The position numbers and the translations under genes were made by a program. Shown here piece by piece: positions 1 through 64,000 of a stretch of DNA of 64,000 nucleotides (positions are counted from its first letter, which is position 1; every line of letters starts with the position of its first letter). The notes below the pieces were generated by a model. It did not search any database, had not been told where the DNA came from, and saw only the letters and a program-made list of their open reading frames with translations. The DNA comes from Octopus sinensis. Taxonomy: Eukaryota. The stretch covers positions 21,576,001 through 21,640,000 of the forward strand of contig NC_043001.1 in the NCBI RefSeq assembly GCF_006345805.1, written 5' to 3'.

Positions 1-211
1 CTGCCATTTTGATTCAGTTGAATTTCTCTCACCCCTCTACTCCATCCCACCGTGATCTTAGTCATAATCACTGAGTAATCGAAAGTGTATGAGACAGTCG
101 TTTACGAGGTGAATGAATGTAAAACATATCAAACGCTATGAACCAAACTATAGTCATGCTGGTATACACATACATACATACATACATACATACGCATACG
201 TGCACACACAG

Positions 212-375
212 ACGCAGGAGTGGCTGTGTGGTAAGTAGCTTGCTTTCCAACTACATGGTTCCGAGTTCAGTCCCACTGCGTGGCACCCTGGGCAAGTGTC
301 TTCTACTATAGCCTCGGGCCGAACAAAGCCTTGTGAGTGGATTTGGTAGGCGGAAACTGAAAGAAGCCCGTCGTA

Positions 376-419
<44 letters not shown>

Positions 420-859
420 GTGAAATAGAAAGATGAATAATCTTGTAGTAGATTAATCAAAAGTTTAACCGATACCTTAGTAGCAAAAATCACAGCAGTA
501 AACAGCACGGTTGGAGGTACAACCATCTGGCGTGCAACCGTGCGTTGGTGCGGATAATTGAAATTAAAACATTATTGGTGAATTGAAGAATGGAGCTGAA
601 CGCAGATTGAACAGAAATCGTTTTATTTCATTCTACACGTGTTTCGAAAGGCACAAATTACCAAAATCCGATTGAATATGGGACCATATTGTGTCTTTCT
701 CTTCAGGAAGAAAAAAGAATCCGTTGGAAACACAAAAACAGAACAGAGGCGGAGCAAAAAACAAATCGAACTGTGCTCCTAAGAGCCCATGGCGAAACTG
801 CGGTAGAAGCTTTGGCTGTTATTTCTAGTGGGTGAATGGCCTATTATGGCCGTTCCTTA

Positions 860-894
<35 letters not shown>

Positions 895-1035
895 GTTTCT
901 TTCTGTGTTCCTTTCTGTAGAAAAGCGTAGGCTCGAAACGTTAAAGACTTTTTCAATTCCCGAGCGTTATACTGATACATCTGTTTGTTTTCTACACCAC
1001 CTGTCTTCGCCATTTTTTTTTTCGTGAATCCTCCC

Positions 1036-1094
<59 letters not shown>

Positions 1095-1165
1095 TTGTGT
1101 GTCTCTGTTTGTCCCCCTAAAATCGCTTGACAACCGATGCTGGTGTGTTTACGTCCCCGTAACTT
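212..1165 (+). mobile_element. tRNA-derived SINE family A, split by nested insertions in its internal (TA)n/(TG)n tract
   Basis: Head GCAGGAGTGGCTGTGTGGTAAG...GGTTCCGAGTTCAGTCCCAC (A/B-box-like) at 212-375; the body resumes at ~1090-1165; the same sequence recurs more than 10 times in the window. Confidence 0.75.
631..709 (-). ncRNA. Minimal type I hammerhead ribozyme motif in a Penelope-like terminal repeat
   Basis: Minus strand reads UUC-CUGAAGA-[GAAAGACACAA...UUGUGCCUUUC stem II]-GAAA-CACGUG-UA-GAA, followed by AATAAA. Confidence 0.65.
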
Positions 1166-1290
1166 GGATTGAACCGAACCATAACTAATCTGCACATCCT
1201 CTGATAACTCACGGATGGTGATTCGACGATTTTCCCTCACATCTGCACGCACATCTGCGATATTTTTCTCAGTTTTGCTGGTTGCGGGTT
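1165..1290 (-). pseudogene. mariner transposase fragment (HTH region)
   Basis: Translation ADVRENRRITIRELSEDVQISYGSVQS; homologous to 48860-49000. Confidence 0.7.
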
Positions 1291-1394
1291 GCTTCTTTCA
1301 TAAAAGATAATGCCAGATCAGTCTCTAGTAATGGTGCCAGTGATGTCGATGAGTAAGAACTCAATACATCTCAACAACAGATGTTAGGCTTAAT

Positions 1395-1784
1395 GTGGAT
1401 GGAAGCACTCCGTCGGTTACGACGACGAGGGTTCCGGTTGATCCGAATCAACGGAACAGCCTGCTCGTGAAATTAACATGTAAGTGGCTGAGCACTCCAC
1501 AGACACGTGTACCCTTGACGTAGTCTCGGGGATATTCAGCGTGACACAGAGAGTGACAAGACCGGCCCTTTGAAATACAGGTACAACAGAAACTGGAAGT
1601 AAGAGTGAGAGAAAGTTGTGGTGAAAGAGTACAGCAGGGATCACCACCATCCCCTGCCGGAGCCTCGTGGAACTTTTAGGTGTTTTCGCTCAATAAACAC
1701 TCACAACGCCCGGTCTGGGAATCGAAACCGCGATCCTATGACCGCGAGTCCGCTGCCCTAACCACTGGGCCATTGCGCCTCCAC
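1395..1784 (-). mobile_element. tRNA-derived SINE family C, full length with TSD
   Basis: Head GTGGAGGCGCAATGGCCCAGTGGTTAGGGCAGCGGACTCGCG...GGTTTCGATTCCC; TSD TTAGGCTTAAT at 1384-1394 and 1786-1796. Confidence 0.85.
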
Positions 1785-2066
1785 ATTAGGCTTAATATGT
1801 CAAATGTAAAACGATTCTGTGAAATTCTCAGAGTTGTTATGCCTGATTTTTTGTTGGACTCAACAGAAGCAAGAAATCGCAGACAAAGACCACATTATTT
1901 GTGCACTGGGTGTCATAGATATACTTAAGACTTCATATTTGTGTAAACTACATACTTATCACTTGTTTAGTTTGTATCAGAAATGGATTAAAACCTGAAT
2001 ACTTGAACAAACGAAATAGAAATTGCTGCAGAGCAATTGAAAATATCATTTGACAATGAACAAATA

Positions 2067-2216
2067 GGCGCAGGAGTGGCTGTGTGGTTCCGGGTTCAGT
2101 CCCACTGCGTGGCACCTTGGGCAAGTGTCTTCTACTATAGCCTCAGGCCGACCAAAGCCTTGTGAGTGCATTTGGTAGACGGAAACTGAAAGAAGCCCGT
2201 CGTATATATGTATATG

Positions 2217-2284
<68 letters not shown>

Positions 2285-2497
2285 TGTGTCTGTGTTTGTC
2301 CCCCCAACATTGCTTGACAACTGATGCTGGTGTGTTTACGTCCCCGTAACTTGCCGGTTCGCCAAAAAACAACCGACAGAATAAGTACTAGGCTTACAAA
2401 GAATAAGTCCTGAGGACGATTTGCTCGACTAAAGGCGGTGCTCCAGCATGGCCTCAGTCAAATGACTGAAACAAGTAAAAGAGTAAAAGAGTAAAGG
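2067..2497 (+). mobile_element. SINE family A
   Basis: Same head and body as other copies, internal (TG)n, tail (GTAAAAGA)n. Confidence 0.85.
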
Positions 2498-3509
2498 AAT
2501 AAATCTGTTTATGATAATTCATTAGTATTTTAACAAATAAGATATATTTCCTACTCTATTTTGTGTTCAAAATCACTGAGTTCAGCTTTACCTTTCATCC
2601 CTCCGGGGTCCATAAATTAGTATCAGTCAGTACTAGGGTCGATTTAATCGACTTATAAAAGTGGCCAGTTACGAGAATCGTTAGCACGCCGGACAAAATG
2701 TTTATCAGCATTTTCGTCCGTCTTTACTTTCTGAGTCCGAATTCCGCAGAGGTCGATTTAATCAACTTACGCCCTTCCCTTCAAAGTTACTCATCTTGTG
2801 TCCAAATTCGAAGCAATTATTTCCTGTTGCTGCGAATCGACATTTTCTTCCCTTATTTTTAAATAAAATATCACAAAACGAATCTTGTGTTATTATATAA
2901 CCCACACATATGTAACAAAAAAAAACTATGCTTTACCGTTGATATGTACTGGAATGTCAGTAACTTATCACCTACGATGTGAATTAGTATGTTCAGATTA
3001 CATAATTTGTTTTTCTCAGCGATTATAAAGAATTAAGTGGAATCGAGTATTAATTTTATACCATATGTCGATGGAAACTTTCCTTCTTAGCAAAGTATTT
3101 AGATTCTTCTGAAAAGAAGCCCAAGATAATAAAAAAAAATCTGCCGAACAAAACAGATGCTAAACTAATCAGCAGAGAGAATTGAAACAAACTAATAGAC
3201 GAAGCCATACGGACACAAATATAATCTAACAAAGCACATCAAATACACAAACCACACATAAAGTGTATCATTTGAATTAAATGCATTCTTTGGATTAGAA
3301 TTAAAAAGATTATGCTTTATCGAAAAATCTTGTAAAGCAGGAAACGAAATTCATTACACAAAACTATAAACCAACGCTAATACACTAAAACAATACAATG
3401 AAATTGAGAATTACAACGATAATAATAAGCCGGGAGGATGTAAGCGTGAAAGTTCTAAACTTCAGACTCCAACTATTACATTGGTCATACAATATGAATG
3501 TATGTTATA

Positions 3510-4500
3510 AAGCGGCGAGCTGGCAAAAACGTTAGCACACCGGGCGAAATGCAAGCAGTATACGTTCTGAGTTCAAATTCCGCCGAGGTCGACTTTGCCT
3601 TTCATCCTTTCGGGGTCGATAAATTAAGTACCAGTTACGCACTAGGGTCGATATAATCGACTTAATCCCTTTGTCTGTCCTTGTTCGTCCCCTCTGCGTT
3701 TAGCCTCTTGTGGGCAATAAGGAAATAAGAAACGTTAGCACGCCGGACAAAATGCTTAGCGATATACGTTCTGAGTTCAAATTCCGCCGAGGTTGACTTT
3801 GCCTTTCATCCTTTCGGGGTCGATTAATTATATACCAGTTACGCACTGGGGTCGATATAATCGACTTAATCTGTTTGTCTGTCCTTGTTTGTCCTCTCTG
3901 TGTTTAGCCCCTTGTGGGTAGTAAAGAAATAGGTATTACGTCTGCCATTTATGTTCTGAGTTCAAATTCCGCCGAGGTCGACTTTGCCTTTCATCCTTTC
4001 GGGGTCGATAAATTAAGTACCAGTTACGCACTGGGGTCGTTGTAATCGACTTAATCCGTTTGTCTGTCCTTGTTTGCCTTCTCTGTGATTAGCCCCTTGT
4101 GGGTAGTAAAGAAATAGGCATTTCGTCTGCCGCTACGTTCTGAGTTCAAATTCCGCCGAGGTCGACTTTGCCTTTCATCCTTTCGGGGTCGATTAAATAA
4201 GTACTTGTTACGCACTGGGATCGATGTAATCGACTTAATCCGTCTGTCTGTCCTTGTTTGTTCCCTCTATGTTTAGCCCCTTGTGGGCAATAAACAAATA
4301 AGAAACGTTAGCACGCCGAGCGAAATGCTTAGCGGTATTTCGTCTGTCTTCACGTTCTGAGTTCAAATTCCGCTGAGGTCGACTTTGCTTTCATCCTTTC
4401 GGGGTCGATAAATTAAGTACCAGTTGCGTACTGGTGTCGATCTAATCAACTGGCCCCCTCCCCAAAAATTTCGGGCCTTGTGTCTAGAGTAAAAAAAAAT
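3510..4500 (+). mobile_element. SINE family B tandem array (about 5 units of ~180-210 bp)
   Basis: Head GCGGCGAGCTGGCA, repeated core GTTCTGAGTTCAAATTCCGCCGAGGTCGACTTTGCCTTTCATCCTTTCGGGGTCGAT, internal tails GCCCCTTGTGGGTAGTAAAGAAAT; the last unit has a different tail. Confidence 0.85.
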
Positions 4501-4643
4501 AGAATATATGTATGTATGTACGTACATACATAATTGTTAGGGACAGAAGCAGTTCCTAATAACAAAAAGCAATCTTTATATCTAACTTAACTTAACATGG
4601 ATGTATTGTTAGAGAGCTGAATACTGCGTTATTAGCCTTGAGA

Positions 4644-4984
4644 TGACCTCTCATATGGACGCTTGGTGCAAAAAAGTACACATATTTATACCGCTGGCAG
4701 ACAAGAATCGTCTGCTACAGGCGCCGAAACTGCCAGATCACCGGATTTCGACGTGCTCCGTCTCCTCAGTGTAAGACGTCTGATAGTCGCCAGATCTTAC
4801 TGCCAGTAATATATGTAATTTCAGTTCCCATTCAAACACTGATGTCACAAATAGTCAACAGGCTAAATAAAATATAATTATTTAGTTTGATCTAGCGGCT
4901 CCCGTGCCCGTAGCAGACGGTTCTTGTCTGCCAGCGATATAAATATGTGAGTTTTTTTGCACCATGCATCCATATGACAGGTCA
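4644..4984. repeat. Foldback element with ~95-bp imperfect inverted arms
   Basis: 4644-4739 is the reverse complement of 4889-4984; the spacer holds a CUGAGGA-GACG..CGUC-GAAA hammerhead-like motif on the minus strand (4740-4772). Confidence 0.7.
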
Positions 4985-5057
4985 AGAAGTTCAAATTTTC
5001 CATACAAAATTTACGCGCTGCTTGTACACATATGTAGATAAACACGTGTTTGCGTAT

Positions 5058-5910
5058 ATACATACATACATACATACATACATACGTACATACATACGTA
5101 CATACATACATACATACATACATACATACATACATACATACATACATACATACATGCATGTATGCATACATACATACATTTTTATGACTGCCCACTCGTT
5201 ATCGAGTATGGCCATTGCACGAAGCTTAACTGTTATTGGTGCTGTGATCGAATGTGGCTTTTTAGCCCAGCTAAAGATCTACAATGTCTTGTACAGAATT
5301 GGCAACTAAAACCTTTACCGGCAATAGCTGGCTGTAGTTGTAACTGGGCTTCGTGTACCTTTGCATGTCGTTAAAGTCCTCCTGCCGAATTACACATACA
5401 TACATACATACATACATACATACATACATACATACATACATACATACATACATACATGATTTTTATTACCCACAAGGGGCTATACACGGAATGGGACAAT
5501 ACAAAACAAGACAAACATAAACTCGGGGAACTTAAAATTCAAAAAGAAGATGAACTAAGACGAACATTTTTTTAAAGAAACGATTGAAAATATGAAAAGA
5601 TATTAATGAGACGCAATGCCCACTCGAACCCCGAAGTCGAGTGGTTACATTTCGACAATATTTTTTAATTTTTTCATTAATGAATTTCACAAAAATTACA
5701 ATTGAATTTTTCTTTTTAGTCTCTCATAGTCTATTATGGTAGGTGGGCTTCCATGTAGCCAATACCATTTCGCCAGTTTTACGTTCTTTGCGAAGCCCTC
5801 CATGAATTTGTCGTAACTCTCCCCTGGTATCATACATACATACATACATACATACATACATACATACATACATACATACATACATACATACTGTGTGTGT
5901 GTGTGTAATG
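5058..5910. repeat. (CATA)n microsatellite interrupted by two unique inserts
   Basis: CATA runs at ~5060-5178, 5395-5456 and 5831-5890 flank inserts 5179-5393 and 5458-5830. Confidence 0.85.
5458..5830 (-). mobile_element. 5'-truncated retroelement 3' end with the GCCCCTTGTGGGTAATAAA..AATC tail
   Basis: Minus strand ends GTGTATAGCCCCTTGTGGGTAATAAAAAATC and joins (ATGT)n; short ORF end IPGESYDKF...RKIQL*. Confidence 0.55.
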
Positions 5911-6377
5911 TATGTATCTGTTAAATTGTGTGTGTATTTCAACTTGCTTAGTGTGGAGAAAGGGGCAATATCCATGACCCTTTGCGGGTTAATATCTGCA
6001 GGAAAGACACAAACAGGAGAAGATTCCTAAGAATCGAATCTCTGGGAAGAAAGGACAGGGAACAGGGGATCGCGGTTATAGTGGTTAAGGGAGGGGTGGC
6101 GAGGATGGGCTAAACACAACAAAGGTGACACGAGATGGAGAAATGAGTGGAACCGGCACGCCTGTGTAATGGGAGTTCGAGATCAACTAGTTCCATGGAG
6201 CAGAGGTCATTATAGTGTGTGTGTGTAAATGTGTGTGTGAATGTGTGCGTGTGTGTGATCGAGTGGTGCCTTTTAATATAGCTAGTTGTTATTGTTTTGG
6301 CATTCAAACAGTAGCGCTCCAGATATGCAAACATTACTCCAGTATAGCTTGCATTAGCTTTTTGTTGACTCTTTTAC

Positions 6378-6426
6378 TTGTTGTCAAGCGATGTTGGGGG
6401 GGACAAACACAGACACACAAACATAT

Positions 6427-6502
<76 letters not shown>

Positions 6503-6666
6503 GATAGGCTTCTTTCAGTTTCCGTCAACCAAATCCACTCACGAGGCTTTGGTCGGCCCGAGGCTATAGTAGAAGATACTTGTCCAAGGTGCCACTTAGT
6601 GGGACTGAACGCGGAACCGTGTGGTTGGTAAGCAAGCTACTTACCACACAGCCACTCCTACGCCTA
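6378..6666 (-). mobile_element. SINE family A (3'-incomplete)
   Basis: Reverse complement of the family A head and body. Confidence 0.8.
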
Positions 6667-7132
6667 CAATGTATTATTTTGAAAACACCAGGATAGTAAA
6701 ACATCCAGCGAGAAAGTCATTATGTCAAAGTAATATTCTTTGATAAGAGAATTGATTCTACCTAGATACATCTTAATTACAGTATATATATATTATTTTA
6801 AATTAGTATAAGTTTATATTGCATTAAAACTATATATCTTCATTGCATCAATATTTAAGCAGAACTTCAGCAAAAAAAAAAAATAGTGTATCGGGAAATA
6901 ATAGGTTGTTGTTGCTGTTGTTGTTTTTTACCAGACGATAATCTTTTCACGAGGCATTGAATTGATGTTAAATTCATGAAGTCAAGTTAACGACGCTTAA
7001 TCGCTTGAACTGTGTATTTTCAACAAAAATTGTAACGCACTTACTATATACATTTATCAGTCAAAATAGTACACTAAAACAGGAAAAAATACAACAGCTG
7101 CATCAAACAGCAAAAATTTAGAGTCAATTAAA

Positions 7133-7306
7133 TGCTGTGTGGTAGGTAGCTTGCTTACCAACCACATGGTTTCGCGTTCAGTCCCACTGCGCGGCACCTT
7201 GGGCAAGTGTCTTCTACTATAGCCTCGGGCTGACCAAAGCCTTGTGAGTGGATTTGGTAGATGGAAACTGAAAGAAGCCCGTCGTATATATGTATGTATA
7301 TATATA

Positions 7307-7372
<66 letters not shown>

Positions 7373-7584
7373 ATGTGTCTGTGTTTGTCCCCTCTCCCAG
7401 CATCGCTTGACAACCGATGCTGGTGTGTTTACGTCCCCGTCACTTAACGGTTCGGCAAAATAGACCGACAGAATAAGTACTAAGCTTACAAAGAATAAGT
7501 CCTGGAGTCGATTTGCTCGACTAAAGGCGGTGCTCCAGCATGGCCGCAATCAAATGACTGAAACCAGTAAAAGAGTAAAGAGTA
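7133..7584 (+). mobile_element. SINE family A
   Basis: Family A body and tail. Confidence 0.85.
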
Positions 7585-8034
7585 ATTCAAATTCGAAGCT
7601 GGAAGTGCTCGAGTTTTTTGGGGGTTTTTTTAATGCTATTAAGACCGTTTTTTGATTTTCTGGAACTCTACTACTCGTAGCTGGTTGATTTTGTCGCCCT
7701 TCCATTCAAACACTTACTCGTATCTCCTTCTTTTGTCACCCGTATTGAGTCAGTATTCCCGGTTCCAGCAATAACCATCATTTCTTCCACAGCAGAGCGT
7801 CATTCCCTTAGAATTCCTCCTCTTGCTTGCATATGTATTTGCTGCAACCACCCATATGCAAGTGTTTAATAAGGTGTTTAACCACAACGATCTCATTGAT
7901 CTCGGTGATCCCTCGACTGCCTCTCTCAAAACTAATCCAATAAAGAATATTTGGCTTCATATGTGGTATGGCTGTTGACCGCACAAGATTGTGAATATTG
8001 ATAAAACCCACTTAACGGTATATTAAAATATATA

Positions 8035-8490
8035 AGGCGGCGAGCTGGCAGAATTGTTAGCACGCCGGGCGAAATGCAGAGTCGTATTTCGTCTGCCGCT
8101 ACGTTCTGAGTTCAAATTCCGCCGAGGTCGATTTTGCCTTTCATCCTTTCGGGGTCGATTAAATAAGTACCAGTTACGCACTGGGGTCAATATAATCGAC
8201 TTAATTCGTTTGTCCTCTCTGTGTTCAGCCCCTTGTGGGTAGTAAAGAAATAAGCATTAAAATATAGGCGGCGGACAGACAGATACGTTAGCACGTCGGG
8301 CGAAATATTTCGTCTGCCGCTACGTTCTGAGTTCAAATTCCGCTGAGATCGACTTTGCTTTTCATCCTTTTGGGGTCGATAAATTAAGTACCAGTCAAGC
8401 ACTGGGGTCGATGCAATGACTTAATACCTATGTCTGTCCATGTTTATCCCCTCTATGTTTATCCCCTTGTGGGTAATAAAGAAATAGGTA
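8035..8490 (+). mobile_element. SINE family B, two tandem copies
   Basis: Two heads/cores, each ending CCCCTTGTGGGTA(G/A)TAAAGAAAT. Confidence 0.8.
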
Positions 8491-10489
8491 TTAAAATGAA
8501 TATACTTTGTATTTTTAAAAAAATACTAATTTTTATAACATGTACTCAAAGTATTTGAAAAATGAGTACATCAAAAATGTTTCCCGAATTTAAAAAAAAT
8601 ACGTCAGTTTGAATGACCAAACAACACAAAAGAAAATACATCTTCAAATTTATCAATTTACGGAAGTCACGGCACAGATACAAGCATTATGGTTGAATAA
8701 TATCAGAGATCAGTCTTCTACATCAATGAATGAGCTAATGTCTTTTGTAATTGCTTATGTTATTAGCTATGTATTTGAGAAAAAATGTCCGAGGATGTTT
8801 AATCTTTATCGAAGAGTCGATCGGAATAAAGGTAGCTTTGCTTTCAAACAAAATCAGATACTTCTTAAATCTGTATCTATAGCAGACATGCACTGCCTAT
8901 TTGATTTAGCAGTTAAAAATACTAATAAATCACTCCCTGCCTAACAAAAGCTATGGCACGAAGGTGTTTTCTTTAATTAAAGCTAAAGTAAATTTATTAA
9001 GCGAGGCAAGCCATAGTTGTTTAGCAAAATGGCGAGTGAAAAGATGGCAACCATTAAAAGTGGTAACAAGTAACAGGAAAAGAATAAAAAAGAATTGAGA
9101 AATGGATATCAAGCCAGAACTACTACTTTTCACTCCTTTAAGTTGATATTTCTAGCTTTAAGTTAAAGAGATTTTCGCCGGAAAGTCAAAGAAATGCTCT
9201 GCTATTAGTGACGGTATTTTTTTTCCCCCACACAAACCGCCATTTCCAACATCGTTTTTCTCTCCTATACATCCTCCCAGCGCCCGCTCTTCTCTTCCTG
9301 TCTACGGACAAAGCATTTTTTAAATTTAATTTCTTTTCTGCAATCCCTTATTAACACTTCAATTTCTTTCCTCCTGTAAATTATTATCCTTTACAGTAAT
9401 TTAATTATCATCTCCTTCGAGTTTTTATTCTTTAAATGAGGTGACAAGATGTCATATCAAATGCTGTTTTCTGCTGTTTGTATAGATCTGTTAATATAGA
9501 TCTTCTAGCTAGCCTTTCTCAAATCTCTCTTCCTTCCATTCTCTTTCTCATTTCCTCACGTACTCATACACGTTTATACATGCGTACAGATACTATTTTT
9601 GTCATAACGTATTCGTTAATGACAAGGAAAAAGAAAAAATATGGCCAAATGAGAAATTGTAGTTATTCATATCGGTGACATTATTCTATTAGAGAAAGGC
9701 TCTTTAATCAGAAACTGCGAAGCTCTAGCAAAGACACGTCTTTTCAACAAGGCATATCCGTTGAAGGATGACCATGTTGCGTCAATAGTTTTTCCGCCGT
9801 CAGCAAATTGTCTAACAATATACTTCCCTCGATTCTCCATTGTTGCTACTTCGTCTTTCCGGACTGGAGCTGACGGCATAAATTAGCAAACCAAACAAAT
9901 TTTTCATAGAGAAAATATAATTAAATGATTTTAAAATTGGTTACTGATTAAATGATAATTAAAATGGCAATCAGAGCCAGCAGCAAACAGGATGAAGAGA
10001 TGTTTTCCTTCATTAAATGTTAGCCGAGTTATCTGAAAACACTGAGACCAGACTAGGATTTATGCAATTCATTTAAATTACACCCTAAACAGAAAAAAAT
10101 GCATCTATACGAGATTACGATCTTTTTGTATCATAATAGATTGCATTTGATTCTTAAATACAGAGGATAATATCAATAAAATATAATAAAGTCTGTTCTT
10201 TTGTGTTTCTTTTTCTTTCGTTTTTTTTTCCAAGCAGAGGGCGTAGTAGTCATATACCACGCAATAAATAACATGGATTATAATGTAATGCATAATAATA
10301 GCTATTTAGGCCCAATATACTTCTATATGTGTGCACAAACTCTCTCTCACAACCACATACTCACACACAAGTTATATAGTTATATATACATACCCACACA
10401 TATATACACATGTACATATTTATGTGTGCGTGTGTGTGTATACATACATATATATATGTATATATACATATATACACATATGTATGTGT

Positions 10490-10880
<391 letters not shown>

Positions 10881-11098
10881 CCAATTCGGAAGGAAAGTCA
10901 GAGTAGACTATCAACTTTTGATTTAATGAATATGTGTATCCACGTATGGATTTCTATAACAGATAATGTCTGCACTTCATAAAATATAGTTGAATAAACT
11001 TTACATTTTTTGCATTATGCAGGCATACATGTATGTATGTACGTATGTATGCACGCATGCATATATGTACGTTTGTATGTTGATATGTATGTGTGTGA

Positions 11099-11480
11099 GG
11101 GCGGCGAGCTGGCAGAATCGTTAGCACACGGGCGAAATGCTTTGCTGTACTTCGTCTGCCGCTAGATTCTGAGTTCAAATTCCGCCGAGGTCGACTTTGC
11201 CTTTCATCCTCTCGGGGTCGATGTAATCGACTTGATCCGTTTGTCTGTCCTTGTTTGTCCTCTCTGTGTTTAGCCCCTTGTGGGTAGTAAAGAAATAGGT
11301 ATTTCGTCCGCCGTTACGTTCTGAGATCAAATTCCGCCGAGGTCGACTTTGCCTTTCATCCTTTCGGGGTCGATAAATTAAGTACCAGTTACGCACTGGG
11401 CTCAATGTAATCGTCTTAATCTGTTTGTCTATCCTTGTTTGTCCCCTCTATGTTTAGCCCCTGTGGGCAACAAAGAAATA
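11099..11480 (+). mobile_element. SINE family B, two tandem units
   Basis: Head plus two cores with the shared tail. Confidence 0.8.
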
Positions 11481-12496
11481 GATATGTATATACGTGTGTA
11501 TATGTATGTGTGTATAGACGCACATATATATATATATGTATGCATGTTGATATGTATATATCAAGAATACATGTATATATGTATGAAACCAATGAGAGAA
11601 TGTATGCATATATTTAAAGACATCGCCAAAAATATCCAATAAGAATTACATACAACTGATACTACAAGAGTCTCGTTAAAATTCCACTGAATTACAATTT
11701 AATTCTACAGCAATCGACACAAATTCGATAGATGGCCCTCAAAATATATGTTCAAGAGGCGATGTGTGCACATATTGCCTGGCAATGTTTACATGTGTAA
11801 GTGTATGTATTTGTACCTCGTTCTTTCCTTTAAAAAATAATTGTTTTAAAAATCATAACGCGTTCCAATTATACCACACACACTGCTTACGGCTATTGAT
11901 TTAAAAGTCGTCTCGTTGAATTGTTTAGACAGAAACATTTTCAAATTTTTCCAGAAGTATCTGCATGAGAAAAAATTGAATAAACAGTTAAGTGCAGGCT
12001 ATAATACTTTGGTGAATCGAGCGTAATTTTTAATTAATTATGATTAAAATTCTAATGAACAGAAAAGTCATCGATGCTAATGAAAATTATTCTCAGAAGA
12101 AAAGGAAAGAAATTGCAAAATTTCAATTGGTCAATAGATATTTTTAAAACGGAGATGGAATGGGAGATGTCAGATTCATGTCAACTACGGTAAAAACTTA
12201 GGACATATTTCAGTCTTATTGGACCTCTACAGGAAAGCATAGGCAACTCAGTGACTGCCAAGATCTTAGAACGACTAATAGTTACAATCTGTGTGTGAGT
12301 AAGTGTGTATGTGTGTCTTTATATCTGTGTTTCTCCCCTTTCTATCGTTTGACAACCGGTGTTGGCATGTTTACGTCACATAGAGTAAGTACCTGGCATA
12401 ACAAAAATTAGTACTATGGTCGATTCATCCGACTACAGTTCTTCAAAGCAGTGCCCCAGAATGATCGCAGCCTAATGACGAAAATTATATTTTTAA

Positions 12497-12749
12497 AAAA
12501 TGCGTCCTTTTTAAAGCATAGCCAGGCTCATGGGTCCGGTTTCCCGGTTTCAATGGCGTATGTGTTCCCCAGCTGGACGGGACGCCAGTCCATCGCATCG
12601 TTACTCATTTTTGCCAGCTGAGTGGACTGGAGCAACGTGAAATGAAGTGTTTTGCTCAAGAACACAACGCGACGCCCGGTCCAGGAATCGAAACCACAAT
12701 CTTACGATCATGATGCTGACACCCTAACCACAAAACCACGCGCCTCCAC
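12497..12749 (-). mobile_element. tRNA-derived SINE with GCGATGGACTGGCGTCCCGTCCAG 3' domain
   Basis: tRNA-like head GTGGAGGCGCGTGG...GGTTTCGATTCC; 3' part shared with 13870-13980. Confidence 0.7.
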
Positions 12750-13337
12750 AATGACGAAAACTCGTAAAAGATAAAATGTAAATGGTTATTATGCTTCTAC
12801 GTGTTTTATTGCTTACTGTTACCTTTTCTTTGTTTGCTATTTAATGCTTATTATTTGAGTTACCGTTATTACTGCTGAAACTTAGAATTCTACAATTATA
12901 ACAACGAACTATAAATTTGGTTTGTATCTATGTAAAATATTCTAACTGTTTCAATCGATTAATTCTCTCTCACTTTGCTGTTGTCTTTAAAATATTGACT
13001 GGGGTCTTTCTTTAAGGTCTGGTTCCAAAACCGGCGTGCAAAATGGAGGAAACGAGAAAAGCACCTACCATGTAACTTATTAGGGTGTCCCACCTCAGCC
13101 TACTCTGCACAAACAGCAACACAACATCATTACGGCCTTTTGGTAAGTAACACCGATCGCAATCTATTTAATTTTTTAAAAATTATTTCTGCTTTGTATT
13201 TGTTTTGCGGGATTCTTAATGTGAAATCGTGAGTTGAAACAGGTTTTCTGGTATTTCGGAGGGGATCACCTAGCCCAATAATAAACATAGACACTGGTTA
13301 TATTCCAACTGCATAATTATTATTAATTAGTAAGTTA

Positions 13338-13690
13338 AGGCAATGAGCTGGCAGTATCGTTAGCACGCCGGGCAAAATGCTTAGCGGTATTTCGTCCGTC
13401 CTGACGTTCTGAGTTCAAATTCCGCAGGGGTCGACTTTGCTTTTCATCCTTTTGGGGTCGATTAAATAAGTACCAGTTACGCACTGGGATCGATATAATT
13501 GATTTAATCCGTTTGTCTGTCCTTGTTTGTCCTATCTGTGTTTAGCCCCTTGCGGCTTGTAAAGAAATAGCTATTTCGTCCGTCTTTAAGTTCTGAGTTC
13601 TATTGACCCCCGAAAGGGGATAATAAGATAAGAACCAGTTGAGTACTGGGGTCGATATGAACTTGCTGGCTTTGTGCCGAAATTTGAAAC
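13338..13690 (+). mobile_element. SINE family B plus a degenerate second unit
   Basis: Family B head, core and tail. Confidence 0.75.
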
Positions 13691-13704
13691 CATTATTAGT
13701 CAAT

Positions 13705-13985
13705 ACGCGGTCGGAGGATCGCGGTTTCGATTCCCAGACCGGGCGTTGTGTGTGTTTATTGAGCGAAAACACCTAAAGCTCCACGAGGCTCCGACAGGGG
13801 GTGGTGGCGACCCCTGTTGTACTCTTTCGCCACAACTTTCTCTCACTCTTTCTTCCTGTTTTTTATTGGGTAACGCTGCGATGGACTGGCGTCCTGTCCA
13901 GCTGGGGGGAACACTTACGCCACAGAAACCGGAAAACCGGGCCCATGAGCCTGGCCAGGCTTGAAAAGGGCGCATAAAAAAATAA
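13705..13985 (+). mobile_element. Chimeric SINE: family C head/body with the 3' domain of the 12497-12749 SINE
   Basis: 13705-13860 matches family C; 13870-13980 matches the reverse complement of 12500-12603. Confidence 0.7.
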
Positions 13986-14674
13986 ATAAAAATTATTAGT
14001 CAATAAGTTAAGCATTTAACCAATTGACTAATCGATTGTTTGATTAATCATCTGGTCAATCAATCAAGCAGATAGATTTCACAAAGTCCTTTCGTCATTA
14101 TTCACGACTGAATGGTTAACTTGTTGACTACTAATAATAAAAGAAGTGAAATAGAACCAGTGCGTGTGTTTGTTGTGGGCACAAAAAATATATTTTAATT
14201 ATATTTTCATTTAAATCTGTTGTCAAAAGTGGATTATTACGATAGAAAAAATTCTTTTGTAAATTCCATCTTAAGATAGGCGCAATGTGTGTTGCAGCCC
14301 TGGGACCCATATTGCGATATAAATGGAGGCACACTTCTTCGGTACAGCAATCTGGATCATCATTGTCTAACAATGGCCATGTTTCTAAGTCTCCATAAAA
14401 AAATTTTCTCTTTAAAAGCTTAACTCATATATTTTATTTTCATGTTATGTGTTGGAGTTTACGTGTTGTCCTCAGCAATAAATAAAATTTGTTACAGCCA
14501 AGTTTGAACTTTCATCTTTACTAAACGATCCTTCATTTTGTAAAGCTTACAATTTAACCTAGCGCATTAACGGTTAGCCTTAGCCTCAAGTAAAAAGCAT
14601 GTAATATGTTGGGTTAAAAATACCACTGGGTAAATAACAAAGATCGATAATTTCATACCCAATATATTATAAGA

Positions 14675-14902
14675 GGCGAGCTGGCAGAACCGTTAGCACA
14701 CCGGGCGAAATGCGTAGCCGTATTTCGTCTGCCGTTACGTTCTGAGTTCGAATTCCGCCGAGGTCGACTTTGTCTTTCATCCTTTCAGGGTCGATAAATT
14801 AAGTACCAGTTACGCACTGGGTCGATATAATCGACTTACTCCGTTTGTCTGTCCTTGTTTGTCCCCTCTATGTTTAGCCCCTTGTGGGTAATAAAGAAAT
14901 AG
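14675..14902 (+). mobile_element. SINE family B single unit
   Basis: Head, core and tail GCCCCTTGTGGGTAATAAAGAAAT. Confidence 0.85.
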
Positions 14903-15183
14903 TTATTTATAGCTATATCCACTTCGAGATTCATCTTTAAGTTATTTATCTCACATCTCCGCGAAGCGTCAATTTATTCATTAATCCAACATAATCTTTA
15001 AAATCTACAAAACTAACTGCCTTGCTTTCATAATTTCGAATATTTCGGACAGTTCCAAGTACCCTCTTTTCCAGTCTCATCAAGTAGAATTTCATTAGAT
15101 ACCCCTTATACCTGGTACGCCCTACATTGTTTATTATTTTGAGAGTTCGTCTGTACATTTTGGATTCTGTTTATATAGAATAT

Positions 15184-15350
15184 AGGTGCAGGTGTGGCTG
15201 AGTGGTAAGAGGTTTGCTTCCCAACCACATGGTTCCGGGTTCAGTCCCACTACGTGACACCTTGGGCTTGTATCTTCTATAGCCTCGGCCCGACGAAAGA
15301 CTTGTGAGCGGATTTGGTAGACGAAAACTGAATCCTGTATTTGTGTATGT

Positions 15351-15382
<32 letters not shown>

Positions 15383-15618
15383 CTGTGTGTGTGTGTGTAA
15401 ATGTCTTTATGTCTGTGTTTGTCCTCCACCACGGCTTCACAACCGGTGTTGGTGTGTTTACGCCCCCGTAACTTTGCGGTTCGGCAAAAATGTCCGACAG
15501 GATAAGTACCAAGCTTTAAAAAAAAGTGCTGGAGTTGATTCATTTGACTAAATATTCATCAAGACGATGCCCCAGCATGATCGCAGTCGAAAGACTGAGG
15601 CAAATAAAAGATAAAAGA
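15184..15618 (+). mobile_element. SINE family A (diverged)
   Basis: Family A head, (TG)n and tail. Confidence 0.75.
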
Positions 15619-15811
15619 ATATATGGAAGATGATGCCCTGTAAGTTCCTTCATTTCTTTAATGTCTAGTATTTGCCTTCGATCAAAAATATTTCTGTTTC
15701 CTTTTAAGGCCGGTTACTCGGTTTCTGTTCCCTTATAAGACTGGTTACTCGGTTTCCAAAGCGTATAAGTGACCGGGATCATAACATTCTCCTGAACAGG
15801 ACGCCAGTCCG

Positions 15812-16035
15812 TTGTTGTTGTTTGTTTGTTCCTTCTCGAGCCATGCCTGGCTCATAAGGGCCGGTTTCCCGGTTTCCTTGGCGTATAGGTTCCCCACCTG
15901 GACGGGACGCCGGTCCGTCGCAGGTGAGCTGCAAGAATCAGGAGGAAAGAGTGAGAGAAAGTTGTGGCGAAAGAGTCAGCAGAAGTTCGCCATTACCTTC
16001 TGCCGGAGCCGCGTGGAGCTTAGGTGCTTCGCCGG
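15812..16035 (-). mobile_element. SINE family E (C-related body, GGCTCGAGAAGGAACAAACAACAA tail)
   Basis: Matches 47255-47552 and 52737-52988. Confidence 0.7.
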
Positions 16036-16917
16036 TCTGTTGCGGAGCTCAAGGCCAGAGGAGAGAGGATACGTCGATTACATCGACCCCAGTACGTGAC
16101 TGATACTTCATTTTTATCGACCCCGGAGGGATGAAAAGCAAAGTTGTTCTCGGCAGGATTTCAACTCAACACTAAGAGCAGGAAGAAATGCCGTGCTAAG
16201 CATCTCTGTCCGACATGCAAACGATTCCACCTGCTCGCCACCTTCGACATTGAATATACAGAAAAGGAACTGTTTATTTCATCAAAACCACGTTTTACGT
16301 TTGTAGAATTAGTTTGATCTCGGGAATATTTTAACCAAAATTAATTTCATTGAACAACATTCACCAGTACTTCAATCCAAGCTCAATTTAAGCAGGTCTT
16401 ACGAGCCGATTCAATGTCGTCCAAGAATTTGGACCTGGAGATCTCCATTTCCAACGACTTCGAGGCCCACTTCCCAGTGGTGTCGGGCGTCAACGAAGAG
16501 CCCTCGACTACAACAAGATGACCAAAGTTCTTTTTTTTCCAAGGTCTGGGGTCTCCCGCACCTAAGCCCTAGACCATCACCTAATCACCCTTACCCGTCT
16601 TATTGCTTAACAACAACAACAACAACAGTCGATTCAATTGTACGTGTATACTACATCAGCTAGTTTTAATAAATTTGCTCAGAAACTCTAAAATATATAA
16701 ATACACGCAAATTTCGAATAAATAAATATGGCCATCCACTTTGAACATTGGACATGAAATCTTCCCAATTGCAAAAACATACTGTCACACAATGAAATAA
16801 TAAACAATGGCTCAACTGCTCACTTCATAGATTATTATTATTATTATATTATTATTATTATTATTATTATTATTGTTGTCGTTGTCGTTGTTGTTGTTGT
16901 TGTTGTTGTTGTTACTA

Positions 16918-17507
16918 AGGCTGCGAGCTGGCAGAAACGTTAGCACGCCGGGCGAAATGCCTAATGGTATTTCGTCGGTCTTTACGTTCTGAGTTCAAAT
17001 TCCGCCGAAGTCGACTTTGCCATTCATCCTTTCGGGGTCGATAAATTAAGTACCAGTTACGCACTGGAGTCAATGTAATTGACTTAATCCGTTTGTCTGT
17101 CTTTGTTTGTCCTCTCTGTGTTTATCCCCTTGTGGGTAGTAAAGAAATGTAAAAAAATAGGTATTTCGTCTGCCGTTACGTTCTGAGTTTAAATTCCACC
17201 GAGGTCGACTTTGCCTTTCATCATTTTGGGTCGATTAAATAAGTACCAGTTACGCACTGGGGTCGATATAATCGACTTAATCCGTTTGTCTCTCCTTGTT
17301 TGTCCTCTCTGTGTTTAGCCCCTTGTGGGTAGTAAAGAAATAAGTATTTCGTCTGTCTTTACGTTCTGAGTTCAATTTCCGGTGAGGTCGATTTTACCGT
17401 TTATCCTTCGGGGTCGATAAATTAAGTACTAGTTGCGTACTTGGATCGACCTAATTGACTGGCCCCCCTCCCCGAAAATTTCGGGCCTTGTGCCTAGAGT
17501 AGAAAAG

Positions 17508-17510
<3 letters not shown>
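16918..17510 (+). mobile_element. SINE family B tandem array (3 units)
   Basis: Two units with the shared tail; final unit with the alternative CCCCCTCCC...GCCTAGAGTAGAAAAGA tail. Confidence 0.85.
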
Positions 17511-17538
<28 letters not shown>

Positions 17539-17576
17539 TTATTATTATTGTTATTATTATTATTATTATTATTATT

Positions 17577-17875
17577 CAGGAGTCTTATTTTTATCAGGTA
17601 CTTTCACTGCACTACCGAGTTCAGCTCTGTGTGCCTTGAGTATGGGCTGTGGTTTGTTGTGATGTTCCCATTTTTACTGTATTGAAAGTGTTTCACGTAG
17701 GATGTGTGTGGTTCCTAGTAGTGCTATTTTCTGTATGTTATATATGCTTGTTAGTCCTGGTGTTTTTGTTATGTATTTGTCTGAATATTTTTTCATCATA
17801 CCTAATGTACCTACTATGATAGGAATTGTTTCTGCTTTTAGACTCCATATTCGAGTTATCTCTATTTCCAGGTCT
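17577..17875 (-). mobile_element. R4/Dong-like non-LTR retrotransposon 3' end
   Basis: Minus translation includes IPIIVGTLGMMKKYSDKYI...IQKIALLGTTHILR; ends in (AAT)n. Confidence 0.7.
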
Positions 17876-17897
17876 TTTATTATTATTATTATTATTA

Positions 17898-18110
17898 AGG
17901 CGGCGAGCTGGAAGAATCGTTAGCACGCCGGGCGAAATGCTAAGCGGTATTTCGCCTGTCGCAACGTTCTGAGTTCAAATTCCGCCGAGGTCGACTTTGC
18001 CTTTAATCCTTTCGGAATCGATAAATTAAGTACCAGTGAAACACTGGAGTCGATGTAATCTACTTGTCCCCCTCCCCAAAGTGGCTGCCCATGTGGAAAA
18101 ATTTGAAACT
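17898..18110 (+). mobile_element. SINE family B
   Basis: Family B head and core. Confidence 0.75.
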
Positions 18111-18132
18111 ATCATTATTATCATTATCATTA

Positions 18133-18692
18133 CTGAGTGAGAGAGCAGTGCATGCCATTAAAGTGACACTGGGGTAAAATATACGAAGCCCAGTATGCCC
18201 ATCATGACTACTCGTCTGATAAGGGTACACTAGGCACATGCATCACAACCATGTGTGCGCGACATGGTGATCTCATATCAAGATAAACAGCGCATGACCT
18301 TGCAGGTGGGACCCAGTTAGAATTTTCTTCTAGTCGAGTAGCCCATCCCGTTCAAAAGGTCCTTGAATAAGGGTTGTTTAAGGATGTTGAACGAAACACC
18401 CATGTTTCTAAAGGTGAATTATCCAAGCCTCCAAGAATTCCTTTCAACACACGGCTATGATGCCCCCCCCCACTACTTCTGCTCATTATCATAGATGTAC
18501 ATATTGTCAGCCACTAAGGGACATGCTCAACTGGTTAAGGTCAAACAACTGACAAGCAAATCTGTGGTATTGAGCAGAATATTTGCTGTAGCCCATCTTT
18601 TACACCAAGACAAAACAATGTACATGATAACACTTCCAATCAGTTAAGATCAGAAGCCATGAGAGCCAATGTCTGGTACTGCATCAGGGCAT
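18133..18692 (-). mobile_element. ~550-bp non-coding retroposon family D in (ATT)n
   Basis: Homologous to 31980-32362, 37738-38238 and 56771-57266; flanked by (ATT)n. Confidence 0.7.
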
Positions 18693-18764
18693 TTTTTTGT
18701 TATCATTATTATTATTATTATTATTATATTATTATTATTATCATCATCATCATCATCGTTATTT

Positions 18765-18797
<33 letters not shown>

Positions 18798-19629
18798 ATC
18801 TTCTATAATGCCGATCTAGATAGGTCTGTAGTAACCAACAATGCGTCATCCCTATACAAACTCCATTTGATATTAGGGAAATGCATGCGGAGTCGTTGCA
18901 GGAGGTATAGTCCAACCAGATCCGTGACCTGAGCAGAGTCAGAGAAGCCCATGGTTATGTCGAAGAAACTTACTATCATTATTATTGAGGGTAGCTCGGC
19001 ACCAAAGTTTATGTTTGACCAAGTCATTTTTTCTTTATTTTTCACGGTACTTTAGTCCACACAGCTGGCGAAAATTAGTAGTACCCGTAATTCGAAGATC
19101 CGGCTTTGTCATATTCTGCGTCACGCTGAATTACCCTGAGAACTACGTTAAGCGTACGCGTGTCTGTAGAGTGTTCAACTACTTAATCGTTTCAAGAACA
19201 CGCTCTTCCATTAATCGGATCAGTTGAGACCCTTGTTGTCGTAACCGACGAAGTGCTAGTAAGGAAACTTCAAACAATGCTTTCTTAAGCTCCATCCTCG
19301 GCGTCTACAAGTGTGGTTTCCATAAAGCTAGAGCTACCGGAGACTTGATCTATTACATTACACATCGGTCATGCCTCGCATTTTATAACTACAGTGAAAG
19401 CAATGTACAGTCTTTTGACATTATCGAAACCTTCGTCCATATCTATCGTACGAAACTCTCAGCTAAGCTTTCTGTCTATAAATCATATTTGTCTTTCATT
19501 TCTAGGATTGAGAGGTTCCTCGTTAAACCGGTCCTTTATAACATAGGTTGACAGACCTCTTTTCGACTTGCATCCAACCAACTCCCGTATATGTCAAGAA
19601 TCAGTTACAACTACACTCTGTTCCGTGTA

Positions 19630-20255
19630 CAGTAATCCCCCGCCATATCGCGGTTCACCTATCGCGGTTTATTATTTAAGCTTACGTCAATTCCTCTGTG
19701 GTGTTGCTTTGCATTTATAATAGCATAAATATATACAAATTATAAAAATATTTTTTTTAATATACAGTTTAGGCGCAGGAGTGGCTGTGTGGTAAGTAGC
19801 TTGCTTATCAACCATATGGTTACGGGTTCAGTCCCACTGCGTGGCACCTTAGGCAAGTGTCTTCTACTATAGCTTCGGGCCGACCAAAGCCTTGTGAGTG
19901 GATTTGGTAGACGGAAACTGAAAGAAGCCCGTCATATATATGTATGTGTGTGTGTATGTTTGTGTGTCTGTGTTTGTCCCCCTAGCATTGCTTGACAACC
20001 GATGCTGGTGTGTTTATGTCCCCGTTACTTAGCTGTTCGGCAAAAGAGACCGATAGAATAAGTATTGGGCTTACAAAAGAATAAGTCCCGGAGTCGAGTT
20101 GCTCGATTACAGGTGGTGCTCCAGCATGGCCGCAGTCAAATGACTGAAACAAGTAAAAGAGTAAAAGAGTAAAAGAGTACTGTTTCTACTTCGCGGATTT
20201 TCACCTATCGCGGGAAGTTTTTGAACGTAACACCCGTGATAGTAAGGGATCACTG
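19630..20255. mobile_element. Tc1/pogo-type MITE with nested SINE A (19772-20178)
   Basis: TA-CAGTAATCCC ... GGGATCACTG-TA termini; subterminal repeat TTCACCTATCGCGG. Confidence 0.7.
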
Positions 20256-20709
20256 TATATTAATTACCCATGCGCTAATATTCTTACCTCCTCCTTAACC
20301 TCCCACATGCAAGCATCATCTGCTTGTAAGCTAAACGTCATACTTATAGTTATTTCATAAACGGAAGCCTGAAAAAGATCCTCGAACGAAGAGGTAATAA
20401 CATTACCGCTAAAAAAAAAGTAAAGAACCATCTACCAAGTTGACAGATGGCTTTTTGCCCTTCTCCAACTTATTAAATTCATTTATTTACAGTATCGGTT
20501 CTATTACTATTGCGACAATGGTTTCTGCTCATCTCGACTAGCAAACTTTATGCTGCCTCCACTCAAAACACTAATCTCCAATCCACCTCAATATTTCTTC
20601 TTCGTTTCATCACCTCTTAACTCCATACTAAACACTTTGTTCAATCCTTCTTCATCAAAAGTCCGTCCTATTGGAATTCTCCTTCGCGTACGTTTATCTT
20701 ACTGATACC

Positions 20710-21125
20710 TATTTCTTTACTACCCACAAGGGGCTAAACACAGAAGGGACAAACAAGGACAGACAAACGGATTAAGTCGATTATATCAATCCCAGTGCGT
20801 AACAGGTACTTATTTGATCGACCTTGAAAGGATGAAAGGCAAAGTCGACCTCGGCGGAATTTGAACTCAGAACGTAGCAGCAGACGAAATACCTATTTCT
20901 TTACTACCCACAAGAGACTAAACACAGAGCGGACAAACAAGGACAGACAAACCGATTAAGCCGATTATATCGACCCCAGTGCGTAACTGGTACTTAATTT
21001 ATCGTCCCCGAAAGGATGAAAGGCAAAGTCGACCACGGCGGAATTTGAACTCAGAACGTAGAAGCAGACGAAATACCGCTAAGCATTTTGCCCGGCGTGC
21101 TAACGATTCTGCCAGCTCGCCGCCT
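20710..21125 (-). mobile_element. SINE family B, two tandem units
   Basis: Reverse complement of the family B array. Confidence 0.85.
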
Positions 21126-21267
21126 TGCTACGAGGTAATATTGTCACAGCTACTGACTGACGTCGATGTCTCCGTTAGCAACGATGGAGTCAAGTAAATA
21201 CTTTATGTTTTCATCATCCCTTTAAATCTTTTGAAAGATCTTCCGTAGGCTTTTGATATATGCAGTC

Positions 21268-21720
21268 AGCGCTGGATTAACCATTAATCAAAATAAGCAC
21301 GTGCTTAGGGCATCAAGGAAAGGAGGGGACACCACAGACATGGTAAATAGTTTACGGCACAAAAGAAATCACTTTAAACTTGCTAAAATAATATATTTAG
21401 AATGCCTTTATCTCTACTAAGTATAGATGCAGATGTGTTAGTAAGATTGATTTTGAGGATCCGATCGAAGACTTTGCAATTCAAAAATGTAGGAGGAAAC
21501 TTTTCAAATATAAATAAAGTGGAAATATACAAAATTAAACATTATTTTCCCTCTTACTGTTTTGTTTTGTTTTGAAAAATATAAATATATTTTATGGTCT
21601 GTTATTGCTTATCTTTTGAACTACATTATCTTTTATGTGGCAACAAAATCTTTTAAGTGCTTAGGGCCTTGATGAATCTTAATCTAGTGTTTAGGGCCTT
21701 GATGGGTTTTAATGTAGTAC
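21268..21720. mobile_element. Possible degenerate MITE
   Basis: GCGCTGGATTAA near the left end versus TTAATCTAGTG at the right; repeated GTGCTTAGGGC motifs. Confidence 0.3.
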
Positions 21721-22012
21721 ATCTATTAACTCATTTTCAAAACTACTTGTATCCTACAATTTCCTTCCTATGTTTCCTACCAAATTATATTCGTATTTTA
21801 GATTTTAAAAGTACATTTAAATTGTAGAACATACCATCGGAAGGTGATGTGTTAAGTGTGTGAAACCCCGTTTGAAGATAAATGGTAACCGCATTAAGTA
21901 AGTTTAAGGATGGTTTCGCATTTCAGTACAAGGTCAGTAATATTTTAGGGGAGGGAGAGTGTCGATTACATCGACCCCACTGCTCAACAGAAACTCATTT
22001 TATCATTTTAAA

Positions 22013-22243
22013 GGCGGCGATCTGGCAGAAACGTTAGCACACCGGTCGAAATGCTTAGCGGTATTTCGTCTACTGTTACGTTCTGAGTTCAAATTCCACC
22101 GAGGTCGACTTTACCTTTCATCCTTTCGGGGTCGATAAATTAAGTACCAGTTACGCACTGGGGTCGAAGTAATCGACTTAATCCCTTTGTCTGTCCTTGT
22201 TTCTCCCCTCTGTGTCTATCTCCTTGTGGACAATAAAGAAATA
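22013..22243 (+). mobile_element. SINE family B with 16-bp TSD, inserted in an older antisense SINE B
   Basis: AGAAACTCATTTTATC at ~21989-22004 and ~22244-22259; flanks match the minus-strand family B core. Confidence 0.75.
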
Positions 22244-23037
22244 AGAAACTCATTTTATCGATTTCGAAAGGATACAATGCAAAGTCAACCTCGACAACAT
22301 TTGAACTCAGAACGTAAAACCGGGAGAAAAGCAGCTGAACATTTTGTCCGACATGGTAACGATTCTATCAGCCCACGCTCTTTAAGCTTAAGAGGGTGGT
22401 CATTAAGGTAAGGCAGATAGCTGCAAAAATAAAATGCAAACCTAATAAGCTGGATCGATATGGAACTGTGATAGCCTGCACTTATAGGACATGGACAAAT
22501 ATGGCGATTATAAGTGGAGATCTGTTGCCGCAGAAATAGACACTATGCTCATTGTGTGAAGATATCTATATTTTAGTTATATTTTTCCATGTATTTTTTC
22601 TTTTTTCTTCTTTATTTTACTGCGATATATAGTAAAACACGCTAAGTATCTTGTACTCTTTCTCTCTCTCACACACACATACTCATACACACACATATAT
22701 ATACACACACATGCACGCACATACACATATTCCAGCATGTGTGTTGTGAGTGTGTGTGTGTGTGTTTGTGTTTGTGTGTGTGTATGTGTTTGTGTGTGTT
22801 CAAACAAACAAAAGCGAACAAAAAAATAGCTAAAGACAAACGAGAAACGAATCGATACCCAGTAATTAACATAGTAATTAACATAATTAGCGTTATGCCC
22901 CTGGCACTATTCCGCGATTTTCAGTCTCCTTTTATAACCTTTATAAGTTTACGCACATTTTCAGAATCGCTCCATTCCAACCCAACAAAGTGTCCGAAGC
23001 CGTCTAGTTAACACCTTTTTATATTTGTTCTCTATAG

Positions 23038-23074
23038 TTATATCGGAAATGAAAACTTCTTTGAATTCGCTGAG
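23038..23074 (+). CDS. Candidate 37-nt host exon
   Basis: Pyrimidine tract + TAG acceptor, strong donor GAG|GTAAGT, open frame YIGNENFFEFAE ending in phase 0. Confidence 0.3.
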
Positions 23075-24532
23075 GTAAGTAGAAACAAATAGTTAAGTAA
23101 TTGTGTGAAAACTCGGAAAATAAACGCAAGTCTTGTTTATTGACTTGTTCAATCGTTTTATTGCTGCTAACTTACATTTATGGTCCTGGATATGACTTTA
23201 GACTGCATCCAATTGTGGAACCCTGCTTATGGAGTTCCAAGGTTGTAAGGGGTAATCATTGTTCTCGTGTCTACTCTCAACCGAGAAGTAACATCTACCA
23301 GGGTCCCTGGAATGGGTTAATTAGTATGTCGCAAAACTGCCTCTGGAAGAAGGTGATTCACAGACACCCCCAACCGACCCAAGGCAGATGAGGCCCTTCA
23401 GCTCTTTAGCTGATCATCTAAGAGAAGATAACTCCCTACAAATCCTGCATGCAGATAACTATTGGGTTCATGGCACTTGTTGCACCAGAGCTGTACAAGT
23501 TTGAAGGACGAGAGAATGGCACTGGCTCTGCACGAACCATGCGCTTGTAGGATAATTTATTGTTTAAAAAAGGAAAAGTGAGTAAACCCTCACAAAAAAT
23601 CTAAAAGGAAGGACCCTAAGGCAGATATGTGTAGTTATACTTAACTAATATCTGGTATCCCCTTTGACTCTATGGATACTGCGAATGTATTGACTTGTCT
23701 TTCCTTTGTGACGCATCCAAGAGTGAAAAGGTGGTGAGTGTACTTGGGGCTAGGTACTTGCTTCTGGAAATAGCTTAGGCACATCAAAGGGGTTTAAGTC
23801 CCTGCATTACCATCAAGCAATGACAAAAAAGGCCAACCAAATGTATCGACCTAAGCCGAAGCTATTTGTATGTTTGTAGACATACAGTCTTCTTCAGATA
23901 TCCCTAAATGACCATTTAGTAACTTGACTTCTAAATGAAAGCATAGTGTGAGCGCTCTTTTCGTGCCCACCATTTAAGATTGAATATAAATCCAGTTCTT
24001 TTATTCTTTTCAATTCAAATGGATTTTACCCTCCTAATAAGGCACACCTCTACCATTCTGGTGGTTACATTATAGTCATTCATCATGATTTTGAGAGAGA
24101 TTAGAAACCAATACTTCTCCTGTTGGAATCGAAATACTTTGACTTTACCGATTTTTAAACTATTCAATCTAGTTTCACTGTTTCACTGAGAAGGTCTAAT
24201 AAGATCGAAACATTTCCGAAGTTGCCAGTGCGATGCTAAAAGTTAGATTTGATCTCCGCAAAATATCTTATTAAAATAATTAAAATTTTGTCTCCCTATT
24301 CTTCTTTTCTACTTCGATCAGTTATTCAAATACTTGTCTCTAATTTAAGCACAAATTTCTATTAAATCCATCCCAGGATTTGACTGGTACTTTATTTTTA
24401 TCGAAAGGATGAAAGCCAAAACTGACTTCGGCGCAATTTGAACTCGAAATGCAATGAGCCAGAAGAAATGCCGGAAGATATTTTGTCGCTCTAACGATTC
24501 TGCAAGCTCGCCAAATAAATTAATGAAATAAT

Positions 24533-24907
24533 ATGGATAGAAGCACTCCGTCGGTTACGACGACGAGGGTTCCGGTTGATCCGATAAACGGAACAGCCTG
24601 CTCGTGAAATTAACGTGTAAGTGGCTGAGCACTCCACAGACACGTGTACCCTTAACGTAGTTCTCGGGTATATTCAGCGTGACACAGAGAGTGACAAGGC
24701 CGGCCCTTTGAAATACAGGTACAACAGAAACAGGAAGTAAGAGTGAGAGGAAGTTGTGGTGAAAGAGTACAGCAGGGATCACCACCATCCCTGCCGGAGC
24801 CTCGTGGAGCCTTTAGGTGTTTTCGCTCAATAAACACTCACAACGCCCGGTCTGGGAATCGAAACCGCGAGTCCGCTGCCCTAACCACTGGGCCATTGCG
24901 CCTCCAC
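24533..24907 (-). mobile_element. SINE family C with TSD
   Basis: TSD AATGAAATAAT on both sides. Confidence 0.85.
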
Positions 24908-24984
24908 AATGAAATAATAATTGCTCATATCACTGACGGTGTAATTTTTATTAATTAAAATTTCTTTATTTCAACGTCAAGTAT

Positions 24985-25250
24985 GCACTCACGATCGCAA
25001 GGTCGAAGTTTCGATTCCCGGACCGGGTGTGAATTTGTGTTCTTGAGCAAAACACTTTATTTCACATTGCTCTGCAATCATTTTAGCATCTGGCATATTG
25101 CACACTGTGCACCTGTACAAGCAATGTCGATTTGATGGAGGAAGTAAGTTAAAGTACAACACAAACTTTTGATCACTATATGTAGGAATCATCTGTGTAG
25201 GTTGTTCTGTAAGAAATTATGGAGCCCTCATCTATCGTTTATGGCAGGAG
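24985..25250 (+). mobile_element. Diverged tRNA-derived SINE (family F)
   Basis: B-box-like GTTTCGATTCCC; similar to 51950-52210. Confidence 0.5.
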
Positions 25251-25322
25251 AGTCCACAATTAGGATAATTATATATCTAATTAGTAAAAAAAAAAAGAAA
25301 TTGAAGCGCAAATTAGTAGCTA

Positions 25323-25887
25323 TTGGGTTGTCCGGAAAGTTCGTGCCAGTTTTAAAGGAAAGAAAAAGGTCAATAAATACTTGCCATTACATTTTTAATC
25401 TACCAAATATGAACCATTTTGTTGCACAATGCGTCTCCATCTTTCCTTTAACTTGAAAATACCCTCTTCCCAGAATTGAGGTGGTTTCATGGCAAAGAAT
25501 TCATCAAGGTATCTTTTTACGTCATCTAAGGAATTGAAATTTTTACCACTAAGACTATTCTGCAGAGACCTGAATAAGTGGAAATCCGAAGGAGCAATAT
25601 CTGGTGAATATGGGGGGTAGGGTAACACATCCCAGCCGAGCTGCAGCAATTTTTGTCTGGTTCCCAAAGCATCAAGTGCCGAAAATTAACTGTCTTATCT
25701 TCCATTTTAAAGGGTTACAGAATTAACACAGGTTATAGGAACATAAACCTTCTTCCACGAAAAGATAGCTTAAACTATGCTCTAAATGGAGGTGCAGTCA
25801 AATCCTATTTTATAGACTCAACCATGTTCTAAAATATGCCGAAATGTAAGCTACTATAAATCGGCACGAACTTTCCGGACAACCCAA
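25323..25887 (-). mobile_element. Internally deleted mariner element
   Basis: TIRs TTGGGTTGTCCGGAAAGTTCGTGCC at both ends, TA TSD; transposase C-terminus with YSPDIAPSDFHLF (25395-25667). Confidence 0.92.
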
Positions 25888-26428
25888 TACAATCAATTCC
25901 ATCAGATTATTGAAATTTATATTTACTTTGTCGGAAATAGGACTGGCATTGTTGCAAAGTGCATAATCTTTCTCGAAACTGATTGCTCGTCCGATATCAC
26001 CTTCCTGTATTTAAGTAATTTATTGAACTTTTAGTGTTATGTTTTCATCTACTTTCTCCAAAACTTGTAATCTCGGATATCAAATTGCATAATAACTTCA
26101 TATGGAATTGAACTGTGAAGCCCTTGTTAGGTGTTTATCCACTGAACCACTCTTTTACTGGACCGAAAGGCCAACCGAAACAAAACCTAATCACCACTTC
26201 AATTCCTTGACAGATTCTTTTGCTTCTCGTTGCTCGACATTTGAAAAGAATAAATTGCACGTCCAATTGTTCGCCGCCTGCTCTTTCTTCTACATAAAGG
26301 TTCGTGATTTTCATCAGATAAACTATGGAAACGTCACAAAGGAAAATTATTAGGTCACTAGGTCAAGTTTGGGCTGGACAATGTTTTATATATCTAAAAA
26401 CAGAGAGAGAGAGAGCGAGAGATAGATT

Positions 26429-26477
<49 letters not shown>

Positions 26478-27179
26478 GGTGGAGGTAGAGAGAGGGGGAG
26501 AGAGAGAAATTAATTTCAAGTATTATTGATTCGAGTTTTAATAAGGGACCGAGTTATATTGAGTCAACGACTCAAAATTTACTGAACTAATAAATCATTA
26601 ATCACTGACGCAATAAATTTATACGGAAAAAAAAATAGCGACATGGCGTTATTACTCGGTATATAACACAATTTAGAGCTATCACTTAGTGACACCCGCT
26701 TACAAATGTACTTTGAGAGGCGTAAAAATATATAACTTTGTTCGGATATAAAACAGGAATACTTAAAAAAAAAAACAATTATCATATGCATGTATGCATG
26801 CATGTGTAAATTAGAGCGTGTGTTTGTATTATATTTAACATAATGTCTGCATTTTGAGTCCTCCATTTATTTTCTAAAATTTCATTTTTCTTTATCTATC
26901 TGGCTATATGGCTTTCCATAATCTTATTCCAGTTCCCTCTTCTTTATCTCTTTCTTTTTTCCATTCTTTCTTCCGGTCATACACACTACGTTGTTATCTT
27001 CGTTTTTCAGTGAAGAAAGAAAAAAAATTTCTTTAAAAAAAATGTAAATTGACACATCGTTATTTTCTAGTAGAAAAAAAAAATTCAAATCAAAAGCCGT
27101 TTCCATTTTGATCAAAGAAGAAAGTAAACCAATGCTGAAGATAATACAAAGTAATATCTAAAATATAGAGATAAATAAA

Positions 27180-27259
27180 TATATCATATCTTGTGTATAA
27201 GCGTGCGTATACATACATACATTAATGCATAAATATATGGATGCATGTCAGAGAGTGTG

Positions 27260-27298
<39 letters not shown>

Positions 27299-27567
27299 TT
27301 GCATATATATGTATGCGTATGTATATATATGTATATACACACATATATATATGCACACACATACATGCTCTGTGTGTGCGTCTGTGTGTGTCTGTGTAAG
27401 TGCGTTTGTTAAAATCTGTGCATAAGTATATACGCATATATAGTTACATGTATGCGGTATGTATATACGCATGTTTATATATATATATACTTTGCACACA
27501 CACATGCATACATACATGCACACATACAGATATACAGACACACACACACACACCACACACACACACA

Positions 27568-27606
<39 letters not shown>

Positions 27607-27623
27607 ACACACACACACACACA

Positions 27624-27699
<76 letters not shown>

Positions 27700-27745
27700 A
27701 ATTTATACATATATAAATTTATGTATATATATATATATATACTTA
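27180..27745. repeat. Compound (TA)n/(CA)n microsatellite region
   Basis: Direct reading. Confidence 0.9.
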
Positions 27746-28446
27746 AAACTTGATAGACTTTCAAAGAATGAATTCGTCTGGGTTTGTTGTGAATCGCCCA
27801 CAAATAGTTAAAAGAGAAATTTTTGGTATGTTGTTAAGAAAGGATAGAATCTGTTGTCACGTGGAACCAGTCACGAACGGCTGTTGCCTCCATGAAGATC
27901 ATTATAGCTTGATAAATAATAGAAAATTAATAAGTATCATTTTATGGCACCGCTCTTCCACAGCTCGTGTCTTTGACCTTCTCTCTCTCTCTCTCTTTCT
28001 AGGCTACATATAAAAACATAAGTATGTTTGTGTATGTAAATGTCTGCATAAAAAAGTGGAATTTATATATGAACTACTGTGAAGTTATATCTGAAAGTTA
28101 TTTATTAAAATAAATACACGCATACAGGCTCAAACATACACACACGTACTCACTCACGCATGTGTACACTCTCCATAAAAACACACACATATCAACATAT
28201 AAGAATCGTATAAGCCACTGGTACAAATTGAAAAAAATCATCAAATACGGCAATAATCCACAGCCCGAGATGAGAATATGCCGGACTAGCGTCATATTGA
28301 TTCTCTTTAGTAAACTAGGCTACACTATATTAAACATCAAGAAGGCTCGTATGCAGCTACTAGAAATGGTATGCAAAAATACATAATATAATCCAGAAAT
28401 CATGGATACACATACATGCATACGTCAGTATACATGTGTATGTATA

Positions 28447-28555
28447 CATGTATGTATGTATGTATGTATGTATGTATGTATGTATGTATGTATGTATGTA
28501 TGTATGTATGTATGTATGTATGTATGTATGTATGTATGTATGTATGTATGTATGC
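28447..28555. repeat. (TATG)n microsatellite
   Basis: Direct reading. Confidence 0.95.
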
Positions 28556-29074
28556 TAGTATATATATATATACATGTGTGTGTGTGCAATTAACAAATTT
28601 AGAGCTTACGTCATGCTGAAGGTTGCTAAAAAGAATGAAATGGTATTATATATGATTACCACTAACTAGAAATTGTAAGAATTTTGCAAAAGATAAAATA
28701 CATAAAATAATTTAAATTAGTTACTTATATATGTGAACTCTTTGCATACTTTTCATATTTCTTGCCTTCACATTCAAAATATTAATCCTACCTCACGTTG
28801 TGAAGAGACTGTCAACTCCCTATAAATTAGTAGCGCTCCAAAGCTCACCACGAGTTCATATGAAACTAAAAAAAAAGAATATGAGACGCCATGACAATAT
28901 AGCAAGGCTTGTCAATTGGACACTTTGGAACAAGTATGGACTTGACAGAGCAAAAAAGTGGTATGAACATAAACCCGAAGGCATTATCGAAAACGATAAT
29001 GCAAAGATCCTATGGGATTTTATGATTCAGTACGACCCATGAGACAGAAAATAGGAAACCAGACATGGTGTTAA

Positions 29075-31572
29075 CCTTCTGTCTACCAATGGGTCCAATG
29101 GACCCATCTCAGTTTTTTTTTTAGTTGCTTTTTCCTACTGTTTATGTTATTTAATTCTGCTGATTTCTCGTGACTTATTTTTTCTTGAATCTTTTATTTG
29201 TCAAATGGAAAATTTTCCGTATGTTTATAAAAGCTAAAAAATTTCACTTGATATATTAATTACCGTATGGGTCCATTGGACCCTCGAATTAAATTGAGAC
29301 AATACTCTTGTCATTCTAAACAGAATAAAAGCAGTATCAAATATTATTTTCCTAGATATTTATCAGATATAAAGTAGATAAAATTGTATTCAATTTATTT
29401 GCTGAATTTTAGATAAAATAGGAAAAATTATGAAAATTCTCCTGTAAATTTGTGTGGTATTCCATCACCTTCAGTCTGCTAGGTTATAGGGTGATGCAAT
29501 ATTTCTATGTGATGACGCAATTCTTACAATATACTGCATCAGCTTTCAGGAGAGTATAAATATGTGAGGGAGCAATATTTGCCTTTTGACTGCTATCAAG
29601 TTTCATATTGTTCAGTTGTGCTTTCCAATATGCCTAGATGTGAACACTCGAGTGAAGACCAAATATTGAAAAGGTTACTGGAATTAAATGAAGAATGGGA
29701 AGAAGGTACTAGCGATTCCTTCTATTGCTGTGAAGATGATAGTGATAGTGAAAGTGATTGTGTGCTGGATAGTTTAGGTTCTGTGTCATCAGATGATGAA
29801 GAAACTCAAAAACAATTATCTGCAAGCTACCCAGTTATGAATGAGCAATGTGGTTTTAAAGACAGTCAAGAAGTTTGGCATTCTAATCCTCTTACTCAAG
29901 CAGCAGTAAGAACTTCGTCTTGCAATATTGTATTTCAAGAATGTGTACCATCCGTTTTGCTAAAAGGCCTTGCGATAGCATTGAAATATGTTTTACTATC
30001 TTTATGCACCAGTATCTTCTTGAAGTAATTCGTAAATGGACAAATGCTGAAGGCCAGGTTGTTTACAAAGATAAATGGAAGGAAATTGATCACTCTGAAC
30101 TAAAGAAATTTATTGGACTGATTATTCTTATAGGTGTTTATAAATCTAAACATGAAAATGTCGCACAGTTATGGAGTCAAGAAGATGGCTGCCCAATATT
30201 CAACAAAATTATGAGCCGGGGAAGATTTCAACAGATTTTACAAGTATTGCGTTTTGATGCTGCAAATGCAAGAAGATAAAAGCTAAGTGATGATAAATTG
30301 GAGCCCATAAGAGAAGTATTTGAAAAGTAGAATCAGAATTTGCAGTATGGATATGTCCCAAATTCATGCATGACACTTGATGAACAATTAGCTTCATTCA
30401 GAGGGCGCTGCCCATTCCGGATATATTTTCCTTCAAAACCAGAGAAATGTGGAATTAAAATTTGGGCAGTATGTGACAGTGAAACATCTTATGCTTGGAA
30501 AATACAAATCTACACTGGGAAAGACCCAGTAAAATGGAAAGAGACAAATCACGGTTCAAGGGTTGTTGAAGACCGAGTAAAAGAACTTGAAAATACTGGT
30601 CGCAATATAACTTATGATTATTTTTTACAAGTCTAGGCTTGGCTCGAAAGCTGCTTTGCAAGAAAACTACTCGAGTTGGAACAATTAGAAAGAACGGAGT
30701 AGAACTTCCAAGTGCTTTCACAAATGGAAAAGAAAGAGAAATCAACTGCACAATATTTGGATTTCAAAAGGATTCTATGATCCTATCTTATTATCCCAGG
30801 AAAAATTATGTAGTCACCACACTTATGAGTACAATGCACTCTCAGCCTTCAATTGATTCAAAAAGTGCTGAAAAGAAATCTGAAGTTATTACATGTTACA
30901 ACAAAACAAAAGGAGAAGTAGATACCCTAGATAAAATGTTAAGGACATACACTTGCAAAAGAATGACTTCAAGATAGCCTATGGTTATATTCTACAACAT
31001 GATTGATATAAGTGCAGTGAATGCTAAACAGCACCACTTGCAAATATTCAAGGATAAAAGAAGGCAGTGCCTAATTCAGTTAGGAAAGGAACTTGCTGGA
31101 GTTAATGCTAAACAAGAACATGACAAACAATCTTCTAGTTTCGCTAACATTTCTCGAACAAGAAAAGAAAATGTTCTTCAACCTCGCTTGAGATTCTTCA
31201 GCCAAAGAAAAAAGGAAGGTATTCTTTGTGTAACCCAAAAAAGACAGGAAAACTCGTACTACATGTAAGAATTATAATATCCATGTTTGCCAAGAACATT
31301 CCAATGTTGTCTGCATTCACTGCCATAAAGAGCTGTAATTCAGTATCTTTGTAATTTTTTAAAATTTATATATTCTCTAAGTATATATATATATTTTTTT
31401 TTTTCTCACAAAAATTTATGAGAGACAGCAATTCTTCATTCACCTGATAGCATATATAATGTAACTAAGAAATAGTGATATAGTTTGAATAAAATTTAGT
31501 TAAAAGAAAACAATTAGGTCCATTGGACCAGTTGGTAATTAGCGACACACATTTTCTCTGGTAGACGAAGGG
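29075..31572 (+). mobile_element. piggyBac DNA transposon, complete but decayed (~2.5 kb)
   Basis: TTAA TSD at 29071-29074 and 31573-31576; imperfect TIR CCTTCTGTCTACCA versus (rc) CCCTTCGTCTACCA; subterminal palindromes GGTCCA(A/T)TGGACC. Confidence 0.92.
29629..31335 (+). pseudogene. piggyBac (PGBD4-like) transposase pseudogene
   Basis: Fragments MSRGRFQQIL..LRFD, TLDEQLASFRGRCPF..PSKP.K.GIKIW, GTIRKN, YNKTKGEVDTLD, FYNMIDISAVNA; stops and frameshifts present. Confidence 0.9.
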
Positions 31573-31944
31573 TTAATTGAGAAAGAAAGCAAACGATGTT
31601 GGAGCATAGATATAGCATGCCAAGCTGATAACATGGTATGCGATAAGGAAGAAAGAAAAGTCGATAGATATGACATGTTAGCTTGGGAGGTTAAGCTGTT
31701 GTGGTCGATGAAAAAGGTGGTAGTAGTACCAATAATTGTCGGAGCCCTGGGAACAGAGAGTAAAACTCTTGAGAAGAACATGGAACAAATAGGGGCTGCA
31801 ATAGGGGTGGAGCACTTGCAGAAAACAGAACCGCTCGAATATTTCGGATGGTGCTCGATAAATAAGGGGCTACCTTATTTCACTGGTAGTGAACTGCTGG
31901 CACCGTAGTAAATCTCCAGTGTTAGAAGCTGTACAAAGACAATA

Positions 31945-31978
<34 letters not shown>

Positions 31979-31979
31979 T

Positions 31980-32362
31980 GCAGTACCAGGCAGTGGCTCT
32001 CATGGCTTCTGATCTTGACTGATTGGAAGTGTTATCATGTACATTGTTTTGTCTTGGTATAAAAGATGGGCTACAGCAAATATTCTGCTCAATACCACAG
32101 ATTTGCTTGTCAGTTGTTTGACCTTAACCAGTTGAGCATGTCCCTTAGTGGCTGACGATATGTGCATCTCTGATCACGAGCAGAAGTAGTGGGGGAGCAT
32201 CATAGCCATGTGTTGAGAGGGATTCTTTGGGGTTTGAATAATTCACCTCTGGAAACATGGGTGGTTCTTTCAACATCCTTAAACAACCCTTATTCAGAGA
32301 CCTTTTGAGCGGGATGGGCTACTCAACCTGAAGAAATTTCTAACTGGGCCCCACCTGCAAGG
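31980..32362 (+). mobile_element. Retroposon family D (partial)
   Basis: Reverse complement of 18300-18690. Confidence 0.7.
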
Positions 32363-33187
32363 ATGCTGATTATGGAGTGTATGAACCTATTTGGCATTGC
32401 ATCGAATGTTGAACGATTGCTTGGGAAAAGTATGGCGAATTGGAGGATGGACCTGACAGCATACGGAATAAGCTTCGGGGCAGTAGAAATTGGGAGGGGC
32501 ATCTTTGTACTGTCCCCACTGATCTTTGTACTGTGCTTGATACCACTAACACTGATTCTGAGGAAAGCAAAAGCTGGGTATGTATTCAAAAGCCGCCAAC
32601 AAAAAGTCAAACATTTGTTATTCATGGGTGACCTCAAACTTTGTGGTAAAGATGAAGCCCAAGTCAGTTCTCTCGTTGATACAGTATATACCTTCAGTGC
32701 TGATATCGGAATGGAGTTCGGACTGAGAAAGTGTGGTGTATTAGACTTGAAGATAGGCAAAATCAAATGTATGGACGGGCTAGCGATACCGTTGGGGGAG
32801 GTTATGAGCAGATAGAAGAGACGGGCTATAAGTACTTGGGGATTTTGGAAAGGGATAAATTGGTGGAGAAAGAAATGACAGAAAAATTTAAGGTGGCGTA
32901 CTTGCGCAGACTGAGACTGATGCTAAAGTTGAAACTGAATGGACGGAATAAGATCGAAGCTATCGACCCCTGGGCGGTTTCACTCCTTAGATATGTATGC
33001 ATGAAGAGTAGATGAACTAAACAGCTTAAACAGAAAGACAAGGAAGTTTCTAACTAGATATGGGTCACTCCACCCAAAAAGTGACATAGATAGACTGTAT
33101 GTACCAAGAAAAAGTGGGGGAAGAGGACTTATTGGATGCGAACACAGCATTAGAGCAGAAGAAAACAGTATAGCATGGTATGTGAGA
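32363..33187 (+). pseudogene. R4/Dong-like LINE reverse transcriptase fragment
   Basis: LSPLIFVLCLIPL, HLLFMGDLKL, DIGMEFGLRKC, YKYLGILE, LNGRNKIEAI, DRLYVPRKSGGRGL. Confidence 0.85.
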
Positions 33188-33536
33188 AAGTATGTAATTA
33201 TATGTATATCTGTGTGCATGTATGTATGTATGTATGTATTATGTATGTATGTATGTATGTATGTATGTATGTATGTATGTATGTATGTATGTATGTATAT
33301 GTGTGTGCGTGTGTGTGTGTATGGGGAGAATTCACAAAAAAAAAAGACGAAGACAGGCGTTGTGGACAACAAACAGATGTATTAGTTTGACGCTCGGGAA
33401 GTGAAAAAAGTATTTAACGTTTCGAGCCTACGCTCTTACACAGAAAGGAACACAGAAAAAAAAAACAAGGAGAGAAAATAAAGAAAAATATAAAGAATAT
33501 GTAGTGGTCAGCGATCTATCATGGCAAATGTATGTA

Positions 33537-33601
<65 letters not shown>

Positions 33602-33655
33602 GTATATATATAAGAAGTAAAATGTTTTTGTTATAGGCATGTATAAGATAAAATC

Positions 33656-33998
33656 TTATATAAAACACTACTAATAATTATATAAATGGAGAAGAGAAGA
33701 AGTTAACCGGATATTTGCAAATATCCGGTCAACTTCTCCGACATAGCTTCTTCGCTTTTCCTTCTAATTTTTTTTTCTGGTAATACCTTTTTTTATGTTT
33801 CCTTTAATTTTTTTACACTGACGAGAATGGTAATACATAACTATTTTAATTATTATAATTATTATTATTATTATTAATGTTCTTTCTTATGTTTATATTA
33901 CCATTTTAAATAGTCGTATGTGGAAATTAAATTCTAATTTGAACTTTTAATATCTTCTCTTCTCCATTTTTCTAATTGTTAGTAGTGTCTTATATAAG
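33656..33998. repeat. Foldback element with ~45-bp inverted ends and an internal hammerhead-like motif
   Basis: CTTATATAAAACACTACTAA..GGAGAAGAGAAGA mirrored at 33953-33998; hairpin 33697-33738; CUGACGA-stem-UAAA-UAGUCG-UA at 33818-33918. Confidence 0.6.
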
Positions 33999-33999
33999 A

Positions 34000-34398
34000 C
34001 TAGCAGTATCGCCCGGCGTTGCTCGGGTTTGTAAGGGAAATAACTATATAAGCATTTTTAGAGAGTTATAGCCAAAAAATAGCAAAAGAATGCATTAAAA
34101 ATGGAAAAAAAATTATGGTAAGTTTTTTTTTAAATCGTTGACTCATCGTAGACATTTTTAGAGAGTCACTTCCCTTATATAATAGCGAAAAAAATTCATT
34201 AAAATGGAAAAAAATGATGGTAAATTTTTTTTTAAATCGTAGACTCATCGTAGACGCGCGCTAATACCCAGAAGGGCTTGATATGAATCACGACTATAAG
34301 ATACCCGGTTTTGGTTAAACTGCACCGCAAAATGTGGGAGTAGTTAGGAATCTAAATCGTAGGAGACAGACATACAACTTCACTTTTATATATAAAGA
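34000..34398 (-). mobile_element. Non-autonomous Helitron
   Basis: Minus strand starts A|TC and ends with hairpin CCCGAGCAACGCCGGG then CTAG|T. Confidence 0.8.
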
Positions 34399-35123
34399 TT
34401 TTATCATACATGCCTATAACGAACTTTTTACTTGTTATATATATATATATATACGTGTGTGTATGTGTGTGTGTTTGTTTTTGAACCAATCTTCTATCTC
34501 CGTGCTGTTTTATAAGGCGTACGACTTCTGCCCGCTGCGTTTCGCGTGAACCCTGGCTCTTTTAAGACGAATGATGTTAACTTTTTCCAAGCACCGAAAT
34601 CGTAACGACTCCGGGTAATAAGTTGAAATATGTGGGGCGATGCTCTAGCACAACCGCAGTCAAATGACTGAAACAAGTAAAAGAAATAAAAGAATATGCA
34701 CTTGGAATTTCATATGGTGGGTCTTTGAATTGTACACGCTGGAGTCGAACTACTGACAGCTGATGATAGGGGATTTTTCCTTGTGTAGTATGTCCTGCAC
34801 TCTGTTTTTCTGTTGTATATGGTTTTTCCGTTTTCGTTTCTCGTTGAGTTCTACGTCTCTGTTTTTCTGTTGTAAAAAAATGGTTTTTCCGTTTTCGTTT
34901 CCCGTTGAGTTCTACGTCTAGTTGTGGTGTCCTGTACTCACGTATATATATTTATATGTGCATGTATATATATATGTAGATGTAGGTACGTACATATATG
35001 TTTGTATGTATGCATACATTTTATTTATTACACTATTGTTTGACAGCGCCCTCGCGTCGGGTTCGATTCGATTCGTTCGCTTCGTTCCGTTTCTTATTCT
35101 CCCAATACTGTTTTATATATATA

Positions 35124-35511
35124 CTAGCAGTATCGCCCGGCGTTGCTCGGGTTTGTAAGGGAAATAACTATATAAGCATTTTTAGAGAGTTATAGCCAAA
35201 AAATAGCAAAAAAAATGCATTAAAAATGGAAAAAAAATTATGGTAAATTTTTTTTTAAATCGTTGACTCATCGTAGACATTTTTAGAGAGTTACTTCCCT
35301 TATATAAAACCGAGTAAAAAATGTATTAAAATGGAAAAAAATGATGGTAAATTATTTTTAAAATCGTAGACTCATCGTAGACGCGCGCGCTAATACCCAG
35401 AAGGGCTCGATATGAATCACGACTATAAGATACCCGGTTTTGGTTAAACTGCACCGCAAAATGTGGGAGTAGTCAGGAATCTAAATCGTAGGAGACAGAC
35501 ACACAACCTTA

Positions 35512-35520
<9 letters not shown>
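35124..35520 (-). mobile_element. Non-autonomous Helitron (near-identical to 34000-34398)
   Basis: Same body and hairpin-CTAG end; 5' end runs into (TA)n. Confidence 0.8.
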
Positions 35521-35563
<43 letters not shown>

Positions 35564-35849
35564 TTTCAACTACTATTTCTTTTCAGTTGATTTGCATTCA
35601 TGCAAGAGTTCATCCTGAATCGATTTCTATTTTGAACTTGTCTAAAGCCTTCTTTTCCGGAAGTTTTCTTTGCTGTTTATGTTCATTAGAGATAGGTTTA
35701 ATTTGTAATTTACTGGGAATGACCATCAGTGATTGTCACGAATTATAAAAGTAGTGCGAGATTGAAGAACCTGAAGCTATTCTGTATTTTGTCAACTCTA
35801 GACTATGTGCAAATATATCTGAATGTGTGTGTACATATGTGTATATATA

Positions 35850-35904
<55 letters not shown>

Positions 35905-35918
35905 AGTTTGAAAATGCC

Positions 35919-35968
<50 letters not shown>

Positions 35969-36367
35969 TAGAGACAGAGAGAAAGAAAAGAAAGAGGTAG
36001 ATAAAGATAGATATTTGTACATAAACGTGTACTCATGTATGTTTGTATAATATATATGAAAATATGTGTTTGTGAGAGAGAGATAGACAGACAGACAGAG
36101 AAAGAAAATGTGTGTGTACAGACTTCCAGTTAAAAAAAAATATGGCCAAAACCTTGTAGCACTAACTTTTCTACATACATACATACATACATACATACAT
36201 ACATACATACATACATACATACATACATACATACATACATACATACATACATACATACATACATACATACATACATACATACATGCATGCATGCGTGATG
36301 ACACATGTACATATGTACTTTTGTGTGTGCGTTTGCGTATGCGTTAGACGTTAGACGCTTGTTTACA

Positions 36368-36722
36368 TACTCTTTTACTCTTTTACTTGTTTCAGTCATT
36401 TGACTGCGGCCATGCTGAAGCACCGCCTTTAGTCGAGCAAATCGACCCCGGGACTTATTATTTGTAAGCCCAGTACTTATTCTATCGGTCTCTTATGCCG
36501 AACCGCTAAGTGACGGGGACGTAAACACACCAGCATCGGTTGTCAAGTAATGCTAGGAAGACAAACACAGACACACAAACATATACACACACACATATAT
36601 ATATATATACATATATGCGACGGGCTTCTTTCAGTTTCCGTCTACCAAATCCACTCACAAGGCATTGGTCGGCCCGGGGCTATAGCAGAAGACACTTGCC
36701 CAAGATGCCACGCAGTGGGACT
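36368..36722 (-). mobile_element. SINE family A
   Basis: Reverse complement of family A; head truncated. Confidence 0.8.
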
Positions 36723-37120
36723 GGTATATTTAATTTAATTTAATTTATAGAACTCCATTATACAAATATACTGTATATATATATATGACGGGCTTCTTTC
36801 AGTTTCCGTCTACCAAATCCACTCACAAGGTATTGGTCGGCCCGGGGCTATAGCAGAAGACACTTGCCCAAGATGCCACGCAGTGGGACTGGTATATTTA
36901 ATTTAATTTAATTTAATTTATAGAACTCCTTTATACAAATATACTGTATATATATATATATGACGGGCTTCTTTCAGTTTCCGTCTACCAAATCCACTCA
37001 CAAGGCATTGGTCGGCCCGGGGCTAGAGCAGAAGACACTTGCCCAAGATGCCACGCAGTGGGACTGGTATATTTAATTTAATTTAATTTATAGAACTCCA
37101 TTATACAAATATACTGTATA
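36619..37120. repeat. Three tandem ~170-bp copies of a SINE A fragment plus unique flank
   Basis: GACGGGCTTCTTTC...GGGACTGGTATATTTAATT...ATACTGTATA repeated 3 times. Confidence 0.9.
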
Positions 37121-37142
37121 TTGCTTCTATTTTTCGTTTCAG

Positions 37143-37322
37143 AGAGGTACAAACTTCTACAACAATATGCTAAGTTCGATGCATACATCAATCGGCCTTT
37201 ACAATCTCGCTGGCTTTGGAATCTCCCATCGAGGTTTACCGTTGCAGAACTACGACACCCTCAGCAGTGCTTCTTCCAACAGCAGCAACAACAACTACAA
37301 TGATGAATCCAACCAAATGACA
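37143..37322 (+). CDS. Candidate 180-nt phase 0-0 host coding exon, Ser/Asn-rich, unknown gene
   Basis: Acceptor TTTTTCGTTTCAG, donor ACA|GTAAGC, only one + frame open: RGTNFYNNMLSSMHTSIGLYNLAGFG...NDESNQMT. Confidence 0.5.
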
Positions 37323-37699
37323 GTAAGCTTGAATGGCAAACACAACAGTGAACTGAAGTCCCCTGATCATGCTTCGTTATTGACTGTCTTGCATAGGCGT
37401 GCTCCTTACTTCGGTGGAACGACAGATATAAATTAATTTGTGAATTTGAGAAAAAGCACAACATCCGAATCATTGACTTTGAATATGGTGAAAAATAATG
37501 ACTGGCAACACTAATATATTTCCTGATATTCACTGAATTCTTTATTCTAACCAATTATACTTGCCTGCTTGATATTTCTGCTTGTTTTACCAAATGTTTT
37601 CATCGTTTAGTTTGTTTGTTTTTTTATATCGTTGTTCAAGTATTCAGTCAACATAAAGTCTTATTATTATTATTGTTATTACTGTTGTTATTATTATTA

Positions 37700-37737
<38 letters not shown>

Positions 37738-38238
37738 GAGTGAGAGACCAGTGCATGCCATCAAAGTGACACTGGGGTAAAATATACGAAGCCCAATATA
37801 CCCATCATGACTACCCGTCTGATAAAGGTACACCAGGCACATGCATCACAACCATATGTGCGCGACATGGTGATCTCATATCAAGATAAACAGCACATGA
37901 CCTTGCAGGTGGGGCCCAGTTAGAATTTTCTTCAGGTTGAGTAGCCCATCCCGCTCAAAAGGTCTCTGAATAAGGGTTGTTTAAGGATGTTGAAAGAACC
38001 ACCCATGTTTCCAGAGGTGAATTATTCAAACCCCAAAGAATCCCTCTCAACACATGGCTATGATGCTCCCCCACTACTTCTGCTCGTGATCAGAGATGCA
38101 CATATCGTCAGCCACTAAGGGACATGCTCAACTGGTTAAGGTCAAACAACTGACAAGCAAATCTGTGGTATTGAGCAGAATATTTGCTGTAGCCCATCTT
38201 TTATACCAAGACAAAACAATGTACATGATAACACTTCC
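37738..38238 (-). mobile_element. Retroposon family D
   Basis: Family D match with long (ATT)n tail. Confidence 0.75.
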
Positions 38239-38289
38239 ACACAGATAAAATATGTATTTAAAAATTAATAAGTAAATAAATTCATGGAT

Positions 38290-38500
38290 GGATGTTATTT
38301 TCACAGCGATAGTGCTCTTCTCAGTACATGAGGCGTTCCAGTTAATACGATTTTTGCACTTCCTGTAGGGATGGTAAGCCTGGAATCATTTTCAAATAAG
38401 TTTCAGTACCTTTTTTTATGATTCCTAGAGATCCTACAATCACTGGTACTGTAGTCGCCTTGAGATGCCACATTTTTTCAATTTCTATTAGCAGGTCTTA
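38290..38500 (-). mobile_element. R4/Dong-like LINE 3' fragment
   Basis: Minus translation EKMWHLKATTVPVIVGSLGIIKKGTETYL...; similar to 55410-55610. Confidence 0.65.
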
Positions 38501-38579
38501 TATATTTACTAATCTTTTATTATTATTATCATCATCATCATCATTATTATCATTATTATTATTATTATTATTATTATTA

Positions 38580-38810
38580 AGGCGGCGAGCTGGCAGACAC
38601 GTTAGCACGGCGGGCGAAATGCTTACCGGTATTTCGTCTGCCGCTACGTTCTGCGTTCAAATTCCGCCGACGTCGACTTTGCCTTTCATCCTTTCGGAGT
38701 CGATAAATTAAGTACCAGTTACGCACTGGGGTCGATGTAATCGACTTAATCCGTTTGTCTGTCCTTGTTTGTCCCCTCTGTGTTTAGCTCCTTGTGGTAG
38801 TAAAGAAATA
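38580..38810 (+). mobile_element. SINE family B
   Basis: Head, core and shared tail. Confidence 0.85.
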
Positions 38811-38899
38811 GAAAATTTTAGGTTGTTTAAGGATGTTGAACGAAACACTCATGTTTCCAGAGGTTAATTATTCAAACCCCAAAGAATCCCTCTGAACAA

Positions 38900-39271
38900 A
38901 AGTTGGTTTAATCGCTCTTGAACGAACTCAACTGGACGGCCAGAACGAGGTGCGTCTTTGAGGTCAAAATTTCTATTTTTGAACTAGGCATACCAATCTT
39001 TCAGCTATGGCACCCTCTCCATACACAGCACAAATGTCGCGAGCAGCTTTTGCCGCCTTAGAACCTTGATTAAAAGCAAAAAGAAGGAGATGTCGAAAAT
39101 GCTCGTTTTTCTTAACTTGACATTCCATTGTAATGATCTGAAAATAAACAAAAATTAACTAAAATTAACTAGAAAAAAAAATAGATTCCAAAATGATTCA
39201 AAAATTAAATTCTCGAAAAAAATAAATTCCAAAATTTAATTTAAAAGGCGTGAACTTAGTTGCCAACCCAA
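38900..39271 (-). mobile_element. mariner 5' fragment
   Basis: TIR TTGGGTTGGCAACTAAGTTC; MECQVKKNEHFRHLLLFAFNQGSKAAKAARDICAVYGE..FDLKDAPRSGRP. Confidence 0.85.
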
Positions 39272-39917
39272 CTTAATCAACAACAAACATTTCGTTAATA
39301 TAAAAGTCTTTATTAGATTAAAAAAATAACATTATCAAAACATGAAGGTAAAACGAAACAAATAGCGGCTTATACACCAGAAAATACAGTAGTTATAGTG
39401 GCAGTGATAAATTCGCTCGCTGGTTGCTAGTTGATAGTGTAGAAGGGAGGGAAAGAGTAAGGAATGCACAGTGCTGACTAGAAAGGAAAAAAGGACAAAG
39501 GTGATTCGCTCGCCATACAAATAGAACAGCGTGGTGACATTTAATAGAGATGACCCGGAAGTCGTTCCTCTTCGATTACTATCGCAAACAGCAGTAGCTT
39601 TCTTCAACTGAATACACGTCGCTGATTGGTTGAAATTACCCAAATACGACAACTTTAACAGGAAATAACTTCTAAACTACGAAATTTTGTCAAAAACGTT
39701 CAGAGTAAACCATGTTCTACATGTGAAATTCTACCTGATTTCGAAGTTTGAAACTGTTTAGTTGGAAAAAAATTAATTAAAAAATCTGTGATTGAGATGG
39801 AATAGATCCCATAAAACATCTAATCAGTTAAGATCAAAAGCTCTGAGAGCCAATGCCTGGTACTGTATCAGGGCATTTATTACCATTATTATTATTGTTA
39901 TTGTAGTTGTTGTGAAA

Positions 39918-40355
39918 GGCGACAAGCTAGCAGAATCGTTAGCACGCTGGACGAAATGCTTTGCACCATTTCTTCAGTCTTTATGTTCTGAGTTCAAATT
40001 CCGCCGAGGTTGACTTTGCCTTTCATCCTTTTGGGGTCGATAAATTAAGTACCAATTCCGTACTGGGGTAGATCTAATCGACTAGTCCCCTCCCCCAAAA
40101 TCTCAGGCCTTGTGCCTATAGTAGAAAGGATTAGTGTTGTTGTTGTTGTTGTTGTTTGCGGCGAGCTGGCACAATTGTTTACACACAAGACAAAATGCTT
40201 AGCGGCATTTCATCCACCTTTTATGTTCTGAGTTCAAATTCCACCGAGGTCGACTTTGCTTTTCATCCTTTCGGGGCCGATAAAACAAGTACCAGTTGAG
40301 CACTGGAATCACCTTTGCCCAAAATTTCAGGCCTTGTACCTATAGTAGAAAAGAT
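39918..40355 (+). mobile_element. Two diverged SINE family B copies (alternative tail)
   Basis: Family B cores. Confidence 0.75.
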
Positions 40356-40809
40356 TATTAATTGTCTACCAAATAAATATTGTCGTTTCTAGAGTTAACG
40401 GAACTTGAAACCGCCATCCTTCTTCTCCATAATTCTAACAGTTCTACCAATCAGCTGTCCTGCCCGTGACTGGTGCTTATCGATCCTGAAAGAACGGAAG
40501 GCAAATGTGATGGTAATTAACGAAATCAAACATTTCCAGTTCGGAATATTTTTCATAAAATATACATGATACATAATTAACAATATCGAATCTGTGATAT
40601 TGACTTGGGAGATCATATAATTATTTCATTTTTGCTAAAGTCGACTTTGCGTTTCTTACTTTCAGTGTTGACAAATAAACTACCTGCTGATTACTGAGGT
40701 CGATCTAATCGGTCGTACTCATTCTGCACTCGAGTTCTAATGCTTACGTAAAAAAAAATCAATAGGGCGCCACCCGATTGATTTTTTTACGCCCACTTCT
40801 TACCATACA

Positions 40810-40966
40810 GACGGCGTGGGTGTTTGGTAAAAAGCTTGCTTCCCAACCACATGGTTCCGGGTTCAGTCCACTGTGTTGCACTATGGGCAGGTGTCTTCTA
40901 CTATAGGCCTCGGACCGACCAAAGCCTCGTGAATAGATTTAGTATACGGAAACTTAAAGAAGCCCA

Positions 40967-41010
<44 letters not shown>

Positions 41011-41143
41011 CAAAAGACACCGACAGAATAAGATCCAGGCTTTAAAAAGATGTACTGGTGTCGATTCATTCGACTTAAAATTTTTCAAGGCAGTGCTCCA
41101 GCATGGCCGAAGTCTAATAACTGAAACAAATAAGAGATAAAAG
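40810..41143 (+). mobile_element. SINE family A (diverged)
   Basis: Family A match. Confidence 0.7.
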
Positions 41144-41417
41144 ATTATAAGCATTGGTGAGATTGTTCCCAGTTCAAATCCGACCATAGTCAACTTTGAG
41201 TTTCTTCCATCCGGAATCAGTAAAATAATGTACCAGTCATGTGTTGGGATTGATTTAATCCTCTGTGTATTTTCCCTAAATTTTTTGCCGAGTAACTATG
41301 TAATAAATCAATATCTTAGACTAGTCGAGCGCAACAACTGGCAGAACTGACATCATAACAGGAAAATACCTTGTGATATTTGTATCTCATCTTTCTGAGT
41401 TCAAGTCCCACCAGCGT

Positions 41418-41795
41418 CTCTTTTACTTGTTTCAGTCATTTGACTGTGGCCATGCTGGAGTACCGCCTTTAGTCGAGCAAATCGACCCCAGGACTTATTC
41501 TTTGTAAGCCCAGGACTTATTCTATCGGTCTCATATGCTGAACCGCTAAGTGACGGGGATATAAACACACCAGCATCGGTTGTCAAGCAATGCTAGAGGG
41601 ACAAACACAGACACACAAACATACACACACACATACATATATATACATATATACGACGGGCTTCTTTCAGTTTCCGTCTACCAAATCCACTTCCAAGGCT
41701 TTGGTCGGCCCGAGGCTATAGTTGAAGACACTTGCCCAAGGTGCCACGCAGTGTGACTGAACCCGGAAACATGTTGTTGGTAAGCAAGCTACCTA
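41418..41795 (-). mobile_element. SINE family A
   Basis: Family A match. Confidence 0.8.
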
Positions 41796-41899
41796 ATAGG
41801 AGAGTATTGTAGTTCACTTGAAGCATTGTGTATTGTAAATTACAACAAGTATATAGCCCATTGTTTGTATTATAGTGCATTGTTGTACCATTCAAAACC

Positions 41900-42860
41900 A
41901 CCACTAACAACACTATTCCTATTATTATTAGTATTATTATTGTTAATACAACTAATAATACTATCAACAATAATACTGTTATTATTATTATATTATTATT
42001 ATTATTATTATTATTATTTTTAACATTACCATTGTTATTAACACCACTATTACTATTATTATTATTATTATCATTATTTTTAACATTACCATTGTTATTA
42101 ACACCACTATTACTATTATTATTATTATTATCATTATTATCACCATCACTATTACCATTACTATTATTATTATTATTATTATTATGATTATTATTATTGT
42201 ATGAGGGGTTGGAATTAGCAAGATTAATGCTGGAACTCCCGGGTGAAGAACCTTTATTTAGCAGCTTGGTATTGTGAGAAGATATAATTTGTAAAATATT
42301 TCTAGTGTTAGAGAAAGCGATTCTATCTATGTGGGAATAGATAATAGAATAATATCTAGAATTTGGGGGAAAGTTCCTAGCAACAGCTTCACGGAACTGC
42401 AAAGGAAGGTTCGATTTAATTTGTTTTCCGAAAGGGATTACGAACCAGATACTATTCTTAGTGACTTTTGAATTGTATGTGGTGTTATTTATAAAGGTAG
42501 GGGGAAAACTTCTGGATTGGAAATTTGGTGTTAAATAGCGCTTATCTCCCCTGGTCCGTAAAGAACTTATATTATGTATTGGGCTGCTTACACTACTAGA
42601 ATTAAAATCACTATTCCTATTACTAATTTTATCTGGAGAAGCAGATCTAGGTCTAGAATGAGCAGAATCGATGTATGACACTTTCTCTTTATAGCCAGCT
42701 TTTAACAAGTGTTGTAGAAGTCTGCCTTTTGGTTAAAAATGTCAACATTGGCAGACAATTTAGACAGTCTAAGAGATATGTTTTTTACTAAGTTATTGGT
42801 AACTACCCTAGCGTGATTACTGTAAAGACTAATATACTTAAGATTTGTGGAGGGTTTATG
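41900..42860 (-). pseudogene. Penelope-like element remnant (RT thumb/linker) with Asn-rich (AAT)n expansion
   Basis: YHKPSTNLKYISLYSNHA..ISLRLSKLS..F..Y..LKAGY and IWFVIPF..NFPPNSRY..IAFSNTRNILQIISSHNTKLL resemble Penelope/Neptune thumb and linker motifs. Confidence 0.7.
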
Positions 42861-42884
42861 ATATATATATATATATCGTGACCG

Positions 42885-43155
42885 ATATATATATAGCTGG
42901 TCACAATGCACTTCGCATTGTTTTAGCCTTCGAATGACGCCACCCCGCTGGCTAAGCGAGCAGGCTAACAGAAGAAAGAGTGAAAGAAAGAGTGGTGAAA
43001 GAGTACAGCAGGGATCACCACCCCCTGCCGGAGCCTCGTGGAGCTTTAAGGTGTTTTCGCTCAATAAACACTCACAACGCCCGGTCTGGGAATCGAAACC
43101 GCGATCCTACGACCGCGAGTCCGCTGCCCTAACCAGTGGGCCATTGCGCCTCCAC
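42885..43155 (-). mobile_element. SINE with family C head and a different 3' domain
   Basis: Family C head at 43155; the tail differs from 1395-1784. Confidence 0.75.
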
Positions 43156-43176
43156 ATATACATATATATATATGTA

Positions 43177-43280
<104 letters not shown>

Positions 43281-43562
43281 TGCATGCATGTATGTGTGTG
43301 TGTGTACGACAGCCTCCCACACAACTTCCACCAACGAATTTCCCTCACAGAGCATTGGCCGGTCCGAGGCTATAGAAGAAGACGCTTGCTCAGGGTGCTG
43401 CGCAGTGTGACAGAACTCAAATCCATTTAATTGCAAAGTGACCTCCTTAATCCATTCTAACGTTTTCGCCACTCCGCCATTTATTGATTCAAAGTATTTA
43501 AGCATTTACTTTGAAACACCGTTGTCATTATTCAAGCTGGAAAAAGCGCGCCCAAACACACA

Positions 43563-43652
<90 letters not shown>

Positions 43653-43676
43653 TACAAACACACACACGCACACACA

Positions 43677-43707
<31 letters not shown>

Positions 43708-43809
43708 CATACATACAGCTACCCATTTGTTGTATGATTGCTATCGCAGTTACCTGATTTAGAGAAGTAATTTATCGAGAATGTTACTGCGATAAAAGCG
43801 ATATACATA

Positions 43810-44314
43810 CGTGTGCGTGTGTGTGTGTGTGTGTGTGCGTGCGTGTGTGTATGTGCGCGTGTGTGAGTATGTGTGTAGCACTAAATGTATGTATGTATAT
43901 ATATATATGTATGTATGTTAGGTATGTGTGTGTATGCGTGTGTGTCTGAGTGCATCAGTGTATTTGTGTGTGTATGAGTGTGTAGTAATAAATGTATGTA
44001 TGTGTGTGTATGTATGTATGTGTGTATGTATGTTGTGTATGTATGTATTATGTATGTATGTGTGTATGTGTGTATGTATGTATGTATGTGTGTGTGTATG
44101 TATGTATGTGTATGTATGTATGTGTGTATGTATGTGTGTGTATGAATGTATGTAGGTATGTATGTATGTGTGTATGTATGTATGTGTGTATGTATGTATG
44201 TATGTGTGTGTATGTATGTATGTGTGTGTATGTATGTGTGTGTATGTATGTATGCGTGTGTATGTATATATGTGTGTGTGTGTATGTATGTATATATGTA
44301 TGTATGTGTGTGTA

Positions 44315-44345
<31 letters not shown>

Positions 44346-44608
44346 ATGTATGTATGTGTATGTATGTATGTATGTATGTATGTATGTATGTATGTATGTG
44401 TGTGTATGTGTGTGTGTGTATGTGTGGTATGTATGTATGTATGTATATATGTATGTATGTGTGTGTGTATGTGTGTGTGTATGTATGTAGTATGTGTGTG
44501 TATGTATGTATGTGTGTGTATGTATGTGTGTGTATGTATGTATGTATGCGTGTGTATGTATATATGTGTGTGTGTGTATGTATGTATATATGTATGTATG
44601 TGTGTGTA

Positions 44609-44641
<33 letters not shown>

Positions 44642-45010
44642 ATGTATGTATGTATGTATGTTGTATGTATGTATGTATGTATGTATGTATGTGTGTGTAT
44701 GTGTGTGTGTGTATGTGTGTGTATGTATGTATGTATGTATATATGTATGTATGTGTGTGTGTATGTGTGTGTGTATGTATGTATGTATGTATGTAAGTAT
44801 GTATGCATGTATGTATGTATGCATGTATGTATGCATGTATGTATGTATGTATGTATGTATGTATGTATGTATGCATGCATATATGTATTTATGTATGTAT
44901 GTATGTATGTATGTATGTATGTATGCATGTATGTATGTATGTATGTATGCATGTATGTATGTATGTATGTATGCATGTATATATGTGTGTATATGTATGT
45001 ATTATGTATG
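43810..45010. repeat. 1.2-kb complex (TATG)n/(TG)n microsatellite
   Basis: Direct reading. Confidence 0.95.
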
Positions 45011-45217
45011 TAACAAATGAAATAAATGTTTGAGCAGAAGAAAACACTCGGTCACGAAAACAGACTGGAAACGTACGACATAAAGACGAAGTTTTAAGAT
45101 GAAACACGAGTTTAATTTTAAAGTGCTGTAAATTATTCAGTAAATTCGCAATTAACCAAACGCTTAGAACGAATTCTAAAACACCACAATGTAGAGAAGC
45201 TATCTATTTATTTGATA

Positions 45218-45591
45218 CTAGCAGTATCGCCCGGCGTTGCTCTGGTTTGTAAGGGAAATAACTATAAAGCATTTTTAGAGAGTTATAGCCAAAAAACAGC
45301 AAAAAAATGATGGTAAATTTTTTTTGATAGTTAAAAAAGGTGGAGTTGCGTCCCCTACACAGTTCGTGGTTCGTGTTTCTGATTCTCGACCCCATGTCGA
45401 ATTTATCGATTTTTTTCAGAACTGGGGGAACTTTTCAAAATTTTCGCTGCGTTAGTTTTGAATTATGACATTGGGCTATGTGTGTGTCAAGTTTCATCAG
45501 AATCGGTTGAAAGCCGTGGTCAGGGTGAGGGTACAAGCAAACAGACACACAGAAACACGCACAGACAAACTGCCGTTTATATAGAGAGAGA
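45218..45591 (-). mobile_element. Non-autonomous Helitron, related subfamily
   Basis: Same hairpin-CTAG 3' end as 34000-34398, different 5' half starting A|TC. Confidence 0.75.
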
Positions 45592-45822
45592 TAAAATAGA
45601 AGCTTGAAACATTTATCATTAAAATATAAGTTACCTTCTGTCACACAGAAATGAGATTTCTTTTGCCGTAGTAAACAAGAAATCTTCCGAGCCGTGTTTA
45701 ATTTTCAAATGCTTGAAGGAAAGAAGGGATAACTTAATTTGCAAGAAGGTATTGCTGAAGAACCAGATCCTCTTGAAGTTGTTTGTGTCTTACCCATCAG
45801 CTTTCTACATGTTATATCGAAA

Positions 45823-46210
45823 TGTGGAAGCTCTCCGTCGGTTACGACGACGAGGGTTCCGGTTGATCCGAATCAACGGAACAGCCTGCTCGTGAAATTA
45901 ACGTGTAAGTGGCTGAGCACTCCACAGACACGTGTACCCTTAACGTAGTTCTCGGGGATATTCAGCGTGACACAGAGAGTGACAAGGCCGGCCCCTTGAA
46001 ATACAGGTCCAACAGAAACAGGAAGTAAGAGTGAGAGAAAGTTGTGGTGAAAGAGTACAGCAGGGATCACCACCATCCCCTGCCGGAGCCTCGTGGAGCT
46101 TTTAGGTGTTTTCGCTCAATAAACACTCACAACGCCCGGTCTGGGAATCGAAACCGCGATCCTATGACCGCGAGTCCGCTTCCCTAACCACTGGGCCATT
46201 GCGCCTCCAC
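45823..46210 (-). mobile_element. SINE family C with TSD
   Basis: TSD TATATCGAAATG on both sides. Confidence 0.85.
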
Positions 46211-46394
46211 TATATCGAAATGGGAGATGAAACAAAGAAATCCAAGCTTGTCAAGTTAAAGAAAATCTCTTATTAGTTTAAAAGGTTGTAAACCTTATGG
46301 CTTAGACACTAAACCATGGACCCTGAGCTTCAAAGTTATAAACCTTAGAGTTTGAAACAACTTTCATCTAAAATAAACGCAAGCTATATATCAG

Positions 46395-46663
46395 ACACAG
46401 GAATGCCTACGTGGTAAACAAACTCGCTCAGAAACCATGCAGTTTCGATCCCACTGTGCGGCTCCCTGGACAAGAATCTTCTACTATAGCCTCGGCCCAA
46501 TTAATGCATTGTGAGTGAATTTTGTGGGAGGAAATTGCGTGGACGTATGTCGTATATGCGTGTATGTGTATATTTATGTGTGTGCGTATCTGCGTTTGTG
46601 ATTGTCCCCACTATCACTTGACAACCGGTGCGGTTGTCAAGCGATGGTAGGGGACAAACACAG

Positions 46664-46694
<31 letters not shown>

Positions 46695-46848
46695 TATATA
46701 TGACAGGCTTCTTTCAGTTTCCATCTACCAAATCCACTCACAAGGATTTGGTCAGCTCGAGGCTATAGTAGAAGACACTTGTCCAAGGTGCCATGCAGTG
46801 GGACTGAACCCATAACCATGTGACTGGGAAGCAAGTTTCTTATCACAG
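46395..46848. mobile_element. Two SINE A halves fused in inverted orientation
   Basis: + copy to 46630 (TTGACAACCG) abuts a - copy (CGGTTGTCAA). Confidence 0.7.
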
Positions 46849-47254
46849 AATAAAATATAAGTAACAAAGACGTACAGGTGTCAATTCATTACGGCTGTTT
46901 CAAACGAACCCTTTAATTGATTAATGAAAGCATTTCATCATTGTAAAGAAACCGTTTTCGTCAGATAAATTCATGGTCTTCAAATATTAAGGTCAGTTCA
47001 ACTTGTTCAACGTAGTTAACAAATTCACGGAGTAAAAATATTTACATTGATCCTGCTTGATTTCAGTTGGCAGATTGAACTTATTAGAATTTGGTCAGAA
47101 CAAAGAAGAATTTTGGGGATCTTAGAGTTTATATTAGTGGGAGGAGATAATTGACCCGAGTGACTCAGTTATCTAAACTTCTAACAATAGGGGAAGGATC
47201 GGCTCCGATCGTCTAGATTTTTTATCTTAAGTTATGTGTACTGATCACAGGTAA

Positions 47255-47552
47255 GGAGGCACATAGCCTAATGGTTAGAGCAGCGGACTCGCGGTTGAGG
47301 GATCGCGGGTTCGAATCTCAGACCGATGTGTGTGCTTATGAGCGAAAACACCTAAGCTTCACGCAGCTCTGGCAGAATGTAATGGCGAACTTCTGCTGAC
47401 TCTTTCGCCACAACTTTCCCCCATTCTTTCCTCCTGCATCTTGCAGCTCACCTGCGACGGACCGGCGTCTCGTCCAGGTAGGGAATCTATACGCCAAGGA
47501 AACCGGGAAACCGGCCCTTATGAGCCAGGCAGGGCTCGAGAAGGAACAAACG
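47255..47552 (+). mobile_element. SINE family E full length
   Basis: tRNA-like head GGAGGCACATAGCCTAATGGTTAGAGCAGCGGACTCGCG..GGTTCGAATC. Confidence 0.8.
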
Positions 47553-48525
47553 ATCAGAGGTAAGAGAAGCAATTAATGACAGATAACCTTACTAAATTAT
47601 CAAAAGTGATGGGATTCTATGTAGGCTTAATCTTCGAAAATGGGCAAGGCATAGAGTAGTAATAAGGGAGTGGATGATGGGGAGGGGATGATAATGAGAA
47701 TAAATAAGATAGAAGAAGTTAAACTTACTTATATACATTACAATATTAAAGGCCTTGAGAAATAATGGAATAAAATTTTAAAATAGAAAAAAGGGGGACT
47801 ATTACAATTTAGCATAATTATAATGTTATAGCGTTAAAATAAATTTAGAAAATTAGATATGTGGATGACGAATAAATTATATTTAAAATTGTTAGAAGAA
47901 AGTGAAGAAAAAATTATTTAAAAATTATATAAAGGAAAATATTAGATATAAAAATTTAGAATTTTGGCCCATAGCTAATAAGGAATATAATTTATTTAAA
48001 ATATAAGAATATAAACATAAAATATTCGATGAGGTATATAAAATATAAACTGTAAAAAACATAATCCTTAAAAATATATATATATAAAGGATATATAAAA
48101 ATATATAAAAGAATATATTATAATATAACAAACGAAGGAAACCTTCAAAGGAGGGTAAAACATTCAATTCACTGGTATGGCAGTTGAATACCGCAGAAGT
48201 AAGGATATAAATATAAATTAAAAATAATAAATTAAACAGAGAAATACAACTGACAATCTAACAATTTATTACATAATAATATAATATAATAATAATATAA
48301 TATAATATAATATAATATATATAATATAATATAATATAATATAATATAATATAATATAAATATAGTATAAGATAATATAACCAATTTAAAAAAAAACAAA
48401 TAAAGCCAACAATTTGTTTCGACTTATATACATTATTTGATTTATAAACAATTCATATCTATGTATACTTGTCCCTTCTGGGCCTTAGTTCAAAAGATAG
48501 ACGAAAAATGAATATAAAATATATA

Positions 48526-49410
48526 CGAGGTCTGATCAATAAGTATCCGGACTGTTGCCATAGTAATGAAACTAAAGCACGCAAAGTGAGGCCACTTGGC
48601 AAAGATTGACTTTGAAACCCGCTATGTTTTAGCGTTCTAGCTCACTTCCGCTGTTTACAGCAATGCTTGGAAGGAAGGTATGTAGCGTGTGATCGTCGTA
48701 TTGACAATGACAGAGAAAGTCGTCATGGCGACATCTGCTCAGAAGCCTACGCAAACTTGCAGAAAGTGTATGGAGAGGAGTGTATGAGCCACACAAAATT
48801 GTACGAGTGGTTTAGACGTTTCCAAGATGGCCGAAAAATTGTCGATATTGACGAACGTTCTGGGCGACCCGCAACCAGCAAAACCGAGGAAAAAAACTGC
48901 AGATGCGTGTGCAGCTGTAAGGAAAAATCGTCGAATTACTATCCGTGAGTTATGAGAGATTGTGAAAATTAGTTACGGTTCAGTTCAGTCCATTATCACT
49001 GAAGATTTAGGTATGAGACGCGTGTCTGCCAAATCTGTGCCAAAACTGTTTTCAGCTGACAAAAAAGACACACGGATTTCAGTTGCACAAGATTTCCTTG
49101 ATTTGTGTGGAGAACGATGAAAACTTTTTGAAAACTTTACGTAGGCCTCTGAGCAGGTATCGCCAAGCTTTTGGCAAAATTTGATACAGATTCTCAGCTC
49201 ACCTTCCTCCGACATTGTCAATGCGACGATCACATGTTACACACCTTCGTCCAAGCGCTGCTGTAAATAGCGGATTTGAGCTAGAACGTTAAAACTTAGT
49301 GCGCATGCACAGCAAAGTCCAAGGTCAATCCGTGCCAAGCGGCTTTACTCTGCATGCTATAGCTTCGTTACTGTGACATAGTCCGGATACTTATTGATCA
49401 GACCAACTTG
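48526..49410. mobile_element. mariner-derived foldback element made of two convergent 5' ends
   Basis: TIR GGTCTGATCAATAAGTATCCGGAC at both ends; left arm encodes EAYANLQKVYGEEC..YEWFRRF..DERSGRP (+), right arm ELRICIKFCQKLGDTCSEAY (-). Confidence 0.85.
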
Positions 49411-51431
49411 TAGTATAAAAACTATAAAAATAAAAAAATAAGAGAATATAAAAATATAAGGAAAATATTAAAAGTATAAGAAATATAAAAAATAATACAA
49501 AATATATTAAAAATCATAAAGGTGTATATGTATAGAAAAAATGATAAATTTTTTATTGTATAAAGAGATAGAGATAAAAATAAATATATCAGAATTTAAT
49601 ATAGATAAAGCTAAAAGTGAAAAAACGTTTTATAAATGTTTGTAAGGTATACAATAAAAATATATGAAGATAAAAATAATAATAACAGACCTTAGAATAT
49701 ATATGTTGTACTGAACTGACATCTGTATCTGCTTTTTACTCACTTCTATTTTATTCACCTGGAATCTACGCTTCGTAAATTTCTTTCACTTGAAATCTAC
49801 GCTTCGTAAATATTTTAGACAATATTTTTAATATAAAGTACACGTCTGAATAGCTAAGAGAGGATTTTATTTCTCAGCTAGGTCTTATTATCTGTATACA
49901 CTGCAAAAATATTATATGGACGGCATTACCAGGATGCTGATGCATAGGAAAATACGAGAAAAAAAAAAACAAGATTGATGCAAAAAGTGGAATGAGAAGA
50001 CAAAATGTGAATAAAGACAAAAAAAGAGTGCCGAGAATTGCGTTACCTTTGTCTATAGAAAACAATTAATCTGACTGGTGTAGAATAATTTAACGATGAG
50101 GGTGCCAAAGTCTGCCAGACAGCTACTCAATCTGGAAAGGGTTGTGTCCTCCAGTTCGACAGAAGAAATTTGACTATGTGCTTGTATTTGTGGAAAAGTT
50201 TGAATCTAATTCCAGATTTCAGCAAATGCAAGCACATGGACAAATTACCGTGGCATGAAACTATTAGTAGCTTTTATTTTAACACTATATACATATTTCG
50301 TCAGTTCTTATGAACCTAAAACGATAAAATCTGATCCTTAACATTATTGTACAGAAAAGGGAATATTGTTTTATCTTTAATCCATCAGAGTATTGGGGGG
50401 GGGGGGGCTGATAGAAGAGTTATATTTTAGTTCTGAAATAAAATGATTCGATAGAAAACTAAATGGAATTACGATTGGCAGATAGTGATTGAATATAGGA
50501 TATTATTTTTATACTGTGGTGCTTCACCACAGGATAAGAATTTCGCCGGGATATCAATTATTTGGGAAGGTATTTTACGAACACTGAATTAATGCCGGTA
50601 TCTCCTCTAGAGATTTTGTTTACATCGTTCACATTCGATCAGATGTAGTAACATCTGTAAATAGCCATTTTGTGGATAACTTCACACCTTTTCTACATCA
50701 TTAAATGTGTCGCAGGAAATGATAATGTTTAATTAATGCCAATGTTTCAAATGGTCAAGAACCGTAACAGGGAACGGAAATACACGGAAATACAAAAACA
50801 ATTGTACTCGAGTAGAAAGAAATCTATTTTTAATTTTTCATAATAACACAAAGAATATCTTACATCAAAAGATTTAGCATGTCAAGATTTCCTCTCAAAA
50901 ACTAAACCTCTTGTGGTAAGTAAAAAGAAATTACGTTTCTATCATTTGGAGAAAATTAGCAAAGACTCTAGGCTAGAAAATAAGTTCCATAATAAGGTAA
51001 TAGAATATAGTTTACTGTTCCGTAATATGTAGGATCAGCTAGAAAGTATTTCATTCAGTGAGAGATAAATATCATTTAATATACACAGAGTTAAAATAAG
51101 AGCCACCAATTGTTATACGCCACGGATACACAGTAATTCGACAGATTTATACAGCATGGAGCCTGTAAGAATTGCTTGTGTCTCCAAGCATTCTTACAGG
51201 CTCTATGCCTATGGTTATGTTTTATTTATTTTTTATTTGCAATTCAATTTATACTGAGTTTTTTGTTTTCATTCTGTCTCATCTTTAATGTTCCTAGAAA
51301 AGGCATGGACGTTACCACTCTACTTTTTGTTGTTTTCTGGGGGGTTTTTTTCGTATGAAAAACTTTGGTTTCATGTTTATGTAAGAAACTGCTATTAGAA
51401 TTATTTTGCGTGGAGACGGACACTGCAACCA

Positions 51432-51620
51432 AGTGGAGGCGCAATGGCCCAGTGGTTAGAGCAGCGGACTTGCGGTCGTAAGAACGCAGTTTCGATCCCC
51501 AGACAGGGCATTGTGAGTGTTTATTGAGCAAAAATACCTAAGCTCCATGAGGCTCCGGTGGAGGTAGTGGTGAACCCCACTGTACTCTTTCACCACAACT
51601 TTCACTTTTTCTTCCTACTT
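51432..51620 (+). mobile_element. SINE family C 5' half
   Basis: GTGGAGGCGCAATGGCCCAGTGG head. Confidence 0.75.
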
Positions 51621-52217
51621 CTGCCACAAAGCAGAGGAACAATGGTGTAACCCACTATGGTGTGGTAAACTTTGTACCCCCAGGATGGTTCAGCTCTCCA
51701 CCCGTTAAAAGCCACCCTTTACAGAATGAGGATAACAACGTGGCTTTTGCGCCCGTGCAACCGCCAGTCTATCGCATGTGGTGGGTGGATCTTCAAGTTG
51801 CCACACGCATTCTTAGTAGCTTAGAGTAGGCTCGAATTAGAGATTATTGTTTGTGGCTAATGGCGTGAATCCTGATTGGAAGAAGAAGAAGACTGCAACC
51901 AAAAGTAAACTCGCTGAGACGAATTGATAATTCAATATTGTATTCTGGTTAAAGCCTGATAGCGATCGGGATTTCAATTCCTAGACTAGGTAGTGTGTAG
52001 TGTTCTTGAACAAAACACTTCATATCACGTTGCCCTGCGGCCACTTCGACACCTGATGTGTGGTACACAGTGTACCTGTTCAGACAACATCTCTTTGGTG
52101 GAGTGAGCTAATGTGTGGTGCGAACATTTAATCACTATAAACAAATTATTTGCGCAGGTCGTGCAGTAAAAGCTGAACATTCATGCGTCGCTTGCGACAG
52201 GATAGTCCATTTTATAT

Positions 52218-52296
<79 letters not shown>

Positions 52297-52324
52297 AAAA
52301 AGATGTGGAACACGAGTTGTGATA

Positions 52325-52658
52325 TATAAAAAGGGAAATGAAGAAAATGCCGACAAAATAATTTAAGTAATTTAAGTAATTTAATTAAGTGAAAGTTCTT
52401 TTTACCGGTTGCGTATTTGTTATGCTTATCAAAAGATAATTTTTTTAAGAGAGATAGAGTTCTTTTCTGATAGATTTTTTTCCTGATAGATTTTTTCCAG
52501 ATAAGAGGAAAAAATCTATCAGAAAAGAACTCTATCTCTCTTCAAAAAATTATCTTTTGATAAGCATAACAAATGCGCAACCGGTAAAAAGAACTTTCAC
52601 CTAATTAAATTACTTAAATTACTTAAATTATTTTGTCAGCATTTTCTTCATTTCCTTT

Positions 52659-52662
<4 letters not shown>
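52325..52662. repeat. ~160-bp-arm near-perfect inverted repeat within (TA)n
   Basis: 52325-52485 is the reverse complement of 52505-52662. Confidence 0.9.
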
Positions 52663-52715
<53 letters not shown>

Positions 52716-52736
52716 TATATATATATATATATATAT

Positions 52737-52984
52737 TGTTTGTTCCTTCTCGAACCCTGCCTGGCTCCCGGTTTCCTTGGCGTATAGGTTCCCCACCTGG
52801 ACGGGACGCCGGTCCGTCACAGGTTAGAGAAAGTTGTGGCGAAAGAGTCAGCAGAAGTTCGCCATTACCTTCTGCCGCAGCTAAGGTGTTTTCGCTCATA
52901 AACACACTCATCGCCCGGTCTGAGATTCGAACACACGATCCCTCGACCGCGATTCCGCTGCTCTAACCACTAGGCCATGATCCT

Positions 52985-52988
<4 letters not shown>
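52737..52988 (-). mobile_element. SINE family E (internally deleted)
   Basis: Matches 47255-47552. Confidence 0.7.
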
Positions 52989-53030
<42 letters not shown>

Positions 53031-53337
53031 GTCTCTGTGTGGTGGGGTTTGTATATATATATATATATATAATGTAGTTTAGATTCAGTTGAATTAGATA
53101 CTTAAACTGAGGCACCTTGTTAGGACGAACTTATTTGCACACTCACACGATATTAGGTGATTATCAAACTCTACATAGAATTTTTTCTATCCGATATTCA
53201 TGCAGTGTACGCAGACGACACGATCCAACTAAGTGAATAAACCCGCTCTTGGTTGTTAAGACATGTACTTTATATAAAGATACTTTCAAAATAGTTCAGA
53301 AGAGCAGATTCCAAGGTAGATGAGTAAAATATAAATG

Positions 53338-53688
53338 AGTAACAAAGATGTATAAGTTTCAATTCATGATGGCAGTTTCTAGCCACTCCTTTAATTGATC
53401 GATGTAAGCATTACATCATTGCAAAGTAAACCGTTCTCATCAGATAACCGCATAGACTTCAGGCATACAGGACAATTTAGATATTTAGCAACAGAATCAC
53501 TGTAAATATTTGCTCTCCATTGATGATATGAATATGTTTATATATCTAACTTGTCCTTTATGCTTGAAGTCTATGCGGTCGTCTGATGAGAACGGTTTTC
53601 TTTGTAATCATGTAATGCTTTCATTGATCAATTATAGGAGTCGCTCGAAACAGTCGTAATGAATTGAAACCTATACATCTTTGTTACT
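53338..53688. repeat. ~145-bp-arm inverted repeat carrying a hammerhead motif (Penelope-like terminal repeat)
   Basis: 53338-53484 mirrors 53541-53688; CUGAUGA at 53583 and GAAA-CAGUCG-UA at 53647-53658; homologous arm at 46860-46990. Confidence 0.7.
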
Positions 53689-53691
53689 TAT

Positions 53692-53747
<56 letters not shown>

Positions 53748-53916
53748 ATATATATACATATACAAGATAAGAAAATGGAGAAATACATCTAAATCAAATA
53801 TCAATTACCAGATAATACTCAATCACATACTTTATTAAACCACCACATAAGAGACTGTAGGGTTAAACATAAAAAGCAGAACAAATCAGTGTACATAAAG
53901 GAATGTACATAAAAAA

Positions 53917-53967
<51 letters not shown>

Positions 53968-54183
53968 AGAGGATTGACCGCTAAAATTGGACAGCCTGTA
54001 TGCTAGATATAGACGTCAAAATTGCTATTTTCCACGGAGAATGTGTTCTCAAGAAAAAATTCAGCAAAAAAACAAATAGAGGTCAATCCTCTAAATTTTT
54101 TATGTAAAAAATTTTTAATCGTCGGATTTTTTAAATATGCTAGGCCACTGGTTTTAATTGATTAATATCAATTTCTACCCTTA

Positions 54184-54243
<60 letters not shown>

Positions 54244-55409
54244 TATATATATATATGAATGCCTATTTGTATTAGTTATAAATTTGATTATGGTTAGTAA
54301 AACAGATTCTAATCCGTATTTATAGAGTTTCTTATGTGGAAAAAATATTTGAAACATAGACATTTTTTTCAACTCTACAAGATAACTGGAGCAATTTTAT
54401 TGGACATTGGAAATATAAAAATTATGAAGGACAAGGTGATCGACATCTCGGAACTGTAATTCTCTTGAAGCGTTTCTCCTCTTCTCTGACCTAAAGAAAT
54501 TATCAGACAAAAATTAGTATTGTGATCATTATATCACTTTCTTTTGGGGGGAAATAAATGAAGATTATTTTTTTTATTGCTCACCAATTATTTTTATACT
54601 GGTAATTGACCTGAACGACCCTACATCGTATTTTTATGTATTTTATAGCTTACTAACTCTTATCTCACTGACTGTGTCTGAAATACTTTAATCGAGAAAA
54701 ATTAGCAGCAAATAAAAAAGTTTTGTTTTTTTTCATTCGCACTATATATTAGCGAAATCTAATGAAATTATCGAGTTTAATATTTAAGTTTTCTCTCCTG
54801 GATCACTACCACTATATTGTAAAAATAAATATACATCTAATATACGTGAAAAGCGACACTTTAAACAAACGTAATTTGATTAGGAAATGAAGTAATTTTT
54901 ATGTTCTACGTAGGCATCCCGGTAGTTGGTAGAATCACTACTGCGCCGGACAAAATGCTTAAAAGTATTTCTTCCGGCTCTTCACGTCTTCTGAGTTCAG
55001 ATTCCACCGAAGTTGATTTTGCGTTTCATCGGTGTAGGCCGTGGGCCAAAATTTGAAACCGTTATTTAAAAAATTTAATATTTTTCAAAAGGATGTCTTT
55101 ATTTTTCTTATTGTTACCTTCAGAAAAATTAATTTTTTTTGGTATGGGATTCTAAAAGTCTTGATTTGTTTCAGATAATTTTGTACATCTATTACAATTC
55201 CGAAATATTTCTACAAATTAAAACAAAAGTTCATTTCATTTCCTTTTTTTTTTCTGTTTCTTTTTCGAAATATTTGTCATAAGATATTGGTTTCAAAATT
55301 TGACACAAATTTAAAATTGACACATTGGAAAAATGAGGAAGAAAGACAGAAAGAACAAGGAAAAAAGAAAAAAATGAAAAAAAGAAAAGAAAGGGGAAAA
55401 AAGGAAAGA

Positions 55410-56757
55410 AATTTCACAGCGTCAATGCTATTTCAGTACGTGTGACGTACCAGTTAAGGCAATCTTTTGCACTTCCTGCATGGATGATAAGCCAGGGATC
55501 ATTTTCATATAATTTTCAGTTCCTTTTTTGATCATTACAAGTGCTCCTACAATCACTGGTATTGTAACTGTCTTGAGATGCTACATCTTTTCGATTTCGA
55601 TTAGCAAATCTTTGTATTTTCTGAGCTTATCAAATTTTTTTGCCGAGATATTATGGTCACAGGGTATGTTCATGTCAATCAAGAAACAGACTTTATTGTT
55701 TGGGTCTTTCACAGCAATATCTGGTTAATTAGCTTTGATGGTCCGATCTGTACAGACTGGAAAGTCCCAAAGAATCTTTATATTTTCTCCCCCAATTACA
55801 GCTTCAGGGTGGTGTTTGTACCATTTGTCAACAGTTTTGATTTTATAATGCTGACATATATTCCAGTGTAGATACTGGCCAACACTGTCATATCTTGATT
55901 TATACTGTACAGGTGCTAAAGCCTTACACCCAGAGATTAAGTGGTCCACTGTTTCAACCCCATCGTTACAGTATCGACACTTTAGGTCTACTCCATTTTT
56001 CATCACATTGACTTAATAGTTCCGGGTCAAAAAGCTGTGATCTTGAGCAGCTAAGATAAAGCCTTCGCTCTCTGTCTTAAGCCCTGAGTTCCGTTGCCAC
56101 TGATTGGTGTGCTTTTGGCCTACATCAGCTTGTTTACTACGGGCCACATACTTGCCATACAGACGTTTTTGTTCCCATCTATCAGTCAATTGTTCAAACG
56201 CATTTTGCTTTTCTATTGATTTCACCTGCTTTACAACTACAGCAGCCGCTCTTCCATCATGCTGTTCAATCCGGGTATTCACTAGCAAATTTTTTGCTCT
56301 TCTTCATAACAGAATGAAGCTTCTTACGTGTCTCTGGTGGTTTTCAACGTGCTTTAGCATCCATTCGTTAGATGTTTCGAGATATTTTGCCAGTCCAATT
56401 GTGGTGGTTCTGTAAGAGATTTCAAATTTGTTCAAGCCTCGACTTCCTTTAGCTCTGGGAAGATTAAAGACGGCCTGCGTCTGCCTTTAGGTGGCGCATC
56501 TTATTGCAAGTCAGTAGCTTACGAATTTTCCTCTCAGTCTTACTTATTTCGCTCTTATTCCAGTTCAACACATTGAAACTAACAACCGGAACTGCTAAGG
56601 AATTTATGGCTAACACCTTGTTACGTGCATTTAACTCGGATTTTGGGACTGCTTGAACTTTCCTGTGACATTCCTTCCTGATCTTCTCTTTTATGCTTGC
56701 ATGCTGAATGCCACAGCTCTCATTTATTCTGAGGTATTTGTAAATTTGTTCCTGCTA
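55410..56757 (-). pseudogene. R4/Dong-like LINE fragment (RT C-terminus, zinc finger, RLE)
   Basis: GLKTESEGFILAAQD, CRYCNDGVETVDHLISGC, YKHHPEAV..ILWDFPVCTDRTIKAN, PVIVGAL. Confidence 0.85.
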
Positions 56758-56770
56758 TTATTATTATTAT

Positions 56771-57266
56771 TGAGTGAGAGAGCAGTTCATGCCATCAAAG
56801 TGACACTGGGGTAAAATATACGAAGCCCAATATACCCATCATGACTACCCGTCTGATAAGGGTACACCAGGCACATGCATCACAACCATATGTGCGCAAC
56901 ATGGTGATCTCATATCAAGATAAACAGCACATCACCTTGCAGGTGGGGCCCAGTTAGAATTTTCTTCAGGTTGAGTAGCCCATCCCGCTCAAAAGGTCCC
57001 TGAATAAGGGTTGTTTAAGGATGTTGAAAGAACCACCCATGTTTCCAGAGGTGAATTATTCAAACCCCAAAGAACCCCTCTCAACACATGGCTATGATGC
57101 TCCCCCACTACTTCTTCTCGTGATCAGAGATGCACATATCGTCAGCCACTAAGGGACATGCTCAACTGGTTAAGGTCAAACAACTGACAAGCAAATCTGT
57201 GGTATTGAGCAGAATATTTGCTGTAGCCCATCTTTTATACCAAGACAAAACAATGTACATGATAAC
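56771..57266 (-). mobile_element. Retroposon family D
   Basis: Family D match flanked by (ATT)n. Confidence 0.75.
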
Positions 57267-57304
57267 GCTTATTATTATCATTATTATTATTATTATTATT
57301 ATTA

Positions 57305-57680
57305 TATGTTTGACTTTTGTTTTGTATTTGTACAAGTTCGCTCCAAATTTCATCCAGAGCCCTCAAGAGACAAGTTAGAAGTTCATGTTGGTGTTACGCC
57401 TAGGGTGCCATATATTTGGCTTTGTACATAGTATTGTTCTAGAGAATGTTTAAGAAACCATAAGAAAATTATGTGTTTGTTTTAAAACTTGAGATTACAT
57501 AGACAGTATTTTACGTAGGATATGGGCAGTTCCCATGAGCACTATCTTTTGAATTTCTGCCATTTTGGGGTTTCCTGGTATCTGAGCTAGGTAGCAATCA
57601 GCCCCTTTTGTTATCATTCCTAGGGCACCTATGACAACAGGTATTTTGCCAATTTCTATTTCAAGGTCTTTATACTTGCT
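57305..57680 (-). mobile_element. R4/Dong-like LINE 3' end
   Basis: KYKDLEIE..IPVVIGALGMITKGADCYL..IQKIVLMGTAHILRKILSM; (AAT)n tail. Confidence 0.75.
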
Positions 57681-58199
57681 TTGTTGTTGTTGTTGTTGTT
57701 GTTATTGTTGTTGTTGTTGTTACTATTATTATTATGTATGGACAACAAGCAGAGGAATTCCGCGGTAAAGGAGGATCCAACCTTAAGCATAAGGTTAAGT
57801 TGAAACAATCATTAAAATCCTTACTGCTTAATTTAACATCTTGAGAAAATTATAGCCTGAATCGATCTGGGTGACATAAAATGTGACATGATGCCTCTGA
57901 ACAATTTGAGTTGAAGAAACAAAGCAATAAAAGAATTATATCCTGCTATAAAAGAATTACACCCTGAAATCAACAGATACATTTGTCCAATCCCTGGCAA
58001 AATCAAAATCTTCAATATCCTCTTTATGACTTCATAGCAGAATCCGTACCTGGACTCAAATTACACTCACGCATCCATTGCAAATAGATGCAGCTTCTTT
58101 CATTTTTAATGCTTTTTTTAAAAACTTTTTCTTCAAAACACTCATACGTCATTATCATCATCATCAACAACATCATCATCATCACGACTGGCATTTAAG

Positions 58200-58412
58200 C
58201 GACGGGCTGGCAAAATCATTAGCACGCCGGGCGAAATGCTTAGCGGTATTTCGTCTGCGGCTACGTTCTGAGTTCAAATTTCGCCGAGGTCGACTTTGCC
58301 TTTCATCCTTTCGGGGTCGATCAAATAAGTACCTGTTGAACACTGTGATCGATGTAATCGACTTAGCCATTCCCTCAAACCCGTTGGCCTTGTACCAAAA
58401 TTTGAAACCTAT
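58200..58412 (+). mobile_element. SINE family B
   Basis: Family B core. Confidence 0.75.
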
Positions 58413-58515
58413 AATTATTATTATTGTTGTTGCTATGCAGATTATAAAAACAGCTTTCATTTCTATCTGCTTAAGCTTTGATATTTAAAGTCAACAATTT
58501 AACACACATGATATA

Positions 58516-58613
58516 TTGGGTTGTCCGGAAAGTTCGTGACGATTTTTAAAGGAAAGAAAAAGGTCAATAAATACTTGCCATCACATTTTTAATCAACCAC
58601 ATCTGAACCATTT
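58516..58613 (-). mobile_element. 3' end of a mariner element (same family as 25323-25887), host of the tandem array
   Basis: TA + TIR TTGGGTTGTCCGGAAAGTTCGTG, colinear with 25323-25419 up to GAACCATTT, where homology stops abruptly. Confidence 0.9.
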
Positions 58614-60748
58614 GGCTGCTGTGATCAGCGGCCACGAGGAGGAAGTGGATATTCTCCATGCCTCGGTTAAGTCCGAGGGCTGGAGAGGCGTAACAGTGGA
58701 GCTGAACGTACAGGCAGAGAACGAGGTACTGGTGGACCTGGCGGAAAGCATCAGATTGGGAGACGTGATCATGAGAGTGTGGGTGGAGGGCAGAGCTCCA
58801 CGTTGTTACAAGTGTGGCCTGAGGGGTCACATAAGAGCCTTCTGCCCTCCCCCAGGGAAAGAAATGGATTCCGAACCACACAGAGAGAAGCAGAAACCAG
58901 AAGAGAAGGAGACAGTAGAAGAGGAAGAAAATACACAGAAATGGAAGGAAGCTGGAAATAAGAGGAAGAGAAGAATACGAGGAAAAGAAAAAACATGGAA
59001 CACCAATCTACCCCAAAACCACCCACACCCTCTGAGTCCCACCTATTCCTGCAGACAGTGAACCCACCCGCTCCCCCCCAACAAGAAAACAAAGGAAAAA
59101 AAAATAATACACACAGACAAGAGATTGAATTCGATATCAGGCCGTACATTTGTACTATGACTGAACAGAAAGAAGTTAAAAGTCTAATGGAAGAGTATAA
59201 ATGGTATGAAGTTGGTGAGACTAGGTATGCTGTGATTGAAAAGAAGAACATAGGTGAGTTTATGGTGAGGTGTGAAAGGGAGAATTGGGAGGTGAAGGAT
59301 ATAAGAATGAGCGATGAATTCGTGGAAAATATGGATGAGTATTTCGGAGTAAGAATGGATATGGAATTTATTCGTATTGGCAAAGAACATTCAAGTGACG
59401 ATGAAAAACAAAGGACAGGTAAGTGATGCTAACGGATGGGGCCGTTGGTATCGCTTTCATACTATCATTTTCTTTCACTTAACAATTCATTTTTCATAAA
59501 TTTTAATTATAATGTTCTATGTCCCCATGTGTTTTGGTGTCGCCCTCTGTGTCGCCCCTAGTGGGTAATAAAGAATCACCACATCTGAACCATTTGGCTG
59601 CTGTGATCAGCGGCCACGAGGAGGAAGTGGATATTCTCCATGCCTCGGTTAAGTCCGAGGGCTGGAGAGGCGTAACAGTGGAGCTGAACGTACAGGCAGA
59701 GAACGAGGTACTGGTGGACCTGGCGGAAAGCATCAGATTGGGAGACGTGATCATGAGAGTGTGGGTGGAGGGCAGAGCTCCACGTTGTTACAAGTGTGGC
59801 CTGAGGGGTCACATAAGAGCCTTCTGCCCTCCCCCAGGGAAAGAAATGGATTCCGAACCACACAGAGAGAAGCAGAAACCAGAAGAGAAGGAGACAGTAG
59901 AAGAGGAAGAAAATACACAGAAATGGAAGGAAGCTGGAAATAAGAGGAAGAGAAGAATACGAGGAAAAGAAAATAACATGGAACACCAATCTACCCCAAA
60001 ACCACCCACACCCTCTGAGTCCCACCCTATTCCTGCAGACAGTGAACCCACCCGCTCCCCCCCCCAACAAGAAAACAAAAGAAAAAAAATAATACACACA
60101 CACAAGAGATTGAATTCGATATCAGGCCGTACATTGTACTATGACTGAACAGAAAGAAGTTAAAAGTCTAATGGAAGAGTATAAATGGTATGAAGTTGGT
60201 GAGACTAGGTATGCTGTGATTGAAAAGAAGAACATAGATGAGTTTATGGTGAGGTGTGAAAGGGAGAATTGGGAGGTGAAGGATATAAGAATGAGCGATG
60301 AATTCGTGGAAAATATGGATGAGTATTTCGGAGTAAGAATGGATATGGAATTTATTCGTATTGGCAAAGAACATTCAAGTGACGATGAAAAACAAAGGAC
60401 AGGTAAGTGATGCTGACGGATGGGGCCGTTGGTATCGCTTTCATACTATCATTTTCTTTCACTTAACAATTCATTTTTCATAAATTTTAATTATAATGTT
60501 CTATGTCCCCATGTGTTTTGGTGTCCCCCTCTGTGTCGCCCCTAGTGGGTAATAAAGAATCACCAAATCTGAACCATTTGGTCGGTCGTGTTTTTTACGC
60601 TCGTAAAATTCGGCAAAAAAGAACAAAAAGCGTTGTTGTTGTTGTGGAAATTCTGAACGGCGTTGATGCGGTTTCGCGTTTCGCTCGTTCTGCGCGCTAC
60701 ACTTTTTTCTGTTTTGGCGGCCGTTTTCGGTCTGTCAGACAGAAGGAA

Positions 60749-62150
60749 ATGGACTATGAGTCTCTAACAGACTTGTCCACGACAGATGAGGAACTGGAAC
60801 AGGCAATTACAATGAAGCTGATGGAAGAAAAGGCTGGAGTTTTCGAGTCTTTATCAGACTTGTCTACGTCTGAGAAGGAGCTAGAAATGGCAGCGAGGAA
60901 ATTGGACGAGAAGCTGGGTTATACCTATGCCGGTGTAACCAAGAAGGCGGAAGAGAAAGGGGTCGACTTGGCCAAGCTACCAAGTTACCAGAAATACATG
61001 AAAAAGGAAAGCGGTGAGGTGGAACTAGCACCGACACCCGGGAGAAAAGAATGGTATGATAAGAGGACCATTATTTACAGGGTGTTCGCAAACGAAAGGA
61101 AGAGGGTAGAAGTTGTAACCATGGAGTGGATAGAGGAAGCCCTGAGAAGATCGGAGGAGGAAATTAATTTTCTGACTCGAGGATCCAAGTATGGTACCGT
61201 AGTTGTGCGTTTTAAAAGTGAGACTGCAGCGAGGAAGATGGCGGCGAAGGCGGTGAAGTCAGAAAAGGTAACACTTCTACCTACGTATTTGAATAGAAGG
61301 ATTACACGTGTGAGGATGGAGGGAGTGCCCCCAAACGTGGAGGCAGAGTGGATTGTGGCGGCTGTGATCAGCGGCCACGAGGAGGAAGTGGATATTCTCC
61401 ATGCCTCGGTTAAGTCCGAGGGCTGGAGAGGCGTAACAGTGGAGCTGAACGTGCAGGCGGAGAACGAGGTACTGGTGGACCTGGCGGAAAGCATCAGATT
61501 GGGAGACGTGATCATGAGAGTGTGGGTGGAGGGCAGAGCTCCACGTTGTTACAAGTGTGGCCTGAGGGGTCACATAAGAGCCTTCTGCCCTCCCCCAGGG
61601 AAAGAAATGGATTCCGAACCACACAGAGAGAAGGAGACAGTAGAAGTGGAAGAGAATACACAGAAATGGAAGGAAGTTGGAAATAAGAGGAAGAGAAGAA
61701 TACGAGGAAAAGAAAATAACATGGAACACCAATCTACCCCAAAACCACCCACACCCTCTGAGTCCCACCCTATCCCTGCAAACAGTGAACCCACCCGCTC
61801 CCCCCCAACAAGAAAACAAAAGAAAAAAAATAATACACACACACAAGAGATTGAATTCGATATCAGGCCGTACATTTGTACTATGACTGAACAGAAAGAA
61901 GTTAAAAGTCTAATGGAAGAGTATAAATGGTATGAAGTTGGTGAGACTAGGTATGCTGTGATTGGAAAGAAGAACATAGATGAGTTTATGGTGAGGTGTG
62001 AAAGGGAGAATTGGAGGTGAAGGATATAAGAATGAGCGATGAATTCGTGGAAAATATGGATGAGTATTTCGGAGTAAGAATGGATATGGAATTTATTCGT
62101 ATTGGCAAGAACATTCAAGTGACGATGAAAAACAAAGGACAGGTAAGTGA
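60749..62150 (+). CDS. Gag-like ORF1 protein (RRM-like region + CCHC zinc knuckle), long unit; two single-base frameshifts near 62012 and 62108
   Basis: ATG at 60749 (MDYESLTDLS..); VVVRFKSE, TRVRMEGVPP, CYKCGLRGHIRAFC (CX2CX4HX4C); sister units give the intact C-terminus ..SDDEKQRTGK*. Confidence 0.8.
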
Positions 62151-62318
62151 TGCTAACGGATGGGGCCGTTGGTATCGCTTTCATACTATCATTTTCTTTC
62201 ACTTAACAATTCATTTTTCATAAATTTTAATTATAATGTTCTATGTCCCCATGTGTTTGGTGTCGCCCTCTGTGTCGCCCCTAGTGGGTAATAAAGAATC
62301 ACCACATCTGAACCATTT

Positions 62319-63132
62319 GGCTGCTGTGATCAGCGGCCACGAGAAGGAAGTGGATATTCTCCATGCCTCGGTTAAGTCCGAGGGCTGGAGAGGCGTAACA
62401 GTGGAGCTGAACGTACAGGCAGAGAACGAGGTACTGGTGGACCTGGCGGAAAGCATCAGATTGGGAGACGTGATCATGAGAGTGTGGGTGGAGGGCAGAG
62501 CTCCACGTTGTTACAAGTGTGGCCTGAGGGGTCACATAAGAGCCTTCTGCCCTCCCCCAGGGAAAGAAATGGATTCCGAACCACACAGAGAGAAGCAGAA
62601 ACCAGAAGAGAAGGAGACAGTAGAAGAGGAAGAAAATACACAGAAATGGAAGGAAGCTGGAAATAAGAGGAAGAGAAGAATACGAGGAAAAGAAAATAAC
62701 ATGGAACACCAATCTACCCCAAAACCACCCACACCCTCTGAGTCCCACCCTATTCCTGCAGACAGTGAACCCACCCGCTCCCCCCCAACAAGAAAACAAA
62801 GGAAAAAAAATAATACACACAGACAAGAGATTGAATTCGATATCAGGCCGTACATTTGTACTATGACTGAACAGAAAGAAGTTAAAAGTCTAATGGAAGA
62901 GTATAAATGGTATGAAGTTGGTGAGACTAGGTATGCTGTGATTGAAAAGAAGAACATAGGTGAGTTTATGGTGAGGTGTGAAAGGGAGAATTGGGAGGTG
63001 AAGGATATAAGAATGAGCGATGAATTCGTGGAAAATATGGATGAGTATTTCGGAGTAAGAATGGATATGGAATTTATTCGTATTGGCAAAGAACATTCAA
63101 GTGACGATGAAAAACAAAGGACAGGTAAGTGA
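62319..63132 (+). CDS. 5'-truncated ORF1 copy with uninterrupted frame (zinc knuckle + C-terminal domain)
   Basis: Part of ORF 62236-63132, open through unit 4. Confidence 0.55.
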
Positions 63133-64000
63133 TGCTAACGGATGGGGCCGTTGTATCGCTTTCATACTATCATTTTCTTTCACTTAACAATTCATTTTTC
63201 ATAAATTTTAATTATAATGTTCTATGTCCCCATGTGTTTTGGTGTCGCCCTCTGTGTCGCCCCTAGTGGGTAATAAAGAATCACCACATCTGAACCATTT
63301 GGCTGCTGTGATCAGCGGCCACGAGGAGGAAGTGGATATTCTCCATGCCTCGGTTAAGTCCGAGGGCTGGAGAGGCGTAACAGTGGAGCTGAACGTACAG
63401 GCAGAGAACGAGGTACTGGTGGACCTGGCGGAAAGCATCAGATTGGAGACGTGATCATGAGAGTGTGGGTGGAGGGCAGAGCTCCACGTTGTTACAAGTG
63501 TGGCCTGAGGGGTCACATAAGAGCCTTCTGCCCTCCCCCAGGGAAAGAAATGGATTCCGAACCACACAGAGAGAAGCAGAAACCAGAAGAGAAGGAGACA
63601 GTAGAAGAGGAAGAAAATACACAGAAATGGAAGAAGCTGGAAATAAGAGGAAGAGAAGAATACGAGGAAAAGAAAATAACATGGAACACCAATCTACCCC
63701 AAAACCACCCACACCCTCTGAGTCCCACCCTATTCCTGCAGACAGTGAACCCACCCGCTCCCCCCCCCCCCAACAAGAAAACAAAAGAAAAAAAATAATA
63801 CACACACACAAGAGATTGAATTCGATATCAGGCCGTACATTTGTACTATGACTGAACAGAAGAAGTTAAAAGTCTAATGGAAGAGTATAAATGGTATGAA
63901 GTTGGTGAGACTAGGTATGCTGTGATTGAAAAGAAGAACATAGATGAGTTTATGGTGAGGTGTGAAAGGGAGAATTGGGAGGTGAAGGATATAAGAATGA

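What the first reader, a model, noticed from the sequence alone, without database searches (positions are those of the whole stretch)
58516..64000. ORF1-only retroelement array inserted at a fixed site inside a mariner transposon
Seen: the array begins right after a mariner TIR and 3' end matching the mariner at 25323-25887. The mariner sequence ACCA(C/A)ATCTGAACCATTT (last transposase codons; ACCAAATATGAACCATTT in the intact copy) reappears between every unit. Units encode only a gag-like RRM/CCHC protein, then a short 3' UTR ending GTGGGTAATAAAGAATC, with no RT, endonuclease or LTR. Known: Tx1-clade LINEs are often sequence-specific and Xenopus Tx1L targets a DNA transposon; HAL1 elements are ORF1-only L1 derivatives. 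Inference: this is a HAL1-type, Tx1-like non-autonomous element that uses an abundant mariner as its landing pad, with the 18-bp spacer as the TSD that regenerates the target. I do not know this combination to be described.
Basis: partly seen in the sequence, partly recalled or inferred. Interest (0 to 1): 0.9.

Follow-up and report, generated by a model that had tools for sequence, protein, structure and literature searches.

The report
Octopus retroelement inheriting its landing address
This is a tandem array of a stripped-down octopus retrotransposon that encodes only an RNA-binding protein and sits inside an old mariner transposon; its sub-families return to different repeats (mariner, a SINE, a Helitron-like repeat), likely because their RNA carries short pieces of an earlier landing site that pair with the next target.

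Summary
Observation confirmed. The array has six units (four identically 5'-truncated, two full, 1.72 kb), and the mariner resumes 2 kb past the window. The unit is an ORF1-only (two predicted RRMs + CCHC, dN/dS 0.10-0.18) derivative of L1/Tx1-group LINEs, which share both its termini and occur in the same arrays. The 'fixed mariner target' holds only in part: 9 of 56 loci of this sub-family touch the mariner site; most others are truncated copies at unique sites with 11-23-bp TSDs. The spacer is more than a TSD: variant forms travel with the element, replace the mariner's own letters at 5' junctions and occur without mariner. At unique sites the TSD starts with the letters that follow the donor in its arrays (CCA in 15 of 32 versus 0 of 14 for other tails). 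A sister sub-family 5.5% away goes to a SINE site, others to a Helitron-like site. Best reading: read-through RNA ends pair with the target, making preference heritable and switchable. The pieces have precedents (Tx1-Mar/SINEU, R1 tags, HAL1); I did not find the combination in print. RNA ends are untested.

The parts
58514..58613 (-). End of a mariner DNA transposon (TA, TIR, last transposase codons on the minus strand); the target
   Evidence: 91.5% identical to 25321-25425; translation of the empty copy
58596..58613 (+). 5' spacer/tag ACCACATCTGAACCATTT; two letters differ from the mariner's own ACCAAATATGAACCATTT kept at the 3' end of the array
   Evidence: of 14 genome matches to mariner context plus the ATCTG variant only this locus has the double variant
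58614..59577 (+). Unit 1, 5'-truncated at unit position 777
59578..59595 (+). Spacer (last tail base A + 17-bp tag/TSD)
59596..60561 (+). Unit 2, same truncation
60562..60579 (+). Spacer ACCAAATCTGAACCATTT before the full unit
60580..62300 (+). Unit 3, full length (1721 bp); first ~69 nt and last 31 nt shared with an autonomous LINE (L167)
60749..62150 (+). ORF1: acidic N-terminus, two predicted RRM folds, one CCHC knuckle, low-complexity linker, C-terminal domain; 1-bp deletion near 62012 in this copy
62140..62152 (+). CAGGTAAGTGATG: ORF1 stop overlapping a likely relic ORF2 ATG, with a splice-donor-like AGGTAAGT also found at the ORF1/ORF2 junction of the autonomous LINEs
62270..62301 (+). 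3' terminus ...GTCGCCCCTAGTGGGTAATAAAGAA + tail TCA, no poly(A); shared with autonomous LINEs and, more loosely, a tRNA-like SINE
62301..62318 (+). Spacer
62319..63282 (+). Unit 4, truncated; same SNPs as unit 1 (block duplication)
63283..63300 (+). Spacer
63301..64000 (+). Unit 5, truncated, runs past the window; then a second full unit, the native 18-mer and the rest of the mariner (window-equivalent 64286-66008 and 66009-66496)
25321..25889 (-). Empty, internally deleted 569-bp copy of the same mariner (reference target)

Best explanation
The array is made of an ORF1-only derivative of an L1/Tx1-group LINE that is likely copied into DNA by the endonuclease and reverse transcriptase of full LINEs sharing its two ends, and it likely returns to the same mariner position because its RNA carries letters of an earlier landing site at both ends. 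Shown in sequence: the structure, the TSDs, the shared termini, element-borne tags and tail-specific target starts. Inferred: RNA made from tandem arrays begins in the upstream spacer and reads through the 3' tail into the downstream spacer (no poly(A)); a loosely specific endonuclease nicks many sites; reverse transcription starts 3 nt past ...AATAAAGAA where the read-through letters pair with the nicked strand; the 5' tag then anneals to the upstream target and completes the insertion. Sites matching both ends (the mariner position, or the tag of a resident copy) are strongly favoured, so arrays grow and each sub-family inherits an address that can be overwritten when a copy in a new repeat becomes a source. 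Local duplication then enlarges arrays, as the (T,T,F)x2 pattern here shows.
For: (1) ORF1 core is 30% identical (E 3e-41) to ORF1 of an APE-RT-zf-RVT LINE whose best solved relative is human L1 ORF2p; L167 shares 30 of 31 terminal 3' nt and 74% of the first 69 nt with the unit; autonomous LINEs sit in the same arrays behind the same tags (L166, L167, L170). (2) 46 TSDs of 11-23 bp (mode 16-17) read from 3 nt after GAA; the tail matches the target's preceding bases in 1 of 46. (3) At sites other than the three repeat targets the junction continues CCA in 23 of 48 TCA-tail events versus 0 of 28 others (p 3e-6; background 1.2%), and AGA in 6 of 15 ATA-tail versus 0 of 48; in the 5' TSD copy alone, 15 of 32 versus 0 of 14 (p 0.0015). 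These are the letters that follow each sub-family in its arrays. The SINE, also ending ATA, shows a third start (T at +3 in 20 of 29, A at +4 in 27 of 29), like the GGTATT of its own arrays. (4) Dimers bounded by one outer TSD or by the mariner halves (L079, L111, L127, L121) join tail to internal CCAAA, CCAC or AGAA with no cut-site footprint there. (5) 5' junctions at mariner carry non-native variants shared across loci (window, L006, C3a; C15, C10211, L121) while the 3' copy is native in window, L006, L121; tags occur without mariner and pile up in nested form (C9b, L150, L156-L160). (6) In 3 loci the 5' join is at the mariner site but the 3' join is elsewhere, deleting target (C3a, C10211, C15), as tag annealing would do. 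(7) Occupied mariners are 7.4-14.2% apart, no closer than empty ones (7.2% mean), units inside them 1.6-5.0%. (8) Precedent for both pairing steps: PMC6530143, PMC2718515, PMC3649969.
Against: No RNA end was observed; only contigs of runs guessed to be RNA were available. 14 of 48 TCA-tail junctions match none of the expected letters. Different autonomous partners with different endonuclease tastes could produce tail-linked preferences; several LINE families (ORF2 about 54-76% identical to L042's) coexist. Three of the dimers share one junction (position 752) and may be one event. The non-TCA sample is not exhaustive (drawn from the first 100 of 159 listed ends plus protein hits) and mixes families. 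Units are mosaic, so the tree does not give a clean order of address switches.
Confidence: 0.65

Rival explanations
1. Protein-encoded specificity (first reader; Tx1-Mar-like): a dedicated partner endonuclease cuts the mariner sequence, other partners cut the SINE and Helitron-like sites, and tags are passive 5' transductions; arrays grow by re-insertion into the TSD.
For: Tx1 families with transposon targets and non-autonomous riders are documented (PMC4494074); several LINE families coexist here; mariner hits are far more frequent than a 6-nt match alone predicts (5 of the 10 terminal junctions starting CCAAAT are at the mariner).
Against: All 4 exact 3' junctions at the mariner site and all 13 loci with the mariner-type 5' tag hold ORF1-only units at that junction; sub-families 5.5% apart with the same 31-nt 3' end differ in target start; the same microhomology appears at internal dimer joints with no cut-site footprint; 47 of 56 loci are off the site.
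Confidence: 0.25
2. One ancient insertion into a mariner was spread as cargo by the mariner (or by segmental duplication or gene conversion), so no targeting is needed.
For: All mariner-site loci share the same position; mariner TIRs are present in four loci.
Against: Five occupied mariner copies are as divergent as empty ones and share no derived variant in more than 2 of 5; units inside are younger; the same position is reached with different tags and truncations; it cannot explain the CCA bias at unique sites.
Confidence: 0.04
3. The unit is a fragment of an LTR element or a host gene array (satellite).
For: Single CCHC knuckle resembles retroviral nucleocapsids; database relatives are annotated as hypothetical Octopus vulgaris genes.
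Against: No LTRs; 5' truncations, TSDs and a fixed 3' end at dozens of loci; ORF1 and both termini match APE-RT LINEs.
Confidence: 0.01

Closest known systems
Tx1-Mar LINEs and SINEU-1/2/3 of crocodilians (Kojima 2015, PMC4494074; passages and parts 3-4 of 5 read)
   Same: Tx1-group machinery, non-autonomous riders inserted at a preferred position of an abundant mariner, tandem copies around a TSD, a mariner-derived 5' extension in SINEU-2B; graded preference (13-90%); the author mentions that co-transcription with the target can strengthen targeting.
   Different: Riders there are non-coding snRNA-headed SINEs; autonomous Tx1-Mar share the mariner target and specificity is ascribed mainly to the endonuclease. 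Here the rider encodes ORF1, no autonomous element was found at the mariner site, and near-identical sub-families have different targets that track their terminal tags.
HAL1 (half-L1) elements (as described in PMC5753468, passages; Bao and Jurka 2010 not held)
   Same: Non-autonomous LINE derivative encoding only ORF1p; repeated origins.
   Different: Described from mammalian L1; here from an octopus L1/Tx1-group LINE with an RRM-RRM-CCHC ORF1, no poly(A) tail, tandem arrays and target bias; at least three ORF1-only families.
Drosophila R1 (melanogaster type) and R2/R2Ol (PMC2718515 passages and section 14; PMC6530143 passages)
   Same: Tandem copies separated by the TSD; target-derived 5' sequence carried to non-target sites and annealing to give target deletions; 3' read-through pairing with the target raises insertion efficiency.
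   Different: Those are autonomous, with a fixed 28S rDNA target set by a specific endonuclease; here the target-derived ends come from several unrelated repeats and appear to be exchanged.
HeT-A of Drosophila telomeres (PMC5537684, passages)
   Same: Gag/ORF1-only, head-to-tail arrays mixed with autonomous partners, upstream neighbour contributes to the transcript's start.
   Different: Telomere-end addition without TSD; not an interspersed, TSD-forming element.

Membership tests
HAL1-type ORF1-only LINE derivative | Single ORF homologous to a LINE ORF1, no ORF2 | tested here: met
   471-473-aa ORF, 30% identity E 3e-41 to ORF1 of an APE-RT LINE; no ORF2 hit in the window
HAL1-type ORF1-only LINE derivative | Retains 5' and 3' termini of an autonomous LINE (internal deletion type) | tested here: met
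   31-nt 3' end 96.8% and 69-nt 5' end 73.9% identical to L167; ORF1/ORF2 junction motif kept; ORF1 only 29% identical overall, so L167 is a partner, not the direct parent
HAL1-type ORF1-only LINE derivative | Moves as a unit by target-primed reverse transcription (TSDs, 5' truncation), ORF1 maintained | tested here: met
   46 TSDs of 11-23 bp; dN/dS 0.10-0.18 over 10 pairs of 5 natural copies
HAL1 proper (mammalian L1-derived) | Derived from L1 clade proper, with poly(A) tail (feature recalled) | tested here: not met
   No poly(A): ends GAA + 3 nt then TSD
Tx1 clade (partner LINE) | Two ORFs, ORF2 = APE endonuclease + RT + C-terminal zinc motif of the L1 group | tested here: met
   Pfam Exo_endo_phos, RVT_1, zf-RVT; best PDB match L1 ORF2p 1e-51 versus R2 2e-20
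Tx1 clade (partner LINE) | RT phylogeny groups with Tx1L/Keno/Kibi rather than L1 proper | not testable with these tools
   No named Tx1 reference among 69 homologues; the Tx1 label is a resemblance (RRM-CCHC ORF1, ZCCHC3-like Atlas neighbour at score 0.90) and partly recalled
Target-specific non-LTR element (criterion of PMC4494074: >20% of flanks in one repeat) | More than 20% of copies flanked by the target repeat | tested here: not met
   9 of 56 TCA-tail loci (16%) at the mariner site; it is met for the subset with a tagged full 5' end, 8 of 13
Tx1-Mar/SINEU-type system | Autonomous LINE sharing the mariner target | tested here: inconclusive
   None in exact-pattern searches of one assembly; diverged or extinct partners would be missed; autonomous LINEs do share the SINE and Helitron-like sites
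R1/R2-type target-tagged transcript | Target-derived sequence carried at the element's 5' end to other sites | tested here: met
   C9b, C6, L014, L198, L199 carry the mariner-type tag or its last part without mariner; L150 carries the SINE tag behind its own TSD
R1/R2-type target-tagged transcript | RNA ends shown to include target sequence | not testable with these tools
   Only assembled contigs were available
LTR retrotransposon | Long terminal repeats, gag-pol | tested here: not met
   Self-comparison and flank maps show none

The most novel reading that the evidence does not exclude
In this octopus L1/Tx1-like community, target choice is set mainly by short target-derived sequences at the RNA ends, acquired from a former TSD and passed between autonomous LINEs, ORF1-only elements and a SINE: a naturally reprogrammable, heritable address that lets one loosely specific enzyme home to a mariner, a SINE head or a Helitron-like repeat. 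It would offer a route by which sequence-specific retrotransposons arise and change target without endonuclease change.
Probability: 0.45. Interest if true: 0.8.

Novelty: new variant of a known kind. Interest (0 to 1): 0.6.

Why it matters
Target choice of non-LTR retrotransposons is usually ascribed to the endonuclease, yet Tx1-group elements use many different targets (PMC4494074). Here sub-families 5.5% apart that make no enzyme of their own have different preferred sites that match the letters flanking them in their arrays. That makes the question directly testable by swapping about 20 nt of RNA, and would be of use for RNA-programmed insertion tools. It also adds ORF1-only LINE derivatives under purifying selection outside mammals and shows how interspersed elements seed tandem arrays. 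The mariner-landing-pad idea alone is not new.

Tried and rejected
Pfam on the ORF gave only sub-threshold zf-CCHC; single-sequence AlphaFold was poor (pLDDT 53) and was replaced by a 77-sequence model (pLDDT 96). No L1 ORF1p or ZCCHC3 row appeared in the fold lists shown; this does not exclude kinship. Rfam over 58000-62400 found no ribozyme or other family above chance; folding of four terminal windows gave z of -0.4 to -1.6, so no processing structure is claimed. Expression: no RNA holder listed on record; contigs of four runs cover the unit but show neither RNA ends nor strand. Earlier scan notes: nothing by sequence or words. Clade placement by named homologues failed. Hitchhiking with the mariner was tested and rejected. 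Rows left out: L099 (23-nt match, no BLAST hit; counted as non-mariner locus but not in junction tables), C642 (duplicate of C10211), one poorly aligning empty mariner (L195; 20 of 21 kept), L102 (TSD not recovered), L023 (no end by the pattern; it slipped into the 29 SINE rows). Literature: ten searches found no paper on ORF1-only Tx1-like elements or tag-linked target switching in cephalopods; Bao and Jurka 2010, Anzai 2005 and Christensen 2000 were not held. Repbase entries, the supplements of PMC4494074 and the O. vulgaris repeat library of PMC13282606 were not seen and may already hold this family.
Full report
Observation. The window is G000:C5:21576001-21640000 of a 2.72-Gb genome; the nearest named proteins are from Octopus vulgaris. 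The array starts after a mariner end (58514-58619, 91.5% identical to the empty 569-bp copy at 25321-25889) whose minus strand encodes a mariner transposase C-terminus. The 18-mer occurs five times in the window, and each internal one follows GTGGGTAATAAAGAATC. Neighbouring DNA shows the array ending 2 kb further with the native ACCAAATATGAACCATTT and the remaining 490 bp of mariner. The order is T,T,F,T,T,F, where T is a ~965-bp unit truncated at position 777 and F the 1721-bp unit; SNPs pair units 1/4, 2/5 and (over most of their length) 3/6, so one block was duplicated.

The unit. Intact copies encode 471-473 aa. A 77-sequence AlphaFold model of the core has pLDDT 96 and matches tandem-RRM proteins, followed by a CCHC knuckle. 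Five natural copies from three families give dN/dS of 0.10-0.18 in 10 pairs. Directly beside one array lies a two-ORF LINE (L042) with a homologous ORF1 (30%, E 3e-41) and an endonuclease-RT-zf-RVT ORF2 closest to human L1 ORF2p among solved structures. Other LINEs (L142-L144, L166, L167) end in the same 31 nt as the unit and L167 also shares its first ~69 nt. The unit keeps the ORF1/ORF2 junction motif but no ORF2. It is therefore an ORF1-only derivative of an L1-group, Tx1-like LINE; placement in Tx1 proper could not be tested.

How fixed is the target? The 3' end has 159 exact copies; the TCA-tail sub-family has 74, which fall into 54 loci after removing one duplicate contig, plus two found. 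Nine of these 56 touch the mariner site, four with both halves. With at least 1721 exact empty sites this is far above chance, and it is not hitchhiking: five occupied mariners differ by 7.4-14.2% (20 empty copies 7.2% on average) and share no derived variant in more than two of five, while full units at seven mariner loci differ by 1.6-5.0%. Most of the other 47 loci are 5'-truncated copies at unique sites. A sister sub-family, 5.5% away and nested among the mariner-tag units in the tree, has its 3' junction at one position of a tRNA-like SINE in 12 loci, some of them mixed arrays; nine loci of related families and a LINE start at one position of a Helitron-like repeat. That sample came from the first 100 listed ends and from protein hits and is not exhaustive.

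The spacer. In 46 events with a recovered TSD (11-23 bp, mode 16-17) I read the duplication from 3 nt after ...AATAAAGAA, and those 3 nt equal the target's preceding bases once in 46, so the tail belongs to the element. At mariner loci the 5' spacer is often not the mariner's own: CCACATCTG in window, L006 and C3a, AAATCCTACCCATTT in C15, C10211 and L121, whereas the 3' copy is native in window, L006, L121 and L122; in mariner context the ATCTG variants are rare (14 matches, the double variant only at this locus, against 1721 native). Five of 13 loci with the tagged 5' end have no mariner, and tags accumulate in nested form behind newer TSDs (L150, L156-L160). Three loci join the mariner at the 5' side but prime elsewhere downstream. 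The spacer is thus a TSD-derived tag carried by the element.

The tail predicts the target. Excluding the three repeat sites and tag junctions, TCA-tail junctions continue with CCA in 23 of 48 cases against 0 of 28 for other tails (p 3e-6; window background 1.2%), with matches up to 8 nt; 14 of 48 match nothing. ATA-tail junctions continue with AGA in 6 of 15 against 0 of 48. Using only the upstream TSD copy, which must be target DNA, CCA is 15 of 32 against 0 of 14 (p 0.0015). CCA(A/C)AT and AGAAAC are what follows each sub-family in its arrays. The SINE, with the same ATA tail, shows a third pattern resembling its own array junction. Four dimers enclosed by a single outer TSD or by the mariner halves join the tail to internal CCAAA, CCAC or AGAA (L079, L111, L121, L127), where no target cut is evident; these imply template jumps onto RNA ends bearing those letters, or dimeric read-through templates. 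L079, L092 and L111 share one junction and may be a single event.

Mechanism. Shown: structure, TSDs, shared termini, element-borne tags, tail-linked target starts, independent insertions. Inferred: trans-mobilisation by the LINEs, read-through RNA with spacer at both ends, pairing at priming and at second-strand joining, and inheritance and switching of the address (confidence 0.65). The main rival is a set of partner endonucleases with different tastes (0.25); against it, no LINE was found at the mariner site or behind the mariner tag, but exact-pattern searches of one assembly cannot exclude it. No RNA end was seen.

Comparison. PMC4494074 (passages and parts 3-4 of 5 read) describes Tx1-Mar and SINEU in a crocodilian mariner, with tandem copies around TSDs and a mariner-derived 5' extension. 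PMC2718515 (passages, section 14) describes R1 tandems around the TSD and 28S-derived 5' sequence that anneals to the target and is carried to other sites. PMC6530143 and PMC3649969 (passages) report that 3' RNA-target pairing aids priming in R2Ol and L1. PMC5753468 (passages) defines HAL1; PMC5537684 (passages) covers HeT-A; bioRxiv 10.1101/158386 (passages) covers double insertion and array growth; PMC13282606 (parts 1-2 of 3) lists 13 recently active L1-Tx1 families in O. vulgaris without target analysis; PMC4758252 (passages) added nothing specific. Ten searches found no account of an ORF1-only Tx1-like element or of tag-linked target switching; Repbase and the unseen supplements may hold the family.

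Verdict. New variant of a known kind; interest 0.6; novel case 0.45 likely, 0.8 if true.

Noticed in passing
window 62140-62148; L042, L166-L170 ORF1/ORF2 junctions: A splice-donor-like AGGTAAGT (AGGCAAGT in L170) sits just before the ORF2 ATG in every LINE whose junction I printed and at the ORF1 stop of the ORF1-only units, about 150 nt before the terminal AATAAA; it might block polyadenylation and allow read-through (speculation).
   Followed up: partly
window 3527-4451, 20705-21077, 36593-37121 (tandem repeats of period 175-185); L031 5346-5590: An abundant tRNA-like SINE shares the 3' end GTGGGTAATAAAGAA with these LINEs and forms its own tandem arrays by rejoining at an internal GGTATTTCG; it is also a target (12 loci with the 3' junction at one head position).
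   Followed up: partly
L201-L204; L170, L172-L175: Third target: a repeat with at least 1328 exact motif copies, ending in a hairpin plus CTAG (Helitron-like; label from recall), that carries a decayed fragment of a related ORF1; 9 loci of ORF1-only and autonomous elements start at one position in it.
   Followed up: partly
L038, L149, L156-L160, L198: At least two further ORF1-only families (ORF 49-56% identical) with the same termini form mixed arrays with this family and with autonomous LINEs.
   Followed up: partly
L093, L101, L112, C10211 (L046-L047), window: Adjacent copies with identical 5' truncation separated by the local TSD recur, pointing to frequent local duplication of unit plus TSD by an unknown route.
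   Followed up: no
L085, L090, L098, L104, L106, L108-L110: Many insertions keep only the last 23-30 nt of the element yet have full 15-17-bp TSDs.
   Followed up: partly
L033 5665-7683: A 672-aa reverse transcriptase frame of a different LINE type lies about 1 kb before the C15 array; not classified.
   Followed up: no
L100 3593-3680 (G000 C7, about 33 kb from the contig start): A 30-nt insertion lies next to TAACCC telomere-like repeats.
   Followed up: no
P0001-P0005, P0075-P0080: Several 'hypothetical proteins' of Octopus vulgaris in public databases are pieces of this element's ORF1, so the family is present in that species too.
   Followed up: no
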